From contig JBKJUC010000162.1 of assembly GCA_046590325.1 (NCBI GenBank), positions 21,768 to 85,767 on the forward strand: DNA of 64,000 bases, in the 5' to 3' direction. This document shows positions 1-64,000 of the stretch, piece by piece (positions within the stretch are counted from its first letter, which is position 1; each line of letters begins with the position of its first letter). The stretch comes from Burkholderiales bacterium. Lineage in GTDB: Bacteria; Pseudomonadota; Gammaproteobacteria; Burkholderiales; JACQAP01. The notes beneath the pieces were generated by a model. The model did not search any database. It had not been told where the DNA came from and saw nothing but the letters and a program-made list of their open reading frames with translations. A program made the position numbers and the translations under genes.

Positions 1-144
1 TACCGTGGCACACCGCTGATCGTGACTTACCATCCGGCCTACCTGCTGCGCACGCTGACGGACAAGGCGAGGTCCTGGGAGGACCTCTGCTTTGCGGTGG
101 AAACCATGAGGACGTTGAAACAAGCTGCTATCGCCACCAACTGA
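1..144 (+). CDS. uracil-DNA glycosylase family 4, C-terminal fragment (5' end outside window)
   Basis: Frame 1 is open from base 1 to TGA at 142-144. The peptide YRGTPLIVTYHPAYLLR... resembles the HPxxLLR-type C-terminal motif of family-4 UDGs. Confidence 0.5.
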   Translation, partial: YRGTPLIVTYHPAYLLRTLTDKARSWEDLCFAVETMRTLKQAAIATN

Positions 145-175
145 GCTGCGTACCATCCTCTGACTGGAGAATTCG

Positions 176-799
176 ATGAAACGCCTGATCACGCTGTTCA
201 TGCTGCTCGCTGCTGTCGCCGGACTTTCCGGTTGCGGCTACAACACGCTGCAAACCCAGGACGAGCAGATCAAGAGCGCCTGGGCGGAGGTCATCAACCA
301 GTACCAGCGGCGCGCGGACCTGGTGCCCAATCTGGTTGAGACCGTGAAAGGCTTCGCCGCACAGGAAAAGGATGTCCTGCTCGGGGTGACGAATGCCCGG
401 TCCCGTGTGGGCGGCATCCAGGCCACACCGGAACTGGTGAACAATCCGGAGGCTTTTGCGAAATTCATCGCCGCGCAGGGCGAGATGACTTCCGCGCTGT
501 CGCGCCTGCTCGTCGTCGCTGAAAATTATCCGCAGTTGAAGTCGGACGCGAATTTCCGCGACCTCCAGGCTCAGCTTGAAGGCACGGAAAACCGGATAAC
601 GGTCGCGCGCCAGCGTTACATCCGGGCGATACAGGACTACAACATCACGGTGCGCTCCTTTCCGAGCAATCTGACCGCGATGGTCTTCGGCCACAAGGTC
701 AAGCCGTCCTTCACCGTGGAGAACGAGGAGGCGATCTCAAAGCCGCCGACGGTGGATTTCTCCAAGCCTGCGCCGGCCCCTGCCCCCGAGAAGAAGTAA
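176..799 (+). CDS. lemA: LemA family lipoprotein
   Basis: 207 aa. Signal peptide with lipobox LSGC. The sequence YNTLQTQDEQIKSAWAEVINQYQRRADLVPNLVETVKG is typical of LemA. TAA stop at 797-799. Confidence 0.85.
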   Translation: MKRLITLFMLLAAVAGLSGCGYNTLQTQDEQIKSAWAEVINQYQRRADLVPNLVETVKGFAAQEKDVLLGVTNARSRVGGIQATPELVNNPEAFAKFIAAQGEMTSALSRLLVVAENYPQLKSDANFRDLQAQLEGTENRITVARQRYIRAIQDYNITVRSFPSNLTAMVFGHKVKPSFTVENEEAISKPPTVDFSKPAPAPAPEKK

Positions 800-800
800 G

Positions 801-1667
801 GTGGCCCGGTTTCTCGCCGGCGCCGTTGCGGCGCTGCTCCTGATATTCGGTTTGGCCCGGGCCGAAGACGCGCCGATACCCGCCCTCAGCGGGCGAATCG
901 TCGATGTGGGGGGTACGCTTGCGCCCGAACAGAAACGCGAACTTGAAACAAAACTTGGGGAATTTGAACAGCGCAAGGGAAGCCAGATCGCTGTACTGAT
1001 CGTCGGCACCACGTTCCCGGAACCAATCGAGGCCTATAGCATCCGGGTCGCCGAGGCCTGGAAAATCGGCCGCAAGACTGTCGATGATGGGGTGCTGGTG
1101 GTCGTCGCCAGGTCCGACCAGACAATGCGCCTCGAAGTCGGCTATGGCCTGGAAGGCGCGATCCCGGATGCGGTTGCCAAACGCCTGATCGAAGAAATAT
1201 TCGTGCCCAGGTTCCGCGAAGGTGACTTCTACGGGGGCCTGAACGAGGGTATCGGCCGGCTCATCCGGGTCATCGACGGCGAGCCTTTGCCGGAGCCAGC
1301 CACGGTCCGACCCGGTTCGAATGCGCGTTCCCTTGAAACCTATTTCGTGCTGTTCCTCGCGGTCGTTTTCGCGGTAGGCGGTGCCTTGCGTGCCATGTTG
1401 GGTCGTTTTCCCGCGGCGGCACTGGTTGGCGCTGGAACCGGCGTACTGGCCTGGTTCATCACGGCGCCGATATTTGTTGCTGCGCTCGTGGGCATCGTCG
1501 GTTTCGTTCTTACGTTGCTGGGAGGCGCCATGGGTGGCATGGGGCGCGGCGGCCGCGGAGGAGGCTGGGGTGGTGGGGGCTTCGGCGGTGGAGGCTTCGG
1601 TGGGGGCGGAGGTTTCAGTGGCGGCGGAGGCGGCTTCGGCGGAGGCGGCGCGTCCGGGCGCTGGTGA
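801..1667 (+). CDS. TPM domain-containing protein (YgcG-like) with TM segments and Gly-rich tail
   Basis: 288 aa. GTG start 1 nt after the lemA stop. It has a signal peptide, a TPM/phosphatase-like core (GSQIAVLIV...GYGLEGAIPD), hydrophobic helices and a C-terminal GGGFGGGG tail. Confidence 0.8.
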   Translation: MARFLAGAVAALLLIFGLARAEDAPIPALSGRIVDVGGTLAPEQKRELETKLGEFEQRKGSQIAVLIVGTTFPEPIEAYSIRVAEAWKIGRKTVDDGVLVVVARSDQTMRLEVGYGLEGAIPDAVAKRLIEEIFVPRFREGDFYGGLNEGIGRLIRVIDGEPLPEPATVRPGSNARSLETYFVLFLAVVFAVGGALRAMLGRFPAAALVGAGTGVLAWFITAPIFVAALVGIVGFVLTLLGGAMGGMGRGGRGGGWGGGGFGGGGFGGGGGFSGGGGGFGGGGASGRW

Positions 1668-1668
1668 C

Positions 1669-2166
1669 ATGAGACTCTCCCGCTTGATGCGCCATCTCCT
1701 GACGCCGGCCTGGCAGGCGCGGAAAAAACTTTCCTCATCGGCGCTCGATCGCATCGAGGCGGCCATTCGCGATGCCGAATCGCGGCATGCGGGCCAGATC
1801 CGTTTCGCCGTCGAACATGCGCTTGAGCCTGGCGCGGTTTGGCGCGGCGAAAGCGCAGGGGAGAGGGCGCTGCAGGTGTTCTCGTTGCTACGGGTCTGGG
1901 ACACCGAACACAACAACGGTGTCCTCATTTACCTGTTGCTCGCCGACCGGGACGTCGAAATCGTCGCCGACCGTGGCATCCATGCGCGTGTCGGGCTGCA
2001 AGGCTGGGAGGAGATCTGCCGGGACATGGAAACGGCATTCCGTACAGGCCAGTTCGAGGCAGGCGTAACTGCCGGCATTGGTCGCGTGTCGCGGCACCTT
2101 GAAACCCATTTCCCGCGTGGCGGTGAGGCCGCCAATGAATTGCCGGACCGCCCCGTTGTGCTCTAG
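1669..2166 (+). CDS. TPM domain-containing protein (second copy, cytoplasmic type)
   Basis: ATG at 1669, 1 nt after the TGA of the previous gene. The 165-aa peptide contains RIEAAIRDAESRHAGQIRFAVEH...NNGVLIYLLLADRDVEIVADRGI. The longer ORF-track start (1381) overlaps the upstream gene. Confidence 0.75.
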   Translation: MRLSRLMRHLLTPAWQARKKLSSSALDRIEAAIRDAESRHAGQIRFAVEHALEPGAVWRGESAGERALQVFSLLRVWDTEHNNGVLIYLLLADRDVEIVADRGIHARVGLQGWEEICRDMETAFRTGQFEAGVTAGIGRVSRHLETHFPRGGEAANELPDRPVVL

Positions 2167-2191
2167 TGACGGGAAAAAGCGGAGGCGAGGA

Positions 2192-3439
2192 TCATGCCTC
2201 CGGACGACGGGATTCGTCCTGATCATGCCAGTGCTTGCGAGTCAGGTAAAACATGGATCCGGCTACGAACAGGCCGAAGGTGATGATGATGGTGTTGACA
2301 GAGAGCTGGGCCTTGATCATCAGCGCGTAGATGCCAAGCAGCACCAGGATGGACAGGTTCTCATTGAAGTTCTGCACGGCGATCGAATGCCCGGCGCCCA
2401 TCAGCAGGTGGCCGCGATGCTGTAGCAGGGCGTTCATTGGCACGACGAAATATCCGCCCATTGCGCCGATCAGGACCAGCATGCCGAGCGCAATCCGCCA
2501 ATCCTTTACCATCACCATTGCAATGACGACGAGGCCCATGCCGATGCCGACCGGCAGCACTCGCACTGCGCGTTTGAGTGTCACGTAACGCGCCGCCAGA
2601 ACCGCACCGATCGCGATGCCCAAAGCTACTACCGCGGTGAGCTGGGTCGCCTGTTCCAGGCTGAAGTTGAGGGTAAGAGCGGCCCACGACAGGATGATAA
2701 GGCGCAGGGTCGCTCCCGCGCCCCAAAACAAGGTGGTGACCGCGAGCGAGACCTGTCCGAGCGGGTCTCGCCACAACAGCCTGAAGCTGTGCCAGAAGTC
2801 CTGGAGGATGAAAACCGGATTGCGCTTGGGCAGCTTGTGGTCGATCGCCACTCTGGGAATGTAGAGGTTGATCAGGGCGGCGATAGAGTAGAAAACCAGG
2901 ATGCACACGATCGCCAGTTCGGGGGCGGTGTCTATCCACAGATCAACCCCCGGCAGGTCGCCTTTGGTGAAAACGTAAGTGGCGAACTGCGGACCGACCA
3001 TGATGCCGCCGAGAATGGCGCCAAGGATGATGGCGGCGACGGTAAGTCCCTCCATCCAGCCATTGGCCAGCACCAGTTTCTGGTGGGGCAGATACTCCGT
3101 CAGAATTCCGTACTTGGCCGGGGAATACATGGCGGCGCCGATGCCGACGATTCCGTAAGCGTAGAGGGGATGAGTTCCCGCCAGCATCGCGACACAGCCC
3201 ACGAGCTTGACTGCATTGCTGATGAACATGACGCGACCCTTGGGCAGGGCGTCCGCGAACGGGCCGACGAACGGCGCCAGGACAATATAGGCGAATACGA
3301 AGAACTGCTGCAGCACCGGCGTTTGCCAGTCGGGAGCGTGCTGGCTCGCCAGTAGCGCGATGGCTGCGAACAGCAACGCGTTATCGGCAAGCGCCGAGAA
3401 GAACTGGGCGGCCAGGATGGTGTAAAACCCGCGATTCAT
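2192..3439 (-). CDS. lplT: lysophospholipid transporter LplT (MFS)
   Basis: Start taken at MNRGFYTILAAQFFSALADNALLFAAIALL (ATG complement 3437-3439). About 12 hydrophobic helices, consistent with the MFS LplT family. Confidence 0.8.
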   Translation of the reverse strand: MNRGFYTILAAQFFSALADNALLFAAIALLASQHAPDWQTPVLQQFFVFAYIVLAPFVGPFADALPKGRVMFISNAVKLVGCVAMLAGTHPLYAYGIVGIGAAMYSPAKYGILTEYLPHQKLVLANGWMEGLTVAAIILGAILGGIMVGPQFATYVFTKGDLPGVDLWIDTAPELAIVCILVFYSIAALINLYIPRVAIDHKLPKRNPVFILQDFWHSFRLLWRDPLGQVSLAVTTLFWGAGATLRLIILSWAALTLNFSLEQATQLTAVVALGIAIGAVLAARYVTLKRAVRVLPVGIGMGLVVIAMVMVKDWRIALGMLVLIGAMGGYFVVPMNALLQHRGHLLMGAGHSIAVQNFNENLSILVLLGIYALMIKAQLSVNTIIITFGLFVAGSMFYLTRKHWHDQDESRRPEA

Positions 3440-3619
3440 CGTTCTGCCGGATGGGGGACGGTTTGTGCTGGGTGGGAACGGCCGCATGGACGCAAGCCGG
3501 CGATTTATACCATACAAGCATGGCAGATTTTGCGACGACGAACCCGGGCGCAGTGCGGGTTAACCCCGTAGAATGTGACGCTTGCCGTTTGTCGCCATCA
3601 ACCACTATCTGAAGTCGGC

Positions 3620-4696
3620 ATGAGCCGTCCGATCCGGGCTTCCTTCGACCTCTCCGCGCTCAAGCACAACCTTGGTGTGGTCCGGCAGCTCGCCGGCAAT
3701 GCCCGGACCATGGCCGTCATCAAGGCCAACGCCTATGGTCACGGTTTGCTGCGCGCGGCGCGGGCACTCGCCGCTGCAGACGGTTTCGCGCTGCTCGAAC
3801 TGGATGACGCAATCCGGCTGCGGGATGCCGGCTACCGCCAGCCCATATTGCTGCTGGAAGGCTTCTTCGCGGTAGACGAGCTGGAACCGATCCTGCAGAA
3901 CGGCCTCGCCGTTGTGCTCCACTGCCGCGAGCAACTGGACATGCTCAAGGCGCTGCGCGGCGACCGAAAGGTCGATGTTTTTGTAAAGTTCAACACCGGG
4001 ATGAACCGCCTTGGCTTTCCGGCGGAATCCGCAGCGGGCGTGCTGCAGGAGCTCAATGCGTTGGCGTGCGTGGGCGAGAAGGTATTGGCCACGCACTTCT
4101 CCGATGCCGAAGGCGTAAGCGGTATCGACTTCCAGATCCGGACTTTCGAGCGCCTGGTCGCGCGGCCGGGTTTCAAGCGCTCCATGGCCAACTCCGCAGC
4201 GCTGCTGCGGTTTCCGGAGGCACGTGGCGAATGGGTGCGGCCGGGAATCATGCTGTATGGCGCTTCACCGCTGGAAGATTGTTCGGCCCAGCGCCTTGGC
4301 CTCAAGCCGGTGATGACCCTGACCAGCCGCATCATCGCGGTACAGGATCTGAAAAAAGGCGACACGGTAGGCTATGGCAGGGTGTTTATGGCGGATCGCA
4401 AAATGCGCATTGGCGTGGTCGCCTGTGGCTACGCCGATGGCTATCCGCGCCATGCCTGGAACGGCACCCCTGTTTTGGTGGATGGGGTGCGCGTGCAAAT
4501 GGCGGGACGGGTTTCCATGGACATGCTGAGCGTGGATTTGACGGATGTCCCCAGGGCTGGAATCGGCACTCCGGTCACGTTGTGGGGCGCGGACCTGCCG
4601 GTCGAAGAGGTGGCGGCGGCGGCCGGCACGGTCAGCTACGAATTGCTATGCGCACTGGCGCGCCGGGTGCCGGTCGAAGACATCAACACGGAATAG
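3620..4696 (+). CDS. alr: alanine racemase
   Basis: Start MSRPIRASFDLSALKHNL. PLP-lysine motif AVIKANAYGHG. The C-terminal YELLCAL...RVP is typical of Alr. Confidence 0.9.
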   Translation: MSRPIRASFDLSALKHNLGVVRQLAGNARTMAVIKANAYGHGLLRAARALAAADGFALLELDDAIRLRDAGYRQPILLLEGFFAVDELEPILQNGLAVVLHCREQLDMLKALRGDRKVDVFVKFNTGMNRLGFPAESAAGVLQELNALACVGEKVLATHFSDAEGVSGIDFQIRTFERLVARPGFKRSMANSAALLRFPEARGEWVRPGIMLYGASPLEDCSAQRLGLKPVMTLTSRIIAVQDLKKGDTVGYGRVFMADRKMRIGVVACGYADGYPRHAWNGTPVLVDGVRVQMAGRVSMDMLSVDLTDVPRAGIGTPVTLWGADLPVEEVAAAAGTVSYELLCALARRVPVEDINTE

Positions 4697-4698
4697 CC

Positions 4699-6048
4699 AT
4701 GGCCAAGGCCAAGACGATCTATACCTGCACCGAGTGCGGCGGCCAGACGCTCAAATGGCAGGGGCAGTGCCCGCACTGCACGGTGTGGAATACGCTGGTC
4801 GAGACCGTCGCCGAGAAGACCGCCTCGCGTTTCCAGGCGCTGACGGAACCCAGCAAGCTGCAGAAACTGTCCCAGGTCGACGCAAAAGAGGAACAACGGC
4901 GGCCGACCGGCATTGGCGAGCTGGACCGCGTGCTCGGCGGCGGCTTGGTGCGTGGCGCGGTGGTCCTGCTTGGTGGCGATCCCGGCATCGGCAAGTCCAC
5001 GCTGTTGCTGCAGGCGCTGTCGCTGATGGACGCCTCATGCAACGCCGTTTATGTGAGCGGCGAGGAATCCCCGCAGCAGATCGCCATGCGCGCCAGACGC
5101 CTGGCGGTTGAGCCCGATTCCCTCAATCTCCTTGCCGAAATCCAGCTCGAGAAAATCCTCTCCGTACTGGCCGCGCAGAAACCCGACGTCGCGGTCATCG
5201 ATTCGATCCAGACGGTCTATTCAGAAGCCCTGTCATCGGCCCCGGGCAGCGTCGCACAGGTACGCGAGTGCGCGGCACAGTTGACGCGCTTCGCCAAAAC
5301 TTCGGGCACGGCGATCTTGCTGATCGGCCACGTCACCAAGGAAGGTGCGCTGGCAGGGCCAAGGGTGCTTGAACACATGGTTGACGCGGTTCTCTACTTC
5401 GAGGGCGACACGCATTCGAGTTTTCGTCTGGTGCGGGCGATCAAGAATCGTTTCGGAGCAGTCAACGAACTCGGTGTTTTTGCCATGACCGACCGCGGGC
5501 TGCGCGGGGTATCGAATCCGTCGGCCCTGTTCCTGTCCCAGCATGGAACGCAGGTTCCTGGATCCTGCGTGATGGTCACTCAGGAGGGCAGTCGTCCTCT
5601 GCTGGTCGAGATCCAGGCGCTGGTTGACGAGGCGCATGCGCCGAATCCGCGCCGGCTGACCGTGGGATTGGAGCAGAACAGGCTGGCGATGCTGCTGGCG
5701 GTGCTGCATCGTCACGCCGGCATTGCCGCATTCGATCAGGATGTATTCGTCAATGCGGTCGGCGGCGTGAAAATCGACGAACCGGCGGCGGACCTGCCGG
5801 TGCTGCTGGCGATCGTGTCATCCCTGAAAGGCAAGCCCCTGCCGGAAAAACTGGTCGCGTTCGGCGAAATCGGACTGGCAGGGGAGATTCGTCCGGTGCA
5901 GCGCGGCCAGGAGCGTCTCAGGGAAGCGGCGAAGCTGGGATTCCGTCTGGCCATCATTCCCAAGGCCAATGCGCCGAAAGGCGGAATCGAGGGAATCGAA
6001 GTGATGACCGTGGAGCGGGTCGAGGAAGCGATCGCCCGCCTGCGTTGA
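4699..6048 (+). CDS. radA: DNA repair protein RadA
   Basis: Start MAKAKTIYTCTECGG. Zn-finger CxxC...CxxC, Walker A GDPGIGKST, KNRFG motif (IKNRFGAVNE) and a Lon-like C-terminal domain. The ORF-track extension back to 4066 overlaps alr. Confidence 0.92.
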   Translation: MAKAKTIYTCTECGGQTLKWQGQCPHCTVWNTLVETVAEKTASRFQALTEPSKLQKLSQVDAKEEQRRPTGIGELDRVLGGGLVRGAVVLLGGDPGIGKSTLLLQALSLMDASCNAVYVSGEESPQQIAMRARRLAVEPDSLNLLAEIQLEKILSVLAAQKPDVAVIDSIQTVYSEALSSAPGSVAQVRECAAQLTRFAKTSGTAILLIGHVTKEGALAGPRVLEHMVDAVLYFEGDTHSSFRLVRAIKNRFGAVNELGVFAMTDRGLRGVSNPSALFLSQHGTQVPGSCVMVTQEGSRPLLVEIQALVDEAHAPNPRRLTVGLEQNRLAMLLAVLHRHAGIAAFDQDVFVNAVGGVKIDEPAADLPVLLAIVSSLKGKPLPEKLVAFGEIGLAGEIRPVQRGQERLREAAKLGFRLAIIPKANAPKGGIEGIEVMTVERVEEAIARLR

Positions 6049-6060
6049 GGCGCGGACGGT

Positions 6061-7395
6061 TCAGCGCAGGAACAGCAAGGCGACGGCGGCGGTGGCAAGT
6101 ACCAGACTGCCTGCCCAAACCAGCCTGAGGTTCATGCCGCCAGTTCCCGAGGCGCCGGCGCCAGGCCGCATCAGTGCGCCGGGTTGTTGCCAGGTTGTGC
6201 TGTCTGACAGGTTCGGCGGATTGGCGCCGCTGCGTTTCGCGTCGGCTATCGCCTTCAGGCGCGCGACCTTCTGGGTCTCGGAAAACTGATCGAGTTCCTT
6301 CTCGGTGCCGGTTAGAGCGGCGAGCCGCATGGTGGCGCTGAAGTTGTCGAAGGCTTCTGCCAGCCCCAGCGAAGGCTGGGTCGATTCCTGGCCCTGCGGA
6401 GGCCCGTCGGTGCCGCTCTGTGCGGTGTCGGCTCCAGCGTCGGCGGCGGCAAAAATCCGCTCTGCCTTGTCCTCCTGCCGCGTGAGGGGGGCAGCGGGCT
6501 GCACGGACGGCGAGCTTTGTGCGGGCATTGCCAGCAGATCGGCGGGTGGGGCCTGACTTATCGCCGCTGCCAGAATTTCGCGCAGGTCGTGCGCCATGTC
6601 TTTGGCATTCAGATAGCGGCCATCGAGATTCTTCGCCAGGGCCTTGGCCGCAATGAAATTCAACACTTCGGGCAGATCTGGATTGAGCGTCTTGGGCGCA
6701 GGCGGGTTGAAGTTCATGGTCTGGTACATCACGCCGTGGATATTGTCCGCCACGAAAGGCGAGGTGCCGGTCAGCATTTCGTAGAGCACCACTCCCAGCG
6801 AGAATATGTCCGAGCGGCCATCCGCGCGCTTCCCCGAGACCTGTTCCGGCGACATGTACTTGGGCGATCCCAGGATCATGCCGGTCATGGTTTTGACTTC
6901 GTTGTTGCGCATGCGCGCAATGCCGAAGTCGGTGATCTTCACCGAGCCGTCGGCCAGGACCATGATGTTCGCGGGCTTGATATCGCGATGAATGATCTGG
7001 TGGTCGTGGGCATACTGCAGGCCATCCGCCACCTGGGCGGTGATATCGAGCGCCTGCTGCAGGGCTATGGGCGTGCGTGCCTGCATTATGCGGCGCAGTT
7101 CCTGCCCTTCGAGAAACTCCATCGCCATGTAGGCGACGCGCTCGCTGCGTCCGATGTCGTGAATGACCACGATGTTGCGGTGGGAGAGGCCGCCCGCCGC
7201 CTTGGCCTCCTGGTAGAAGCGGGCCTCGTATTCGGCGAGTTCATCTTTCGGCAGGGTCAAATTGACGGTCTTGATCGCGACGATGCGGTCAAGCATCGGG
7301 TCGCGTGCCTTGTAGACCACGCCCATGGCACCCTGGCCCAGTTCGCCGATGATTTCGTAGCGGCCGAGTGTGGCGACTGCAGCATTGGGATTCAT
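6061..7395 (-). CDS. Hanks-type serine/threonine protein kinase, C-terminally tail-anchored
   Basis: Motifs GELGQGAMGVVY, VAIK, HRDIKPANIM, DFG and SPEQ are all present. A low-complexity linker is followed by one terminal hydrophobic helix (LVWAGSLVLATAAVALLFL). ATG at 7395 shares 1 nt with the upstream TGA; an alternative TTG lies at 7398. Confidence 0.88.
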   Translation of the reverse strand: MNPNAAVATLGRYEIIGELGQGAMGVVYKARDPMLDRIVAIKTVNLTLPKDELAEYEARFYQEAKAAGGLSHRNIVVIHDIGRSERVAYMAMEFLEGQELRRIMQARTPIALQQALDITAQVADGLQYAHDHQIIHRDIKPANIMVLADGSVKITDFGIARMRNNEVKTMTGMILGSPKYMSPEQVSGKRADGRSDIFSLGVVLYEMLTGTSPFVADNIHGVMYQTMNFNPPAPKTLNPDLPEVLNFIAAKALAKNLDGRYLNAKDMAHDLREILAAAISQAPPADLLAMPAQSSPSVQPAAPLTRQEDKAERIFAAADAGADTAQSGTDGPPQGQESTQPSLGLAEAFDNFSATMRLAALTGTEKELDQFSETQKVARLKAIADAKRSGANPPNLSDSTTWQQPGALMRPGAGASGTGGMNLRLVWAGSLVLATAAVALLFLR

Positions 7396-7793
7396 CAACT
7401 ATTCTTCTGCCTGGACTTCACGCTTCTGAATACAGGGCCCCAGATCGGGTGCCCGATTTCCGCGGGTCCGAGGTCGAAGTCCGGGTCGAGTTCGAAAGCG
7501 ATGCCGAACTCCTCGCGGCAAGTAAGCGGCTGTCCGGAGACACAGGCAATGAACGCGAGGTACTTGTGCGCCTTGACGCGATCGGGGCGGCGGAGGCCTT
7601 CCTCGAGGGCGAACTGGAGGCGGCGCTGCGCGGTACGGTAATTGCCCTCCTCGTAGTTGCGGACGCCATCCTCCAGATAGCCGGTGCCGGCGGTGCGGCT
7701 TGCGCGAAGGTCCTTGAACGGGCCTTCCGCGCAACCGCCAAGGAATGCGGCGACGAAGGCGAAAATCAGCAGGAGACGGAAAGCGGGCATCAT
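7395..7793 (-). CDS. small lipoprotein with TPR-like helical repeat
   Basis: 132 aa. Signal peptide with lipobox FLGGC. GYLEDGVRNYEEGNYRTAQRRLQFALEEG resembles a TPR helix pair. It lies between the cyclase and kinase genes. Confidence 0.6.
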   Translation of the reverse strand: MMPAFRLLLIFAFVAAFLGGCAEGPFKDLRASRTAGTGYLEDGVRNYEEGNYRTAQRRLQFALEEGLRRPDRVKAHKYLAFIACVSGQPLTCREEFGIAFELDPDFDLGPAEIGHPIWGPVFRSVKSRQKNS

Positions 7794-7801
7794 CTGTAGC
7801 T

Positions 7802-9049
7802 TCAGTTGAACTTGTGTTTGATGCGGACTCTCTGGTCCGCCTTGACTTCCACCACCTGCGAAAACACGGGGAAGTTGGCATTGCGGATTTCTATGGTGCG
7901 TTTGCCGGGGGCGACTTCGAGTTCATTGACGGGCGGGCTGACGCCGACCCGGTTGCCGTCCACGAACACCTCGCCCCAGGGGGCGACGGCCAGCGCGATG
8001 ATCGCTATGCCGGCGGACGCTGGCGGCAAAGACTCGCCGGCCGGTTCTTCATGCTTGGAGAAGAACGACAAAGGCCAGCCCTTGGACTCCCTCTTTTCCT
8101 CCGAAACCGGCTCGGCGGTAAGGGTTGGCGGACTTGTACCATCGCCCGCCTGCGCGGGAGTCGGCTTGGATGAGGAATGTTTCTTGTCCCGGCGGGGGAG
8201 GCCGATGACGGCTGCCGCCGATTTCTCGGAAAGCAGGTTTTTCTGCGGCGCCTCGGCGCCCGGCTTCTCCTCGGCGGCGGGCAGGTCGCTGTGGCCGAGG
8301 AAATTGAGCGTCACTGCCAGGGCGAAGGCGCCAAATGACAGTGTGGCCGTTCCGTATGCGATGGTCCGATTGTTCAGCCACGATTCGACACCGCGCAGCC
8401 AGTGGCCGGTGCCGGTTGCAATGCCCGCGGCCGCGGCCTGGCGGCGGCTTTCATGGGAGGACACCTCGGCGCGCTCGGCGGGGGAGCGCACGGTGCCGCC
8501 TCGGTTCTGGGTATAGCCGACACTGTAAATCTCGTGTTCCCGCACATGCTTGTCGGTACGCGAGCCCTCGTAATTGAAGAGCTTCGCGTAGCCTCCCGAG
8601 ATGTGCGAGACCACCTCGAAATAAGATCGCGAAACCAGCACCTGCCCCGGTTTGGCGAAACCCATCACGCGCTGGGCGACATTGATGCCATCACCGATGA
8701 TGTTGGGCTGGCCGTTCAGGTCGCGCACCAGACGGACCGGTCCGAGATTGATGCCGATGCGCGCCGGCAGTTTCGGTGTTTCGCCGGGCCGGGGCGCGAA
8801 GGCTTCGCGAAGGCTCATCGCAACGAACAGCGCGTCCTCGGGATCGCCCAGAAAATTGATCGCTACGCCGTCTCCGGTATCGAGAATAATGCGGTCGTTG
8901 GCCGCGATGTCGCGAATGGCTTCCGCGATCAGCGAATTGAACTGGTCCTTGAGCTGGATCTGTTCGGAAACCGGCTTGCGCGAGTATTCGGTGATATCCA
9001 GGAACAGCACGCTGCAGATAAACGTGCGGTTGGCGCGCTCAGGCATCAT
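7802..9049 (-). CDS. class III nucleotidyl (adenylate/guanylate-type) cyclase with TM helix and C-terminal PEGA-like domain
   Basis: The N-terminal cyclase homology domain carries metal Asp motifs FLDITEYS and DTGDG plus NVAQR. One TM helix (IAYGTATLSFGAFALAVTLNFLG). C-terminal APWGEVFVDGNRVGVSPP...APGKRTIEIRN is PEGA-like. Confidence 0.8.
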   Translation of the reverse strand: MMPERANRTFICSVLFLDITEYSRKPVSEQIQLKDQFNSLIAEAIRDIAANDRIILDTGDGVAINFLGDPEDALFVAMSLREAFAPRPGETPKLPARIGINLGPVRLVRDLNGQPNIIGDGINVAQRVMGFAKPGQVLVSRSYFEVVSHISGGYAKLFNYEGSRTDKHVREHEIYSVGYTQNRGGTVRSPAERAEVSSHESRRQAAAAGIATGTGHWLRGVESWLNNRTIAYGTATLSFGAFALAVTLNFLGHSDLPAAEEKPGAEAPQKNLLSEKSAAAVIGLPRRDKKHSSSKPTPAQAGDGTSPPTLTAEPVSEEKRESKGWPLSFFSKHEEPAGESLPPASAGIAIIALAVAPWGEVFVDGNRVGVSPPVNELEVAPGKRTIEIRNANFPVFSQVVEVKADQRVRIKHKFN

Positions 9050-9335
9050 GGAGCATCACCTGTGGCTTCACAGTCAAAGTTCTTCCTTGGCGTGCCGGGT
9101 TCCGGGGACGGTAATCTTAACACCAATCGCTTGCCCTTCCGCAAGCCTTATTCGTTAAAAATCCTACTTGCGTCAAGCGTTTTGCGAATATTCCTTCAGA
9201 CCTTTCGAGGTTCGTTCCAAGCCTCATAACGCGGCTTCCGGGCGGCCTTCCTTTATCATTGGACCCCTTTGATTGAGCCCAACGGCTGGCGCCGCCGATC
9301 CCCGTTCCGCAGTCCACCCCCAGTCTGGAGCAGCC

Positions 9336-10967
9336 TTGACCCGCATCAACCTCTATAACGTTGGCCTGGACAAGAATCCCGCCAATTACGTTCCCCTCTC
9401 GCCGCTGTCCTTCCTGGCCCGCTCTGCGGAGGTTTATCCGGACCGGATCGCCGTGATTCACGGCGACATGCCAATGAAGTGGTCCGAGACCTATCGCAGG
9501 TGCCGGAAACTGGCCTCGGCACTAGCGCGGCGGGGGATCGGGGCGGGCGATACCGTGGCGCTCATGGCCCCGAACATTCCGGCCATGTTCGAAGCCCACT
9601 TCGGCGTTCCAATGACCGGCGCGGTGCTCAATACGCTCAATACCCGCCTCGATCCGGAGGCCATCGGCTTCATGCTCAATCACGGCGAAGCAAAGGTGCT
9701 GATAACGGACCGCGAATTTGCAGAGACCATCGCCAAGGCGCTGACCATGGTCGAGCATCCGCCGCTGGTGATCGACATCGATGACCCCCAGGGCCCAGGC
9801 GGCGGGCTCGTCGGTGAAACAGACTACGAGGCTTTCCTGGAAACGGGCGACGAGAACTTTGAATGGCGCCTTCCTGAAGATGAATGGGATGCGATTGCGC
9901 TGTCCTACACCTCCGGTACCACTGGAAATCCGAAGGGCGTCGTCACCCATCACCGCGGCGCCTACCTGAACGCGGTGGGCAATATCGTTACCTGGGCGAT
10001 GCCGCATTTTCCGGTGTATCTGTGGACGCTGCCGATGTTCCATTGCAACGGCTGGTGTTTTCCCTGGACCCTGGCGGCGGTCGCCGGCACCAGTGTTTGT
10101 CTGCGCCGCGTGGAGGCAGCGCCGATCTTCGACCTGATCCGCCGCCACAAGGTCACGCATTTTTGCGGCGCGCCGGTGGTGCACAACATGCTCATCAACG
10201 CGCCATCTGACCTGCGCGCCGGCATCGGGCACAAAGTGGCCGCCATGATCGCGGGCGCCGCGCCGCCGCAGGCGGTGATCGAAGGCATGGAACGCATCGG
10301 CATAGATCTGACCCACGTCTACGGGCTGACCGAGGTTTATGGCCCGGCGTCGGTTTGCGCAAAGCATCCGGAGTGGGACGACTTGCCCCTGGACGCACGC
10401 GCTGAAATGAATGGCAGGCAGGGGGTTCGCTACGAAATGCAGGAAGGCATGGACGTTTTCGACCCGCAGACCCTGCAGCCGGTGCCCCGTGACGGCCAGA
10501 CCATGGGCGAGATTTTCTTTCGCGGCAACATCACCATGAAGGGCTACCTGAAGAATGCCGCCGCAACGAAAGAGGCGTTCGAGGGCGGCTGGTTCCATAC
10601 GGGCGACCTCGCGGTGATGCATCCCGATGGCTACGTCAGGATCAAGGACCGTTCCAAGGACATCATCATTTCCGGGGGCGAGAATATTTCCACCATCGAA
10701 GTCGAGGACGTCCTGTACCGGCATCCGGCCCTCCTCGAGGCCGCGGTAGTCGCGCGGCCCGACGAAAAATGGGGCGAGACGCCGTGCGCCTTTGTTACTC
10801 TGAAACCGGGTGCTCCCGCGGTGACGGAAGAGGAGATCATCGCTTTCTGCCGCGAACGCCTGGCGCGCTTCAAATGCCCGCGCAAGGTGATCTTCGGCCC
10901 TTTGCCGAAGACCTCGACCGGCAAGATCCAGAAGAACGTTTTGCGGAACCAGGCGAAGGCCGTCTAG
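9336..10967 (+). CDS. AMP-forming acyl-CoA synthetase (medium-chain type)
   Basis: AMP-binding motif YTSGTTGNPKG plus a GEICxxG-like region. Preferred start is TTG at 9336 (MTRINLYNVGLDKNPANY), preceded by GGAG at 9327-9330. The ORF-track start 9273 is also TTG. Confidence 0.85.
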   Translation: MTRINLYNVGLDKNPANYVPLSPLSFLARSAEVYPDRIAVIHGDMPMKWSETYRRCRKLASALARRGIGAGDTVALMAPNIPAMFEAHFGVPMTGAVLNTLNTRLDPEAIGFMLNHGEAKVLITDREFAETIAKALTMVEHPPLVIDIDDPQGPGGGLVGETDYEAFLETGDENFEWRLPEDEWDAIALSYTSGTTGNPKGVVTHHRGAYLNAVGNIVTWAMPHFPVYLWTLPMFHCNGWCFPWTLAAVAGTSVCLRRVEAAPIFDLIRRHKVTHFCGAPVVHNMLINAPSDLRAGIGHKVAAMIAGAAPPQAVIEGMERIGIDLTHVYGLTEVYGPASVCAKHPEWDDLPLDARAEMNGRQGVRYEMQEGMDVFDPQTLQPVPRDGQTMGEIFFRGNITMKGYLKNAAATKEAFEGGWFHTGDLAVMHPDGYVRIKDRSKDIIISGGENISTIEVEDVLYRHPALLEAAVVARPDEKWGETPCAFVTLKPGAPAVTEEEIIAFCRERLARFKCPRKVIFGPLPKTSTGKIQKNVLRNQAKAV

Positions 10968-10974
10968 CCCCTAG

Positions 10975-11141
10975 CCGCAAAGGCGCGAAGGCGCAAAGAA
11001 AGGCACGCAAAGGAATTCAACTTGGCATATGGGGATCGAATTTGTCATCCGTCGCATACACTGGCATGGCTTACTTCACTTCATCAAGAATCGTCTTGTT
11101 GCCTTCCTTCGCGTTCCCTTCGCGTCTTTGCGCCTTTGCGG
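10975..11141. repeat. palindromic non-coding element, 9-mer-periodic arms (variant CGCAAAGGC)
   Basis: Terminal perfect 12-nt inverted repeat CCGCAAAGGCGC...GCGCCTTTGCGG. Arms are built of CGCAAAGG/CGAAGG units. It starts 8 nt after the acyl-CoA synthetase stop. Confidence 0.75.
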
Positions 11142-11226
11142 TTAAGGGTTGAACGTTCGGTATTCGAGATACCCTGACGCGCTGCGGTAGAATCCGCTTT
11201 CTTCAATCCGGCAAGAGGCTCCTGAA

Positions 11227-11976
11227 ATGAAGGTACTGGTACCGGTCAAGCGGGTGGTGGACTACAACGTCAAGGTGCGCGTCAAATCCGACGGCTCCGG
11301 CGTGGAGACCGCCAACGTCAAAATGTCCATGAATCCGTTCGACGAGATCGCGGTGGAGGAAGCCGTACGCCTCAAGGAAGCAGGAACCGCGACGGAAATC
11401 ATCGCGGTGTCGGTGGGCACGGTTCAGTGTCAGGAGACGCTGCGCACGGCGCTGGCGATCGGCGCGGATCGCGCCATCCTGGTGGAAACGGCGGTCGAGA
11501 CCCAGCCGCTCGCTGTCGCCAAGATTCTCAAGGCCATTGTCGACAAGGAGCAGCCGGGCCTGGTCATCATGGGCAAGCAGGCCATCGACGACGATTCGAA
11601 CCAGACCGGGCAGATGCTTGCCGCGTTGCTGAACTGGTCGCAGGCAACATTCGCATCGAAAGTGAAAACCGGATCCGGATCGGCCGAAGTCACGCGTGAA
11701 GTGGATGGCGGCCTGGAAACGATCTCGGTGAAATTGCCGGCGGTAGTGACCACGGACCTGCGCCTGAATGAACCGCGCTACGTGACCCTGCCGAACATCA
11801 TGAAGGCCAAGAAGAAGGCGCTCGAAACGTTCACACCGGAGGCGCTGGGCGTCGACCCGGCACCGAGGCTTAAGACCCTGAAGGTCGAGGAACCGCCCAA
11901 GCGCAGTGCCGGCAAGCTCGTGAAAAGCGTGCAGGAACTGGTCGAGAAACTGAAGAACGAAGCCAAGATCATATAG
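11227..11976 (+). CDS. etfB: electron transfer flavoprotein beta subunit
   Basis: [26 protein letters not shown]...; 249 aa, a canonical EtfB N-terminus. Confidence 0.93.
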
Positions 11977-11992
11977 AGCAGAGACTATCCCG

Positions 11993-12922
11993 ATGCGTAT
12001 CCTGGTAATAGCCGAACACGACAATGCCGCGCTCAAGCCCGCGGTCCTGAATGCAATCGCTGCCGCCACGAAAATCGGCGGTGACATCGACATCCTCGTC
12101 GCCGGAAGCCAATGTGCCTCCGTGGCGCAGGCCGCGGCGCAAATCGCCGGGGTGAAGAAAGTCCTCGTTGCCGACGCTGCCCACTATGCGCATTCTCTGG
12201 CCGAGAACCTTTCCGCGCTGGTTGTTTCGATCGCCAAAAATTACACGCACGTCCTCGCCCCGGCCACGAGTTTCGGCAAGAACGTGCTGCCGCGGGTGGC
12301 GGCGTTCCTGGACGTGGCTCAGATTTCCGAGATCATCAAGGTCGAGTCTCCCGACACCTTCGTGCGGCCGATCTACGCGGGTAATGCACTTGCCACCGTG
12401 CAATCCGCTGATGCCATCAAAGTGATCACGGTGCGCTCGACCGGGTTCGATGCGGCGCCTGCAGCGGGCGGCTCGGCCACGGTGGAGAACATCAATGCCG
12501 GTCCGGACACCGGTTTGTCGTCGCTGATCGGCCAGGAACTCACGAAGTCGGCACGGCCCGAGTTGACGGCTGCGCGCGTGATCGTGTCGGGCGGACGAGG
12601 CATGGGCAACGGCGAGAACTTCAAGATCCTTGAAGCCCTCGCCGACAAACTTGGCGCGGCGGTTGGCGCCTCCCGCGCGGCGGTCGATTCCGGGTTCGTG
12701 CCCAACGACTATCAGGTCGGGCAGACGGGCAAGATCGTAGCCCCCGATCTGTATATCGCCATCGGCATTTCCGGTGCGATCCAGCACCTGGCGGGCATGA
12801 AAGACAGCAAGGTGATCGTCGCCATCAACAAGGACGGCGAAGCGCCGATCTTCCAGGTGGCTGACTACGGCCTGGTGGCCGACCTGTTCCAGGTGGTGCC
12901 GGAACTTACAAACGCGCTCTAG
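11993..12922 (+). CDS. etfA: electron transfer flavoprotein alpha subunit
   Basis: [11 protein letters not shown]...; the FAD-binding C-terminal region includes [30 protein letters not shown]. Confidence 0.93.
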
Positions 12923-12937
12923 AAGCAAAAATCCTTT

Positions 12938-13061
12938 CACCACAGAGGCGCAGAGGACGCAGAGAACTTCCATTTCCGGGAAGCAACGGCTCGCCAATCC
13001 GGGTGCCATGTCGGTCCCGATACACTGAATTGTTCTCTGTGCCCTCTGTGCCGCCGTGGTT
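12938..13061. repeat. palindromic non-coding element, 9-mer-periodic arms (CACAGAGGC family)
   Basis: Left arm CACCACAGAGGCGCAGAGGACGCAGAGAAC. Right arm GTTCTCTGTGCCCTCTGTGCCGCCGTGGTT, about 23/30 complementary. It starts 16 nt after the etfA stop. Confidence 0.8.
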
Positions 13062-13093
13062 GATTTTCAGGCAGACTTTTCCAGGAGCAGTAA

Positions 13094-14887
13094 ATGTCTA
13101 CATACGCCGCCCCGATCCGGGACATAAAATTCGTCGTCAAGGAGTTGGTTGGGCTCGACGATATCACTGCGCTGCCCGGCTGCGAGGAAGTCACGCCGGA
13201 TCTTGTCGATGCCGTGCTGGAAGAGGCGGGCAATTTTGCCACCGGCGTCCTCGATCCGATCAACATTCCGGGCGACCGGATCGGCGCCAGACTGGAGAAA
13301 AACGTCGTCACGGCCGCGCCCGGCTTCAAGGACGCATTCAAACAGTTCTCCGCAGGAGGCTGGCCGGGGCTGAACTGCGATCCGCAGTACGGCGGCCAGG
13401 GACTGCCGCACATCATTTCCGCGCAGACCTCGGAAATGTGGAATTCCGCCAACATGTCGTTCTGCCTGTGCCCGATGCTGACGGCCGGCGTGGTCGCCGC
13501 GCTGATGCGGCATGGTTCGGACCAGCAGAAGAACATGTATCTGCCGAACCTGGTGTCGGGTAAGTGGACCGGCACCATGAATCTGACGGAGCCGCAGGCA
13601 GGTTCCGACCTGTCAGCGGTGCGCACCCGTGCCGTGCCCGAGGGCGATCATTACCGCCTGCATGGCACCAAGATATTCATCACCTGGGGCGAGCACGACA
13701 TGGCGGAGAACATCATCCACATGGTGCTGGCGCGCACACCCGATGCGCCCGAAGGCGTAAAAGGCATTTCGCTGTTCGTGGTGCCCAAATTCATGCTGAA
13801 CAAGGACGGTTCGCCGGGAAAGCGCAATGACGTGAACTGCGTTTCCATAGAGCATAAGCTGGGCATCCACGGCAGTCCCACGTGTGTCATGGCTTATGGC
13901 GAAGCGGAGGGGGCGGTCGGGTATCTGATTGGCGAAGAAAACCGCGGCCTCGAATACATGTTCACGATGATGAACTTCGCGCGGCTGGAAGTCGGCATCG
14001 AGGGCGTGGCCATCGCCGAACGCGCCTACCAGCATGCGTTGGAGTTCGCCAGGAATCGCGTGCAGGGCAGGGAGATCGGTGTCAAAAGCGGCGACCGCGT
14101 CAGCATTATCCACCACCCGGACGTGCGGCGCATGCTGATGAGCATGAAGGCGCAGACTGAGGCCATGCGTGCACTCGCAACCCTGGCTTCCGCACACCTG
14201 GACAAGGCGCTGCTGCATCCGGACAAGGGCGCAAGGGCGAACAGCCAGGCCTTGTTCGATTTGCTGACGCCGGTGGTCAAGGGCTGGTGCACCGAGCAGA
14301 GCATCGAGATCGCTTCGCTGGGCGTGCAGGTGCACGGCGGCATGGGCTTCGTCGAGGAGACCGGCGCGGCGCAGTACCTGCGCGATGCGCGCATTACCAC
14401 TATTTACGAAGGGACGACCGGCATTCAGGCAAACGACCTGGTCGGGCGCAAGGTGGCTTACGAGAAAGGCGCCACCATCAAGGTCGTGATCGCGCAGATG
14501 CGCTCCTGCGCGGACGAACTGAACAAGGTTTCGCATCCGGGGCTGGCGGTCATCCACAAATCCCTGACCGAAGGTATCGATGCGCTGGGCGAAGCGACGG
14601 ACTGGCTGCTGGCGACGTATCCGTCGAATATGAAGGCCGCCTCGGCGGGGGCTGTTCCCTTCCTGAAGCTGTTCGGCACGGTGGCCGGCGGCTGGCAGAT
14701 GGCGCGGGCCGCGCTGATTGCCAAGAAGCGGCTCGACGAGGAGACGGACGACTTTGATTTTTACCGGGCCAAGCTGGGAACCGCCCGATTCTATGCCGAG
14801 CACATCCTGCCCCTGGCACAGGCTTACAGGCATGAGGTCGTCGATGGCTCCACCAGCGTGCTGGCGCTGGAGGAAGCCCAGTTCTGA
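13094..14887 (+). CDS. acyl-CoA dehydrogenase (long form, about 600 aa)
   Basis: 597 aa. ACAD core motifs (LTEPQAGSDL, GGMGFVEETGAAQYLRDARITTIYEGTTGIQ) plus a C-terminal extension. Confidence 0.88.
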   Translation: MSTYAAPIRDIKFVVKELVGLDDITALPGCEEVTPDLVDAVLEEAGNFATGVLDPINIPGDRIGARLEKNVVTAAPGFKDAFKQFSAGGWPGLNCDPQYGGQGLPHIISAQTSEMWNSANMSFCLCPMLTAGVVAALMRHGSDQQKNMYLPNLVSGKWTGTMNLTEPQAGSDLSAVRTRAVPEGDHYRLHGTKIFITWGEHDMAENIIHMVLARTPDAPEGVKGISLFVVPKFMLNKDGSPGKRNDVNCVSIEHKLGIHGSPTCVMAYGEAEGAVGYLIGEENRGLEYMFTMMNFARLEVGIEGVAIAERAYQHALEFARNRVQGREIGVKSGDRVSIIHHPDVRRMLMSMKAQTEAMRALATLASAHLDKALLHPDKGARANSQALFDLLTPVVKGWCTEQSIEIASLGVQVHGGMGFVEETGAAQYLRDARITTIYEGTTGIQANDLVGRKVAYEKGATIKVVIAQMRSCADELNKVSHPGLAVIHKSLTEGIDALGEATDWLLATYPSNMKAASAGAVPFLKLFGTVAGGWQMARAALIAKKRLDEETDDFDFYRAKLGTARFYAEHILPLAQAYRHEVVDGSTSVLALEEAQF

Positions 14888-14913
14888 CCGCAGCGGTGGG
14901 CACACGATCCTGA

Positions 14914-14941
14914 AAAGCGCGGCCCCGGGCCGCGTTTTTTA
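14914..14941 (+). terminator. rho-independent terminator after the acyl-CoA dehydrogenase gene
   Basis: GC stem CGCGGCC/GGCCGCG (14918-14934) followed by TTTTTT. Confidence 0.75.
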
Positions 14942-14960
14942 TTTGCGCCGGGATTTTTCG

Positions 14961-15008
14961 TTGACAAGATTCCGGTGGCTGTTCATGATTCAAACGTTTG
15001 TTTGAATC
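14961..15008 (+). promoter_or_regulatory. sigma70-like promoter overlapped by a PsrA-type operator palindrome
   Basis: TTGACA (14961-14966), a 17-nt spacer, then CATGAT (14984-14989). Perfect inverted repeat GATTCAAAC-gttt-GTTTGAATC at 14987-15008, containing CAAAC-N4-GTTTG. An extra half-site GTTTGAG lies just downstream. Confidence 0.6.
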
Positions 15009-15086
15009 GTTCGTTTGAGCACCTGTTACTGTTGGTTCGAATATCTATCGACCAGGGGCGTTTCCGCAACGCCCGGAACCAGAACA

Positions 15087-15806
15087 ATGATCCGCAAAAA
15101 GCAGGCGCCCGCCGAAACCCGCGACCGCATCCTTTTCACTGCGGAAACCCTTTTCATGGAACGCGGCTATGCCGCCACCTCGTTGCGCATGATCACGGCC
15201 AAGGCAAGGGTCAATCTTGCCGCCGTCAACTATCACTTCGGCACCAAGGAAGCGCTGATCCGCGAGGTGTTCGAGCGCAGGCTTGGCCCGCTCAATTCGG
15301 CCCGTATCGCCTATCTCGACCGGCTGGAGGCACAGGCACGCGGCAGGGCGCTCAGCGTCGAGCAGATCATCGAAGCGATCGTTGTTCCGGCCCTGCAGGT
15401 CACCCGCGATCCACTCGCCGGAGGTGCCGTGTTCCTGCGGCTGCTGGGCAGGGCCTTCTCCGAACCCGGAGATACCATGCGCGACATCCTGCCGGCCCAG
15501 TACCGCCAGGTCGTCGTGCGCTTCAAGGAGGCGCTGGTGCAAGCGCTGCCGCAGGTCCCGGATCAGGAACTGACCTGGCGCATGCACTTCATGTTCGGCG
15601 CGTTGTCCTACACCATGGCCGGCAATGACGCCTTGAAACTCGTTGCCACTTGTAACCTCGAGGGAGGCGACGAACCGGAGTCGATCATCCGCCGTCTGAT
15701 TCCTTTCCTGGCATCGGGCCTGAAGGCGCCGCTGCCGGGTGCGAACGGCAAACGCAGCGCGCAACCAGGAAGGATCGGCAGCGTGCCCGGCCGCAAGGCC
15801 GCGTGA
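15087..15806 (+). CDS. psrA: TetR family transcriptional regulator, PsrA-like (fatty-acid responsive)
   Basis: Start MIRKKQAPAETRDRILFTAETLFMERGYAATSLRMITAKARVNLAAVNYHFGTKEAL. By recollection, the HTH region is very close to Pseudomonas PsrA. It lies upstream of fadE. Confidence 0.75.
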   Translation: MIRKKQAPAETRDRILFTAETLFMERGYAATSLRMITAKARVNLAAVNYHFGTKEALIREVFERRLGPLNSARIAYLDRLEAQARGRALSVEQIIEAIVVPALQVTRDPLAGGAVFLRLLGRAFSEPGDTMRDILPAQYRQVVVRFKEALVQALPQVPDQELTWRMHFMFGALSYTMAGNDALKLVATCNLEGGDEPESIIRRLIPFLASGLKAPLPGANGKRSAQPGRIGSVPGRKAA

Positions 15807-15843
15807 TCCCGAACAAATAACCGGATACAGAAGGAGCAGCACC

Positions 15844-18339
15844 ATGGACGTATTTTTGTGGATTGTCGCCGCGGTGGCGGTGTTCTGGGGGCTGGCTTAT
15901 TTCCGGGCCACTACGGTGGCGTGGATCATGGGCATTGCCGTCTATCTCGGCGCATTCACCCTGTGGTCCGACGCGAATTCGGGGAGCAAGGTGCTGCTTT
16001 GGACGGTAGTCCTGGTCGTCACGGCCATGCTGGCGGTGCCGCCGCTGCGGCGCGGGCTGATCAGCGATCCGTTGCTCAACTGGTTCCGCAAGGCGCTGCC
16101 GCAGGTTTCGCAGACCGAGCAGGAAGCGCTCGATGCCGGCACGGTCTGGTGGGACGGGGAATTGTTCAGCGGCAATCCGGACTGGAACAAGCTGTACGCC
16201 ACGGCGAAGCCGCGGCTCACGCCTGATGAGCAGGCCTTTCTCGACGGTCCGACCGAAGAGTTGTGCCGGATGTGCGACGAGTGGAGGATTTCCCATGAGC
16301 TGAACGACCTGCCACCCGAAGTCTGGCAGTTCATCAAGGACAAGGGCTTCCTGGGCATGATCATTCCGCGCCAGTACGGCGGGATGGGTTTCTCGGCCTA
16401 CGCCCATTCGCAGGTGGTGCAGAAACTGGCCACGCGCAGTTCGACCGCCTGCGTTTCGGTCATGGTGCCGAATTCCCTCGGGCCCGCCGAACTGCTGCTT
16501 CATTACGGCACCGACGAACAGAAGAATCATTACCTGCCGCGCCTTGCGAAAGGCCTGGAAATGCCGTGCTTCGCGCTGACTGGACCCGATGCCGGTTCCG
16601 ATGCGGGCTCGATTCCGGATTTCGGCGTGGTCTGCAAGGGGCTGCATGAAGGGCGCGAAGTCCTGGGCATCCGCCTGACCTGGGAAAAGCGCTACATCAC
16701 GCTCGGGCCGGTTGCCACCATCCTCGGTCTCGCGTTCAAGCTGCACGATCCCGAACATTTGCTTGGCGGCAAGGAAGAGATCGGTATCACCCTGGCGCTG
16801 ATCCCGACTCGGCATCCCGGCGTCAACATTGGCCGCCGTCATCTCCCGCTGAATGCCTCTTTCATGAACGGCCCGAATTCGGGCAAGGACGTCTTCATAC
16901 CGCTCGAGTGGGTTATCGGCGGCAAGGAGTTCGCGGGCCAGGGCTGGCGCATGCTTATGGAGTGCCTCGCCGCGGGCCGTTCCATCTCCCTGCCGTCTTC
17001 CAGCTCCGGCGCCGCGAAGCTCGCGGCGCGCACGACCAGCGCCTACAGCCGGGTGCGCAGCCAGTTCAAGATTTCAATCGGAAAATTCGAAGGCATCGAG
17101 GAGGCGCTGGCCAGGATCGGCGGCAATACCTATGCCATCGATGCGGCCCGCACGATGACCGCGGGAGCCGTGGACCTGGGCGAAAAGCCATCCGTTATTT
17201 CCGCGATCGTTAAGTATCACTGCACCGAGCGCGCCCGCCAGGTGATCAACGATGCCATGGACGTGCACGGCGGCAAGGGCATCTGCCTCGGGCCCAGCAA
17301 TTACCTGGGCCGGGCCTATCAGCAAATTCCCATCGGCATCACGGTCGAGGGGGCCAACATCCTGACGCGCAGCATGATGATCTTCGGCCAGGGTGCGATC
17401 CGCTGCCATCCGTATGTGCTGAAGGAAATCGAAGCCACCCGCACGCAAAATGCCGCCGAGGCCGGACAAAAATTCGACGAAGCATTCTGGGATCACGCGC
17501 GCTTCGTGCTCTGCAACGCGGCGCGGTCGCTGTGGCTGGGCATCACGGGCGCCAGCCTGGTGTCCGTCCCCGGCGCGATCGAACTGCGGCGCTACACGCG
17601 ACAGCTCGCACGCCTTGCCGCCGGGTTCGCGCTCGCTTCGGACGTGGCCATGCTGTTCCTGGGCGGCGACCTGAAGCGCAAGGAAAAACTGTCCGGCCGG
17701 CTTGGCGACATCCTGAGCCAGCTATATATCGCCTCGACGGTGCTGAAGCGCTTCGAGGATGACGGCAGGCCGCAAGCCGACTTGCCCTTTGCGCAATGGG
17801 CGCTCGAGGATTGCCTGCATCGCATCCAGGAGGCGTTCTATGGCGTGTTCGAGAACTTCCCCAGTCGAATCGCTGCGTGGAAAATGCGCTTCCTGGTTTT
17901 CCCCTGGGGGCGGGCCTACTCGCCGCCCTCGGACTGGCTTGGCCAGAAGGTTGCTCGCGCCATGCTGGAACCCTCCCAGACCCGCGATCGCCTGACCGCG
18001 AACATGTTCCTGCAGAGGAACGAAGACGATCCGGTCGGGCGCCTGGAACTCGCAATGCAGGCAGCACCCGCCGGAGAGGCCGTGGAGGTGAAAGTCCGCA
18101 ATGCCCAGAAGGCCGGCGAGATATCCGGATTGACCGACGAGGCGCGGGTGGCGGCTGCCCTTGAGAAAGGCATCCTGACTGCCGAAGAAACAGCGCAATG
18201 GCGCCGGTTCACGACCTTGCGGCGAGCCTGCATCATGGTGGATGATTTTCCCCACGACGTCGGTTGTATCCAGGCCGAGTCCGATAGTTTCAGCGTGCCC
18301 AAGGTGGGAAACATCGTTTCGCAGAAGACCGCGGCATGA
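15844..18339 (+). CDS. fadE: acyl-CoA dehydrogenase FadE (about 830 aa, membrane-associated N-terminus)
   Basis: RBS AGGAG precedes the ATG at 15844. Hydrophobic N-terminus MDVFLWIVAAVAVFWGLAYF, an ACAD core and a long C-terminal domain typical of FadE. Confidence 0.88.
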   Translation: MDVFLWIVAAVAVFWGLAYFRATTVAWIMGIAVYLGAFTLWSDANSGSKVLLWTVVLVVTAMLAVPPLRRGLISDPLLNWFRKALPQVSQTEQEALDAGTVWWDGELFSGNPDWNKLYATAKPRLTPDEQAFLDGPTEELCRMCDEWRISHELNDLPPEVWQFIKDKGFLGMIIPRQYGGMGFSAYAHSQVVQKLATRSSTACVSVMVPNSLGPAELLLHYGTDEQKNHYLPRLAKGLEMPCFALTGPDAGSDAGSIPDFGVVCKGLHEGREVLGIRLTWEKRYITLGPVATILGLAFKLHDPEHLLGGKEEIGITLALIPTRHPGVNIGRRHLPLNASFMNGPNSGKDVFIPLEWVIGGKEFAGQGWRMLMECLAAGRSISLPSSSSGAAKLAARTTSAYSRVRSQFKISIGKFEGIEEALARIGGNTYAIDAARTMTAGAVDLGEKPSVISAIVKYHCTERARQVINDAMDVHGGKGICLGPSNYLGRAYQQIPIGITVEGANILTRSMMIFGQGAIRCHPYVLKEIEATRTQNAAEAGQKFDEAFWDHARFVLCNAARSLWLGITGASLVSVPGAIELRRYTRQLARLAAGFALASDVAMLFLGGDLKRKEKLSGRLGDILSQLYIASTVLKRFEDDGRPQADLPFAQWALEDCLHRIQEAFYGVFENFPSRIAAWKMRFLVFPWGRAYSPPSDWLGQKVARAMLEPSQTRDRLTANMFLQRNEDDPVGRLELAMQAAPAGEAVEVKVRNAQKAGEISGLTDEARVAAALEKGILTAEETAQWRRFTTLRRACIMVDDFPHDVGCIQAESDSFSVPKVGNIVSQKTAA

Positions 18340-19118
18340 ACGAAGTCGTAAAACTCATCGCAGAAGGTGGCGTCGCCACGATTGTGCTGAACCGGCCACA
18401 CGTTATGAACGCGATGGATGGCGTAATGATGCAACAACTGCGCCCCATTGCAGAATCGGTGGAAAACGATTCCTCCATTCGCGCGGTAGTCCTACGCGGC
18501 GAAGGGGCCGCTTTCATGGCGGGCGGTGACGTCGACGTCTTTCATCAGCATCTCGCTGAGCTACCAGAACTGATCGTGACTTGGGGCCGCGAAATGCATG
18601 CTGCTTTCCTGGCATTGCGGCGTATGGGCAAGCCGGTGCTGGCCAGCGTGCACGGCGCGGTCGCTGGCGCCGGGTTCAGTCTGATGTGCGCTGCCGATCT
18701 CGCGGTCGCCGCTGCCGACACCCGGTTCACACTGGCGTATGCGAATATCGGTGCCAGCCCGGACGGCGGCAGCACGTATTTTCTGCCGCGGCTAGTCGGG
18801 TACAAGAAAACCATGGAAATGATCATGCTGCCGGATCGCTTTGATGCGGAGACCGCGCGCCTGCACGGACTGGTCAATTGGGTGGTACCGAATGAGGAAC
18901 TCGCTGCCCAGACCGCGCGCATCGCGCAGCGTCTCGCCGCCGGGCCGACGCGTGCTTACGCGGAAGGCAAGCGCCTGGTCAATCAATCCCTCGATCGGCT
19001 TGGCGCGCAGATGGAAGAGGAACTGGAGGCCTTTTCCCGCTGCGCGCGCGGCGGCGATTTGAAGGAGGGTGTGACCGCGTTCGTGGAAAAACGAAAGCCC
19101 GTCTTCAAAGGCGATTGA
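18336..19118 (+). CDS. enoyl-CoA hydratase/isomerase (crotonase family)
   Basis: ATGA overlap with the fadE stop. 260 aa with VLRGEGAAFMAGGDV and AVAGAGFSLMCAADL oxyanion-hole segments. Confidence 0.85.
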   Translation: MNEVVKLIAEGGVATIVLNRPHVMNAMDGVMMQQLRPIAESVENDSSIRAVVLRGEGAAFMAGGDVDVFHQHLAELPELIVTWGREMHAAFLALRRMGKPVLASVHGAVAGAGFSLMCAADLAVAAADTRFTLAYANIGASPDGGSTYFLPRLVGYKKTMEMIMLPDRFDAETARLHGLVNWVVPNEELAAQTARIAQRLAAGPTRAYAEGKRLVNQSLDRLGAQMEEELEAFSRCARGGDLKEGVTAFVEKRKPVFKGD

Positions 19119-19508
19119 AAACGCATTGACCGTCGAGAATGCGAAGGGAAATAAAATTTCAAGCCAAAGGAACAAGGGCTTCAGCACTTGCTTGGAATTA
19201 GAAGTAGAAAGAAAATTTTGAACTAAATGATCCAGGCGGCCGAGCCTGTCGAAATTTCTACACACCCCCCTGTTTGTGCTGATAAGTGTCGGAGGCTCCT
19301 CGTTTCCGGCTAGCGAGTCGCCGCCGGGCGACACGTCCAAACAAACACCCATTTCACCTTTATTACTGAATTTCAAGACTTTCTGGCTTCATGAGCAGAT
19401 TGTTCCTGCTTTCGGGCATGCAACCTGCTCATGACGTGGGTGGGACGAATTACACATAGATTTAAGAGTTCTCTGCATTTGCGAAATTTATGAAGAACGG
19501 ACACAGCA

Positions 19509-21683
19509 ATGGCATTTTTTGATTTCAAAGCGGGAATGACTGCGTTTGCGAAAGTCATTCAGTGGTTCGTAATGAGCAAACGCATGCTGCTGATCGTTTC
19601 GCCATTCCTGGCGATTGTCGCGGTACTCGTGTGGCTTGCCATTGTCAGCATGGACATCCTGGCTGCAGGTCGCGCATATGTCGAAGGCGAGAGCCTGTGG
19701 TCCAAGAACCAGAAGGAAGCGGTATTCCACCTGGTGCGATTCGCGGCGACTGGCTCCGAATCGGATTTCCTCAGCTATCGCAAAGCGATCATGGTGCCGA
19801 TGGGTTTCCGCAACGCTCGCCTTGAGCTTGAAAAGCCCTATCCAAATGACTCCACCGTGCAGGCCGGATTCATCCAAGGCGGAACCCACCCGGATGACAT
19901 TGCGGGCGTTATCAGCCTGTACGAGCGCTTTCATCGTGTGAGCTACATGAAGAACGTGCTCGATATCTGGAAAACCGGCGATGAGTTCATGGAGAGGCTT
20001 GCCGTGGCAGCCGAAGATCTCCATGCGCTTCAGGTTTCCGGTGGCGTGGACCTCCCTGCGCGCGATAAGGTCTTGCACCGCATTTTCCAGATCAACGAAG
20101 AACTCAGGCCGTGGCAGAACCGATTTTCAAACACTTTGGGTGAGGCCACGCGCTGGATCCGGTCCATGCTGTTGCTCGTGATCCTGACGGTCGCGGGAAT
20201 TCTGATTCCATTCGGTATTTTTCTTACCCAGCGCATGGTCAGTCAAGTCGATCGCGCGGAACGCGAGCTCAAAGAGCTCAAGCTCGGGCAAGAATACTCG
20301 GTGAAGCTTGCCTACCACGCCAGCCACGACCCTCTCACCAATCTGGTTAACCGCCTTGAATTCGAAAAGCGCCTCGCGCTGGCTTTACACACCGCAGTCA
20401 GTCAGGATCGCCAGCATATCGTCATGTACCTGGATCTCGATCAGTTCAAAATCGTCAACGATACCAGCGGGCACGCGGCCGGTGATCAATTGTTGCGGCA
20501 GGTGGGGGCATTGCTAAAAGAACAAGTGCGGGAAGGAGATTCTCTTGCCCGTCTGGGCGGAGACGAATTCGGCGTATTGCTTGAAAACTGTCCGATGCAG
20601 GAAGCAATTGGCATTGCGGACAAGCTGCGCCAGTGCATAGCGGACTTTCGCTTTGTCAGCGAAGGCAAAGCGTTCAGCATCGGCGCTAGCATTGGCGTGG
20701 TACAGGTCGCGGATGGGATGCTCAACCTTACCGACATACTCAGCGCAGCAGATGCCGCCTGCTACACGGCGAAGGAGAAGGGGCGCAATCGTGTTCAAAT
20801 CTATCGTCCGCACGACAGTGAAGTCTCCATGCGCCGGGGCGAACTGGAATGGGTGCCGCGTCTGCAACGAGCGCTCCAGCAAGGACGCTTCGTGCTTTAC
20901 TCTCAACAGATCCTGTCCATCGAGGAGCACTCTCCTCAGGCGAGCCATCACGAACTGCTCGTGCGCATGGTTGACGAGTATGGCAAGGTCGTTCCCCCGA
21001 TGGCGTTCATCCCTGCCGCCGAACGCTATAGCATCATGCCGATGATAGACCAGTGGGTTGTTCAAAACGCGTTCGCTGCGATCAGCTCCCTTGGCCCGGA
21101 TTGCGGAACCTATGCAATCAATATTTCGGGCACATCAATCGGTGATGAACGCTTCCTTGAATTTGTTCGGGAACAGTTCCGAAATTATCACATGCCCCCG
21201 CGGAGCGTCTGTTTTGAAATTACGGAGACTGCCGCGATTGCGAACTTTGACAAGGCGGCGCGATTCTTTGGGGAAATGAAGTCGCTTGGCTGTCTGTTCT
21301 CGCTTGACGATTTCGGGGCCGGAATGTCCTCTTTTGGATATCTCAAGCACTTACCCGTGGATTTCATCAAGATCGACGGCAGTTTCGTCAAAGACGTCGC
21401 GCATGATCCGGTTGCAGTCGCGATGGTGCGGGCCATCAACGATGTGGGACATGTGATGGGCAAGAAAACTATCGGCGAGTTTGTGGACGGAGAGATCGTG
21501 CTCCGTACATTGCGCGAAATTGGAGTGAACTTCGCACAGGGAAACTGGATATCTCCCCCTAAACCGTTCCCGGCAAAGCCGCCAGTTGCAACGCTTCCAG
21601 TAGTACGTACCGGGACAGAAATATCTCTTCTGCCACAGGTGCGGATTGCCTCCCGTGAAGCAATTCTCAATTCCACAACATGA
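19509..21683 (+). CDS. bifunctional diguanylate cyclase/phosphodiesterase (GGDEF-EAL) with N-terminal two-TM periplasmic sensor domain
   Basis: GGDEF motif RLGGDEFGVLL with an upstream RxxD (REGD) I-site. The EAL domain has FEITETAAI, DDFGAGMSSFGYL and KIDGSFV. Two TM helices flank about 170 aa of unassigned sequence. An alternative start is ATG 19572. Confidence 0.88.
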   Translation: MAFFDFKAGMTAFAKVIQWFVMSKRMLLIVSPFLAIVAVLVWLAIVSMDILAAGRAYVEGESLWSKNQKEAVFHLVRFAATGSESDFLSYRKAIMVPMGFRNARLELEKPYPNDSTVQAGFIQGGTHPDDIAGVISLYERFHRVSYMKNVLDIWKTGDEFMERLAVAAEDLHALQVSGGVDLPARDKVLHRIFQINEELRPWQNRFSNTLGEATRWIRSMLLLVILTVAGILIPFGIFLTQRMVSQVDRAERELKELKLGQEYSVKLAYHASHDPLTNLVNRLEFEKRLALALHTAVSQDRQHIVMYLDLDQFKIVNDTSGHAAGDQLLRQVGALLKEQVREGDSLARLGGDEFGVLLENCPMQEAIGIADKLRQCIADFRFVSEGKAFSIGASIGVVQVADGMLNLTDILSAADAACYTAKEKGRNRVQIYRPHDSEVSMRRGELEWVPRLQRALQQGRFVLYSQQILSIEEHSPQASHHELLVRMVDEYGKVVPPMAFIPAAERYSIMPMIDQWVVQNAFAAISSLGPDCGTYAINISGTSIGDERFLEFVREQFRNYHMPPRSVCFEITETAAIANFDKAARFFGEMKSLGCLFSLDDFGAGMSSFGYLKHLPVDFIKIDGSFVKDVAHDPVAVAMVRAINDVGHVMGKKTIGEFVDGEIVLRTLREIGVNFAQGNWISPPKPFPAKPPVATLPVVRTGTEISLLPQVRIASREAILNSTT

Positions 21684-22435
21684 AAGAGAAGAAAATGAAC
21701 ATGAACGACAAGGTGGTTCGGGAAATGTCATCGCACCCCCGGTGGGTTTCTTCGTTGTACGAGTTCGTCGCTCCCCATTGGGATAACCTGGTCAATGGGC
21801 AATGGGCGCAGTCGGTCGCGTCGGGGCGGCTAAGCGTCGAACAGATGCAAGGATGGATTCTTCAGATCTACCCGTTCATCTATGATTTCCCGAAGTTTCT
21901 CGCCGAGGGCTTGATCAAGGTAGAGGACGACTTTTCTCGAACATTTCTGATTGAAAACATACGTATCGAAAGGGCGCACGCCGAACATTGGATATGGATG
22001 GGCGAGGGATTCGGTCTCAATCGGCAGCAAATGTTGCATTTGGCCGAGGGCGATACCCCCATCCTGCGTGACGTGCAGTCGCTCACCGACTGGCTTTGGC
22101 GAGTGAACGCCAAAGGGTCTCTTGCCGAGGCCGTGGCCGCAACAAGCTTCGCCATCGAAGGCGTTGCGGGTGCGCTCGCGAGGAAAATCGCCACCGGTTT
22201 CGAGTCCTACCGAGACCGACCGGGTGTGGACATGAATCCCAAAACATACAAGTGGATCCGGGAGCATTGTCACTACGACGACGAGCACCCTAAATTCGCC
22301 TTGGAGATTGTCAAGCACTATGCCATTACCGAGCGTATGCAGCGACAGGTCATGTTCGCGGCCAAGCGCAGCCTGGAACTCCTGGAATTGGCGCTGTTGA
22401 GTTCGACGCAGATAGCACCGACCCAGAAACGATGA
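21680..22435 (+). CDS. heme-oxygenase-like diiron oxidase fold protein (TenA/PqqC/CADD superfamily)
   Basis: 251 aa, all-helical by composition. Putative ligand set ERAH (E97/H100), FAIEG (E160) and HCHYDDEH (H196-x3-D200-x2-H203). ATGA overlap with the GGDEF-EAL stop; an alternative ATG is at 21695. Confidence 0.6.
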   Translation: MKEKKMNMNDKVVREMSSHPRWVSSLYEFVAPHWDNLVNGQWAQSVASGRLSVEQMQGWILQIYPFIYDFPKFLAEGLIKVEDDFSRTFLIENIRIERAHAEHWIWMGEGFGLNRQQMLHLAEGDTPILRDVQSLTDWLWRVNAKGSLAEAVAATSFAIEGVAGALARKIATGFESYRDRPGVDMNPKTYKWIREHCHYDDEHPKFALEIVKHYAITERMQRQVMFAAKRSLELLELALLSSTQIAPTQKR

Positions 22436-22745
22436 CCGGTCGCGTACTTGCGCGGAGTTGGATAAATTAAGTACAGGCGACGACGCCTGGCGCAGGTCAC
22501 ACCAGTAAGTCCAATTGCGGGCAGAAGCGCGTTGCTGCGGCGGCTTCTGACCCTGGCGAAAAGTCTTCTTCGTGCACGGCACGGCGCGTCAACGCCAGAA
22601 ACCAGTCTTGGCGCGATACTTCGCAGGCCTCTTGACCGGGAGCCAACTTGGTCAGACACTGTCTCCAGCATCAGGCCGCCCTTATCCCAAATTTGCGCAT
22701 TCCTCTTCGCTCCTTTGAAGCGTGAGCGGCGAATGCTCCTGGAAA

Positions 22746-23564
22746 ATGTCGAATCTGAAGAATAAAACGATATTTATTACGGGCGCAACGCGCGGCATCG
22801 GCCGCGAGATTGCGTTGCGCTTCGCTCGCGATGGCGCAAATATCGTGGTGACCGGCAAGACCACGGAGCCCAATCCAAAACTTGCGGGCACGATCCATTC
22901 GACTGCGCAGGAGGTCGAGGCGGCCGGCGGCCGCGCACTGGCCTTGCAGCTGGATATCCGCGACGACAACGCCGTGGCCGCGGCAGTGAGGACCGCAGCC
23001 GAAAAATTCGGTGGCATCGACGTGCTGGTCAACAATGCCAGCGCCATCAGCATGACCGGGACTCTGGCGACGCCGCCAAAGCGCTACGATCTCATGCATC
23101 AGGTCGACGCCCGCGGCACATTCGTATGCGCGCAGGCCTGCGTTCCGCACCTTCTCAAGGCAGCAAATCCGCACATCCTCACATTGTCACCACCGCTGAA
23201 CATGAATCCGAAGTGGTTCAGGGATCATGTAGCCTATACGATGGCCAAGTACGGCATGAGCATGTGCACCCTCGGCATGTCTGCCGAATTCGCGCCACAG
23301 GGTATCGCAGTGAATTCACTGTGGCCGCGCACGACCATCGCCACGGCTGCCGTTGAGGTATTTTTTCCGCAGGCGGTGGCGGGCAGCCGCAAGCCGGCGA
23401 TCATGGCGGACGCCGCCCACGCCATCGTGGTCCGCGACAGTCGATCGACGACGGGAAACTTTTTCATAGACGAGGAAGTCATGCGCGGCGAGGGCGTGCA
23501 TGATTTCGAGCCTTACGCCGTGATGCCTGGTACGCGGCTTGTCAATGACCTCTTCCTGGACTGA
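22746..23564 (+). CDS. SDR family oxidoreductase (HSDL2-like)
   Basis: Start MSNLKNKTIFITGATRGIGREIALRFARDGANIVVTGKT. Rossmann TGxxxGIG motif and YTMAK catalytic pair. Confidence 0.8.
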   Translation: MSNLKNKTIFITGATRGIGREIALRFARDGANIVVTGKTTEPNPKLAGTIHSTAQEVEAAGGRALALQLDIRDDNAVAAAVRTAAEKFGGIDVLVNNASAISMTGTLATPPKRYDLMHQVDARGTFVCAQACVPHLLKAANPHILTLSPPLNMNPKWFRDHVAYTMAKYGMSMCTLGMSAEFAPQGIAVNSLWPRTTIATAAVEVFFPQAVAGSRKPAIMADAAHAIVVRDSRSTTGNFFIDEEVMRGEGVHDFEPYAVMPGTRLVNDLFLD

Positions 23565-23604
23565 GCGGGAAGCCAAAACAAGACTTGAACTGGAGGAGAC
23601 AACA

Positions 23605-25410
23605 ATGGCGCAAACAACAGACGTCATTCCGCCGGAGACAGCAAAAACCCTGGATGGACTATTCCAGGAGCGGGTGCGGCGTTCTGCGGGTGCGCGCGCC
23701 TACTGCGGTTTCGACGAAGCCGGCGGTACCTGGAAGGATTACACCTGGAGCGACGTCGAGAAACTGGTCGCACGCTGGCAGGCGGGTATGGAAGCCGATG
23801 GGCTCCAACCCGGTGACCGTGTTGCGATCATGCTGCGAAACAGTGTGCAGTGGGTGGTGTTCGACCAGGCCGCGATGGGCTTGGACCTCGTCACGGTGCC
23901 GCTTTATACCTCCGATCGTCCCGATAACATCGCCTACATCTTGCAGAACTCTGGCGCGAAGCTGCTGCTTTTCGAAAGCCCGGAACAATGGGATCAGTTC
24001 GCCGGGGTACAGGATCAACTGACCGGGCTCAAGCGGATCCTGAGCCTGAAACCGGTGCCGCAGCCGGCCGCCGATCCCAGACTGAAAGGCGTGGACGATT
24101 GGGCGTCCCGGAGCGCCGGCCCGGTCAAGCATATCAATGCCGACGCCAGCAAGCTGACGAGCATCATTTATACGTCGGGGACTACGGGCAAACCCAAAGG
24201 CGTCATGCTTTCGCACAACAACATGCTGACCAACGCCTACGCCGCCCTGCAGTGTTGCGGTGTGACCCGGGAGGACCTGTTCCTGTCCTTCCTGCCGATG
24301 TCGCACACGCTCGAGCGCACCGGCGGGTACTACCTCACGATGATGGCCGGCGCGCAGGTGGCCTACGCCCGTTCCGTTCCGCAGCTCGGGGAAGACCTTG
24401 TCTTCATCAAGCCGACGATGATGATTTCCGTGCCGCGCATCTACGAGCGCGTTTACGGCAGCATCAAGACCAGGCTGGCTGAAGGCCCTCCCGCGCGCCG
24501 CAAGCTTTTCGAGCTCGCGGTCGAAACGGGCTGGGCGCGATTCGAACACGCGCAGGGACGCGGGCCCTGGAAGCCGTCCTTTCTCCTATGGCCCATCCTG
24601 AACCGGCTGGTCGCACATAAAGTCATGTCGCGACTAGGCGGCCGCTTGCGCGCCGCAGTCAGTGGCGGGGCCGCGTTGTCGCCGGAGATCGCCCGGCTGT
24701 TCGTCGGACTGGGATTGCCGATCCTGCAGGGTTACGGACTGACCGAGACCAGTCCTGTGGTCACCACCAACCGACTGGAGGATAACGTGCCCGCCAGCAT
24801 CGGCAAGCCGGTTCCCGGTGTGCAGGTAAAGCTCGGCGAGAAGGACGCACTGCTGGTCAAAGGTCCGAACGTCATGATGGGCTACTGGAACAATCCCGAT
24901 GCCACCAGGGCGATGTTCACTGCGGATGGCTGGCTGAATACCGGCGACACGGCGCGGGTGGATGCGGAGGGCCGCTTGTACATCACGGGACGGCTGAAGG
25001 AAATCATCGTCATGTCGAATGGCGAGAAAATCCCGCCGGTGGACATGGAGGCGGCGATCCTGCAGGACACGCTCTTCGAACAGGCGATGGTGCTCGGCGA
25101 GGGCAGGCCGTTTCTGTCCGCATTCCTGGTTCTGAACCGGGAGCAGTGGGCCAAGGTCGCTGCCGCGCAAGGGCTGGATCCGGATTCCGAGAAGGTGATG
25201 CTCGGCCCCGATGCTGAGAAGATCGTGCTCGAGCGGGTGCAGCGGCAGATCAAGTCTTTCCCGGGCTACGCGCAAATCTATCGCGCCGCCGTCCTGGCGC
25301 AGCCCTGGACCATCGAGAACGGGCTGCTGACGCCGACCATGAAGCTCAAACGCAACAAGGTCATGGAAACCCACAAGAGCGAATTCGAACATCTGTATGC
25401 CGGACACTGA
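23605..25410 (+). CDS. long-chain fatty acid-CoA ligase (AMP-binding)
   Basis: RBS GGAGGAG precedes the ATG at 23605 (MAQTTDVIPPETAKTL). Contains YTSGTTGKPKGVMLSH and GYGLTETSP motifs. Confidence 0.88.
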   Translation: MAQTTDVIPPETAKTLDGLFQERVRRSAGARAYCGFDEAGGTWKDYTWSDVEKLVARWQAGMEADGLQPGDRVAIMLRNSVQWVVFDQAAMGLDLVTVPLYTSDRPDNIAYILQNSGAKLLLFESPEQWDQFAGVQDQLTGLKRILSLKPVPQPAADPRLKGVDDWASRSAGPVKHINADASKLTSIIYTSGTTGKPKGVMLSHNNMLTNAYAALQCCGVTREDLFLSFLPMSHTLERTGGYYLTMMAGAQVAYARSVPQLGEDLVFIKPTMMISVPRIYERVYGSIKTRLAEGPPARRKLFELAVETGWARFEHAQGRGPWKPSFLLWPILNRLVAHKVMSRLGGRLRAAVSGGAALSPEIARLFVGLGLPILQGYGLTETSPVVTTNRLEDNVPASIGKPVPGVQVKLGEKDALLVKGPNVMMGYWNNPDATRAMFTADGWLNTGDTARVDAEGRLYITGRLKEIIVMSNGEKIPPVDMEAAILQDTLFEQAMVLGEGRPFLSAFLVLNREQWAKVAAAQGLDPDSEKVMLGPDAEKIVLERVQRQIKSFPGYAQIYRAAVLAQPWTIENGLLTPTMKLKRNKVMETHKSEFEHLYAGH

Positions 25411-25819
25411 AACCAGGGTGCGGGAAAGCCAGGCGCTGGGATTGCCGGATCGCGATCCAGTATTGCGCGTGGTACCCATGCCGTCGGACGCCAACTACAC
25501 CGGCGACATCTTCGGCGGCTGGATCATGTCGCAGGTCGACATTGCCGGCGCCATTCCCGCCATCGAGCTGGCGCAGGGCAGGGTGGCGACGGTGGCGGTC
25601 AATTCGTTCACGTTCAAGCAGCCGGTGATGATCGGCGATGTAGTGAGCTTCTACGCGAAAGTGGTGCGTGTGGGGCGCACCTCCATCACGGTTGATGTGG
25701 AGGTTTACGCGCGCAGGCGCAGCTTGCGCGAAGTGGTGAAGGTGACCGAGGCGACTTTGACTTACGTGGCGGTGGACGACAACCGGCGTCCGCGTCCCGT
25801 GAATTCCGACTCAAGCTGA
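25397..25819 (+). CDS. yciA: acyl-CoA thioesterase, YciA-like hotdog fold
   Basis: 140 aa. LRVVPMPSDANYTGDIFGGWIMSQVDIAGAI closely parallels E. coli YciA. It overlaps the ligase gene end by 14 nt. Confidence 0.8.
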   Translation: MPDTETRVRESQALGLPDRDPVLRVVPMPSDANYTGDIFGGWIMSQVDIAGAIPAIELAQGRVATVAVNSFTFKQPVMIGDVVSFYAKVVRVGRTSITVDVEVYARRRSLREVVKVTEATLTYVAVDDNRRPRPVNSDSS

Positions 25820-25871
25820 ATCAGAACCGGGGCTTGGTAATTGATGGCATAACTTCAACAAGGAGAAGAAC

Positions 25872-27206
25872 ATGCAGCAACAGTTTCGTAAAAATGTGAT
25901 GGTGCTGGCGATTGCTTCCGCGCTGGCAGGCGCAACTGGAATGGCATCGGCCGCGGGCTTCGCCCTGATCGAACAAAGCGGCAGCGGCATGGGCAATGCT
26001 TATGCCGGGGCGGCGGCAACCGGCGAAGACGCCGGTACCGTGTTCTTCAACCCCGCGGCCATGAGCCTGATTGGATCACCGCAGATCGCGGCGGGTGGGC
26101 ACGTCATTGGGCTCAAGGCCGAGTTCAGCGGAACGGGCACCCGCCCGCTCGCGTTAGGCGGCGGCGCAGCGACGGGCGGTCAAGGCGGCGAGGCCGGAGG
26201 CCCGGCCATCGTGCCGAATTTCTACTTCGTGATGCCCATCGGCGACAATATGCGATTCGGCGTTGGGGTCAACGTGCCATTCGGACTGGCTACCGAGTAC
26301 GACGAAGACTGGCTCGGCCGCTTCCAGGGTGTCAAGTCCGAATTGATGACCGTCAATATCAATCCCTCGATTTCGTTCAAGGTGTCTGAAATGTTCTCCA
26401 TCGGCGCCGGTATCAACTATCAGCGCATCAATGCGGAATTGACGAATGCCGTGGTACTGGGCGCGGGCCAGACGGGCAAGGCAACACTCGAGGCGGATGA
26501 CGATGGATGGGGATGGAACGCAGGAATTCTGTTCCAACCGGCGGCCTCGACTAAAGTTGGGTTTAGCTACCGATCGAAAATCGAGTACAAGCTCGATGGA
26601 ACCACCACCGTAACCAGCGATTCGGGCGCGCCGGCAGCGGTGGCGGCAGCAAACTTTTCCACCGGATCCGCGACCGCCGACGTCACCATGCCAGACAGTT
26701 TTTCGCTGAGTCTCGCGCAAGCCCTGAACGGCCAGGTCGAACTGCTGGCCGACGTTACATTCACTCGCTGGAGTGAAATCAACCGGATCAATATCGTCAA
26801 TCCGGGTAACGGCACGCTGCGCGACAGCCTGGTGCTCGACTTCGACGATACTTACCGTTATTCAATCGGCGTCAACTATAAGCTCGACGATGACTGGAAG
26901 CTGAAGGCCGGCGTTGCCTTCGATGAAACCCCCGTAAAAGGCGCATCCAGCCGGACAGTTCGGCTGCCTGACAACGACCGGACCTGGTTGTCGCTTGGCG
27001 CGCAGATGAAAGTGAAGCAGAACGGCCGCCTGGATTTTGGCTATTCCCATCTTTTCATCAAGGATGCCGAAATCAACAATACGCGGAGCCAGCAGGCACC
27101 CAGGCAAACTACGCCAACGGCGTCTGCCGGAACGGCGACAACGGTAACCGGCAGCTATGAGGGGTCAGTGGATATTTTCAGCGTTCAGTACACGCACAGC
27201 TTCTAG
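25872..27206 (+). CDS. fadL: outer-membrane long-chain fatty acid transporter (OmpP1/FadL/TodX family)
   Basis: Signal peptide ...GMASA/AGFAL. N-terminal hatch GNAYAGAAA. Beta-barrel-like alternating pattern with a terminal aromatic (YTHSF). Confidence 0.85.
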   Translation: MQQQFRKNVMVLAIASALAGATGMASAAGFALIEQSGSGMGNAYAGAAATGEDAGTVFFNPAAMSLIGSPQIAAGGHVIGLKAEFSGTGTRPLALGGGAATGGQGGEAGGPAIVPNFYFVMPIGDNMRFGVGVNVPFGLATEYDEDWLGRFQGVKSELMTVNINPSISFKVSEMFSIGAGINYQRINAELTNAVVLGAGQTGKATLEADDDGWGWNAGILFQPAASTKVGFSYRSKIEYKLDGTTTVTSDSGAPAAVAAANFSTGSATADVTMPDSFSLSLAQALNGQVELLADVTFTRWSEINRINIVNPGNGTLRDSLVLDFDDTYRYSIGVNYKLDDDWKLKAGVAFDETPVKGASSRTVRLPDNDRTWLSLGAQMKVKQNGRLDFGYSHLFIKDAEINNTRSQQAPRQTTPTASAGTATTVTGSYEGSVDIFSVQYTHSF

Positions 27207-27216
27207 GCTTTGAACG

Positions 27217-27250
27217 GGCGGCGGGCGAAGGTCCGCCGCCTCCGGTTTTT
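27217..27250 (+). terminator. rho-independent terminator after fadL
   Basis: Stem GGCGGCGG/CCGCCGCC (27217-27240) followed by TCCGGTTTTT. A second alternative pairing is possible with 27258-27275. Confidence 0.55.
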
Positions 27251-27294
27251 CCGGCGAGCCCTTCGCCCGCCGCCGTTTCATTCAGGGAAACACC

Positions 27295-29781
27295 ATGGCA
27301 GGCCACTCTCCATTTCTCGTACGCAAAGTCGCGGTTCTCGGTGCTGGCGTGATGGGCGCGCAGATCGCGGCGCACCTGGTCAATGCCAACGTCGAGACCG
27401 TTCTGTTCGAGTTGCCCGCAAAGGAGGGTGACCCCAACGGCAACGTACGCAAGGCGATCGACGGCCTGAAAAAGCTGGAACCCAGTCCGCTTTCGGTTGC
27501 AGCAAAAACTGAATACATCCAGGCAGCGAATTACGAACAGCACCTGCATCTGCTTAAGGAATGCGACGTCGTCATCGAGGCGATTTCCGAGCGCATGGAC
27601 TGGAAGAAGGACTTGTACGAGAAAGTGGCGCCGCATCTTGGCGAAAACACCATTTTTGCCAGTAATACCTCCGGGCTGTCGATCAATTCGCTTGCGGACG
27701 CGATGCCCGCGCAAGTCCGATCACGCTTCTGCGGCGTTCATTTCTTCAATCCGCCGCGCTACATGCACCTGGTGGAACTGATTGCCTGCAGCGAAACCAG
27801 GCCCGCCATCCTTGACCAGCTGGAAGAATTCCTCGTCACCACCCTGGGCAAGGGCGTGATCCGCGCCAAGGACACGCCCAATTTCATCGCCAACCGCGTC
27901 GGGGTCTTTTCCATCCTTGCGACGTTCCACCATACCCGGCAGTTCGGCCTGGGTTTCGACGAAGTGGATGCCCTGACGGGCTCGCTGATCGGTCGCCCGA
28001 AAAGCGCAACTTATCGCACGGCTGACGTGGTCGGCCTCGACACGCTCACCCACGTCATCAACACGATGAAGGAGACCTTGCCGGACGATCCCTGGCACAA
28101 GTACTACCAGGCTCCGGACTGGCTGCAGGGCCTGCTGGAACAAAAGGCGCTCGGCCAGAAATCCGGCCGGGGCGTCTATCGCAAGGCCGGCAAGGAAATC
28201 CAGGTGCTGGATGCGTCGAAGAGCGACTATCGTCCTTCCGCGGGCAAGGCCGACGAGGCGGTTGCCGCAATTCTCAAGAACAGGAACCTGGCCGAGCGTT
28301 TTTCGCAGCTGCGGGCCAGTTCGCACCCCCAGGCCCGGTTCATGTGGTCCGCGTTCCGCGACATGCTGCACTACTGCGCAGTGCATCTTGAGTCGATCGC
28401 TGACAATGCGCGCGACCTCGACCTGGCCATCCGCTGGGGTTTCGGCTGGAACCAGGGACCGTTCGAGATCTGGCAGGCGGCCGGATGGCAAGATATGGCG
28501 AAATGGATCGCGGAGGATATCGCTGCGGGAAAAACGATGGCCGCAGTGCCGTTGCCGGCCTGGGTGACCGAACCGGGTCGCACGGGTGTCCATGCCGCGC
28601 AGGGCTCCTGGACACCGGTGGAGCGGAGCTACAAGCCGCGACCGGCGTTGCCGGTCTACGGCCGCCAGCCGTTCCCGGACCGGCTGATCAGTGAGAATGC
28701 GGCCCACGGTCAGACGGTATTCGAAACCGATGCCGCCCGCATGTGGACCACCGGAGACGACATCGGCATCGTCAGCTTCAAGTCGAAAATGCACGCGATC
28801 GGCGAGGACGTGCTGGACGGCGTCATGCAGTCGATCGACGAAGCGGAACGCAATTTCAAGGGCCTGATCATCTGGCAGACCGAACCGCCGTTCTCAGTTG
28901 GGGCGAATCTCTCCGGTGGAAGCGGGCGCAAGAGCGAACAGAAACCGTCGGTTTTCGGTTCGATGATGAAGAAGTTCAAGCGCGAGGCGGAGGCGGCGGT
29001 TTTGAAAGCCGCGCGCACACTCAATGTTGCCGATGCCCTGATGGCCGGCCGCCTGGAGAAAGTCGAAAGCGTCGTCGAGCAGTTCCAGGCCACGTCCCAG
29101 GCCCTGCGCTATTCGATGATTCCGACCGTGGCAGCAGTGGACGGTATGGCCCTCGGGGGCGGTTGCGAGTTTGTCATGCATTCGGATCGCGCGGTCGCTT
29201 CTCTGGAAAGCTACATTGGTTTGGTGGAAGCGGGTGTCGGATTGCTGCCCGCGGGTGGGGGATGCAAGGAGTTCGCCATGCGGGCCGCCGCGGATGCAAA
29301 GGGCGGGGATGTCTTTCCCTTCCTGAAAAATTATTTCCAGAACATCGCCACCGCGCAAGTCGGCAAGAGCGCGGAACACTCGCGCGAGCTGGGATTCCTG
29401 CGGGCTCACGATCGCGTGGTAGTGAACCGCTTCGAACTGCTGCATACGGCCAAGGCCGAACTGAACGCCATGGCCGAGGCCGGCTACCGGCCGCCGCTCA
29501 GGCAGCGCAACATTCCCGCCGCGGGCCGCAGTGCGATCGCCACCTTCAAGATGGCGATGGCGAACATGCTGGCGGGAAGACAGATCTCCGAGCACGATTT
29601 TCTCATCGGCAGCAAGATCGCTTACGTGCTGTGCGGGGGTGACGTCGAGCCGGGCACGCTGCTGACCGAAGACTGGTACCTGAACCTGGAACGCCAGGCG
29701 TTCATGGAACTGATCGCTACCGAAAAGACCCAGGCGCGCATCGAGCAGATGCTCAAGACTGGTAAACCCCTAAGGAACTGA
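27295..29781 (+). CDS. 3-hydroxyacyl-CoA dehydrogenase / enoyl-CoA hydratase family protein (FadB-like, HAD domain first)
   Basis: 828 aa. N-terminal NAD fold VAVLGAGVMGAQIAAHL. C-terminal crotonase segment AAVDGMALGGGCEFVMH. Confidence 0.88.
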   Translation: MAGHSPFLVRKVAVLGAGVMGAQIAAHLVNANVETVLFELPAKEGDPNGNVRKAIDGLKKLEPSPLSVAAKTEYIQAANYEQHLHLLKECDVVIEAISERMDWKKDLYEKVAPHLGENTIFASNTSGLSINSLADAMPAQVRSRFCGVHFFNPPRYMHLVELIACSETRPAILDQLEEFLVTTLGKGVIRAKDTPNFIANRVGVFSILATFHHTRQFGLGFDEVDALTGSLIGRPKSATYRTADVVGLDTLTHVINTMKETLPDDPWHKYYQAPDWLQGLLEQKALGQKSGRGVYRKAGKEIQVLDASKSDYRPSAGKADEAVAAILKNRNLAERFSQLRASSHPQARFMWSAFRDMLHYCAVHLESIADNARDLDLAIRWGFGWNQGPFEIWQAAGWQDMAKWIAEDIAAGKTMAAVPLPAWVTEPGRTGVHAAQGSWTPVERSYKPRPALPVYGRQPFPDRLISENAAHGQTVFETDAARMWTTGDDIGIVSFKSKMHAIGEDVLDGVMQSIDEAERNFKGLIIWQTEPPFSVGANLSGGSGRKSEQKPSVFGSMMKKFKREAEAAVLKAARTLNVADALMAGRLEKVESVVEQFQATSQALRYSMIPTVAAVDGMALGGGCEFVMHSDRAVASLESYIGLVEAGVGLLPAGGGCKEFAMRAAADAKGGDVFPFLKNYFQNIATAQVGKSAEHSRELGFLRAHDRVVVNRFELLHTAKAELNAMAEAGYRPPLRQRNIPAAGRSAIATFKMAMANMLAGRQISEHDFLIGSKIAYVLCGGDVEPGTLLTEDWYLNLERQAFMELIATEKTQARIEQMLKTGKPLRN

Positions 29782-29786
29782 ATTTT

Positions 29787-29943
29787 TGCCACAGAGGACA
29801 CAGAGGACACAGAGGAAAGGCAAGGCAGGCCAAGTGCTTTGACATTGAAACTGAAGGTCGAGTGCCACTTTGCCATTGGCGCTGCTGTCCACTGCCATGC
29901 GCTAATCCGCGGCTATTGGTATTTCTCTGTGTCCTCTGTGGCA
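29787..29943. repeat. palindromic non-coding element, 9-mer-periodic arms (CACAGAGGA x3)
   Basis: Left arm TGCCACAGAGGACACAGAGGACACAGAGGAAA. Right arm TTTCTCTGTGTCCTCTGTGGCA, a perfect complement of a two-unit version. It starts 6 nt after the fadB-like stop. Confidence 0.85.
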
Positions 29944-29968
29944 CAAGGTTGAATCAGGAGATCAAAAG

Positions 29969-31171
29969 ATGAGCAAGCAAGTGCAGGATGCCTACATCGT
30001 CGCCGCGACCCGGACGCCGGTTGGCAAGGCGCCCCGCGGCGTGTTCCGGAATGTGCGTCCGGACGACATGCTGGCGCATGTGCTCAGGAGTTCGCTGGCG
30101 CAGGTGCCCGGTCTCGATCCGGCGGTGATCGACGACGTGGTGGTCGGTTGCGCTATGCCGGAGGCGGAGCAGGGCATGAACGTAGCCCGCATCGGTTTGC
30201 TGTTGGCGGGATTTCCCAACAACGTCTCCGGCATGACAATCAACCGCTTCTGCTCCTCGGGATTGCAGGCGGTTGCGGTGGCTGCGGACCGCATACGCCT
30301 GGGCGAGGCCGAGGTCATGATCGGTGCGGGAACGGAGAGCATGAGCATGATCCCGATGGGCGGAAACAAGATCGTGGCCAACGAGCAGTTTTTCACCCGG
30401 GATGAAAACATCGGCATCGCTTACGGCATGGGCATTACCGCGGAGAAAGTCGCCGAGCAATGGAAGGTAAGCCGCGAGGCGCAGGACGAATTCGCCACGG
30501 AATCCCATCGCCGCGCGCTGGCCGGTATCGAGAAGGGGGAGTTCCGGGATGAGATTACGCCGTATGTGGTCAACGAGCGTGTGCCGGACTTTGAGCATCA
30601 CCAGGTGCAGTCAAAGAGCAAAACGGTGAGCGTCGACGAAGGGCCGCGAGCGGGAACAACCCCGGAAGTCCTGGCGAAACTGCGTCCTGCATTCGCAGCG
30701 AACGGTTCGGTCACCGCCGGCAACAGTTCGCAGACTTCCGACGGTGCCGGTTCTGTCATCTTGGCCAGCGAAGCGGCGTTGAAGCGGTTCAACCTGACTC
30801 CGCTCGCCCGGTTCGTGGGTTTTGCGGTCGCCGGTGTGCCGCCGGAAATCATGGGCATCGGTCCCAAGTTCGCAATACCCAAGTTACTCAAGCAGGCGGG
30901 CCTGAAGCTGGAGGACCTGGACTGGATCGAGCTAAACGAGGCCTTCGCCGCCCAGTCGCTTGCGGTTATCGGTGACCTGGGCCTGGACCGCGGTAAAGTC
31001 AATCCGCTGGGTGGCGCGATTGCCCTCGGGCATCCGCTGGGCGCCACCGGCGCGGTCCGCACGGCCACCCTCGTGCACGGCATGCGCCGGCGGGGGCAAA
31101 AGTACGGCATGGTCACCATGTGCATCGGTACCGGCATGGGCGCAGCCGGAATTTTCGAGTCGCTGCGCTGA
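29969..31171 (+). CDS. fadA: acetyl-CoA C-acyltransferase (3-ketoacyl-CoA thiolase)
   Basis: 400 aa. Active-site Cys region NRFCSSGLQA. C-terminal GGAIALGHPLGATG and MCIGTGMG. Confidence 0.92.
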   Translation: MSKQVQDAYIVAATRTPVGKAPRGVFRNVRPDDMLAHVLRSSLAQVPGLDPAVIDDVVVGCAMPEAEQGMNVARIGLLLAGFPNNVSGMTINRFCSSGLQAVAVAADRIRLGEAEVMIGAGTESMSMIPMGGNKIVANEQFFTRDENIGIAYGMGITAEKVAEQWKVSREAQDEFATESHRRALAGIEKGEFRDEITPYVVNERVPDFEHHQVQSKSKTVSVDEGPRAGTTPEVLAKLRPAFAANGSVTAGNSSQTSDGAGSVILASEAALKRFNLTPLARFVGFAVAGVPPEIMGIGPKFAIPKLLKQAGLKLEDLDWIELNEAFAAQSLAVIGDLGLDRGKVNPLGGAIALGHPLGATGAVRTATLVHGMRRRGQKYGMVTMCIGTGMGAAGIFESLR

Positions 31172-31223
31172 GTCTTGCCGTCAAGGATTGCCGCGCGCCG
31201 GAACACAACGAAGGAGGAAAGCA

Positions 31224-31676
31224 ATGCGTATATCGGGAACGGTGGTAGCGGGTTTCACGGTGCTTGCCCTGCTCGGAGCAAACGCCTGGGCGCAGGAGTC
31301 ATCGCCGGTGGGCGTATGGCGAAGCATCGACGACAAGACCAAAAAAGAGCGATCGATCATCCGCATCTCGGAGGTCAACGGCCAACTGGAGGGCGTGGTC
31401 GAGAAGATCTATGACCAGCCAGGCGACGATCCGGCCCACCTTTGCAAGGAATGCAAGGGTGACCTGAAGGACAAGCCCATCGTCGGCATGAAGATCCTGC
31501 GGGGCCTGAAAAAGGATGGCGCGGCTTGGACCGGCGGTGAGATTCTCGATCCCAAGAATGGACGCGTCTACAAGGCGAAAATCACACCTTCGAACGACGG
31601 CAAAAGCCTGGATGTGCGCGGCTTCATCGGCATTTCGCTGATCGGCCGCACCCAGACCTGGTTGAGGGAACAGTGA
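31224..31676 (+). CDS. DUF2147 domain-containing secreted protein
   Basis: RBS AGGAGG. 150 aa with a signal peptide ending AWAQE. GVWRSIDDKT...GEILDPKNGRVYKAKI is typical of DUF2147. Confidence 0.7.
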   Translation: MRISGTVVAGFTVLALLGANAWAQESSPVGVWRSIDDKTKKERSIIRISEVNGQLEGVVEKIYDQPGDDPAHLCKECKGDLKDKPIVGMKILRGLKKDGAAWTGGEILDPKNGRVYKAKITPSNDGKSLDVRGFIGISLIGRTQTWLREQ

Positions 31677-31692
31677 TGGCGGAAAAGCCATC

Positions 31693-31763
31693 GGATTGAG
31701 GATCGGGGATTTGGGAATGGGTTAACCCACTCTTCCCAATCCCCATTCCGCAATCCTCAATCC
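31693..31763. repeat. long imperfect hairpin between convergent genes (likely bidirectional terminator), periodic purine-rich arms
   Basis: GGATTGAGGATCGGGGATTTGGGAATGGG-GTTAAC-...CCCAATCCCCATTCCGCAATCCTCAATCC. It lies between the DUF2147 stop (31676) and the ETF-QO stop (31772). Confidence 0.7.
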
Positions 31764-31771
31764 CGCTCTTT

Positions 31772-33415
31772 CTACATGTTCGGGTAGTTCGGTCCGCCGC
31801 CGCCCTCTGGCGTGACCCAGACGATGTTCTGAGTCGGATCCTTGATGTCGCAGGTCTTGCAGTGCACGCAGTTCTGCGCATTGATTTGCAGCCGCGGCCC
31901 CGCCGCTTCCCGCACGATTTCATAGACGCCCGCCGGACAGTAGCGCTGCTCCGGGGCGTCGTAGAGTTCGAGGTTCACCTGCACCGGGACGGCAGGATCC
32001 TTGAGCGTGAGATGCACCGGCTGGTCTTCGCTGTGGTTGGTATTCGAGATGAAGACCGAAGACAGCCGGTCGAAGGTCAGAACACCATCGGGCTTTGGAT
32101 AGGCAATCGGCTGGGCCTGCGTTTTCGGTTCGAGGGTCTCGTTGTCGGCATGGTCGTGCTGCAGGGTCCAGGGTGCCTTGCCGCCGAACACGATCTGGTC
32201 GATGCCCACCATCACGGTGCCGGCATACAGCCCCTTCGACATCCAGGGCTTGAAATTGCGCGCCTTATGCAGTTCCTGGTAGAGCCACGAATTCCGGAAA
32301 GCCGTGGGGTAAGCGGACAACTCGTCATGCTCGCGTCCGCCTGTCACGGCTTCGAACGCGGCTTCCGCGGCGAGCATGCCTGATTTGATCGCGCAATGGC
32401 TGCCCTTGATCCGGGAGGCGTTGAGGAAACCCGCGTCATCGCCGATCAGGCAGCCGCCGGGGAACACGAGCTTCGGCAACGACTGGATGCCGCCGGCGGC
32501 AATGGCGCGCGCGCCATAGGAAATCCGCTTGCCGCCTTCGAAGAATCCGCGGATGGACAAATGGGTCTTGTAGCGCTGGAACTCCTCGTAGGGATTCAGG
32601 TAGGGATTGCTGTAGCCCAGTCCGACGACAAAACCGACCGCAACCTGATTGTTGTCCTGATGGTAGAGGAATGACCCGCCATAGGTGTCCGTATCCAGCG
32701 GCCAGCCTGCGGTATGGACTACCAGCCCCGGCTGATGTTTCTCCGGCCTGATCTCCCACAGTTCCTTGAGACCGATGCCGTAGACTTGAGGACCGATCCC
32801 TTCGCGCAAGCCGAACTTGCTCTCCAGTTGCCTGCCAAGGTGGCCGCGGCAGCCTTCCGCAAAAAAAGTGTACTTGGCGTGCAGTTCGATGCCGGGCTGG
32901 TAAGCCTGCGTTCTCTCGCCGCTGCGCGAAACACCCATGTTGCCGGTCGCCACACCCCTGACGCTGCCGTCCTCCCGGTAGAGGATTTCGGCTGCTGCGA
33001 ATCCCGGAAAGATCTCGATTCCCAGGGCTTCTGCCTGCATTCCCAGCCAGCGACAGACGTTGCCGAGACTGACGACATAGTTGCCGTGATTCTGGAAACA
33101 TCCGGGCAGCATGAAGTTGGGCAGCTTGAACGAACCGCCTTCGGTGAGAAACAGGAAGCGGTCTTCGCTTACCGGCGTATTCAGAGGCGCGTCCAGTTCC
33201 TGCCAGTTCGGGAACAGTTCGGCAATGGCGCGTGGATCCATTACGGCGCCGGAGAGGATGTGCGCACCGACCTCCGATCCTTTCTCGATGACGCAGACGG
33301 ACACGTCGTTTCCGCGCTCGACGCAAAGCTGCTTCAGCCGGACGGCCGCGGCAAGTCCCGCGGGGCCGGCGCCGACGACCACGACGTCGTACTGCATGGA
33401 TTCACGTTCTGCCAA
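31772..33415 (-). CDS. electron transfer flavoprotein-ubiquinone oxidoreductase
   Basis: FAD fold YDVVVVGAGPAGLAAA. C-terminal 4Fe-4S motif CVHCKTCDIKDP. Preferred start is TTG at 33415 (MAERESMQYDVV) with GAGGAGA 5 nt upstream; ATG at 33397 is the alternative. Confidence 0.9.
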   Translation of the reverse strand: MAERESMQYDVVVVGAGPAGLAAAVRLKQLCVERGNDVSVCVIEKGSEVGAHILSGAVMDPRAIAELFPNWQELDAPLNTPVSEDRFLFLTEGGSFKLPNFMLPGCFQNHGNYVVSLGNVCRWLGMQAEALGIEIFPGFAAAEILYREDGSVRGVATGNMGVSRSGERTQAYQPGIELHAKYTFFAEGCRGHLGRQLESKFGLREGIGPQVYGIGLKELWEIRPEKHQPGLVVHTAGWPLDTDTYGGSFLYHQDNNQVAVGFVVGLGYSNPYLNPYEEFQRYKTHLSIRGFFEGGKRISYGARAIAAGGIQSLPKLVFPGGCLIGDDAGFLNASRIKGSHCAIKSGMLAAEAAFEAVTGGREHDELSAYPTAFRNSWLYQELHKARNFKPWMSKGLYAGTVMVGIDQIVFGGKAPWTLQHDHADNETLEPKTQAQPIAYPKPDGVLTFDRLSSVFISNTNHSEDQPVHLTLKDPAVPVQVNLELYDAPEQRYCPAGVYEIVREAAGPRLQINAQNCVHCKTCDIKDPTQNIVWVTPEGGGGPNYPNM

Positions 33416-33527
33416 ATTATTCTCCTCGCTGACGAGCTGCACAGGGCGTCTGCTAAAATCCGTCACTCCCACGAATGATAAACGCTTTTCGCAACCCCGC
33501 AGAATCCGGATTACAGGCAGCGTAGAG

Positions 33528-33956
33528 ATGAATAAAGAAGAAGGCCGGCTGGTCCGTACCGATCGCGTGCCGATGCGCTGGGGCGAAATGGACGCCCTTG
33601 GCCACATGAATAACGTTTCCTACTTCCGTTATTTCGAGCAGGCGCGCATCTCCTGGTTCGACGACCTGAAAATCGACTACCGTCCGGGATCCGAAGGGCC
33701 GATCCTTGGCACCCTGAGCTGCCGCTATGTCAAACCCGCGATCTATCCGGCCGATATCGAAGTCACGACCTACGTCGGCAACCCGGGCCGCAGCAGCTTC
33801 GGCATGTTCCACGAAATGTTCCTGGCGGGCGATCCGTCGGTGATGTTCGCGCAGGCTGAGGCGGTGATGGTCTGGATCGACATTTCGCAAGGCAAATCGC
33901 GTCCGCTGCCTGACTGGATGCGGGATCGCCTCAGCCCCCGCCCTCTGCACAAGTAG
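33528..33956 (+). CDS. acyl-CoA thioesterase, 4HBT/YbgC-like hotdog fold
   Basis: 142 aa. VPMRWGEMDALGHMNNVSYFRYFEQARISW is typical of the YbgC/4HBT family. It is divergent from ETF-QO. Confidence 0.78.
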   Translation: MNKEEGRLVRTDRVPMRWGEMDALGHMNNVSYFRYFEQARISWFDDLKIDYRPGSEGPILGTLSCRYVKPAIYPADIEVTTYVGNPGRSSFGMFHEMFLAGDPSVMFAQAEAVMVWIDISQGKSRPLPDWMRDRLSPRPLHK

Positions 33957-33968
33957 AGAGCGAGTCTT

Positions 33969-34715
33969 TCAACACTCAATCAGGTTTCCGGTTACGCCGC
34001 GCGAATCCTGCCCCATCAGGTAGAGATAGGCAGGCATCAGGCTCGCAGGCTGGCGCTGGGATGCGGCCACTTCACCCGGATGCGTTTTCGCGCGCGAAGG
34101 CGCTGCCACGGGCCCAGGAACGATGGCGTTCACCCGCAGATTGGGCGCATCCGACCACTCCGCCGCCTGAATTTTCATGAGCGCTTCCAGTCCGGCCTTA
34201 GACACGCCGTAGGCCCCCCAGAAAGCGGCGGGGGTATGGCCGTGCGTCTCCGAAGTGAAAATGACCGAAGCGTCGGCTGACGCGCGGAGCAGGCGGGTGC
34301 ACGCTTGGTTCAGTGCTGCCGGCGCTATCAGATTGACATGCAGCGTGCTCGTCCATTCGCCGATGGACAGGTGATCGAGCGCGGAGAGCTTCTCAAGATG
34401 GGCTGCATTGTGAAGGATGCCATCCAGCCGGCCGATGCGGGATTCGATCGCATAGGAGAGGGCGTCGTAGTCCCGTACCGTGGCGCTGAGCAGGTCCAGC
34501 GGAATGGCCGCAGGCTGGGCATGGCCGCTCGATTCGATTTCGTCGTACACCGATTCGAGCGCGGCTTGGTCGCGCCCGTGCAGAACCACCGTGGCGCCAT
34601 GCCTGGCGAATGTCAGCGCTGCAATGCGCCCGATCCCGCGCGAGGCACCGGTCACCAGTATCACGCGATCGCGCAGCAAGTCCGGCGGCGCCGGGTAGGT
34701 CCGTGGATCAGTCAT
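33969..34715 (-). CDS. yciK: SDR family oxidoreductase, YciK-like
   Basis: 248 aa. LLRDRVILVTGASRGIGR, LDGILHNA, YGVSK and LMPAYLYLMGQDSRG parallel E. coli YciK. The start overlaps the hpnE stop by 8 nt. Confidence 0.78.
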   Translation of the reverse strand: MTDPRTYPAPPDLLRDRVILVTGASRGIGRIAALTFARHGATVVLHGRDQAALESVYDEIESSGHAQPAAIPLDLLSATVRDYDALSYAIESRIGRLDGILHNAAHLEKLSALDHLSIGEWTSTLHVNLIAPAALNQACTRLLRASADASVIFTSETHGHTPAAFWGAYGVSKAGLEALMKIQAAEWSDAPNLRVNAIVPGPVAAPSRAKTHPGEVAASQRQPASLMPAYLYLMGQDSRGVTGNLIEC

Positions 34716-36084
34716 TTTTCATTGCCAGATGCGCCGCCCGCACGCCGCTGCGCACGGCGGCTTCGAGGGTCGCGGGATAGTTGGAGGCCGTGTAGTCGCC
34801 GGCAAGAAAAAGCCCGGGGACGAGCGTCGCGTTGTCCGGACGCGTCAGTCCGGGAGTGCAGGCAAAGGTCGCGCGTTTCTCGGCGATGACGCGGTGCCAT
34901 AGGGGTGGCTGCAATCCCGGGATCACGGCACGCAGTTCTCCATGCACCTTCAGCGCCAGTTCGTTCTGGGGCAAGTCCCGATGTGCGCCGGCAGCGGAAA
35001 TCACCACGCCGATCAAACCATCTTGCCCGCAGAGCCGGCCGCGGTCGAACAGCCATTGCGAGTAAATCGCATCGAGCCCACCCATTCTGAAGGGCAGGCG
35101 GGTGCCTCTCGGGTACTGCAGGTATACCGAGTAGATCGGCTGATAGGAGAACGCCTCGATCATGACTCGTATCCGGTCCAGCCGGGCTTGCGTGGCGATC
35201 AGCGCGCCGAGCCGATGGGGTGAAACCGCCAGGATCACCCGATCAAAGTGCCCGCCGTCGGGACGGAGTTCAAACCCCTTTTCGGTGGGCTGCACGCCTT
35301 CGATTGTCGAGCTTAGCCTGACATCGCCGTTCTTCCTTCCGAGATAACGGGCGGCGCGTTCGGGAAACAGCGCAGAGAAATCCACAGCAGGCAGCAGCAG
35401 GTCGCTGTCTGAGCGCTGTCCGTCGAGGCTGTCGCGCAGGACGTTGAGGAATACCTGGGCGGAGGCTTCTTCGGGCCGGGTGTTGAGCGCGGATACGCAA
35501 AGCGGATTCCAGAGCAACCGCGAAACCCGCTCCGGCTGCCCGAAAGAAGCCAGCAGAGCCGATACGTTGGTGTCGGCGTGCAGTCGGAAGCGCTTCCTGC
35601 GCATCGTCAGCATGAAGCGGGCGGCGCGCAACTTTTCGCCCAGGTTCAAACCGCGCGCGGCGAGCAGCGCCACTCCCAGATGCAGCGGCGCAGGAAGTCC
35701 CGGCACCCGCAACATGAATTCGGGATACATCGACAGTTCCAACGGCATGCGGATCAGGCCGCGGCTTTCGCCGCCTTCACGGGTCAGGTCGATGAGCCGT
35801 AACGTCTCCGAGTAGGCGCCGATCAGGATGTGCAGGCCGTTGTCCAGCGCGATACCGTCGACCTCGACGCGCCGCGCACGGCCGCCCAGAATTTTGCCCG
35901 CTTCGAACACCGTCACTGCTGCGCCGTGATTCGCCAGTTCCACGGCGGCTGCCATGCCGGCGTAGCCGCCGCCAACAATGGCAACGCGCGGGTGCGCGTT
36001 GACGGGTAAAGTGGGACGGGTGACCGTTGACAAGCCCGATCTCGTCACGATCGGCGCTTTTGTTGTTGTCTCGTCACTTGCCAC
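34708..36084 (-). CDS. hpnE: hydroxysqualene dehydroxylase HpnE (FAD-dependent desaturase)
   Basis: 458 aa. FAD fold VAIVGGGYAGMAAAVELA, amine-oxidase-like C-terminus LFLAGDYT. Positioned after hpnC-hpnD. Confidence 0.8.
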   Translation of the reverse strand: MASDETTTKAPIVTRSGLSTVTRPTLPVNAHPRVAIVGGGYAGMAAAVELANHGAAVTVFEAGKILGGRARRVEVDGIALDNGLHILIGAYSETLRLIDLTREGGESRGLIRMPLELSMYPEFMLRVPGLPAPLHLGVALLAARGLNLGEKLRAARFMLTMRRKRFRLHADTNVSALLASFGQPERVSRLLWNPLCVSALNTRPEEASAQVFLNVLRDSLDGQRSDSDLLLPAVDFSALFPERAARYLGRKNGDVRLSSTIEGVQPTEKGFELRPDGGHFDRVILAVSPHRLGALIATQARLDRIRVMIEAFSYQPIYSVYLQYPRGTRLPFRMGGLDAIYSQWLFDRGRLCGQDGLIGVVISAAGAHRDLPQNELALKVHGELRAVIPGLQPPLWHRVIAEKRATFACTPGLTRPDNATLVPGLFLAGDYTASNYPATLEAAVRSGVRAAHLAMKND

Positions 36085-36095
36085 CTGTCACCGGC

Positions 36096-36935
36096 TTACG
36101 CAGTGAGCCACGTCCGCCATGCGATCCAGAGCTTGCGCAACGGGGTAAGCGACGTCCTCTGATTGAGAACCCGATTTCCGTCCGTCCGGATTTCCTGGAG
36201 CAACGTCCGATAGATGGCGGCCATGACCAGGCCGGGGCGTTGTGATTTGCGGTCAGTTGCGGGCAGGGCGGCAAAGGCGCGATTGTAGAAATCCTGGGCG
36301 CGGTCGATCTGGAACTCGATCAACTTACGGAACGCGTCGGTCTCCCGCAACTGCGCCACGTCGGCTGCGGAAAGACCGAATCGCGACAGTTCATCGAGCG
36401 GCAGGTAGACGCGATTGCGGCGCGCATCCTCGCCCACGTCGCGGATGATGTTGGTGAGCTGGAATGCCGTGCCCAGATTTTCCGCGTAAGTCAGGGTGGA
36501 CGGATCGCGGTAGCCGAAGATCGCGGCGGCCATCAGGCCGACGGCACCCGCTACGCGATAGCAGTAGGACTGCAGCGTCGGAAAATCGGGATAACGGTTG
36601 TAGCTCAGGTCCATTTCCATCCCGTCGATGATTTCCTCGAAATGACGGTGCGGCAGATCGAACCGTCTGACGACCGGGATCAACGCCTGGGCTACGGGAT
36701 GCTGGGCGGCCCCGGTGCCTTCGAAAACGCCGGCGATTTCCTTGCGCCACCACGCCAGCTTGGTGCGGGCCACGTCGGCGTCGCTGCATTCGTCGACGAC
36801 GTCGTCAACCTCACGGCAGAAAGCGTAGAGGGCGATGATCGCCCGTCGGCGCTCCGCCGGCAGGAACAAGAAGCTGTAGTAGAAGCTCGATCCGCTTTTG
36901 GCGGCTCTGTCCTGGCAATACTGATCGGGTGTCAT
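36096..36935 (-). CDS. hpnD: presqualene diphosphate synthase HpnD
   Basis: Start MTPDQYCQDRAAKSGSSFYYSFLFLP. Asp-rich motifs FCREVDDVVD and NIIRDVGEDA. ATGA overlap with the hpnC stop. Confidence 0.82.
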   Translation of the reverse strand: MTPDQYCQDRAAKSGSSFYYSFLFLPAERRRAIIALYAFCREVDDVVDECSDADVARTKLAWWRKEIAGVFEGTGAAQHPVAQALIPVVRRFDLPHRHFEEIIDGMEMDLSYNRYPDFPTLQSYCYRVAGAVGLMAAAIFGYRDPSTLTYAENLGTAFQLTNIIRDVGEDARRNRVYLPLDELSRFGLSAADVAQLRETDAFRKLIEFQIDRAQDFYNRAFAALPATDRKSQRPGLVMAAIYRTLLQEIRTDGNRVLNQRTSLTPLRKLWIAWRTWLTA

Positions 36936-37744
36936 TGGCGGGCAAGCGAGCGGCAGAACATCCAGATCCAGTCCACGGGGCCGAGTACCGGCCTGCTGCG
37001 GAAAACATCGCCCTCGCAGTGACTCAGCTTTTGCAGGATTCTGGAGCCGCCCGCGACGATCATGCGCAACTCCAGTCCAATGCGTCCCGGCAGGCGGTGG
37101 CCCAGCGGAGCGCCCGCCTGCATCATCGCCCGCGTTCTGTCGATCTGGAACAGCATCAGTGCCCGCCACGCTTCATTGGCTTCCCGGTTTGCGATTTGGG
37201 ACTCGGAAACGCCGTATTCTGCCATCTCGTCCTGCGGCAGATAGATGCGATTGTTGCGGAAGTCGATGTCCACATCCTGCCAGAAATTGATCAGTTGCAG
37301 GCTCGAACAGATGTCGTCCGCGCAGGCGAGGTTGCGAGATCCGGTCGCCCGGTACAGGTGCAGTAGCAGCCTGCCGACCGGGTTGGCGGAGCGCCGGCAA
37401 TAGTCCATCACCTCGCCGAAGTCCGCATATCTTGTCTTCACCACGTCCTGTGAGAAGGCCGAAAGCAGGTCACGAAACAGTCCGATCGGCAGGTCGTGCA
37501 ATTTGATGACAGGCGCCAGGTTCGCGAAAAGCGTCCGTTCGGGTGCGACGCCACGCTCGATACGGTCAAGTTCATCGCTGAATTCCTTCAGCCGCGCAAG
37601 CCTCTCGCTGGCCGGCACGTCACCCTCATCGGCGAAGTCATCCGCCTGGCGCGCAAATGCGTAGATCAATTCGACCGGACGGCGCAGTTCCCGGGGCAGC
37701 AGAACCGAAGCCACGGGAAAGTTCTCATAGTGATCGACCGCCAT
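36932..37744 (-). CDS. hpnC: squalene synthase HpnC
   Basis: 270 aa. MAVDHYENFPVASVLLP, FARQADDFADEG and INFWQDVDIDF are trans-isoprenyl diphosphate synthase head-to-head family motifs. Confidence 0.82.
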   Translation of the reverse strand: MAVDHYENFPVASVLLPRELRRPVELIYAFARQADDFADEGDVPASERLARLKEFSDELDRIERGVAPERTLFANLAPVIKLHDLPIGLFRDLLSAFSQDVVKTRYADFGEVMDYCRRSANPVGRLLLHLYRATGSRNLACADDICSSLQLINFWQDVDIDFRNNRIYLPQDEMAEYGVSESQIANREANEAWRALMLFQIDRTRAMMQAGAPLGHRLPGRIGLELRMIVAGGSRILQKLSHCEGDVFRSRPVLGPVDWIWMFCRSLARQ

Positions 37745-37849
37745 CGTTTTTGACGTTTTGTGACAGGGAGTTAGCCGGTGCAGGGGCAGGTGGACGACGG
37801 GTCAGTCGGGTGGCGGCGGCGGGGGGGATTATATTAGAATGCGTCCAGC

Positions 37850-37934
<85 letters not shown>

Positions 37935-37993
37935 GAGCGCCTGAATAACAGCGTTCTGGGCGTCCCGCCACGACAAAACTGGAAAAGAACTAG

Positions 37994-39298
37994 ATGCAAG
38001 CAAACCTGGAAAATCTCGGAACCCTCGAGCGCCGTCTCTCTGTGAGCCTGCCGCTCGATCAGGTCAATACGGAAATCGAATCCCGCCTGAAGCGACTGGC
38101 GCGCACCGTGAAGCTGCATGGCTTCCGGCCCGGCAAGGTGCCCCTCAAGATCGTGGAACAGCAGTTCGGTGGGCAAGTCCGCCAGGAGGTCCTCGGCGAC
38201 GCCGTGCAGCGGAGCTTCGGCGAAGCCGTCAGGGAGAAGCAGCTTCGTGTCGCGGGCTATCCGCAGATCGAAGTGAAACCCACGGAAGATGGCGCCAAGT
38301 TCGAGTACACCGCGACCTTCGAAATCTACCCGGAAATCGTGGTGGGATCGGTGGAAAACGCCAGGATTGACCGTCCCGTGGTCGAAATCGGCGATGCCGA
38401 GGTCGACAAGACCATCGAAATCCTGCGCAAGCAGCGGACCCACTTCCATGAAACGAAGCGGCCCGCTGCGAACGGCGACCAGGCGCGAATAGATTACCGA
38501 GGCAGCATCGACGGCACCGCCTTCGAGGGCGGCACTGCCGAAGATCAGTACGTCCAGCTCGGTGGCGGCCAGTTGCTGGCGGATTTCGAGAAAAACGTGG
38601 TCGGAATGCAAGCGGGCGAAAGCAAGACTTTCGATATGCGCTTCCCGGACGACTATCATGGCAAGGAAGTGGCTGGAAAGAACGCACGGTTTGAAGTGAC
38701 TCTGAAGGAAGTGCGGGAACCTCATGTCCCTGAGGTCGATGAGGACTTCGCCAGGAGCCTGGGTGTTAGTGACGGCGCAGTCGGCAAGATGCGAACGGAA
38801 ATCAAGGCCAACCTCGATCGCGAGGTCAAGCGTCGCGCCACGGCCCGGCTCAAGGATCAGGTGATGAAGTCGCTGCTCGATTCGACGACGGTGGAACTGC
38901 CCAAGGCGCTGGTCGACATGGAGGTCGAGCGCCTGATGCACCAGATGCGTCAGGATCTGGAGTCCCGCGGCATGAAAGCCGATCAGATTCCCATGCCGAA
39001 GGAGGCGTTCGAGCCGGAAGCGAAGCGCCGCGTAAGCCTGGGCCTGATCCTCGCGGAGCTCACCACTCTGCACAAGCTGGAGGCAAAACCCGAACAGATC
39101 AAGGCGGTTGTGAGCGAACATGCACAAAGCTACGAGAAACCGGAGGAGGTGATGCGCTGGTACTACCAGCAGCCCGAGCGCCTGCGGGAGATTGAATCCG
39201 TGGTTCTGGAAGACAACGTTGTGCAATGGGTGCTGGCGAAGGCCAAGGTGGACGACAAGCCGACACCCTTTGATGACCTGATGGGGAACGCGCAATGA
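37994..39298 (+). CDS. tig: trigger factor
   Basis: 434 aa. [24 protein letters not shown]..., with a GFRPGKVP motif and an FKBP-type middle domain. Confidence 0.93.
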
Positions 39299-39936
39299 TC
39301 ATGATGCAGGATCGGAATCACGAACCGCAGGGCCTTGGCCTCATCCCCATGGTCATTGAGCAAAGCGGTCGCGGCGAGAGGGCCTACGACATTTATTCAC
39401 GCCTGCTCAAGGAGCGGGTGGTGTTCCTGGTCGGACCGGTCAACGAGATGAGCGCCAATCTTGTCGTGGCGCAGTTGCTGTTCCTGGAATCGGAGAATCC
39501 CGAGAAGGATATTTCCTTCTACATCAATTCGCCCGGGGGATCGGTTTCCGCGGGACTGGCCATTTACGACACCATGCAGTTCATCAAGCCGGATGTCAGC
39601 ACCTTGTGCATTGGGCAGGCAGCCAGCATGGGGGCTTTCCTGCTCGCGGCGGGCAGCGAGGGCAAGCGTTTTGCGCTGCCGAATTCGCGCGTGATGATCC
39701 ACCAGCCGATGGGTGGTTTTCAGGGCCAGGCTTCGGACATCGAAATCCATGCCCGGGAGATCCTCTATCTGCGCCAGAAGCTGAACGAGCTGATGGCAAA
39801 GCATACGAAGCAGAAGGTGGAAACCATCGAGCGCGACACGGATCGCGACTATTTTTTCAGTGCCGAAGAGTCGGTAAAGTACGGCCTGGTGGATCGTGTG
39901 CTGTTGAGCCGGGCGGAGACGAGTGCGGCCGGCTGA
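39295..39936 (+). CDS. clpP: ATP-dependent Clp protease proteolytic subunit
   Basis: [29 protein letters not shown]. Catalytic Ser context [11 protein letters not shown] and His context MIHQP. The start is ambiguous among ATG 39295/39301/39304. Confidence 0.93.
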
Positions 39937-40012
39937 CGGCAGCACGGGCCTGCGAAGTCGGTGTCAGCGGCGGCCGGGTGCGCTGCGTTGGTAGCTAATA
40001 CGAAAGGACGTT

Positions 40013-41278
<1,266 letters not shown>

Positions 41279-41376
41279 CGGGGCAGGGCCGGCTTGGGCT
41301 GCCGCTGGATTTCCGGTGAGGGGGAGGTCCGGTTGCGGCCACCTGTCGCGGAAATTGTAAGGGAATGGCCCGCTGC

Positions 41377-41405
41377 GTTGAAATGTGCGGGTGGCTCCCC
41401 AAACT
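41377..41405 (+). promoter_or_regulatory. candidate sigma32 (heat-shock) promoter for lon
   Basis: gTTGAAA (41377-41383), a 13-nt spacer, then CCCCAAAC (41397-41404). This resembles the CTTGAAA-N13-14-CCCCATNT consensus, about 35 nt upstream of the lon ATG. Confidence 0.5.
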
Positions 41406-41438
41406 TGGAAGCAATCTCGTCTCACTAGGTGCCAATTA

Positions 41439-43853
41439 ATGACTTATCCCGCTGATCCGGTCGAAAATGCTGTCGCTTACCCGCTTCTGCCATTGCGGGA
41501 CGTGGTGGTGTTCCCGCACATGGTGATACCGCTGTTCGTCGGCCGGCCCAAGTCCATCAAGGCGCTGGAAACCGCGATGGAATCCGGCAAAAGCATCCTT
41601 CTGGTAGCACAGAAATCGGCGGCGAAGGACGAACCCTCCCCCGAGGACCTCTACGACATCGGCAGTATCGCCAACATCCTGCAGATGCTGAAATTGCCGG
41701 ACGGCACCGTCAAAGTTCTGGTCGAAGGCGTGCAACGGGCGCGCGTTCTGTCGGTCAGTGACGAGAAAACGCACTATGCCGCCGAGGCTGTGCCGGTTGC
41801 GGCTGATACGGTGGAGTCCACCGAGGTCGAAGCCATGCGCCGGGCGATGCTCACGCAGTTCGACCAGTACGTGAAACTGAACAAGAAAATCCCCCCGGAG
41901 ATCCTGACGTCGTTGTCGGGAATCGATGAGCCGGGCCGCCTGGCGGATACCGTGGCAGCCCATCTGCCCCTGAAACTCGAGCAGAAGCAGGCCGTGCTGG
42001 AAATGTTCGAGGTGAAGAAACGCCTCGAGCACCTGTTGTCGCTGATGGAGGCCGAACTCGACATCCTCCAGGTCGAGCGGCGCATCCGCGGTCGGGTCAA
42101 GCGCCAGATGGAAAAAAGCCAGCGCGAGTATTACCTGAACGAACAGGTCAAGGCGATCCAGAAGGAATTGGGCGACATGGAAGAGGGCGCCGACCTGGAC
42201 GAGATGGAGAAACGCATCAAGACGGCGCATATGCCCAAGGAGGCGCGCACCAAGGCCGAGGCGGAACTCAAGAAACTGCGCCTGATGTCCCCCATGTCGG
42301 CAGAAGCGACCGTGGTGCGCAACTACATTGAGACGCTGGTTGGCCTGCCCTGGAAAAAGAAAAGCAAGATCAGCAATGACCTGACCAAGGCTCAGGAAAT
42401 CCTCGACGCGGACCACTACGGCCTGGACAAGGTCAAGGAGCGCATTGTCGAGTACCTCGCGGTGCAGCAACGGGTGGACAAGCTAAAGGCGCCGATCCTG
42501 TGCCTGGTCGGGCCGCCCGGCGTGGGCAAGACCTCGCTGGGTCAGTCGATCGCGCGCTCGACCAACCGGAAATTCGTGCGCATGTCGCTGGGTGGCGTGC
42601 GTGACGAAGCGGAAATCCGCGGGCACCGCCGCACCTACATCGGCTCCATGCCCGGCAAGCTGCTGCAGAACATGTCCAAGATCGGCGTGCGCAATCCGCT
42701 GTTCCTTCTCGACGAAGTGGACAAGATGGGTCAAGACTTCCGTGGCGACCCCGCCTCGGCATTGCTGGAAGTGCTGGATCCGGAGCAGAACGACAAGTTC
42801 GTCGACCATTACGTCGAGGTCGAGTATGACCTGTCCGATGTGATGTTCGTGGCCACTGCCAATACGATGAACATCCCCGCGCCTCTGCTGGACCGCATGG
42901 AGGTGATCCGCCTTTCCGGCTACACCGAGGACGAGAAGATCAATATCGCGATGCGCTACCTGGCGCCGAAGCAAATGAAGAACAACGGCGTGAAAGAAGG
43001 CGAACTCGCGATATCCGAGAGCGCGATCCGCGACATCGTGCGCTACTACACGCGCGAAGCCGGCGTCCGCAGCCTGGAGCGCGAAATCTCCAAGATCTGC
43101 CGCAAAGTGGTGAAGTCGCTGCTGGTGAAGAAGCGCGAGAGCAAGGTCATCGTTTCCGCCCGCAACCTCGACCACTATCTGGGTGTGCGCCGGTATACGT
43201 ACGGCCTGGCGGAGAAGAACAACCAGGTGGGACAGGTCACCGGGCTGGCATGGACGGAAGTCGGCGGTGAGCTGCTGACGATCGAAGCAGTGGTAATGCC
43301 CGGCAAGGGCAACATACAGCGCACCGGTTCGCTTGGCGACGTGATGAAGGAATCGGTTGAAGCGGCCCGCTCAGTCGTGCGTTCGCGGGCTGCGCGGCTT
43401 GGCGTGAGGGACGACGCGTTCGAGAAAAGCGACATCCATGTGCACGTTCCCGAGGGCGCGACGCCGAAGGATGGCCCATCCGCGGGGGCAGCGATGACGA
43501 CTGCACTCGTGTCGGCGCTGACCGGGATTCCGGTGCGGGCTGATGTGGCGATGACCGGTGAAATCACGTTGCGCGGCGAAGTCCTTGCGATCGGCGGCCT
43601 CAAAGAGAAATTGCTGGCCGCACATCGTGGCGGGATCAAAACGGTGTTGATCCCGGAAGAGAACGTCAAGGATCTCGCCGAAATTCCGGACAACGTCAAG
43701 AATCGGCTCGATATCCATCCAGTGAAGTGGATCGATGAAGTGCTGGAACTCGCACTCGAGCGCAAGCCGGAACCGCTGCCGGAGAAGACCGCGGCGGTTG
43801 CCGCCATTCCGGCGGTCGAACCAACGGAAACGGCGAGCGTGGTCAAGCACTAA
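41439..43853 (+). CDS. lon: endopeptidase La (Lon protease)
   Basis: Start [36 protein letters not shown]. Walker [10 protein letters not shown]. Catalytic Ser context [11 protein letters not shown]. Confidence 0.95.
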
Positions 43854-43871
43854 AGTAGCGGAAGGCAAAAT

Positions 43872-43903
43872 AACGGGAATGCGGATGCATTCCCGTTTTT
43901 TTT
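43872..43903 (+). terminator. rho-independent terminator after lon
   Basis: Stem AACGGGAATGC/GCATTCCCGTT with a 4-nt loop, followed by an 8-T run. Confidence 0.85.
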
Positions 43904-43953
43904 GCCCGATGCATTCATGCGGTGTGCGGCCAGGCGAGCAGGCGGAAACGCGC

Positions 43954-43983
43954 TTGACACAAGGATTTTCAGCTTGTTATAAA
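43954..43983 (+). promoter_or_regulatory. candidate sigma70 promoter for hupB
   Basis: TTGACA (43954-43959), an 18-nt spacer, then TATAAA (43978-43983). It lies about 100 nt upstream of the hupB start. Confidence 0.5.
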
Positions 43984-44084
43984 GCGCGTGCGGGCATCAC
44001 TCATCCGACCATAAAAATTATTCTGTCTTCGCCCGCTGTCGAAAGCAGTTTCCAGTTCTAAATCAAAACTGAAAGGGGACATCA

Positions 44085-44357
44085 GTGAACAAGTTCGAAC
44101 TTATCGAGGCCGTTGCGAAGTCGGCCGACATATCCAAGGCGGCGGCCGGGCGCGCCCTGGATGGCGCGGTCGCTGCAATCCAGGCATCGCTGAAGAAGGG
44201 CGGCATGGTGACGCTGGTCGGTTTCGGTACCTTCTACGTCGGCAAGCGTGCTGCCCGCAGCGGACGCAATCCCCGCACCGGCGCAGCCATCAAGATCAAG
44301 GCAGCAAAAGTGCCGAAGTTTCGCGCTGGAAAAGCGCTAAAGGATGCGCTAAACTAG
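44085..44357 (+). CDS. hupB: nucleoid-associated DNA-binding protein HU-beta
   Basis: 90 aa. GTG start after the [34 protein letters not shown]...[21 protein letters not shown]. Confidence 0.92.
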
Positions 44358-44453
44358 CGCGCTTCCGTAAGCCCGCTAGTTGTTCAGGTTTCTCAAGCTC
44401 TTACAGGCAAAGGACAGGCAGTCCCGCAGCAGACTTTACTGCGGCTGAATGCA

Positions 44454-44529
44454 GGGTGCTTAGCTCAGCTGGTAGAGCGTCGCCCTTACAAGGCGAATGT
44501 CGGGGGTTCGATCCCCTCAGCACCCACCA
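44454..44529 (+). tRNA. tRNA-Val (anticodon TAC)
   Basis: Acceptor GGGTGCT/AGCACCC. Anticodon stem TCGCC/GGCGA with loop CTTACAA. T-loop TTCGATC, encoded CCA. Confidence 0.9.
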
Positions 44530-44549
44530 GCGGAACTCACGTGGGATAA

Positions 44550-44626
44550 GGAGTGGTAGTTCAGTTGGTTAGAATACCGGCCTGTCACGCCGGGGGTCGC
44601 GGGTTCGAGTCCCGTCCACTCCGCCA
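44550..44626 (+). tRNA. tRNA-Asp (anticodon GTC)
   Basis: Acceptor GGAGTGG/CCACTCC. Anticodon stem CCGGC/GCCGG with loop CTGTCAC. T-loop TTCGAGT, encoded CCA. Confidence 0.9.
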
Positions 44627-44633
44627 GATCCAG

Positions 44634-44667
44634 AAAAGGCGAACGTAAAGTTCGCCTTTTTTATTTT
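44634..44667 (+). terminator. rho-independent terminator after the tRNA pair
   Basis: Stem AAAAGGCGAAC/GTTCGCCTTTT with loop GTAAA, followed by a T-rich tail. Confidence 0.85.
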
Positions 44668-44783
44668 CCACCCGGCCTTTCAATGTCGCCCGGAGGGGCC
44701 GCGCCGGCATGCCGGCGCGCGCATTTGCCCTTCCGATTAAGGCATACTCTGGGCTTTTCCCGCATCTGGAGATCCGTTGGACC

Positions 44784-46697
44784 ATGTTTGAATTCGTCAA
44801 TAAAAATAAGCGCTGGATGCAGGCCGCCCTGCTGGTCGTCATCGTGCCGTCCTTCGCGCTGTTCGGAATCGACGCCTACTTCAATAACAGCGGTACCGGC
44901 GGCGCGGTCGCCAAGGTCGGCAATTCCAGCATCTCCGAGCTGGAGTACACGCAGGCGTTGCGCCAGCAGCAGGAGAAAATGCGCGAAATGATGCGCAACA
45001 ATCCCGACCCGTCGGCGCTGAACAGCCCGCAGTTCAAGGAATCGGTGCTGAACGAACTGGTCGAACGCAGAGTGGCGCTGAACCACGCCCGCAGATCCGG
45101 GATGGCGGTTTCGGCGCCGGACCTGCAGAAGATCATTACCCAGTTTGAGGTATTCCGCGACGCTTCCGGGCGCTTCTCAGTGGACCGCTATCGGCAGATG
45201 CTGAAAAGTCAGGGCATGTCCGAGAAAGCGTTCGAGGAAGACATCAGTAACGGCGTGATGCTGGGGCAGGTGCAGAACGTTTACTCTGGTTCGGGTTTTC
45301 TGCCCGATTCCGTCGTCGAGCGGTTGCTGAGAATCCGCGAGCAGGAACGTGAGGTCAGTCAGATCGTGTTCAGTCCTGCGGACTATCTCAGGCAGGTGAA
45401 AATTTCTGCAGCCGACGTGGAGAAGTATTACGGCGACCACAAGAGCGAGTTCCAGATTCCGGAGCGCGTGAAAATAGAATTCGTGCTGCTGTCCATGGAT
45501 GCCGCAGAACGCTCAGTGCAATTGACCGATGAAGAACTGAAGAAGATTTACGAAGAGAGCAAGGAAGCGCGCTTTGCGACGCCGGAAGAACGTCACGCCA
45601 GCCATATCCTGATTGCAGCGCCGGCGACCGCCAGCGCCGCCGACAAAGCGAAAGCCAAAGTCCTGGTCGAAGACCTTTACAAGCAGGTCAAGGCCGACCC
45701 GGCCAAATTCGGTGAGCTGGCGCGCAAGCATTCCCAGGATCCGGGATCGGCGGAAAAGGGCGGCGAACTCGGCAGCTTCGGACGTGGCCTCATGGTCAAG
45801 CCGTTCGACGCCGCCGTGTTCTCCATGAAGAAAGGCGACATTGCCGCCCCGATAGAGACCCAGTACGGCTACCACATCATCCGTCTGGACGGCATCACGG
45901 GCGGACAGGTGACGCCGTTCGAGAAGGTCAAGGCCCAGATCGCCGACGAGGCGCGCAAGGCGAAGGCGGGCAAGGCCTACTCCGAAGCGGCGGAGAAGTT
46001 CAACGACATGGTCTATGAGCAGTTCGATAGCCTGCAGCCGGCGGCGGATGCGTTCAAGCTGGCCGTGCAGAAGAGCGATTGGGTCAGCCGCGCGGGTGGC
46101 AATATGAATCCGCTGCTGAACAACGAAAAGCTGATGGCGGCCCTGTTCTCCGACGAAGTCCTGAAGAACAAGCACAATACCGCCGCGATCGAAGTGCAGC
46201 CCAACACGCTTTTGGCTGCCCGCGTGACCGAACATCAGCCGGCCGCACCCTTGCCCATCGATGAAGTGCGCGAGGATATTCAGCGCTATCTGGAAGGCGA
46301 AACCGCCATGAAGCAGGCCGAAACCGGTGGCAAGGCTGCCCTCGAGAGCCTGCTGAAGGGCCAGGAACCGAGTTCGAAACTGGCCTGGTCGACACCGCAA
46401 AACGTGTCGCTGCAAAAGCGCCAGGGATTGCATGCGGAAGGCGCCAAGGCCGTATTCGGTGCCGATACGGCCAAGTTGCCGGTGTATGTGGGGGTGCCGG
46501 CACCCCAGGGAAAATTCGTCGTCTATCGCATCAGCAAGGTCAAGGATGTGACGCAGATCGACCCGGCGCAGAAAAAAGCGTTGGCCAAGCAATTGGGCCA
46601 AATGGCGGGGCAGGAACAGTACCAGGCTTACATTGCCAGCCTGCGCGAACAGGCTAACGTGAAGATCGACAAGAAAAAGCTCGATCAGGGTTCCTGA
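44784..46697 (+). CDS. ppiD: periplasmic peptidyl-prolyl isomerase PpiD (SurA-N plus parvulin domain), N-terminally anchored
   Basis: Start MFEFVNKNKRWMQAALLVVIVPSFALFGI (TM anchor). Parvulin segment ASHILI...GGELGSFGRGLMVKPFD...GYHIIRL. Conserved position after hupB and the tRNAs. Confidence 0.85.
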   Translation: MFEFVNKNKRWMQAALLVVIVPSFALFGIDAYFNNSGTGGAVAKVGNSSISELEYTQALRQQQEKMREMMRNNPDPSALNSPQFKESVLNELVERRVALNHARRSGMAVSAPDLQKIITQFEVFRDASGRFSVDRYRQMLKSQGMSEKAFEEDISNGVMLGQVQNVYSGSGFLPDSVVERLLRIREQEREVSQIVFSPADYLRQVKISAADVEKYYGDHKSEFQIPERVKIEFVLLSMDAAERSVQLTDEELKKIYEESKEARFATPEERHASHILIAAPATASAADKAKAKVLVEDLYKQVKADPAKFGELARKHSQDPGSAEKGGELGSFGRGLMVKPFDAAVFSMKKGDIAAPIETQYGYHIIRLDGITGGQVTPFEKVKAQIADEARKAKAGKAYSEAAEKFNDMVYEQFDSLQPAADAFKLAVQKSDWVSRAGGNMNPLLNNEKLMAALFSDEVLKNKHNTAAIEVQPNTLLAARVTEHQPAAPLPIDEVREDIQRYLEGETAMKQAETGGKAALESLLKGQEPSSKLAWSTPQNVSLQKRQGLHAEGAKAVFGADTAKLPVYVGVPAPQGKFVVYRISKVKDVTQIDPAQKKALAKQLGQMAGQEQYQAYIASLREQANVKIDKKKLDQGS

Positions 46698-46715
46698 TCC
46701 GGTTGCACATAAGCA

Positions 46716-46755
46716 AAAGCCCGCAGGGAGCTTCCTGCGGGCTTTCTTGTTTTCG
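46716..46755. terminator. hairpin terminator between convergent ppiD and fabI
   Basis: Stem AAAGCCCGCAGG/CCTGCGGGCTTT with a 6-nt loop. T-rich on the plus side and A-rich on the minus side, which is compatible with bidirectional use. Confidence 0.75.
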
Positions 46756-46801
46756 CGCCTGCGCTTTTGCCTGCCTGGTTCCGGGCCTATTCGTTCCGGG
46801 C

Positions 46802-47587
46802 TTACTCGATCTGACCGATACCCGTCACGTTAAATCCAGCATCAACATAGGTAATCTCGCCGGTCATGCCGCTCGCCAGATCGCTGCACATGAAAGCCGC
46901 CACGTTGCCGACTTCCTCGATGGTGACATTGCGCCGCAGGGGCGACTGCCGTTCCGCGAAGGAGAGCAACTTGCCAAAGTTGCCTATGCCTGCGGCCGCC
47001 AAAGTTTTTATGGGACCTGCGGAAATCGCATTGACGCGGATGCCCCTCGGGCCCAGGCTCTGCGCCATGTAGCGCACGTTCGCCTCGAGGCTGGCCTTGG
47101 CCAGCCCCATCACGTTGTAGCTGGGAAAAGACCTTTCCGCGCCCAGGTAGGTCAGGGTAAGCAGGGCCGCATTGCGCCCCTGCATCATGGGCAAGCCTGC
47201 CTTGGCCAGAGCGGCAAAGCTGTATGAGCTGATGTCGTGGGAAATGCGGAATGCCTCGCGGGTGACCGAATCCAGGTAGTCGCCGGCCAGGGCTTCGCGC
47301 GGCGCGAATGCGATCGAATGGATGATGCCGTCGAGACCGTCCCAATGCTTGCCCAGTCCGGCGAACAAGGCGTCGATTTCCGCATCGACGCCGACGTCGC
47401 AGGGAAGCACCAGCCGGCTGCCGAATTCGCCAGCAAGTTCCTCTACGCGCTCCCTGATGCGATCGCCCTGGTAGCTGAAAGCGAGTTGCGCGCCTTCCCG
47501 CTTCATTGCCTTGGCAATGCCGTAGGCAATGGAGCGGCTGCTCAGCAGGCCGGTGATCAGGATCTTCTTGTTGTCGAGAAAGCCCAT
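46802..47587 (-). CDS. fabI: enoyl-[acyl-carrier-protein] reductase (NADH) FabI
   Basis: 261 aa. [27 protein letters not shown] and [13 protein letters not shown] (Tyr-x6-Lys) are typical of FabI. Confidence 0.93.
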
Positions 47588-47688
47588 GACAGTCCTCGCG
47601 TCGCGAAAGGCGACATTATAGCCGTGCGCAATGTGTCGACGCGTCCGGGCCTGCGGCCCACGCCGTGCCGCAACGCCGCAGCGGAGAC

Positions 47689-47716
47689 GTAAACCCGGTG
47701 CGGTAAACCCGGTGCG
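47689..47716. repeat. perfect tandem direct repeat, 14 nt x 2
   Basis: GTAAACCCGGTGCG GTAAACCCGGTGCG, located 25 nt upstream of the ABC substrate-binding protein start. Confidence 0.9.
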
Positions 47717-47740
47717 GCGATTCGGCTACACTTGCCCGGA

Positions 47741-49912
47741 ATGAAAGGGCTGAAAACAAGACTCGTGGCGTTGATGCTTCCGGTTGTAGTCGGGGCCTGC
47801 GGCGGACCATGGAACAATCCCTATCCCGCCCGGGAAAGCGGCGAGAACATCCTTTACTCGGCATTTACTGAACGGCCGAAGCACCTTGATCCGGTGCAGT
47901 CTTACGCCGAGAACGAAGCGGTATTCACCGCCCAGATTTATACGCCGCCGCTCCAGTATCACTACCTCAAGCGCCCGTATGAACTCGTTCCCCTTGCCGC
48001 AACGGAGGTTCCGCATCCCGTCTACCATGACGCAGCCGGCCGCCGGTTGCCGGACAGCGCGCCGGCGGAGCGTGTCGCCTACAGCATCTATGAAGTCCAC
48101 GTGCGGCCGGGCGTGCTCTACCAGCCACATCCGGCATTCGCGAAAGATGAAAACGGGCGTTATCGTTACCACAACCTGAAGCCTGATGATCTGAAGCAGG
48201 TCTACGAGTTGCGCGACTTCAAACACACCGGCACGAGGGAACTGGTCGCGGATGATTTCGCGTTCGAGATCCGCCGGCTCGCCCATCCCCGCCTGCATTC
48301 GCCGATCTTCGGCCTGATGGGCGAATACATCGTCGGCCTGAAGGACTATGCGGCGAAGCTTCAGGAGGCGGCGAAAAATCTGCCTGCCGACGGCTACCTC
48401 GACCTGAGCAGCGTTCCGTTCGAGGGCGTGGAAGTCGTCGACAGCCATACCTACCGGATCAAGGTGAAAGGCAAGTATCCGCAGTTCGTCTACTGGCTGG
48501 CTATGCCGTTTTTCGCGCCGGTGCCGTGGGAGGCGGAGCGCTTCTATTCGCAGCCTGGCATGACCGACGGCAAGAATCTTTCGCTCGACTGGTATCCGGT
48601 CGGAACCGGCCCATACATGCTGACCTTGCATGACCCGAACCGGATGATGGTTCTGGAGCGCAATCCGAACTTCGCCAGTGAGCCTTATCCTTCCGAGGGC
48701 GAACCGGGCGACGCGCAGGCGGGATTGCTCCAGGACGCAGGCAAGCCGATGCCCTTCATCGACAAGGTGGTGTTCAGCCTGGAGAAGGAAAGCATTCCCT
48801 ACTGGAACAAATTCCTGCAAGGCTACTACGATGCATCGGGCATAACTTCCGATGCGTTCGACCAGACCGTCCAGATGAACGCGGGCGGAGATGTGGTCCT
48901 GACGGACAGCATGCGCGAGCAGGACATCCAGTTGCAGACGTCGGTCGCGACTTCAATCATGTACATGGGATTCAATATGCTCGATCCGGTAGTTGGCGGT
49001 GAGTCGGAGCGCGCCCGCAAGCTGCGCCAGGCCATCTCCATCGCCCTGGACCAGGAAGAGTATGTGTCCATATTTACCAACGGGCGCGGCATCCCCGGAC
49101 AGGGGCCGATTCCCCCGGAAATTTTTGGGTATCGTGAAGGCGGGGAGGGAATCAATCGCTACTTGTACGACTGGGTGAATGGTGAGCCCAAGCGCAAGTC
49201 CGTTGACTATGCGAAGAAGCTGCTCGCGGAGGCCGGCTATCGGGATGGCATCGACAAAGTGAACGGCAAACCGCTGATCATCTATTTCGACACCACGGCG
49301 AGCGGCGTGGGAGGGAAGTCCCGCATCGACTGGCTGACCAAGCAATTCCAGAAGATAGACCTGCAGCTGGTGGTGCGCAGCAGCGACTTCAACCGCTTCC
49401 AGGACAAGGTTCGCAAGGGAACGGCGCAGTTGTTCTTCTTCGGCTGGAATGCGGATTATCCCGACCCCGAGAATTTCCTGTTCCTGTTCCATGGACCGCA
49501 GAGCCGCACGCTGAAAAACGGGGAGAATGCCGCGAACTACCAGAATCCCCATTACGATCGCTTGTTCGAGCGGATGCAAGTCATGGATAACGGCCCGGAA
49601 AGGCAGGCGCTGATCGACCAGATGGTGGAAATCCTCCGCCACGACGCACCGTGGATCTATGTGTTTCATCCCAAGGATTTCACCCTCGCGCACTCGTGGG
49701 TGTACAACCGCAAGCCGAACAAGATGGCGAACAACGGACTCAAGTATCAGCGCATCGATCCGCAGGCCCGGGAGAAGATGCGGGCGGCCTGGAATCATCC
49801 GGTGCTCTGGCCGGTCGCGGTGCTGGTAGTGATTCTCGTCCTGGCGGCGGCGCCGGCTGTGGCCTCGTACCACAGGCGCGAGCGCGCCCGAGGCAGGCTG
49901 GCAGCGGCATGA
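47741..49912 (+). CDS. ABC transporter substrate-binding protein, family 5 (peptide/nickel/opine type), lipoprotein with extra C-terminal TM helix
   Basis: Start MKGLKTRLVALMLPVVVGAC (lipobox). The SBP_bac_5-like core is about 650 aa. It ends with the hydrophobic helix VLWPVAVLVVILVLAAAPAVA followed by basic residues. Confidence 0.8.
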   Translation: MKGLKTRLVALMLPVVVGACGGPWNNPYPARESGENILYSAFTERPKHLDPVQSYAENEAVFTAQIYTPPLQYHYLKRPYELVPLAATEVPHPVYHDAAGRRLPDSAPAERVAYSIYEVHVRPGVLYQPHPAFAKDENGRYRYHNLKPDDLKQVYELRDFKHTGTRELVADDFAFEIRRLAHPRLHSPIFGLMGEYIVGLKDYAAKLQEAAKNLPADGYLDLSSVPFEGVEVVDSHTYRIKVKGKYPQFVYWLAMPFFAPVPWEAERFYSQPGMTDGKNLSLDWYPVGTGPYMLTLHDPNRMMVLERNPNFASEPYPSEGEPGDAQAGLLQDAGKPMPFIDKVVFSLEKESIPYWNKFLQGYYDASGITSDAFDQTVQMNAGGDVVLTDSMREQDIQLQTSVATSIMYMGFNMLDPVVGGESERARKLRQAISIALDQEEYVSIFTNGRGIPGQGPIPPEIFGYREGGEGINRYLYDWVNGEPKRKSVDYAKKLLAEAGYRDGIDKVNGKPLIIYFDTTASGVGGKSRIDWLTKQFQKIDLQLVVRSSDFNRFQDKVRKGTAQLFFFGWNADYPDPENFLFLFHGPQSRTLKNGENAANYQNPHYDRLFERMQVMDNGPERQALIDQMVEILRHDAPWIYVFHPKDFTLAHSWVYNRKPNKMANNGLKYQRIDPQAREKMRAAWNHPVLWPVAVLVVILVLAAAPAVASYHRRERARGRLAAA

Positions 49913-49922
49913 GGGGGCGCCA

Positions 49923-50900
49923 ATGATCCAATACCTTGTCCGCCGCATCCTCTACGCCATCCCGATCCTGATCGGCGTGAACCTGCTCACGTTCCTCTTG
50001 TTCTTCGTGGTGAATGCACCCGACGACATGGCGCGCATGCAACTGGGCCAGAAGCGCGTCACCGACGAAGCGGTGCAGAAGTGGAAGCAGGAGCGCGGCT
50101 ACGACAAGCCGCTGTTCTACAATCCGTCGGCGCAAGGCGCGGATAAGGTCACCAGTACGATTTTCTACGCCAAATCCGTGCCGTTGTTCTGGTTCGATTT
50201 CGGCCACGCCGAGGACGGCCGCGATATCGCCCATGAAATCCGCGCGCGCATGGGACCGAGCCTCGCCATTGCCCTGCCGGTTTTCGTGGCAGGAATGCTC
50301 GCCTATATCACGTTCGCGCTTCTGATGGCCTTGTTCAGAGGGACCTACATCGACACCGCGGGTGTCCTGCTGTGCGTCCTGGCGATGTCCATTTCCGGGC
50401 TGTTCTACATCATTGGCGGCCAGTTCGTGGTCAGCAAGCTCTGGAATCTGGTGCCGATATCGGGTTACGCCGACGGCCTGAGCGCCTGGAAATTTCTGCT
50501 GCTTCCGGCGCTGATAGGCATCATTGGCGGCGTAGGTGCCAGCACCCGGTGGTATCGCACCATTTTCCTGGAAGAGATCAACCGGGACTATGTGCGTACC
50601 GCACGCGCCAAGGGCCTATCGGAAATGCGCGTGCTGTTCAGCCACGTGCTGCGCAATGCGATGATCCCGATCCTGACCGGCGCGGTGGTGGTGATTCCCC
50701 TGTTGTTTCTGGGCAGCCTGATCACCGAGTCATTCTTTGCCATCCCGGGCCTTGGAAGCTATACGATTGATGCCATCAACAATCAGGACTTTGCCGTGGT
50801 CCGCGCCATGGTGTTCCTGGGGTCGGTGCTTTATATCGTCGGACTGATCCTGACCGACATTTCCTACACGCTGGCGGATCCCAGGATACGGTTGCAATGA
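49923..50900 (+). CDS. ABC transporter permease (DppB/YejB-like)
   Basis: 325 aa. MIQYLVRRILYAIPILIGVNLLTFLLF. EAA-like loop DYVRTARAKGLSEMRVLFSHVLRNA. Confidence 0.85.
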   Translation: MIQYLVRRILYAIPILIGVNLLTFLLFFVVNAPDDMARMQLGQKRVTDEAVQKWKQERGYDKPLFYNPSAQGADKVTSTIFYAKSVPLFWFDFGHAEDGRDIAHEIRARMGPSLAIALPVFVAGMLAYITFALLMALFRGTYIDTAGVLLCVLAMSISGLFYIIGGQFVVSKLWNLVPISGYADGLSAWKFLLLPALIGIIGGVGASTRWYRTIFLEEINRDYVRTARAKGLSEMRVLFSHVLRNAMIPILTGAVVVIPLLFLGSLITESFFAIPGLGSYTIDAINNQDFAVVRAMVFLGSVLYIVGLILTDISYTLADPRIRLQ

Positions 50901-52360
50901 ACATGCCGTTCAAGCCTGTCCTGCTTTCGACCGACGCGCTGATCTTTCTTCTGGTCGCCGTGATCCTGTTCTTCGTCTGGTACATCCGCCGGCACGAGCA
51001 CCTGCGCGCGCCCTGGAAAAAAGTTGCCCGCGACCGCAGGGGCATGGTGGCTGCGGTGGTCCTCGCAGGCTTTGTGATCGTCGGTCTGCTGGACTCGATG
51101 CATTTTCGCCCGCGCCTGGCCGCCGATACTTCGGGCAGGGCCGGCTATGCAATAGACGTTACCTCCGTCCTCGACGTTGCACTCGCTCCGCTGAGAACCC
51201 GCAGCGAAAAGACTTATTCGGCGCCGCTGGCAACCCATCTTTTTGCCAAGGAAACCGTCCAGCTTCCGGATGGAACCCAGGCCCGGGTATTCCCCCGGCT
51301 GGTTCACGGTGGCAGGCATCTCGCCAATCCCGACACTGACCGGGCCGGCGACATTACACGGCGCGTGATCACCGGTGTTGCCATCGCCGTGCTGGCCTGG
51401 AATACGCTGCTCCTTATTGCCGTCGCTGGCCTGGCGCACCGGGAACAGGTAAGAATGCAGGAAACCTGGCGCCGCCTATGGCACGGAGAAACGGAAACGC
51501 CCTGGCGGGAGATGCTGGTCACGATCGGTTTGCTTCTGACGGTGTTTGTGCCCATTGCAATTCTGGCGGCGAAGTACCACGTCCTCGGCACCGACAAGGT
51601 CGGCCAGGATGTGCTTTATCTATCTTTGAAAAGCATCCGCACCGGCCTGGTTATTGGCACGTTGACCACGCTGGTGATGCTGCCGTTCGCTTTGCTGCTG
51701 GGCATCATGGCGGGTTACGTCAGGGGATGGGTGGACGACGTCATCCAGTACGTCTATACGACTCTTAACTCGATCCCCGGCGTGCTGCTGATCGCAGCTT
51801 CAGTGCTTATGACCCAGGCGTACATGGACAGCCACCCGGAGCTGTTCGAAACCGTTCAGCAGCGTGCCGATCTGCGGTTGCTGTTCCTGTGTCTGATACT
51901 GGGCGTGACCAGTTGGACGGGGTTGTGCAGGCTGCTGCGCGGCGAGTCCATGAAACTGCGTGAACTGGAATACGTGCAGGCTGCAAGGGCGTTCGGTGTT
52001 GCCCATTTCCGCATCATGACGCGCCACATCCTGCCGAATGTCATGCATATCGTGCTGATCGCGGTCGTCATGGACTTCAGCGGCCTGGTACTCGCCGAGG
52101 CGGTCTTGTCGTATGTCGGCGTCGGCGTCGATCCAACCATGAACAGTTTCGGCACGATGATCAATGCCGCCCGACTGGAGATGGCGCGGGAGCCGATGGT
52201 GTGGTGGTCACTGGCCGCCGCCTTTGGTTTCATGCTCATGCTGGTGCTGTCGGCGAACCTGTTTGCCGATGCGGTGCGGGATGCCTTCGATCCGCGCATA
52301 CGCGGCCGCATGGCGTCGTCGGCGTTCCTCTCCAAGTATCTTCGCGCGGCTCGGAGCTGA
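50897..52360 (+). CDS. ABC transporter permease (DppC/YejE-like) with about 200-aa N-terminal extension
   Basis: 487 aa. ATGA overlap with the upstream permease. The C-terminal half has the BPD_transp_1 pattern (YVQAARAFGVAHFRIMTRHILPN). The N-terminal half adds extra TM helices and a loop. Confidence 0.8.
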   Translation: MNMPFKPVLLSTDALIFLLVAVILFFVWYIRRHEHLRAPWKKVARDRRGMVAAVVLAGFVIVGLLDSMHFRPRLAADTSGRAGYAIDVTSVLDVALAPLRTRSEKTYSAPLATHLFAKETVQLPDGTQARVFPRLVHGGRHLANPDTDRAGDITRRVITGVAIAVLAWNTLLLIAVAGLAHREQVRMQETWRRLWHGETETPWREMLVTIGLLLTVFVPIAILAAKYHVLGTDKVGQDVLYLSLKSIRTGLVIGTLTTLVMLPFALLLGIMAGYVRGWVDDVIQYVYTTLNSIPGVLLIAASVLMTQAYMDSHPELFETVQQRADLRLLFLCLILGVTSWTGLCRLLRGESMKLRELEYVQAARAFGVAHFRIMTRHILPNVMHIVLIAVVMDFSGLVLAEAVLSYVGVGVDPTMNSFGTMINAARLEMAREPMVWWSLAAAFGFMLMLVLSANLFADAVRDAFDPRIRGRMASSAFLSKYLRAARS

Positions 52361-52368
52361 CAGCGCTC

Positions 52369-54285
52369 ATGGGCAAGAAACTTCTGGAAGTCGATAACCT
52401 GCGCACCTGGGTGGAAGGAAGCGAAGGCGTGGTGCGCGCGGTCGACGGCCTGTCCTTCAGCGTGGATCGCGGCGAGACCTTCGTCCTGCTTGGCGAATCC
52501 GGTTGCGGCAAGTCGATGACGGCCCTGTCGATCGCGCGGCTGCTGCCGGACGCCGCCAGGGTTGTTTCGGGCACGGTGTGCCTGGACGGTCAGGACCTGC
52601 TGCAGTTGCCGGAATCGTCGATGCGTGACGTACGCGGTGGGCGCATCGGCATGATCTTTCAGGAGCCCGGCACCAGCCTCAATCCGGTGATGACCGTCGG
52701 CTCCCAGATTGCGGAAGTTCTGGCGCGGCACACCGCGTTGCGCGGCGATGCCATCGGCAGGAGGGTGATCGAACTGCTGGAGGCCGTCGGACTTCCTGAT
52801 CCGAAGAGCCGGGTGGACGAATACCCCTTCCAGCTTTCCGGCGGCATGAAGCAGCGGGTCATGATCGCGATCGCCATCGCCTGCGAGCCCGCGCTCCTGA
52901 TTGCCGACGAGCCCACTACAGCACTGGACGTGACCATCCAGGCGCAGGTTCTCGCATTGCTGCGGGAGCTGCAGGACCGCATGGGCATGTCGATTCTGCT
53001 GATCACCCACGACCTCGGAGTGGTCTCGGAGATGGCCCATCATGTCGCCGTGATGTACGCCGGCGAGATCGTGGAGACCGCACAGCGGGACGAGTTTTTC
53101 CGCAATCCCGCGCACCCTTATTCGCGCAAGCTTTTCGCTTCCCTGCCGAGCCGGCAGGCCAGGGACAAGTCCCTGGCGGTCATTCGCGGACGCGTTCCGT
53201 CACTCGCGCAGGAATTCCACGGCTGCCGCTTCACCGAGCGCTGCGATTACGCCTGGGAGCGTTGCCGCGAGGCAGCACCTGCATGGACTGTGATCGGACC
53301 GGAGCAAGGCGCGCGCTGTCACCTGTATGCGGAAGGGACGGGGGACGCCCGACTTCGCTGGATACCGGGCTTCGCCCATAAGGGGCGAGGGGAGAGGGAA
53401 CAGCCTGGTGAAGGTGCGAAGGAAATATTGAGCGGGGCAGTTCCCTGGTCCCTCGCCTCTGGTCTCTCGCCCCTCCTTGAGGTCAGCGACCTCAAGATCC
53501 ACTTCCCGATCCGCAAGGGAATCCTCAAGCGCGTGGTCGGCCATGTGAAAGCCGTGGACGGCGTCTCGCTCTCGGTGGCGGCCGGCCGCACGCTCGCCCT
53601 GGTGGGGGAATCCGGTTCGGGCAAGACCACGGTCGGCAAGGCCATCGTGCGGTTGTTGCCGCCGACCGAGGGTTGCGTACGCTTCGAGGGCATCGACCTT
53701 TCCGCGATCACATCTCGCGAATTGCGTGCGCGCCGGCGGGATTTCCAGGTGATTTTCCAGGATCCCTACAGCTCCCTGAACCCGCGCATGCGCGTTCTGG
53801 ACATTGTCGAAGAAGGGATGACGGCGCTCGGTGTCGGCGGCGACAGGCAGTCGCGGGCCGCCAGAGTCGATGCGGTCCTTGCACAGGTCGGCCTCGGTGT
53901 TGAAATGAAATACCGCTATCCGCATGAATTCTCGGGCGGCCAGCGCCAGCGCATCGCCATTGCCCGGGTGATTGCCGTGGAGCCGAAACTGATCGTCTGC
54001 GACGAGCCGACCAGCGCGCTGGATGTTTCGGTGCAGGCCCAGATCCTGAATCTGCTGCAGGACCTGCAACGGCGGCTCGGCATCGCCTACCTGTTCATCA
54101 CCCATAACATGTCGGTCGTGGAATTCCTGGCCCACGAAGTTGCGGTGATGTACCAGGGACGCATTGTCGAGCACGGCAGCGCGGACGAAGTCCTGGGCAA
54201 TCCCAGGCATTCCTATACGCAGGCATTGCTGTCCGCCGTTCCTGTTCTTGACGCGGCCACCGGCCGCGAAGTCCTCCGCCTCTAG
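52369..54285 (+). CDS. ABC transporter ATP-binding protein, duplicated ATPase (YejF/DppDF-fusion type)
   Basis: Start MGKKLLEVDNLRTW. Two Walker A sites (GESGCGKS, GESGSGKT) and two signature motifs (LSGGMKQR, FSGGQRQR). The inter-domain linker is unusually long. Confidence 0.88.
   Translation: MGKKLLEVDNLRTWVEGSEGVVRAVDGLSFSVDRGETFVLLGESGCGKSMTALSIARLLPDAARVVSGTVCLDGQDLLQLPESSMRDVRGGRIGMIFQEPGTSLNPVMTVGSQIAEVLARHTALRGDAIGRRVIELLEAVGLPDPKSRVDEYPFQLSGGMKQRVMIAIAIACEPALLIADEPTTALDVTIQAQVLALLRELQDRMGMSILLITHDLGVVSEMAHHVAVMYAGEIVETAQRDEFFRNPAHPYSRKLFASLPSRQARDKSLAVIRGRVPSLAQEFHGCRFTERCDYAWERCREAAPAWTVIGPEQGARCHLYAEGTGDARLRWIPGFAHKGRGEREQPGEGAKEILSGAVPWSLASGLSPLLEVSDLKIHFPIRKGILKRVVGHVKAVDGVSLSVAAGRTLALVGESGSGKTTVGKAIVRLLPPTEGCVRFEGIDLSAITSRELRARRRDFQVIFQDPYSSLNPRMRVLDIVEEGMTALGVGGDRQSRAARVDAVLAQVGLGVEMKYRYPHEFSGGQRQRIAIARVIAVEPKLIVCDEPTSALDVSVQAQILNLLQDLQRRLGIAYLFITHNMSVVEFLAHEVAVMYQGRIVEHGSADEVLGNPRHSYTQALLSAVPVLDAATGREVLRL
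53379..53478. repeat. imperfect palindromic element lying in frame inside the ATPase linker
   Basis: Left arm ATAAGGGGCGAGGGGAGAGGGAACAG. Right arm CAGTTCCCTGGTCCCTCGCCTCTGGTCTCTCGCCCCTCCTT. Purine-rich 9-nt-periodic arms like the intergenic elements. Encodes HKGRGEREQPGEGAKEILSGAVPWSLASGLSPLL. Confidence 0.6.
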
Positions 54286-54469
54286 GTTTCCGTAGTTTTC
54301 GCAACAGCGCATCCGCGCGCCTGTCGTGCTGGAATGTTGCGGCGCAACGGGTTATGTCGCGAACGCTGAGTCTGATATGTCCCCTGCGAGGATGCATCCC
54401 CGCACACCAGCCGCTACCATGTCTGGATAGCTGCGGAAGTCGCGCGATTGAAACTCCGGGAGGATGTGC

Positions 54470-55363
54470 ATGGAACAGCAGATTTTTGGCTTCGCGGGAG
54501 TCGGCCGCATGGGTTCGTTGATGGCCCCGCGGCTTCTGGCTGCCGGACATAGGGTCGTGGTCTTCGACGTCAGCCGGGATGCGGTGGACGCCATGGAAAA
54601 GCTCGGCGCGACGCGCGCCGCGTCAATGGCCGAATTGGGCAACAAGGCCAATACGGTTTTCCTCAGCCTGCCGAATCCGGAAATCGTGAACAGCGCGTCC
54701 CTCGGCAAGGACGGCCTGATAGAGGGAGGGCGTGTAAAGCGCGTGGTGGATTTTTCGACCATAGGTCCGCGCATGGCGGGAATCGTCGCCAGGGCCCTCG
54801 CGACGCGGGACGTGGTCTACGTGGATGCGCCGGTCAGCGGCGGACTTAAAGGTGCGCGAGAGGGGACGCTTGCGGTGATGATCGCGTGTCCCAAAGCGGT
54901 TTATGCCGAGATGGAGCCGGTGCTGAAAATCTTCGGCAAGCCGTTCCACCTCGGTGAAGTGGCGGGCCAGGCGCAGACCATGAAGCTCGCCAACAATCTT
55001 CTCGCCGCTGCGGCCATTGCGCTTTCGTCCGAGGCGATGGTGATGGGTGTGAAGGCCGGCCTCAATCCCAGGGTGATGCTGGACGTGCTCAACATCAGCA
55101 CCGGCCGCAACAGCGCCACCCAGGACAAGTTCCCGCGCTCGATCCTCCCCGGCACTTTCGATTTCGGTTTCGCCACGGGCCTGTCCTACAAGGACGTCAA
55201 GCTCTGCATCGACGAAGCGGAGGCGATGGGCGTGCCGATGATTTGCGGCGCCGCCGTGCGGCAGATGCTCGCCGTCACCAACGCGATGTACGGCGCGGAC
55301 TCGGATTTCACTTCCATGTGCCGGGTCGTCGAATCCTGGGCAGGCGTGGAAGTGCGGGGCTGA
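54470..55363 (+). CDS. NAD(P)-dependent oxidoreductase, 3-hydroxyisobutyrate dehydrogenase family
   Basis: RBS GGGAGG. MEQQIFGFAGVGRMGSLMAPRLLAAGHRVVVFD (GxGxxG). It has a 6PGDH-type NAD-binding domain followed by a helical domain. Confidence 0.8.
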   Translation: MEQQIFGFAGVGRMGSLMAPRLLAAGHRVVVFDVSRDAVDAMEKLGATRAASMAELGNKANTVFLSLPNPEIVNSASLGKDGLIEGGRVKRVVDFSTIGPRMAGIVARALATRDVVYVDAPVSGGLKGAREGTLAVMIACPKAVYAEMEPVLKIFGKPFHLGEVAGQAQTMKLANNLLAAAAIALSSEAMVMGVKAGLNPRVMLDVLNISTGRNSATQDKFPRSILPGTFDFGFATGLSYKDVKLCIDEAEAMGVPMICGAAVRQMLAVTNAMYGADSDFTSMCRVVESWAGVEVRG

Positions 55364-55417
55364 TCGGGCGGCCCGCTATCTGAATCCAGAATTTCCCGCT
55401 GACAAGGAGACGACCGA

Positions 55418-56815
55418 ATGTCCACGGCAACGCGATCAATGAGCAACCCGACGTTGCTCGAAGCGCATGAACCGCTTGCTGCGCGGATCGCCCGGGCCGC
55501 GGTTGCGACGTCACTGGATGCGCTGCCCGGCGAGGTGATCGACAAGGCCAAGCTTTGTCTTCTCGATCTTATCGGCTGCGCCTTCGAGTCGCGCGACCTG
55601 CCGTGGAGCCGCCAGGCGGTCGGGCTGGTGCAGTCCGCGGCCGACGGAAAAGGCGCAGCGGTAATCGGTTCGCCGCAACTCGCCGGATATGGCGATGCGG
55701 CCTTCGCCAATGCCGTCATGGGCCATGGCCTGGTGCGTGAGGACATGCATTCCGGCAGCATCAGCCATCTGGGCATCGTCGTGTTGCCGGCGCTGCTGGC
55801 CCTGGCGCAGTATCGCCGGGTCTCCGGCCGCGATTTCATCGTTGCCGCTGCGGTTGGCTATGAGGTCGGCGGGCAGGTCGGGCGCGCGGTCATGGATGCG
55901 GAAGTGGCGAGAATCCACCGGCCGACCGGTATCACCGGCCCGGTTGCCGCGGCAGCGGCAGGGGCGCGGATGCTTGCGCTGGGCGTGGAGGAAACGACCA
56001 GCGCGATCGCGCTGGGTGCGAACACCACTCTCGGATTCAACCAGTGGGCGCATACCGGCGGCAGCGAGATGTTCTTTCATGCCGGGTTCGCCGCACGCAA
56101 TGCGCTCACAGCTGTTCGCCTGGCCGAATCGGGAGCATTTGCCTCTCCCTCGGCGCTCGATGGTGAAGCCGGACTATTCGCCTCACTGAAAAAACGCTCT
56201 GCTGCGTCAAAGGTGGAGTTGTTCAGAGGCGCGCCGGAGATGCTGTCGGTCTATCACAAGCCGGTTCCGGCCTGCAATTTCGCCCAGACGGCCTGCCAGG
56301 CGGCATTGCGCATCGCCCAGCAGGTCGCTTCGGGACGCATCGCCTCCATCCGGGTGCGGGTGCCCCGCGCAGGAGCGTTGTACCCCGGGTGTGATTACAC
56401 AGGGCCCTTCGCCCATGTCCTGCAGGCGAAAATGAGCATCCAGTACAACGTTGCGGCCGCATTGATCCTTGGCGGCGTCTCGGAAAAGAATTTCACCTTG
56501 CTGAACGATCCGCTGCTGCACCGTCTCATCGGCCTGATGAAGCTGGAAGTGGACGACGAGATGACGCGCGCTTATCCGGCGCTGCAGGGCGGTGAAGTGG
56601 AAGTCACGGAAACCAGCGGCGCGGTATGCCGCATGCGGCTCGAAAACGTGGTCAATGCAACGGCGGAAGACGTGCGCGGCCGGTTCCGGGTGGCTGCTGC
56701 GGGCGTGGTCGGCGTCGGACGCACGGACGAGATCGAACGTTTCATCGATGCGCTGGATCGCAGCGACAACGCCGGGGCGCTGGGCCTGTTGTTGCAGGGC
56801 AGTTCGAATCCTTAA
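55418..56815 (+). CDS. MmgE/PrpD family protein (2-methylcitrate dehydratase-like fold)
   Basis: 465 aa. The pattern KLCLLDLIGCAF...GSISHLGIVVLPALLALAQ is typical of the PrpD/MmgE family. Confidence 0.75.
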   Translation: MSTATRSMSNPTLLEAHEPLAARIARAAVATSLDALPGEVIDKAKLCLLDLIGCAFESRDLPWSRQAVGLVQSAADGKGAAVIGSPQLAGYGDAAFANAVMGHGLVREDMHSGSISHLGIVVLPALLALAQYRRVSGRDFIVAAAVGYEVGGQVGRAVMDAEVARIHRPTGITGPVAAAAAGARMLALGVEETTSAIALGANTTLGFNQWAHTGGSEMFFHAGFAARNALTAVRLAESGAFASPSALDGEAGLFASLKKRSAASKVELFRGAPEMLSVYHKPVPACNFAQTACQAALRIAQQVASGRIASIRVRVPRAGALYPGCDYTGPFAHVLQAKMSIQYNVAAALILGGVSEKNFTLLNDPLLHRLIGLMKLEVDDEMTRAYPALQGGEVEVTETSGAVCRMRLENVVNATAEDVRGRFRVAAAGVVGVGRTDEIERFIDALDRSDNAGALGLLLQGSSNP

Positions 56816-56869
56816 AAGAGAAGGGCGGCGGATAGTGGCAAAAATGAGGAGCACCGGCCTCGCGGGCGG

Positions 56870-57835
56870 ATGCCGATGAGCGCACCCCAAATCCTGGAGA
56901 ACTTCCTGCAGGCCTTGACCGCGGGGCTGCTCACCGGGGCGATTTACGGACTCATGTGCGTGGGCCTCAGCGTCATCTTCGGCGTCATGCGGGTCATCAA
57001 TTTCGCCCACGGCGATTTCATGATGCTGGGCATGTACGCGGCCTACTATGCATTCGGCTCGTTCGGCCTGCAGGCGATCTTCGGCGCGTCTTCCGCGCCC
57101 TACGTGGCGGCGGTGCTGGCTGGACCGGTGATTTTCCTTGCCGGATTGCTCGTCCATAAATTCCTCGTGAGCAGGGTCACCGGCATGCGCGGCAGCACGC
57201 TGTCGGCGGACGGTCACTACGCGCAACTGATTCTGACGCTGGGCATTGCGCTGATCCTGCAGAATGGCGGCCTTTACCTGTTCGGTTCCGCGCCGGTTTC
57301 CATTCCGACGCCGCTAGCCTCGAGCGCCTGGGAACTGGGTCCGCTGTACGGCGATGCCGTCTCGATATTCGTCAACCAGGGCCAGACGGTCTCGGCGATC
57401 ATTGCCGTGGCAGTCGTGGGTGCCTTTGTCCTGTTCATGGGCCGATCCCAATTGGGAAAATCCCTGCGCGCGGCTGCCGACAATCCGGAGGCGGCCACTT
57501 ATATGGGAATCGATGTGGGCCGGGCGCACCGGCTGGCGTTCGGACTGGGCGTGGCAGTGACCGCGATCGGCGGAGGCTTGCTGGCTTCCGGCAGTTCCTT
57601 CCAGCCCTATGTCGGGCTGGAATACGTCATCGTGATGTACGCGGGTGTCGTGCTTGGAGGCCTGGGCAGCGTCTCTGGCGCGTTCTTCGGCGGACTGACC
57701 ATCGGTCTTGTGCAACAGCTTTCAACTCTGTTCCTGCCGAATCAGTTGCAGAACACGGCGATCTTCGTGGTCTTCCTGGCCATCGTCCTGCTGCGGCCGC
57801 AGGGGCTGTTCGGCAAGGCGCTGCGGAGAACCTGA
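56870..57835 (+). CDS. branched-chain amino acid-type ABC transporter permease (LivH-like)
   Basis: 321 aa. LTGAIYGLMCVGLSVIFGVMRVINFAHGDFMMLG is a typical LivH N-terminus. Confidence 0.85.
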   Translation: MPMSAPQILENFLQALTAGLLTGAIYGLMCVGLSVIFGVMRVINFAHGDFMMLGMYAAYYAFGSFGLQAIFGASSAPYVAAVLAGPVIFLAGLLVHKFLVSRVTGMRGSTLSADGHYAQLILTLGIALILQNGGLYLFGSAPVSIPTPLASSAWELGPLYGDAVSIFVNQGQTVSAIIAVAVVGAFVLFMGRSQLGKSLRAAADNPEAATYMGIDVGRAHRLAFGLGVAVTAIGGGLLASGSSFQPYVGLEYVIVMYAGVVLGGLGSVSGAFFGGLTIGLVQQLSTLFLPNQLQNTAIFVVFLAIVLLRPQGLFGKALRRT

Positions 57836-57837
57836 GC

Positions 57838-59613
57838 ATGGGACGCGATAGCCGCCGCCAAATCGTGTTCATCGGCGCATTCGGACTGATCTATGCGCTG
57901 GTTGTCCTGTTCGCCCATCATTCGTACTACCAGTTGATTCTCACCGTGGTGCCCATCTGGGCGGTGATGGGCCTGGCCTGGAACATACTCAGCGGCTACA
58001 GCGGATTCGTATCCTTCGGTCATGCCGCGTTTTTTGGACTTGGGGCTTATTTCGTGGCGCTCTCCCAGATCCACTGGGGCCTTTCGCCATGGCTGGGCAT
58101 TCCCTGTGCGGGCGTCGTCGGCGGCATCGCCGGATTGGCGGTCGGCATTCCCACGTTCCGGCTGCGCGGGCATTACTTTGCCCTGGCCATGCTCGCTTAC
58201 CCGCTGGCGCTGCTGTATGTCTTCGAGTGGCTGGGTTACCAGGAACTGGCGCTGCCGATGCAGCGCGAGGCGCCGCTGCTTTACATGCAGTTTACCGACC
58301 ACCGTATTTATGCATGGCTCGCACTGGCATTGCTGATGGGGTCGATGTTCCTCACTGTCTGGGTGGAACGCTCGCGCTTCGGCATGTCCCTGGTCGCGAT
58401 CAAGGAAGATGAAGCGGCGGCGGAAGCCGCCGGCATCCGTACGCTTTCCTGGAAACTCAAGGCGATCACCCTCAGCGGTGCGATGGCCGGTGTTGCCGGG
58501 GGACTGTATGCGGTCGTGCTGCTGGTGGTCACGCCGCCAGCGGTGTTCGGCATGCTGGTTTCGGCGCAGGCCCTGATCGTCGCCATGTTCGGCGGGGTCG
58601 GCACCGTGTGGGGACCCGTGATCGGCGCGGTGGTCCTGGTGCCGTTGAGCGAAGTCCTCCATGCGAAGTTGGGCAACGTGATTCCGGGTATCCAGGGCGT
58701 GGTGTACGGGACCGCAATCGTCGCCGTCATCCTGCTTGCGCCTGAAGGCGTGTTCTGGAAGGTGAAGGACATGATCCGCAAGCGCAACGGCAGTGCGAAG
58801 GACTTGCGTCGGGAAGCTTCGCCCGGCCAGATCTCCGCAACCATCGTTGATTTGCCCGTTCGCAGAATGGCAGCCAAAAGTGAAATCGTGCTGCAAGTGG
58901 CCCATGTATCGAAATCATTCGGCGGCCTGCAGGCGGTCCGCGATGTGAGTCTCGCCGTCACGCGCGGCGAGATCCTCGGCATCATTGGCCCCAATGGCGC
59001 CGGCAAGACCACGCTGTTCAATCTGCTCAATGGGTTCATCCGTCCCGACCAGGGCCGTGTATTGCTCGAAGGCAAGGACGTGGCGGGACGGGCACCCTAT
59101 AAAATCTGCGCCGCCGGAGTGGGGCGCACCTTCCAGGTCGTCAGGCCATTCCGGCGCATGACGGTGTTCGAGAACGTGATCGTTGGCGCCTATGTAAACG
59201 CGGTCTCCGGTCAGGAAGCACGAGAGGTGGCGGAGGCCGCAATGAAGCGCGCCGGACTGGAGCGCGATGCGCTCAGGGCCGCCGGCGAGCTGACCAACAA
59301 GCAGTTGCGACTGCTCGAAATTGCGCGCGCCCTGGCGGGTCGTCCGAAAATCCTGCTGCTGGACGAAACCCTGGCTGGCCTGGGCGGCACGGAGGTCGAG
59401 GAGGTCATCGCCCTGGTGCGGCAGCTTGCAGCCGAAGGCATGACCATTGTCATCATCGAACACACCATGCAGGCCATGGTGCGGCTGGTCGACCGCTTTG
59501 TGGTGCTGAACGAGGGCGCGGTGCTGGCGGAAGGCCAGCCGGCCGAAATTACCCGCAACGAAGCCGTGATCGACGCCTACCTGGGACGCAAGTGGAGGAT
59601 GGCGAATGCTTGA
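57838..59613 (+). CDS. fused ABC permease (LivM-like) and ATP-binding (LivG-like) protein
   Basis: 591 aa. The N-terminal about 330 aa are polytopic (GYSGFVSFGHAAFFGLGAY). The C-terminal half has Walker A GPNGAGKTT and an LLLDE Walker B. Confidence 0.85.
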   Translation: MGRDSRRQIVFIGAFGLIYALVVLFAHHSYYQLILTVVPIWAVMGLAWNILSGYSGFVSFGHAAFFGLGAYFVALSQIHWGLSPWLGIPCAGVVGGIAGLAVGIPTFRLRGHYFALAMLAYPLALLYVFEWLGYQELALPMQREAPLLYMQFTDHRIYAWLALALLMGSMFLTVWVERSRFGMSLVAIKEDEAAAEAAGIRTLSWKLKAITLSGAMAGVAGGLYAVVLLVVTPPAVFGMLVSAQALIVAMFGGVGTVWGPVIGAVVLVPLSEVLHAKLGNVIPGIQGVVYGTAIVAVILLAPEGVFWKVKDMIRKRNGSAKDLRREASPGQISATIVDLPVRRMAAKSEIVLQVAHVSKSFGGLQAVRDVSLAVTRGEILGIIGPNGAGKTTLFNLLNGFIRPDQGRVLLEGKDVAGRAPYKICAAGVGRTFQVVRPFRRMTVFENVIVGAYVNAVSGQEAREVAEAAMKRAGLERDALRAAGELTNKQLRLLEIARALAGRPKILLLDETLAGLGGTEVEEVIALVRQLAAEGMTIVIIEHTMQAMVRLVDRFVVLNEGAVLAEGQPAEITRNEAVIDAYLGRKWRMANA

Positions 59614-60313
59614 AGTCCAGGGCCTCAGTGCGGGCTATGGCGGGCTGCAGGTGCTCCATGGCGTGACGTTGCGGGTGGGGGCCGGCGAGTTCGCGGCGAT
59701 CGTCGGACCGAACGGCGCAGGCAAGACCACATTGTTCAAGACCATCTCGGGAATCGTGCAGCCGACCGGTGGCGCGATTCGATTCGAGGATCGTGACCTG
59801 CTGGCCATTACGCCATCGTCCCGGCCTCATCTTGGTATCGCGCATGTTCCGGAGGGCCGGCAGGTGTTCCCGTCGCTGACTGTGCGTGAAAACCTGGAGA
59901 TGGGAGCGCGTACCGAGGCCGGCCGCCTTGCGTGGAAAGACAATCTGGAAAAGATCCATGCGTGGTTTCCCGTACTGGCCCAGCGCGCCACCGCACTCGC
60001 AGGCTCCCTGTCCGGCGGGCAGCAGCAGATGCTGGCCATTGCCCGCGGGCTGGCGTCGGCGCCGAAGCTGCTGATGCTCGACGAACCGTCCATGGGGCTC
60101 GCCCCCGCAATCGCCGACGAGATCTTCGAGCGCATTGTTTCGATTCATGGCAGCGCAGGACTGACGATTCTCCTGGTGGAGCAGCGCGTGGCCGAGGCCT
60201 TGCATTACGCCAGCCGCGGCTACGTGCTGGAAGCGGGGCGGATAGCGCTCGAGGGAACGCACGAGGAACTGAAAAGCAACGATCGCATCCGCCAGGCCTA
60301 CCTGGGGATGTAG
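59606..60313 (+). CDS. ABC transporter ATP-binding protein (LivF-like)
   Basis: 235 aa. MLEVQGLSAGYGGLQVLHGV, Walker A GPNGAGKTT, signature LSGGQQQM. 8-nt overlap with the upstream gene. Confidence 0.88.
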   Translation: MLEVQGLSAGYGGLQVLHGVTLRVGAGEFAAIVGPNGAGKTTLFKTISGIVQPTGGAIRFEDRDLLAITPSSRPHLGIAHVPEGRQVFPSLTVRENLEMGARTEAGRLAWKDNLEKIHAWFPVLAQRATALAGSLSGGQQQMLAIARGLASAPKLLMLDEPSMGLAPAIADEIFERIVSIHGSAGLTILLVEQRVAEALHYASRGYVLEAGRIALEGTHEELKSNDRIRQAYLGM

Positions 60314-60348
60314 CACAAAGCGGCAATCGAAAAACGAGGAGATACGCA

Positions 60349-61596
60349 ATGAGCGCATTGCATTCAGGGGCTGGGAAAAGACTGGCAGGCATCCTTGGCG
60401 CGGTCGTATTCGCGGCCATAACAGCCGGCGCGATGGCGCAAACGAAGGAAGTGGAGGTCGGCTTGATTGCGCCGATGTCCGGTCCCTGGGCGCGCCAGGG
60501 CCAGGTGATGAAGCTGGCCGCCGACATGGCCATCGAATCGGTCAACAAACAGGGCGGGATCAAATCCCTGGGCGGGGCGAAGATGAAGCTGGTGGTTTTC
60601 GACGCGGGAGACAGCGTCGAGAAGGCCAAGAATGCCGCGCAACGCATGGTTGCGGACTCGCCCAATCTCGTGGTGGCAACCGGTGCGTATCTGAGTTCAT
60701 TTACGCTGGCTGTGACCGAGGTCACCGAGCGCGCGCAATTGCCCGTCGTCACGTTCTCCTACTCGGATCTCATCACCTCGCGCGGGTTCAAGTATGTCTT
60801 CCAGACATCGGCCACCGGCGTACAGCAGGCCGAGGGATCGCTCCCGGCGCTGCTGGAGATGGCGGAAAAGGCATCCGGAAAACGCCCACAGACCATCGGG
60901 ATCGTGATGGACAACACCGCGGCGTCGGTGGCATTCGTGAAACCCATGCGTGACCACCAACTGGCCAAACTCGGCCTCAGGCTGGTGGTGGACGAAACCT
61001 TCACGCCGCCCCTTGCCAATGCGACACCCCTGATCCAGAAGGTGCGTTCGGCAAAACCCGACCTGTTGCTGCTGCTACCTACTGCCATTCCCGACGCCAA
61101 GCTCCTGCTGGAGAAAATGAACGAATTCGGGCTCGGGCGCGGCAAGCTGCCCACGATATCCAATGGCGCCGCGATCCTCGATCCTGACCTGCGCAACAAC
61201 ATGAACATCGAACAGCTCGAGGGCGTGATGGCCGTGGTGGCAAACTGGACGACCAGTGCGCAAAAGGAGTTCGTCGCGGAAGTGAAAAGGAAAACCAGCG
61301 AACCCTGGCCGACCCAGCATTTTGTCACCACCTATGGCGACATCCTGATTTTCAGGGCGGCTCTCGAAGCCGCCGGCAAGGCCGATCGGGAAGCGGTGGC
61401 GAAGGCCCTCCATGCCATGAACATCACAGGAGGCCCTGCGGCATTCTTTCCGGGGAACGGAAAGCTCAAATTCGATGACAGCGGACACCGCGAGGACGCC
61501 AGCCTGCTGATCGTGCAATGGCAGAAGGGCGTGCCGATCACCATTTATCCGGCCAGGGACGCGATATCGCCGCCGATTTGGCCTAAACAACAGTAG
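60349..61596 (+). CDS. ABC transporter substrate-binding protein (LivK/Peripla_BP_6-like)
   Basis: RBS GAGGAG. Start MSALHSGAGKRLAGILGAVVFAAITAGAMAQ (signal peptide). EVEVGLIAPMSGPWARQG is typical of the family. The ORF-track extension to 59932 overlaps livF. Confidence 0.85.
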   Translation: MSALHSGAGKRLAGILGAVVFAAITAGAMAQTKEVEVGLIAPMSGPWARQGQVMKLAADMAIESVNKQGGIKSLGGAKMKLVVFDAGDSVEKAKNAAQRMVADSPNLVVATGAYLSSFTLAVTEVTERAQLPVVTFSYSDLITSRGFKYVFQTSATGVQQAEGSLPALLEMAEKASGKRPQTIGIVMDNTAASVAFVKPMRDHQLAKLGLRLVVDETFTPPLANATPLIQKVRSAKPDLLLLLPTAIPDAKLLLEKMNEFGLGRGKLPTISNGAAILDPDLRNNMNIEQLEGVMAVVANWTTSAQKEFVAEVKRKTSEPWPTQHFVTTYGDILIFRAALEAAGKADREAVAKALHAMNITGGPAAFFPGNGKLKFDDSGHREDASLLIVQWQKGVPITIYPARDAISPPIWPKQQ

Positions 61597-61638
61597 GTTC
61601 GACGCATTTTCATTCATCAGACTGCAAAGGAGAAAGCA

Positions 61639-62031
61639 ATGAACGACGAGCTATTCAAGCGCGGGCTCGAAATCCGCAAATCCGTGCTGGGCGCTGAATT
61701 CGTGGAGAAGTCCCTCGCCGCCGCCGACGATTTCAATATGCCGATGCAAAGGCTGACGACCGAATACTGCTGGGGTGCGGTATGGGGCCGGGAAGAGGGA
61801 TTGCCGAAGAAAACCCGCAGCATGCTCAATCTCGCCATGCTGTCCGCGCTGAACCGGCCGCATGAACTGAAAATGCACATCGGTGGTGCCTTGCGCAATG
61901 GCCTGACCAAGGCCGAGATCCGGGAAGTGCTGCTGCAGGTGGCGATCTACTGCGGCATTCCGGCGGGCGTCGATGCCTTCCGGGTTGCGAAGGAAGCCAT
62001 TGCGGAATTCGAGAAGAACGAAAAGAAGTAG
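61639..62031 (+). CDS. carboxymuconolactone decarboxylase (CMD/PcaC-like) family protein
   Basis: 130 aa. RBS AAGGAG. TEYCWGAVWGREGLPKKTRSMLNLAMLSALNRPHELKMHIGGALRNGLTKAEIREVLLQVAIYCGIPAG matches the gamma-CMD pattern. Confidence 0.82.
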   Translation: MNDELFKRGLEIRKSVLGAEFVEKSLAAADDFNMPMQRLTTEYCWGAVWGREEGLPKKTRSMLNLAMLSALNRPHELKMHIGGALRNGLTKAEIREVLLQVAIYCGIPAGVDAFRVAKEAIAEFEKNEKK

Positions 62032-62064
62032 CGCCTGCAACGATCAGATGCGGAGAGCCGGGCC

Positions 62065-62865
62065 ATGACCGAAGACACCTACGAAGTCCATGCAATCAAG
62101 TACGCGCGCCTGTCGCGCCGTTCGCCGGAGAATTTCATTGGCGGCGACGAGCACGATTCGGAGATGCCGCTGAATTACTACGTCTGGGTGATTTCGAACG
62201 CGGCACGCAGCATCGTGGTGGATACCGGCTTCGGCGAAGAGATGGCGAAAAAACGCGGCAGGCAGATCGTCCGACCGGTCGCCGAGGGTGTCAAGGCCCT
62301 GGGCATCTCCCCGGAGAGCGTGAAGGACGTGATCATCACCCACATGCACTATGACCATGCCGGCAACCTGCCGTTGTTCGCCAACGCGCGCTATCACCTG
62401 CAGGACAAGGAGATGGATTTCGCCACCGGCCGCTGCATGTGCCACCGGATGATGAGCCACGGTTATGAAGCCGATGATGTGGTCCATATGGTCCGCTGCG
62501 TCTTCGACCAGCGTGTCCAGTTCCACGATGGTTCTGCGGAAATCGCCCCTGGCATCGAGGTGCACCACATCGGCGGGCATACCAGGGGACTGCAGGCTGT
62601 GCGCGTGCGCACGCGCAGGGGATGGGTGGTACTGGCTTCCGATGCCAGCCATTTTTATGCCCACATGGAACAGGACCGGTTGTTTCCGATCGTCTACAAC
62701 GTCGGCGACATGCTGGAAGGCTTCAGGACCCTGCGCAAGCTGGCCTCGTCGCCTTCACACATCGTTCCGGGTCACGACCCGCTGGTGATGGCGCGTTACC
62801 CGGCTGCAAAGCCGGGAATGGAAGACTGGATCGTCAGGCTCGACGCCGAACCCATCAAGACATAG
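62065..62865 (+). CDS. MBL-fold metallo-hydrolase (lactonase-like)
   Basis: 266 aa. Metal motif ITHMHYDHAGN, later HHIGGHTRG and VPGHD. This resembles N-acyl homoserine lactonase-type MBL proteins. Confidence 0.8.
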   Translation: MTEDTYEVHAIKYARLSRRSPENFIGGDEHDSEMPLNYYVWVISNAARSIVVDTGFGEEMAKKRGRQIVRPVAEGVKALGISPESVKDVIITHMHYDHAGNLPLFANARYHLQDKEMDFATGRCMCHRMMSHGYEADDVVHMVRCVFDQRVQFHDGSAEIAPGIEVHHIGGHTRGLQAVRVRTRRGWVVLASDASHFYAHMEQDRLFPIVYNVGDMLEGFRTLRKLASSPSHIVPGHDPLVMARYPAAKPGMEDWIVRLDAEPIKT

Positions 62866-62866
62866 A

Positions 62867-63026
62867 TCTTGAACCACGGAGGACACGGATACCCTCGCGA
62901 AGCGTGGAGTACCCTTTTAGGGCACGGAAGAGAACACGAACGAGAGGGGTGAATAATTTTCGCAGGCTGCGAAGGACATCTGCAGGTTTTCCTCCTGCTT
63001 TTCTCCGTGCCCTCCGTGGTTCAAGA
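62867..63026. repeat. palindromic non-coding element, 9-mer-periodic arms (CACGGAGGA variant)
   Basis: Terminal inverted repeat TCTTGAACCACGGAGGACACGGA / TCCGTGCCCTCCGTGGTTCAAGA, 22/23 complementary. It fills the gap between the convergent MBL and LysR genes. Confidence 0.85.
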
Positions 63027-63038
63027 CCTTGTATCGCC

Positions 63039-63962
63039 TTACCGCTTGGGTGACCAGCGGCCTTCGGCGACCAGTGTATCGACCTGTTTGCGGACGAAAC
63101 CAACAAGGGCGCGCGCGGCTTTCGTGACCGGCCGCTGAGTGGAGGTGGCGACCACCAGCGAGCGTGTCATGGTTGGTTGAACGATCGACCATTTGCGGAT
63201 GCGTCCTGCCTCGAGCAGGTGGTGCGCGGAGGAGTACGACAGGATGGTATAGCCGATTCCACTTTCGACCAGCGAGAGTGTCGAAGGCATCGCATCGATC
63301 TCGACCTGGACGTTCGGTGTCACGCCTATTCCAGCCAGGAAATCGTCCACCAGTACACGCAGCCCATGCGGCCGGCTGGGGAGAATCAGCGGTATGTCCG
63401 CAAGCCGGGCAGCCGCCAGATCCCCGGATCCTGCGCCAGCGGGATCGTTCACCGGGCCAAGCAGAAACAGTTCGTCGGTCAGCAGGGGATCGGTCACCAG
63501 CGCGCTGGTGCGCGGTGCGTTGTAGAGCACCGCCACGTCGATCCTTCCGGTGGTCAGCCATTCCAGTACGTGGCCGCTGAACCCCTCCATCACGCCCAGG
63601 GATACCTTTGGAAACTCGGCCCGGAATTGGCGCACGATGGGTGCGGTGAGAACGGCGCCAACCGACGGCGGCAATCCGATCACCACCCGGCCGCTGGGCA
63701 CGGAGCCCAGCGAGTGAATCGCGCGTTTGGCGCCCGCAGTAGTTTCCAGTACGCCGCGGGCATGCTGCTCGAACACTTTGCCCGCTTCGCTGAGGACGAT
63801 GCCGCGTCCGGTGCGATAGTAGAGTTCCGCGCCGAGCTCCTGCTCGAGCGCCTTGATCTGGCGGCTGAGGATCGGTTGCGCGACGCAGAGCCGAATCGCG
63901 GCCCGGGAAAAAGCACCTGTCTCCGCGATGGCGATGAAGTATTCGAGTTGCCGGAGTTCCAT
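63039..63962 (-). CDS. LysR family transcriptional regulator
   Basis: 307 aa. MELRQLEYFIAIAETGAFSRAAIRLCVAQPILSRQIKALEQELG (wHTH) plus a LysR substrate-binding domain. Confidence 0.9.
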   Translation of the reverse strand: MELRQLEYFIAIAETGAFSRAAIRLCVAQPILSRQIKALEQELGAELYYRTGRGIVLSEAGKVFEQHARGVLETTAGAKRAIHSLGSVPSGRVVIGLPPSVGAVLTAPIVRQFRAEFPKVSLGVMEGFSGHVLEWLTTGRIDVAVLYNAPRTSALVTDPLLTDELFLLGPVNDPAGAGSGDLAAARLADIPLILPSRPHGLRVLVDDFLAGIGVTPNVQVEIDAMPSTLSLVESGIGYTILSYSSAHHLLEAGRIRKWSIVQPTMTRSLVVATSTQRPVTKAARALVGFVRKQVDTLVAEGRWSPKR

Positions 63963-64000
63963 CGGTTTGGATTGGCCGCGGAAACCTGCGGTTGTGCTGG

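Follow-up and report, generated by a model that had tools for sequence, protein, structure and literature searches.

Three genes lie side by side on the minus strand of the 64,000-nt stretch of DNA analysed here (the window). They encode a membrane-anchored protein with a class III cyclase-homology domain (CHD) and a PEGA domain (gene 1), a small lipoprotein (gene 2) and a Hanks-type Ser/Thr kinase (gene 3). Their coordinates and domains are listed in Table 1.

Table 1. Features of the three-gene locus (positions within the window; aa, residues of the encoded protein).
Feature	Position	Strand	Basis
Gene 1, membrane-anchored class III cyclase-homology (CHD) protein with periplasmic PEGA domain	7802..9049	-	ORF, Pfam, AlphaFold, Foldseek
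Cyclase-homology domain, aa 9-177, cytoplasmic	8519..9025	-	pLDDT >90, PDB profile search
Single TM helix, aa 227-251	8297..8371	-	AlphaFold helix; hydrophobic segment TIAYGTATLSFGAFALAVTLNFLG in translation
Periplasmic tether, aa 252-345, low-complexity, Pro/Ala/Glu/Lys-rich	8015..8296	-	pLDDT ~50, no secondary structure
PEGA beta-sandwich, aa 349-413	7811..8005	-	pLDDT ~95, seven strands; Pfam PEGA
Gene 2, TssQ-family mini-TPR lipoprotein, 132 aa	7395..7793	-	NCBIfam NF038027, alignments, AlphaFold
Gene 3, Hanks-type Ser/Thr kinase, 444 aa	6061..7395	-	Pkinase 187 bits; motifs in translation
Kinase C-terminal TM tail anchor, aa 425-443	6067..6123	-	hydropathy scan
Candidate operon promoter	9114..9176	-	conserved non-coding blocks upstream of gene 1

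Genes 1 (415 residues) and 2 both start with ATG; the length of gene 3 is counted from its ATG, and an alternative TTG start lies at 7398. An 8-nt gap at 7794-7801 separates genes 1 and 2 (TTCAAC TGA agctacag ATGATG), and genes 2 and 3 overlap by 1 nt, base 7395 being common to the TGA of the former and the ATG of the latter (AATAGT TGATG AAT). All three genes have coding-type composition, with GC3 of 0.78-0.79 and GC2 of 0.45-0.47. In an alignment of six orthologous upstream regions, two blocks ahead of gene 1 are invariant: TTGAC at about 9176-9172 and TGnTAAGAT, which resembles an extended -10 element and ends at about 9114. A strict consensus scan gave no sigma-70 match, so that the promoter assignment is putative. 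Taken together, the 8-nt and -1-nt junctions, the gaps in related loci, with a median of about 10 nt at each junction (79 and 65 loci, respectively), and the presence of conserved blocks before gene 1 only suggest that the three genes form an operon.

In the AlphaFold model of the gene 1 protein, the cyclase and PEGA domains are both predicted with confidence, and between them lie a single TM helix and a disordered tether. The PEGA domain contains the invariant motif PWGE...G..SPP...PG...N and scores 22 bits against the Pfam PEGA cutoff of 20.8; among orthologous domains, 27 of 28 match PEGA. The tether of about 95 residues differs in both length and sequence among orthologues, and its columns cannot be aligned in the family alignment. 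The cyclase domain is very divergent, reaching only 16.4 bits with Guanylate_cyc (Pfam cutoff 21.9). Nevertheless, a profile of the family matched solved class III cyclases in the PDB at E values of about 1e-10 (3mr7 at 8.5e-10), and the domain model superposes on the catalytic domains of Rv1900c, Ma1120 and CyaB with TM scores of 0.73-0.83 (Foldseek). Homologues of the protein number 7406 at E<=1e-3 (90% clusters), and representatives of 50% clusters number 706 at E<=1e-30.

The gene 2 protein begins with a signal peptide and a lipobox, FLGG followed by C21, with Ala at +2. By the +2 rule of E. coli, which may not hold in the host lineage, the mature lipoprotein is predicted to be anchored in the outer membrane. 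Its TPR-like domain (residues 36-131) bears the invariant residues C84 and C92 and the invariant motifs HKxLAF and AExGHPxWGP. The AlphaFold model of the mature protein consists of two TPR-like hairpins and a capping helix (pLDDT ~95), is confident throughout the TPR domain and leaves some 15 residues as a short tether; Foldseek matched it to generic TPR proteins only. The protein scored 94.1 bits with NF038027, 'TssQ family T6SS-associated lipoprotein' (cutoff 65), a membership missed in the preliminary description of this DNA.

In addition to its catalytic domain (residues 13 to about 280), the kinase has a low-complexity linker, a juxtamembrane segment that is conserved, and the C-terminal tail anchor. 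Its G-loop, VAIK, HRDIKPAN, DFG and SPE motifs are all intact. A single residue follows the terminal hydrophobic stretch, and the kinase has no periplasmic domain. Likewise, in a hydropathy scan of the 61 complete kinases whose genes lie downstream of the lipoprotein gene, every one terminated in a TM segment plus 0-6 residues. Searches of NCBIfam returned sub-threshold kinase matches only. The preliminary description had proposed, for the three genes in turn, a class III domain with one TM helix and a periplasmic PEGA domain, an LGGC lipobox with TPR-like helices in a 132-residue lipoprotein, and a kinase with complete Hanks motifs, a terminal tail anchor and no extracytoplasmic part, all tightly packed with a stop and a start codon sharing base 7395. 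Each of these points agrees with the reading frames, profiles and models reported here. Among its domain names, PEGA passed the Pfam cutoff and Pkinase scored strongly, whereas Guanylate_cyc fell below threshold.

A scan of genome contigs located relatives in 473 species genomes, of which the best 80 loci were classified. Of these 80 species-level loci, 59 contained the complete trio with its gene order unchanged. Six loci carried the CHD-PEGA and lipoprotein genes without the kinase, four a fused kinase-TM-PEGA gene together with the lipoprotein, and seven were incomplete but consistent. [quoted passage not shown] Thus, PEGA and the lipoprotein constitute the invariant core, and the cytoplasmic output is swappable. 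Moreover, the six species without the kinase and the four without the cyclase indicate that the two outputs are separable and need not act together. In P0356, a cyclase of the same subfamily is fused to a TssQ-like TPR domain, which shares 34% identity with the lipoprotein of the window (E 6e-13). The pattern of 65 cyclase and four kinase loci and this fusion fit the earlier proposal that PEGA and the lipoprotein provide a periplasmic part for different cytoplasmic outputs. The radA gene adjoins 39 of the 80 loci, and about half of the trio loci occupy other chromosomal contexts, such as locus L006 next to metG. The idea that three functionally unrelated genes are adjacent by chance can hardly be credited in view of their constant order and near-zero spacing in several contexts, and of fusions that join PEGA to a kinase and a TssQ domain to a cyclase. 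The trio, whose co-conservation the preliminary description had left to be examined, is a conserved, putative signalling unit in many uncultured Betaproteobacteria.

In the window, the trio is flanked by a convergent radA, 12 nt away, and by a divergent gene for an AMP-binding acyl-CoA synthetase. Searches of the 64-kb window by tblastn with TssA, B, C, E, J, K, L, M, Hcp, Fha, PP2C and TagF yielded no match. A Pfam scan of the 20 larger ORFs, covering part of the window, found housekeeping genes throughout and no cNMP-binding, FHA, PP2C or T6SS family. These results uphold the earlier statement that such genes are missing from the vicinity of the trio and that radA and an acyl-CoA synthetase gene flank it. 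They also bear on a role of the module in anti-phage defence or as an accessory system, with a Pycsar-like cyclase or a kinase resembling Stk2/PD-T4-6. Although the kinase matches the PADLOC models of the PD-T4-6 and mad6 kinases with high scores, these are generic Hanks-kinase profiles, and the cyclase and the lipoprotein have no PADLOC match. As the locus is syntenic and of housekeeping type rather than an island, and encodes three envelope-anchored proteins with no effector gene, we regard a defence function as very improbable.

Does the cyclase domain act as an enzyme? It possesses the metal-binding residues D18 and D60 and the transition-state residues N123 and R127, the same metal Asp pair and Asn/Arg that accompany this fold in Rv1900c, Ma1120, CyaB and 3mr7. 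Residue conservation was counted in 74 loci and 150 representatives, and of the latter, 139 retained D18, 136 D60, 136 N123 and 144 R127. The substrate-specifying Lys and Asp of adenylate cyclases are replaced by L56 and N116 across the family, and neither this canonical pair nor Glu/Cys is present. The product therefore cannot be specified as either cAMP or cGMP, and the domain could use an unusual substrate or be non-catalytic. In the latter case, it might serve as a scaffold, that is, a dimerisation or nucleotide-binding module, with the kinase as the sole output and the PEGA protein as its detached sensor subunit. The sub-threshold Guanylate_cyc score, the family-wide Leu and Asn replacements and the lack of any cNMP-binding protein found near the locus would suit such a scaffold, as would the fact that in the fused relatives a kinase takes the exact place of the cyclase domain. 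However, a non-catalytic domain would hardly be expected to keep both metal Asp residues, the transition-state Asn and the transition-state Arg in more than 90% of 150 diverse representatives. As CHD-PEGA and the lipoprotein persist in the six kinase-less species, the cyclase protein must also have a role that does not depend on the kinase. Furthermore, Rv1900c is an active adenylate cyclase despite lacking the canonical Lys. We thus consider a pure scaffold unlikely. With its fold matching Rv1900c, Ma1120 and CyaB and its catalytic residues kept, the cyclase domain is likely active, and the module would then have two outputs, a cyclic nucleotide and phosphorylation.

The closest relatives of the sensor parts occur in T6SS clusters of Burkholderia (B. 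arboris, B. stagnalis, B. thailandensis) and Ralstonia. There, and in one further genome, tssJ lies on one side of the gene for the family member and fha/PP2C on the other, and the same block also encodes TagF and a Ser/Thr kinase; in Burkholderia the TssQ lipoprotein (127 bits) adjoins tssJ. The window lipoprotein is 36-38% identical to the Burkholderia lipoproteins, and both pass NF038027. A Hanks kinase belongs to both sets, and the Burkholderia T6SS kinase ends in a PEGA domain 34% identical to that of the window (E 8e-12). The two systems would also share a topology in which an outer-membrane lipoprotein faces the periplasmic part of a signalling protein in the inner membrane. They differ in that the T6SS version, found amid tssJKLM, tagF, fha and PP2C, bears PEGA on the kinase and has no cyclase domain, whereas in the trio PEGA belongs to the cyclase-homology protein, the kinase is tail-anchored, and T6SS, Fha, PP2C and TagF genes are absent nearby. 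This T6SS-linked kinase-PEGA and TssQ version is itself uncharacterised. Accessory factors of the T6SS were reviewed in 2026, and that review does not mention PEGA or TPR, nor did we find an entry in it for a TssQ-family lipoprotein (PMC13584744).

These homologies raise the question of whether the trio regulates T6SS in trans at the post-translational level, as a threonine-phosphorylation sensor whose T6SS, Fha and PppA partners are encoded elsewhere and to which the cyclase adds an input or output. Besides the family membership of the lipoprotein, its T6SS-linked relatives and the shared PEGA domain, the four fused kinase-PEGA loci point in this direction by retaining a divergent PP2C phosphatase gene. 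On the other hand, there is circumstantial evidence against remote partners: no T6SS core gene lies within 10 kb of the locus in the 80 species genomes, and no Fha, PP2C or TagF gene within 10 kb of loci with the full trio or with CHD-PEGA plus lipoprotein. The lipoprotein gene of each of the four T6SS-linked loci examined is embedded in the cluster rather than remote from it. The modest identity of the lipoproteins, the lack of a cyclase domain in the examined T6SS versions and, in about half of the genomes, the placement of the trio among housekeeping genes (radA-alr) likewise argue against a T6SS regulator, to which we assign a minor chance. The preliminary description had counted a match to a described T6SS pathway as evidence against its own view; such a match was found in part, for a lipoprotein with homologues in the T6SS threonine-phosphorylation block of Burkholderia and Ralstonia. 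Overall, the trio is co-conserved, as its view required, and a periplasmic part made up of PEGA and lipoprotein fits the comparative pattern, but the combination, which it did not recognise as a described system, does have described relatives, given the TssQ membership and the homologous PEGA of the Burkholderia kinase.

We propose, with a probability of roughly one half, that the three genes encode an envelope-spanning signalling module in which a T6SS-type sensor has been rewired to a cyclase. The TssQ-family lipoprotein, anchored in the outer membrane, would have as its periplasmic partner the PEGA domain at the end of the flexible tether of the inner-membrane cyclase protein. Altered contact between the two membranes, caused perhaps by envelope damage, changed spacing, or a ligand or partner in the TPR groove, would change how the cyclase domain dimerises or how active it is, and hence synthesis of a cyclic nucleotide. 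The co-transcribed kinase, having no sensor of its own and held at the membrane by its tail, may act in the same complex, being either controlled by the PEGA protein or phosphorylating it or downstream targets. In evolutionary terms, a kinase-TM-PEGA and TssQ-lipoprotein sensor such as that of Burkholderia and Ralstonia may have been rewired when a cyclase replaced the kinase on the PEGA protein and the kinase moved downstream; the module has no physical linkage to T6SS genes. The trio would thus represent an uncharacterised unit with sensor parts related to a T6SS regulator, here without secretion genes nearby.

A similar logic is known from other envelope sensors. TagQ, an outer-membrane lipoprotein of the H1-T6SS of P. 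aeruginosa, reports envelope perturbation to a membrane Hanks kinase by way of periplasmic partners (PMC13584744). The TagQRST-PpkA-Fha1-PppA threonine phosphorylation pathway and the trio would have in common an outer-membrane lipoprotein sensor leading to a membrane kinase, but the likeness to TagQ drawn here is one of logic, no equivalents of TagR, TagS, TagT, Fha1 or PppA were found near the trio, and the output of the trio includes a cyclase domain. Unlike the kinase of the trio, PpkA carries a periplasmic domain of its own. In the Rcs system, which serves here only as an analogy, the outer-membrane lipoprotein RcsF signals the state of the envelope to IgaA, an inner-membrane protein, at its periplasmic domain. 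The Rcs system and the trio have no relationship in sequence or fold, and the output of the former is a phosphorelay instead of a cyclase and a Hanks kinase.

Class III cyclases with extracytoplasmic sensors share with the gene 1 protein the architecture of a cytoplasmic CHD, a TM segment and a periplasmic domain. The gene 1 protein is set apart by its N-terminal CHD, single TM helix, long disordered tether, and dedicated lipoprotein and kinase partners. None of the 150 representatives of the cyclase subfamily contains a kinase domain. NCBIfam TIGR03903, 'TOMM system kinase/cyclase fusion protein', also unites a class III cyclase with a Hanks kinase, whereas in the trio the two reside on separate polypeptides and outside a TOMM context; the window kinase domain gave a sub-threshold match to the kinase part of this family.

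All three open reading frames of the trio were confirmed on the minus strand as the preliminary description had placed them (see the table). Only 8 nt separate the stop of gene 1, which encodes the protein with a class III cyclase-homology domain (CHD) and a PEGA domain, from the start of the lipoprotein gene, and base 7395 is common to the TGA of the latter and the ATG of the kinase gene. The codon-position GC of the trio (GC3 0.78-0.79, GC2 0.45-0.47) matches that of genuine genes of this genome, unlike that of the many long antisense ORFs. The kinase gene stops 12 nt from the stop of the convergent radA, and gene 1 is divergent from a gene for an AMP-binding acyl-CoA synthetase. In the leader of gene 1, two sequence blocks that are conserved across six loci look like promoter elements; a strict promoter scan and an Rfam scan of the trio region gave no match. 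The hairpin that they flank, flagged as terminator-like on both strands, is retained in the closest relatives only.

Positions of the features discussed (window coordinates; aa, residues of the gene 1 protein)
Feature	Position	Strand	Basis
Gene 1, CHD-PEGA protein, 415 aa	7802-9049	minus	ORF
Gene 2, lipoprotein, 132 aa	7395-7793	minus	ORF
Gene 3, kinase, 444 aa from ATG (alternative TTG at 7398)	6061-7395	minus	ORF
CHD	aa 9-177		AlphaFold, pLDDT >90
Single TM helix	aa 227-251		AlphaFold
Pro/Ala/Glu/Lys-rich disordered segment	aa 252-345		AlphaFold
PEGA sandwich, seven strands	aa 349-413		AlphaFold, pLDDT ~95
Hairpin GCTTGC-N6-GCAAGC, gene 1 leader	9129-9146		
Blocks TTGAC and TGnTAAGAT flanking the hairpin	9114-9176		
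GGDEF-EAL protein, 724 aa	19509-21683	plus	
SQS_PSY squalene/phytoene synthase, flavin amine-oxidase-type enzyme and short-chain dehydrogenase genes	33969-37169	minus	Pfam

When searched for the exact sequence of the window lipoprotein, the assembly index returned no record, and close homologues were used instead. These come from uncultured Burkholderiales and Betaproteobacteria, where the trio lies between radA-alr and an acyl-CoA synthetase/ETF cluster; the gene of a 47%-identical lipoprotein occupies another context, adjoining metG, with CHD-PEGA and kinase genes on either side. A scan with the lipoprotein alignment over one genome per species found relatives in 473 genomes, and the loci of the best 80 of these, all MAGs, were sorted into classes by tblastn. 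Conservation of the trio as a unit had been named as a check, and 59 of the best 80 loci carry it in full (type A). Six more have the CHD-PEGA and lipoprotein genes followed by an unrelated gene (type B), and four encode a fused kinase-TM-PEGA protein, then the lipoprotein, without a cyclase domain; seven are consistent but interrupted by contig ends, and four are uninformative. The spacing at both junctions has a median of ~10 nt. The locus adjoins radA in 39 of the 80 cases and lies elsewhere in the rest. The idea that the three genes are neighbours merely by chance is excluded by this conservation and by the fusions, and we give it practically no credence.

Across these locus classes, the PEGA protein and the lipoprotein thus form an invariant core, and the cytoplasmic domain is variable. 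This fits the suggestion that the two components form a shared periplasmic sensing surface serving different outputs. The four fused loci (L061, L069, L070 and L083, from Sulfuricella, Sulfuriferula and other MAGs) are without T6SS genes, and two of them, L061 and L069, adjoin radA-alr as does the window trio. All four have a divergent PP2C gene immediately upstream, an arrangement seen in no type A or type B locus.

The lipoprotein connects the trio with type VI secretion. It matched the NCBIfam model NF038027, "TssQ family T6SS-associated lipoprotein", with 94.1 bits against a cutoff of 65 (E 5.9e-27; model positions 8-99 of 100), and its close homologues bear NCBI's TssQ-family name. Pfam detected only a faint TPR similarity. 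The lipoprotein begins with a signal peptide whose lipobox, FLGG/C21, has Ala at +2, this Cys being invariant in 44 aligned members. Two further Cys residues, C84 and C92, are likewise invariant in the family alignments, which also show the motifs HKxLAF and AExGHPxWGP. AlphaFold modeled two TPR-like hairpins, a short helix and a capping helix (pLDDT ~95), preceded by a tether of ~15 residues. A Foldseek search with this model returned generic TPR proteins only, and a PDB search with the sequence gave only weak matches to PilF and TPR designs. In one relative (P0043, 223 aa, L006:3284-3955), the whole TssQ-like module is tandem-duplicated, with two HKYLAF...AExGHPxWGP copies; its PEGA partner still has one PEGA domain.

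TssQ of the Bacteroidota T6SSiii, as described in Bacteroides, has a single N-terminal TM helix and an elongated helical periplasmic domain, and forms part of a TssNQOPR complex (PMC10781749). We ruled out that the window protein is this TssQ, as one is a TM protein and the other a 132-aa betaproteobacterial TPR lipoprotein; that the Bacteroidota protein and NF038027 have the name in common is coincidental. Proteus tssQ was likewise rejected as a member of the NF038027 family, the naming being alphabetical there.

On Burkholderia secondary chromosomes, tblastn against plasmids and chromids revealed lipoprotein genes with 36-38% identity, whose neighbours we identified with NCBIfam and Pfam after calling ORFs. 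The Burkholderia lipoprotein scored 127 bits with NF038027, and its gene lies divergently beside tssJ-tssK-tssL-tssM, a Ser/Thr kinase gene and then tssA-tssB-tssC-hcp-tssE. That kinase has a kinase-TM-PEGA architecture, and its PEGA domain shares 34% identity with the PEGA of the window (E 8e-12). The lipoprotein genes of B. thailandensis and of a Ralstonia MAG are followed by fha (in Ralstonia by a PP2C gene as well), and TagF and the kinase are encoded across tssJKLM. In those genera, the lipoprotein family thus belongs to the T6SS threonine-phosphorylation block. A third, more distant locus, L091 (GCA_009612935.1, WBZM01000196.1), has this block too and is a third flavour of T6SS-linked sensor: its kinase carries DUF4384 rather than PEGA, and a 713-aa protein without a Pfam match is encoded between this kinase and a 175-aa TssQ-like lipoprotein. 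The T6SS-linked lipoprotein family is apparently uncharacterised: a 2026 review of T6SS accessory factors (PMC13584744) mentions neither PEGA nor TPR, and we found no entry in it for such a lipoprotein; the full-text literature searched on PEGA with T6SS or kinase, or on "T6SS-associated lipoprotein", yielded no description of the trio module.

The interpretation in the preliminary description thus stands in part. Co-conservation and the idea of a common sensing surface were upheld. The combination, not recognised there as a described system, does have relatives: its parts belong to a T6SS-associated sensor family (NF038027), a match of the kind named beforehand as a possible refutation. The trio is built from known domain types, and as a module it is widespread and uncharacterised.

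The preliminary description had noted that no T6SS, FHA or PP2C gene is adjacent, and this extends to the whole 64-kb window, where tblastn found none of TssA, B, C, E, J, K, L, M, Hcp, Fha, PP2C or TagF. Twenty further ORFs of the window were assigned by Pfam to housekeeping functions (beta-oxidation, GGDEF-EAL, squalene/phytoene-synthase-type, tig, lon, ppiD-type, ABC transporters). None of the 80 related loci has a T6SS core gene within 10 kb, tblastn for TagF and for Fha and PP2C (two queries each of the last two) gave no hit in loci of types A and B, and no FHA-domain or PP2C gene occurs among the Pfam-annotated neighbours of near-identical loci. In the T6SS threonine phosphorylation pathway (TagQRST-PpkA-Fha-PppA), by contrast, an FHA substrate and a PP2C are encoded with the kinase, and the kinase possesses a periplasmic sensor domain of its own, which the trio kinase does not. 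The lipoprotein's family membership would fit a trio that regulates a T6SS encoded at a distance. We nevertheless consider this doubtful, given the lack of linkage in the 10-kb neighbourhoods of 80 genomes and the fact that all four T6SS-linked relatives examined sit embedded in the cluster.

In the public annotation, six trio lipoproteins (P0017, P0022, P0069, P0072, P0096 and P0099) are named "TssQ family T6SS-associated lipoprotein" by NCBI; the P0099 locus (L004, L005), like the 80 surveyed species loci, has no T6SS gene within 10 kb. The name is probably a misnomer over-propagated from the Burkholderia clade, and many genomes bear the label although their lipoprotein gene has no T6SS gene near it.

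Since the fused kinase-PEGA form is found both in the T6SS version and at all four free-standing loci, it might by parsimony be the older one, the cyclase having later replaced the kinase on the PEGA protein. In a neighbour-joining tree of PEGA plus lipoprotein, the kinase-less loci grouped together and the fused loci fell into two groups; since the outgroup dropped out and the tree is not properly rooted, we take from it no more than these groupings.

The Pfam model Guanylate_cyc (PF00211) scored the gene 1 protein of the window at 16.4 bits, under the 21.9 cutoff, and the L006 orthologue barely cleared it with 22.4 bits. We therefore tested the cyclase call further with a profile, a structural model and the active-site residues. 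A 39-member family profile matched class III cyclases in the PDB with E values of 1e-9 to 1e-10 (8.5e-10 for 3mr7, the alignment spanning most of the CHD), and Foldseek paired the CHD with Rv1900c, Ma1120, CyaB and 3mr7 at E ~1e-10 and TM scores of 0.73-0.83. In the alignment to 3mr7, D18 and D60 occupy the metal-binding positions and N123 and R127 the transition-state positions; these residues are conserved in 91-96% of 150 representatives (50% clustering). With a catalytic fold and four conserved catalytic residues, the CHD looks catalytically competent.

Class III cyclases canonically specify their substrate by a residue pair, Lys/Asp for ATP or a Glu/Cys-type pair for GTP. Neither pair is present in the window CHD: L56 and N116 stand where the ATP-specifying Lys and Asp would be, and the 150 representatives have Leu, Ile or Val at the first position and mostly Asn, sometimes Ser, at the second. 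The nucleotide is thus not readable from the sequence. The missing Lys/Asp pair, and the lack of a cNMP effector nearby, are what one would expect if the domain served only as a scaffold. The conserved catalytic residues and the six species that do without the kinase argue against such a role, which we regard as improbable.

The PEGA domain (PF08308) reached 22.0 bits in the full protein against a cutoff of 20.8, and 26.5 bits when isolated, and 27 of 28 orthologous domains matched the model. Homologues of the gene 1 protein form 706 clusters (50% identity) at E<=1e-30. A PDB sequence search with PEGA gave weak matches only, 9k1u_D, a "Ser/Thr kinase", at E 0.04-0.14. This 89-aa chain ("Serine/threonine protein kinase"), the sole solved chain resembling PEGA, albeit not significantly, may be a PEGA-like domain of a kinase; we found no paper on 9k1u.

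Among the 150 representatives of the cyclase subfamily, none contains a kinase domain, and the periplasmic C-terminus varies. A PWGE-type PEGA like that of the window protein is present in 81; elsewhere it consists of canonical PEGA domains flanked by Cys, of another beta-rich domain or of a short tail containing Cys. The subfamily seems to be a general carrier of swappable periplasmic sensor domains. In five proteins (P0293, P0338, P0352, P0359 and P0369), the CHD is joined to another kind of C-terminal periplasmic domain, with an end motif like HPFIYQGRGWKEHDL. P0356, a 421-aa protein from outside the window, has no PEGA but a TssQ-like TPR domain fused directly behind the TM helix. This domain shares 34% identity with the window lipoprotein (E 6e-13); its GHPxWGP motif has decayed to ANSLYGP, and it lacks the second conserved Cys. 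This Rosetta-stone fusion links the CHD and the lipoprotein domain independently of gene order.

The kinase is of the Hanks (eukaryotic-like Ser/Thr) type: it matched the Pkinase profile with 187.4 bits, and the catalytic motifs GQGAMG, VAIK, HRDIKPAN, DFG and SPE are all present in its translation. Its kinase domain is followed by a low-complexity linker, a conserved juxtamembrane segment and a hydrophobic helix, after which a single residue precedes the stop. The 61 complete kinases whose genes lie downstream of the lipoprotein gene all terminate in a TM segment plus 0-6 residues; neither they nor the window kinase have a periplasmic sensor domain. A PADLOC scan returned generic kinase matches only. 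These could be taken to mean that the trio is a defence system; set against the housekeeping synteny, we find that very hard to credit.

The best-supported reading is that the trio is an envelope-spanning sensor. The lipoprotein, presumably sorted to the outer membrane, would hold its TPR domain near that membrane by the short tether, and PEGA, on its long flexible tether from the inner membrane, would reach it. Their contact, responding to some envelope stimulus, would set the activity of dimeric cyclase domains and thereby the putative nucleotide product. The tail-anchored kinase, without a sensor of its own, would be recruited to or controlled by the same PEGA-lipoprotein complex and so act on its presumed substrates. 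A more far-reaching form of this reading would make the trio a T6SS-independent sensor from outer to inner membrane, in which lipoprotein-PEGA contact jointly controls a Leu/Asn cyclase (possibly making neither cAMP nor cGMP) and a sensor-less, tail-anchored kinase; it would be previously unrecognised, widespread in uncultured soil and groundwater Betaproteobacteria, and would show by what means the uncharacterised Burkholderia-type T6SS kinase perceives the envelope. We put this form at a probability of about 0.3. Of interest in the trio are its non-canonical cyclase active site and its detached kinase lacking a sensor.

The trio is among the commoner uncharacterised signalling cassettes of environmental Burkholderiales-type bacteria. 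If the model holds, the contact between PEGA and the TPR lipoprotein is a portable sensor head that evolution has connected to a kinase (within T6SS clusters and at four free-standing loci), a cyclase, or a cyclase with a detached kinase, which would amount to a natural experiment in rewiring envelope sensing between phosphorylation and second messenger. It yields testable hypotheses on the trigger of the kinase in Burkholderia and Ralstonia T6SS clusters and on the product of the Leu/Asn cyclase.

Two other parts of the window deserve mention. The GGDEF-EAL protein (c-di-GMP turnover) is encoded amid a fatty-acid beta-oxidation cluster and has an N-terminal region of ~270 aa without assignment. 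The consecutive genes for a squalene/phytoene synthase, a flavin amine-oxidase-type enzyme and a short-chain dehydrogenase are, by their Pfam domains, reminiscent of hopanoid/squalene biosynthesis of the hpnCDE type.

Follow-up and report, generated by a model that had tools for sequence, protein, structure and literature searches.

We found that a stretch of 64,000 nucleotides from an uncultured soil Burkholderiales bacterium (referred to as the window) carries a homologue of the Pseudomonas rbdA gene followed by a gene for a heme-oxygenase-like diiron oxidase (HDO) of the UndA type. This pairing is already known, yet it is conserved far more widely than has been reported. The first-pass annotation knew of no described pairing of an HDO with a membrane c-di-GMP turnover protein. 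This was wrong, because the upstream protein aligns as an RbdA homologue and the undA-rbdA association in Pseudomonas genomes has been on record since 2014, being credited to Rui et al. 2014 in PMC10614000. What is new here is that the linkage is kept in Burkholderiales and Steroidobacteraceae, and that homologues closer to the oxidase than UndA carry a fused PilZ domain and are encoded beside a 7TM histidine kinase. The most likely mechanism, and one that we consider somewhat probable, is that a synthase of a lipid-derived signal is coupled to a c-di-GMP-degrading membrane receptor. Taken alone, the window is of modest significance: its gene pair is a diverged version, without the PAS domain, of one already described, and comes from a soil bacterium that is uncultured. 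The conserved pair and the PilZ fusions together give rise to the testable hypothesis that the oxidase product and c-di-GMP signaling are mechanistically coupled.

The HDO gene occupies 21680..22435 on the + strand and encodes 251 aa counted from Met1. When the protein was compared with solved proteins, UndA structures were the top sequence matches (E 7e-25 to 3e-23). All other solved proteins matched at 5e-5 or weaker, with CADD and THI20 at about 3-4e-4 and TenA homologues at 0.007 or weaker. The six residues that had been read as metal ligands, with spacings of about 60 and 36 residues, were all present in the translation, and the spacings measured 60 and 36 residues. They are encoded on the + strand at 21968-70 (E97), 21977-79 (H100), 22157-59 (E160), 22265-67 (H196), 22277-79 (D200), and 22286-88 (H203), so that the metal-site codons, assigned by alignment to the UndA ligands and by family conservation, span 21968..22288. 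Each of the six residues pairs with a UndA ligand in the sequence alignment, and the parallel with UndA drawn in the first-pass annotation is not a chance pattern. The window protein thus has the complete 3-His/3-carboxylate motif which, on three core helices, defines HDOs (PMC13108848). In addition, W192 (codon 22253-55, + strand) is the equivalent of UndA W190, the radical-forming Trp beside the cluster (PMC13108848), and lies in the segment KWIREH, which corresponds to KWLKMH in UndA.

We analyzed conservation in an alignment of 71 sequences comprising the window HDO clade and Pseudomonas UndA. E97, E160, H196, and D200 were invariant, and H100, H203, and W192 were at least 90% conserved. 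A total of 25 columns were invariant and 21 nearly invariant, all ligands and W192 among these, while overall identity to Pseudomonas UndA was just 24-30% among the aligned sequences (27-30% between the window HDO and characterized UndA proteins). The AlphaFold model of the window HDO was all-helical with a pLDDT of 90.6. A Foldseek search with this model returned UndA or its P. syringae orthologue as the top seven matches (TM 0.80-0.84), as well as CADD, PqqC, BesC, and TenA structures, and the seven-helix heme-oxygenase-like bundle is present. With UndA on top and the ligands aligned, the reading as a non-metal TenA thiaminase fails. Assignments to the named families were also rejected, as the NCBIfam scores were far below the cut-offs for CADD (41 versus 200), TenA (26.7 versus 130), and PqqC (22.4 versus 240). 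From sequence and predicted structure, the window ORF is taken to encode a genuine HDO of the UndA type, with UndA (E 1e-25) as its only close characterized relative. Fatty-acid decarboxylation by the window protein would be an extrapolation, and HDOs that share identical ligand sets can catalyze very different reactions (PMC13108848).

The two genes are co-oriented and almost certainly co-transcribed, in agreement with the co-expression that had been proposed. The translational coupling proposed with it is less secure. The HDO start codon at 21680 and the TGA that ends the GGDEF-EAL gene do share bases (ATGA, 21680-21683), but this Met1 is present only among relatives that are at least 93% identical. 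Elsewhere in the clade, the start that is conserved aligns with Met6 (21695) or Met8 (21701) of the window protein, and a Shine-Dalgarno-like AAAGAG is located at 21683-21688, 6 nt upstream of Met6. Because Met1 is not conserved and AAAGAG precedes Met6, the true start is probably Met6 or Met8, which leaves a gap of 11-17 nt after the upstream stop instead of an overlap. Even so, the genes form a tight bicistronic unit. An AT-rich intergenic region (19119..19508, 46% GC) upstream of the pair is the presumed promoter region of the unit. A GC-rich palindromic hairpin (CAGGCG-ACGA-CGCCTG, 22474..22489), 39 nt past the HDO stop, is a possible end of the transcription unit; it counts as weak evidence because such sites number at chance in the region. 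Scans for consensus promoters and terminators around the pair gave counts at chance level.

RbdA is among the best-studied biofilm-dispersal phosphodiesterases. The gene for the RbdA-like inner-membrane GGDEF-EAL protein is located at 19509..21683 on the + strand (724 aa as the longest ORF), although Met22 at 19572 is the likelier start. Pfam assigned a GGDEF domain (1e-42) and an EAL domain (7e-57). The best PDB match was PA0861/RbdA (5xgb, E 1e-158) at 533 bits, versus 226 bits for the next-best GGDEF-EAL tandem protein, and the protein is collinear end to end with RbdA of the P. putida group at 42% identity, sensor module included. A gap of about 125 aa was found opposite the PAS domain of RbdA, and Pfam gave no PAS match in the window protein, which is therefore a PAS-less relative and does not have the canonical RbdA architecture. 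The sensor module (19584..20228, + strand) was delimited by hydropathy, which gave two hydrophobic segments, and by alignment of window residues 25-258 with RbdA 11-250. It consists of TM1 (aa 26-48), a periplasmic helical domain (aa 49-216), and TM2 (aa 217-240). Its conserved motifs include RAYVxGE(S/G)LWSKxQK, and no Pfam model matches it. The corresponding periplasmic domain of RbdA, for which no ligand is known, has been modeled as all-helical and encloses a large cavity, closed to the outside, whose walls consist of small aliphatic residues (PMC11372557). In the cytoplasmic part, the GGDEF motif of the GGDEF domain (20319..20792, + strand) is intact and is preceded by an RxxD I-site, arranged as REGD-5 aa-GGDEF at aa 341-354. 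The EAL domain (20859..21560, + strand) has the motifs ELLVR, DDFG, KID, and EFVD, the same as RbdA. The GGDEF, RxxD, ExLxR, DDFG, and KxD motifs are all present.

To place the pair in a wider context, we compared 76 informative HDO loci from uncultured Burkholderiales and Steroidobacteraceae. Co-occurrence with GGDEF-EAL neighbors, suggested in the first-pass annotation as a check, held well beyond the window: an RbdA-like gene adjoins the HDO gene in 73 loci (96%), co-directionally in 67 and divergently in 6, across paralogues and orientations. Two paralogous pairs were found in at least 13 MAGs, and there each HDO remains with its own RbdA-like gene; no second copy of the pair was found within the window. 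The cytoplasmic sensor domains of the partner differ (none, PAS, PAS-PAS, or GAF-GAF), while the TM-periplasmic-TM module is constant. The two genes have thus stayed together even where both were duplicated, where the cytoplasmic sensor domain of the partner was exchanged, and where an inversion left them divergent. In two of the three HDO loci that have no RbdA-like neighbor, the HDO follows a cytoplasmic GAF kinase and a NarL-type regulator. We found no conserved third gene; the commonest other family occurred in 13 of 80 loci and had no Pfam match. An Rfam search of the intergenic gap (180-550 nt) at 11 loci of the paralogous clade found no c-di-GMP riboswitch or other RNA. The linkage is weaker in the reverse direction. 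Among metagenome loci that carry the RbdA-type module, 39-41 were informative, and 8-10 of these (around a fifth to a quarter) have no HDO gene, so reciprocal exclusivity was rejected. The module was also found on a GGDEF-only protein and on a hybrid kinase.

These data bear on whether the adjacency has any signaling meaning. The HDO could stand beside the GGDEF-EAL gene by chance, either as an ordinary metabolic enzyme of the fatty-acid degradation (fad) cluster around it or as an enzyme of the TenA, PqqC, or CADD type. The pair does lie between FadE and enoyl-CoA hydratase genes on one flank and SDR, FadD, thioesterase, FadL, and FadB genes on the other, and Pfam places the HDO only in the superfamily models TENA_THI-4 and Haem_oxygenas_2. 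However, the fad genes flank the pair in close relatives only, and we take this context as suggestive only for that reason, whereas the RbdA-like gene is retained almost throughout. The pair is also a compositional island, with 54.8-54.9% GC versus 59-63% in the flanking genes, and the NCBIfam scores speak against the three named enzyme types. Chance adjacency is largely refuted by the conservation data, and we regard it as highly improbable.

The first-pass annotation had offered two functional guesses, an O2- or metabolite-linked input to c-di-GMP signaling and the synthesis of a small-molecule signal. The comparative evidence favors the second. In the synthase-receptor model that we prefer, the locus is a two-gene module homologous to Pseudomonas rbdA-undA. 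The first gene encodes an inner-membrane protein with a periplasmic all-helical sensor, held between two TM helices and joined directly to GGDEF and EAL domains; by analogy with RbdA, this protein may act mainly as a c-di-GMP phosphodiesterase. The HDO, a soluble enzyme, would most likely take a free medium-chain fatty acid as its substrate and hold the carboxylate on Fe1. With O2 activated at the diiron site, oxidative decarboxylation would then yield a terminal alkene or a lipophilic compound closely related to one. This membrane-soluble product could be sensed by the RbdA-type membrane/periplasmic module, leading to altered c-di-GMP turnover. The data establish the homology of both proteins, the ligand set, the fold, and the conserved linkage; we infer the substrate, the product, the direction of signaling, and the physical sensing in this model. 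Published support for it comes from the closed aliphatic cavity of the RbdA periplasmic domain and from P. fluorescens MFE01, in which undA is required for biofilm maturation (PMC10614000). Points that weigh against it are the low identity to characterized UndA proteins, the weaker reverse linkage, the three HDO loci with no RbdA-like neighbor, and the restriction of the fad genes to close relatives. Our literature search found no experiment with RbdA sensing 1-undecene, and the same paper calls such work "planned".

The PilZ-fused relatives point to a further, independent connection with c-di-GMP. These HDOs are 36-43% identical to the window HDO, closer than Pseudomonas UndA, and form at least 249 clusters. 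Their PilZ domains bear the RxxxR and [DN]xSxxG motifs. A HisKA_7TM membrane kinase gene is located directly 3' of the PilZ-HDO fusion in all six contexts, and in three of the six, the genes after the kinase encode a sigma-54 regulator and a REC-HD-GYP protein. One fusion adjoins a gene for a PilZ-LuxD-like acyltransferase, and another a FadL/Toluene_X gene; together with the fad cluster around the window pair, these are hints of a fatty-acid connection. None of the papers listed in the literature search deals with PilZ-HDO fusions or with any HDO linked to c-di-GMP. The fusions argue for an effect of c-di-GMP on the HDO, whereas product sensing would run the other way, and in this respect they weigh against the synthase-receptor model. 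This suggests that the HDO could primarily be an output of c-di-GMP signaling, with the local c-di-GMP of the RbdA-like enzyme switching the oxidase on or off, through the fused PilZ domain in relatives and through contact or another receptor in the window. In that case the partner would not sense the product, and the pathway would end there, in a volatile, an antimicrobial, or altered membrane lipids. The size of the fusion family with its intact c-di-GMP-binding motifs, the second PilZ-fused lipid enzyme, and the known antagonistic and inter-kingdom effects of 1-undecene (PMC11776017 among other sources) are all in keeping with such an output role. However, neither a PilZ domain nor any other recognizable nucleotide-binding extension is present in the window HDO. 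An output role also leaves unexplained why the membrane-periplasmic module is constant amid changing cytoplasmic domains and why a 7TM sensor kinase is always next to the fused forms. We consider it possible but not likely as the primary role. It is compatible with the synthase-receptor model as a feedback loop, in which c-di-GMP would, in the relatives, feed back onto the enzyme via the fused PilZ domain.

More tentatively, UndA-family diiron oxidases in general may be synthases of widespread, unrecognized lipid-derived signals, probably 1-alkenes. The RbdA-type periplasmic module or 7TM histidine kinases would serve as dedicated receptors, with c-di-GMP input through PilZ and output through EAL or HD-GYP domains. 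This generalization is a speculative one that we would put on the unlikely side. If it were true, DSF-like cell-to-cell or volatile signaling would extend across Pseudomonas, soil Burkholderiales, Steroidobacteraceae, and MAGs labeled Nitrospiraceae or Deltaproteobacteria, and RbdA would gain its long-sought ligand. For the pair itself, confirmation of the coupling would connect the making of volatile hydrocarbons with the choice between biofilm growth and dispersal, and synthase-receptor signaling of this kind would form a new family.

The closest known system is the Pseudomonas pair. In the four taxa that we checked (P. aeruginosa, the P. putida group, P. syringae, and P. gessardii), rbdA is located directly 5' of undA on the same strand, with a gap of 44-74 nt. 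The window pair has the same gene order, strand, and short intergenic gap. Unlike the Pseudomonas pair, it sits as a lower-GC island in a fad cluster of an uncultured soil Burkholderiales bacterium, and the pair is duplicated in many of these uncultured genomes. UndA, the founding HDO enzyme, is represented by P. fluorescens Pf-5 PFL_4321 (4WWJ, 4WX0, and 6P5Q) and P. syringae PSPTO1738 (3OQL), and is a diiron fatty-acid oxidative decarboxylase that produces 1-undecene; a hydrophobic channel for a C10-C14 acyl chain, whose carboxylate lies on Fe1, is a mark of its family. It has in common with the window HDO the seven-helix fold, the 3-His/3-carboxylate set, the W190 equivalent, many invariant second-sphere residues, and an rbdA-type upstream neighbor. 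About 6 residues (FARHPG) that are inserted ahead of the first ligand helix in Pseudomonas UndA are missing from the window HDO, and its C-terminal region differs. RbdA (PA0861; PDB 5XGB and 8PPS), a regulator of biofilm dispersal, and the window protein are alike in the TM-periplasmic helical-TM module, the GGDEF domain with an I-site, and the EAL motif variants. Neither the window protein nor any other member of its clade has the cytoplasmic PAS domain of RbdA (about 125 aa). Where RbdA has one PAS domain, the partner in the paralogous clade has two and that of the Steroidobacteraceae type has GAF domains.

The pair also resembles H-NOX and NosP sensor proteins, which pair with kinases or c-di-GMP enzymes; in both, the gene for a small soluble metalloprotein is located beside a GGDEF-EAL or histidine kinase gene. 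By this likeness, the HDO might not be a biosynthetic enzyme here but a separate sensor, which would respond to O2, iron, redox state, or a fatty acid and regulate the RbdA-like protein by binding to its cytoplasmic part. Both kinds of H-NOX and NosP partner, the GGDEF-EAL proteins and the histidine kinases, recur as partners of the HDO family, and the window clade has lost the PAS domain that is said to have once been proposed as the hypoxia sensor of RbdA. One relative, P0245, has the degenerate ligand set QHENDH. The UndA diiron cofactor is labile, and its O2 activation is substrate-triggered (PMC13108848). Against a sensor role, Pseudomonas UndA has an established enzymatic function, and 1-undecene is lost when it is deleted (PMC10614000, PMC13108848). 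In addition, the full catalytic signature, with W192 and many second-sphere residues, is invariant. H-NOX and NosP differ from the HDO in fold and cofactor, and the HDO partners have sensor modules of their own in the membrane, unlike typical H-NOX partners. We therefore think that a pure sensor is quite unlikely.

The synthase-receptor model that we prefer has its nearest counterpart in DSF signaling, where RpfF works with RpfR (BDSF in Burkholderia) or with RpfC and RpfG (Xanthomonas). The HDO and its RbdA-like partner would form a synthase-receptor pairing akin to either arrangement. There is no homology between DSF systems and the rbdA-undA-type module: RpfF is a crotonase, RpfR senses its ligand through a cytoplasmic PAS domain, and signal sensing by the rbdA-undA-type module is a proposal only. 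As a working analogy, the likeness lies in a gene for an enzyme making a fatty-acid-derived diffusible signal beside a receptor gene, with c-di-GMP hydrolysis by EAL or HD-GYP domains as the output. The PilZ-HDO loci, with their 7TM kinase and REC-HD-GYP protein, mirror the Rpf layout.

We confirmed the open reading frame of the window HDO, a heme-oxygenase-like diiron oxidase of 251 residues (21680-22435, + strand), and found the six ligand residues proposed in the first-pass annotation (E97, H100, E160, H196, D200 and H203) all in place. Pfam returned superfamily models only, TENA_THI-4 (1e-11) and Haem_oxygenas_2 (3e-11). Searched by sequence against all solved structures, the protein matched UndA, the Pseudomonas diiron fatty-acid decarboxylase making 1-undecene: the P. 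syringae orthologue 3OQL at E 7e-25 and P. fluorescens UndA (4WWJ and 6P5Q) at about 2e-23. All non-UndA solved proteins (an archaeal TenA-domain protein, THI20, CADD and TenA homologues) were at 5e-5 or weaker. UndA metal ligands stood opposite all six residues in these sequence alignments, so the diiron ligand set is complete, and W192 stood opposite UndA W190, a Trp implicated in radical formation (PMC13108848). The AlphaFold model, built from 71 homologues, was confident and all-helical (pLDDT 90.6). Its top seven Foldseek PDB matches were UndA or the P. syringae orthologue (TM 0.80-0.84), followed by CADD (0.76), then PqqC, TenA and BesC. The UndA-type site proposed at first reading was thus correct in both its ligands and its fold. 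The protein scored far below the cut-offs of the curated NCBIfam models for CADD (41 vs 200), TenA (27 vs 130) and PqqC (22 vs 240). Identity to the characterised UndA enzymes was 30% by BLASTP. The 71-sequence alignment of the window clade and Pseudomonas UndA, which are only 24-30% identical, had 25 invariant columns and 21 nearly so, with all ligands among them. Judged by sequence and model, the window HDO is a UndA-family HDO in the broad sense, and its predicted chemistry is extrapolated across low identity. HDOs with identical ligand sets run very different reactions (PMC13108848).

The upstream gene (19509-21683, + strand) encodes a protein with GGDEF (1e-42) and EAL (7e-57) Pfam domains. 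Its best solved relative was PA0861 (RbdA, the 'regulator of biofilm dispersal' of P. aeruginosa; E 1e-158, 533 bits), vs 226 bits for the next GGDEF-EAL tandem. The window protein was collinear, at 42% identity, with the 818-aa RbdA of a P. putida-group strain across the N-terminal TM-periplasmic-TM module (window 25-258 vs RbdA 11-250) and the GGDEF-EAL tandem, and the single large gap fell at the position of the RbdA PAS domain. Its residues 26-48 and 217-240 form two hydrophobic segments, and it has an intact GGDEF motif, an RxxD I-site and the EAL-domain motifs ELLVR, DDFG, KID and EFVD. By sequence, it is a PAS-less RbdA homologue. There is no Pfam model for the RbdA-type TM-periplasmic-TM module.

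The first-pass annotation held that no pairing of an HDO with a c-di-GMP enzyme had been described. This was incorrect, because the pairing had been reported for Pseudomonas: according to Rui et al. (2014), as cited in a 2023 paper on 1-undecene in P. fluorescens MFE01 (PMC10614000), undA is always associated with rbdA in Pseudomonas genomes, and the latter paper notes that RbdA involvement remains to be studied. In the Pseudomonas loci that we found via UndA homologues (P. aeruginosa, P. putida group, P. syringae and P. gessardii), undA lay directly 3' of a PAS-GGDEF-EAL gene, in the same orientation and separated from it by 44-74 nt. The window locus is a divergent, PAS-less variant of this known rbdA-undA module; the fold, ligands and functional linkage first proposed for it stood, and the novelty did not. 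In two P. aeruginosa loci from one isolate or lineage (L081 and L082; undA 6001-6783), rbdA carries a frameshift at about codon 83 (near 3716-3717), and Gln replaces the metal ligand His104 of UndA (P0200; LNQADYW vs LNHADYW in other P. aeruginosa), so both genes of the pair look impaired in one genome. In P. gessardii (L083), a 1.2-kb insertion (4406-5595) containing a DDE transposase gene (4469-5449) breaks rbdA at about codon 700, and the downstream undA is intact.

To determine how far the pair is conserved in other genomes, a check proposed at first reading, we scanned one genome per species and obtained 80 loci with HDO relatives (57-96% identity), nearly all of them in uncultured Burkholderiales from soil and the few others in Steroidobacteraceae and other Gammaproteobacteria. 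Of the 76 informative loci, 73 had an RbdA-like gene immediately beside the HDO gene (67 co-directional, 6 divergent), and its product shared the N-terminal module. No third gene family was conserved beside the pair, the next commonest occurring in 13 of the 80 loci, and the fad genes surrounding the window pair recurred in close relatives alone. An explanation of the adjacency as purely metabolic or as coincidence is not tenable because the linkage is conserved. The HDO homologues formed two paralogous clades, 76-96% vs 62-73% identical to the window HDO. At least 13 MAGs contained one pair of each clade, showing that both genes had been duplicated as a unit, each HDO keeping its own partner. 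The TM-periplasmic-TM module of the partner was constant, and its cytoplasmic sensor domains varied by group: none in the window clade, PAS in Pseudomonas, PAS-PAS in the paralogous clade and GAF-GAF in the divergently oriented Steroidobacteraceae-type partner.

Three HDO loci (L028, L029 and L080) had no RbdA-like neighbour. In L028 (40-2021) and L029 (1432-3890), a GAF-HisKA_3 kinase and a NarL/LuxR-type response regulator precede the HDO, so that the neighbour is still a signalling system. The HDO P0245 (236 aa, 43% identical to the window HDO) has degenerate ligands (Q-H-E-N-D-H vs E-H-E-H-D-H) and, from its sequence, may be a non-catalytic or mononuclear variant. Some HDOs carry Arg-rich tails with repeated [DE]RR motifs (e.g. 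FPERRFADRRGRQ, DRRKSSDRLQIENRRNGERRK), C-terminal in paralogous-clade HDOs (e.g. P0241; L028:2263-3111; L029:4065-4913) and N-terminal in the fused or extended forms P0250, P0256, P0260 and P0262; the window HDO has none. Our guess is that these tails bind nucleotide or c-di-GMP.

The reverse association was weaker. Among 80 metagenome loci with the RbdA-type module, the HDO was downstream in 31 and clearly absent in 8-10, and contig ends cut 39. The module was found on a GGDEF-only protein or a hybrid kinase in a few loci. Where it had no adjacent HDO (L155:4936-6963, L171:4947-7196, L153:4974-7415, L161, L168 and L169), the outputs were PAS-PAS-GGDEF only, PAS hybrid histidine kinase and PAS-GGDEF-EAL. 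Three such loci had the module divergent from a ~1350-aa protein with AMP-binding and hexapeptide-transferase domains.

The ATGA overlap reported for the window pair is present, the upstream TGA overlapping the ATG at 21680, but Met1 occurs only in relatives of at least 93% identity. In the remaining members of the clade, the equivalent of Met6 or Met8 is the earliest in-frame start, 11-56 nt after the upstream stop, and in the window AAAGAG (21683-21688) lies 6 nt 5' of Met6. Intergenic regions of 390 nt (46% GC) and 286 nt lie on either side of the pair, and consensus promoter and terminator scans around it were uninformative. Its GC content of 54.8-54.9%, vs 59-63% in flanking genes, suggests that it came in as a two-gene cassette. 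The low-GC island (19119-22721, the pair plus upstream spacer) sits within a fatty-acid degradation cluster. In this cluster, the longest ORFs of a TetR-like regulator (15015-15806) and a FadE-like acyl-CoA dehydrogenase (15739-18339) overlap by 68 nt; FadE probably starts downstream of the GTG at 15739.

A search of 1.8 billion cluster representatives showed that the HDO family is small (210 clusters at E 1e-3 or better). Members 36-43% identical to the window HDO were closer to it than Pseudomonas UndA, and several of these, 365-443 aa long, had an N-terminal PilZ domain (up to E 3e-15) fused to the HDO domain (P0248, P0249, P0254, P0259, P0262 and relatives P0391-P0508; loci L087-L092). The PilZ domain has RxxxR and [DN]xSxxG motifs, and the HDO domain retains the full set of six ligands along with the Trp. 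Clustered at 90% identity, this fusion family has at least 249 clusters, and its members come from MAGs with Nitrospiraceae or Deltaproteobacteria labels. A HisKA_7TM-GAF histidine kinase was the next gene in all six contexts examined, followed in three by a sigma-54 response regulator and a REC-HD-GYP protein. FadL/Toluene_X genes were upstream in one locus. In L091, a gene for an 1182-aa PilZ-LuxD-like acyltransferase-methyltransferase (4294-7842, + strand; acyltransferase/thioesterase domain PF02273, 9e-26) lies directly 5' of the PilZ-HDO gene, a hint that the oxidase substrate is a free fatty acid released under c-di-GMP control. Among the papers listed in our literature searches, none linked an HDO to PilZ or c-di-GMP. 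The fusions indicate that in these relatives the enzyme itself is very probably a target of c-di-GMP, and a feedback loop, or control in the reverse direction from c-di-GMP to HDO, is therefore a serious alternative for the pair.

The reading that we favour is that of a synthase and its receptor. The window HDO would catalyse O2-dependent decarboxylation of a free medium-chain fatty acid at its diiron site, and the product, a 1-alkene or similar lipophilic compound, would be sensed by the RbdA-type module. We infer substrate and product from UndA, which acts on C10-C14 substrates (PMC12344977). This coupling is favoured because the module stays constant in the partner, because in the fused forms the corresponding partner is a 7TM membrane kinase, and because modelling of the RbdA periplasmic domain, which has no known ligand, gave an all-helical domain around a large closed cavity with small aliphatic residues on its walls (PMC11372557). 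The HDO may instead be a sensor-partner, like H-NOX or NosP. Of greater interest than the window is the link of UndA-family oxidases to signalling through c-di-GMP and membrane sensors, which is strongly conserved, unexplained and now specific enough to test. In DSF-family systems, the gene for the synthase of a fatty-acid signal lies beside that for its receptor, and the output is c-di-GMP hydrolysis. The layout of the HDO and RbdA-like genes resembles that of these systems.
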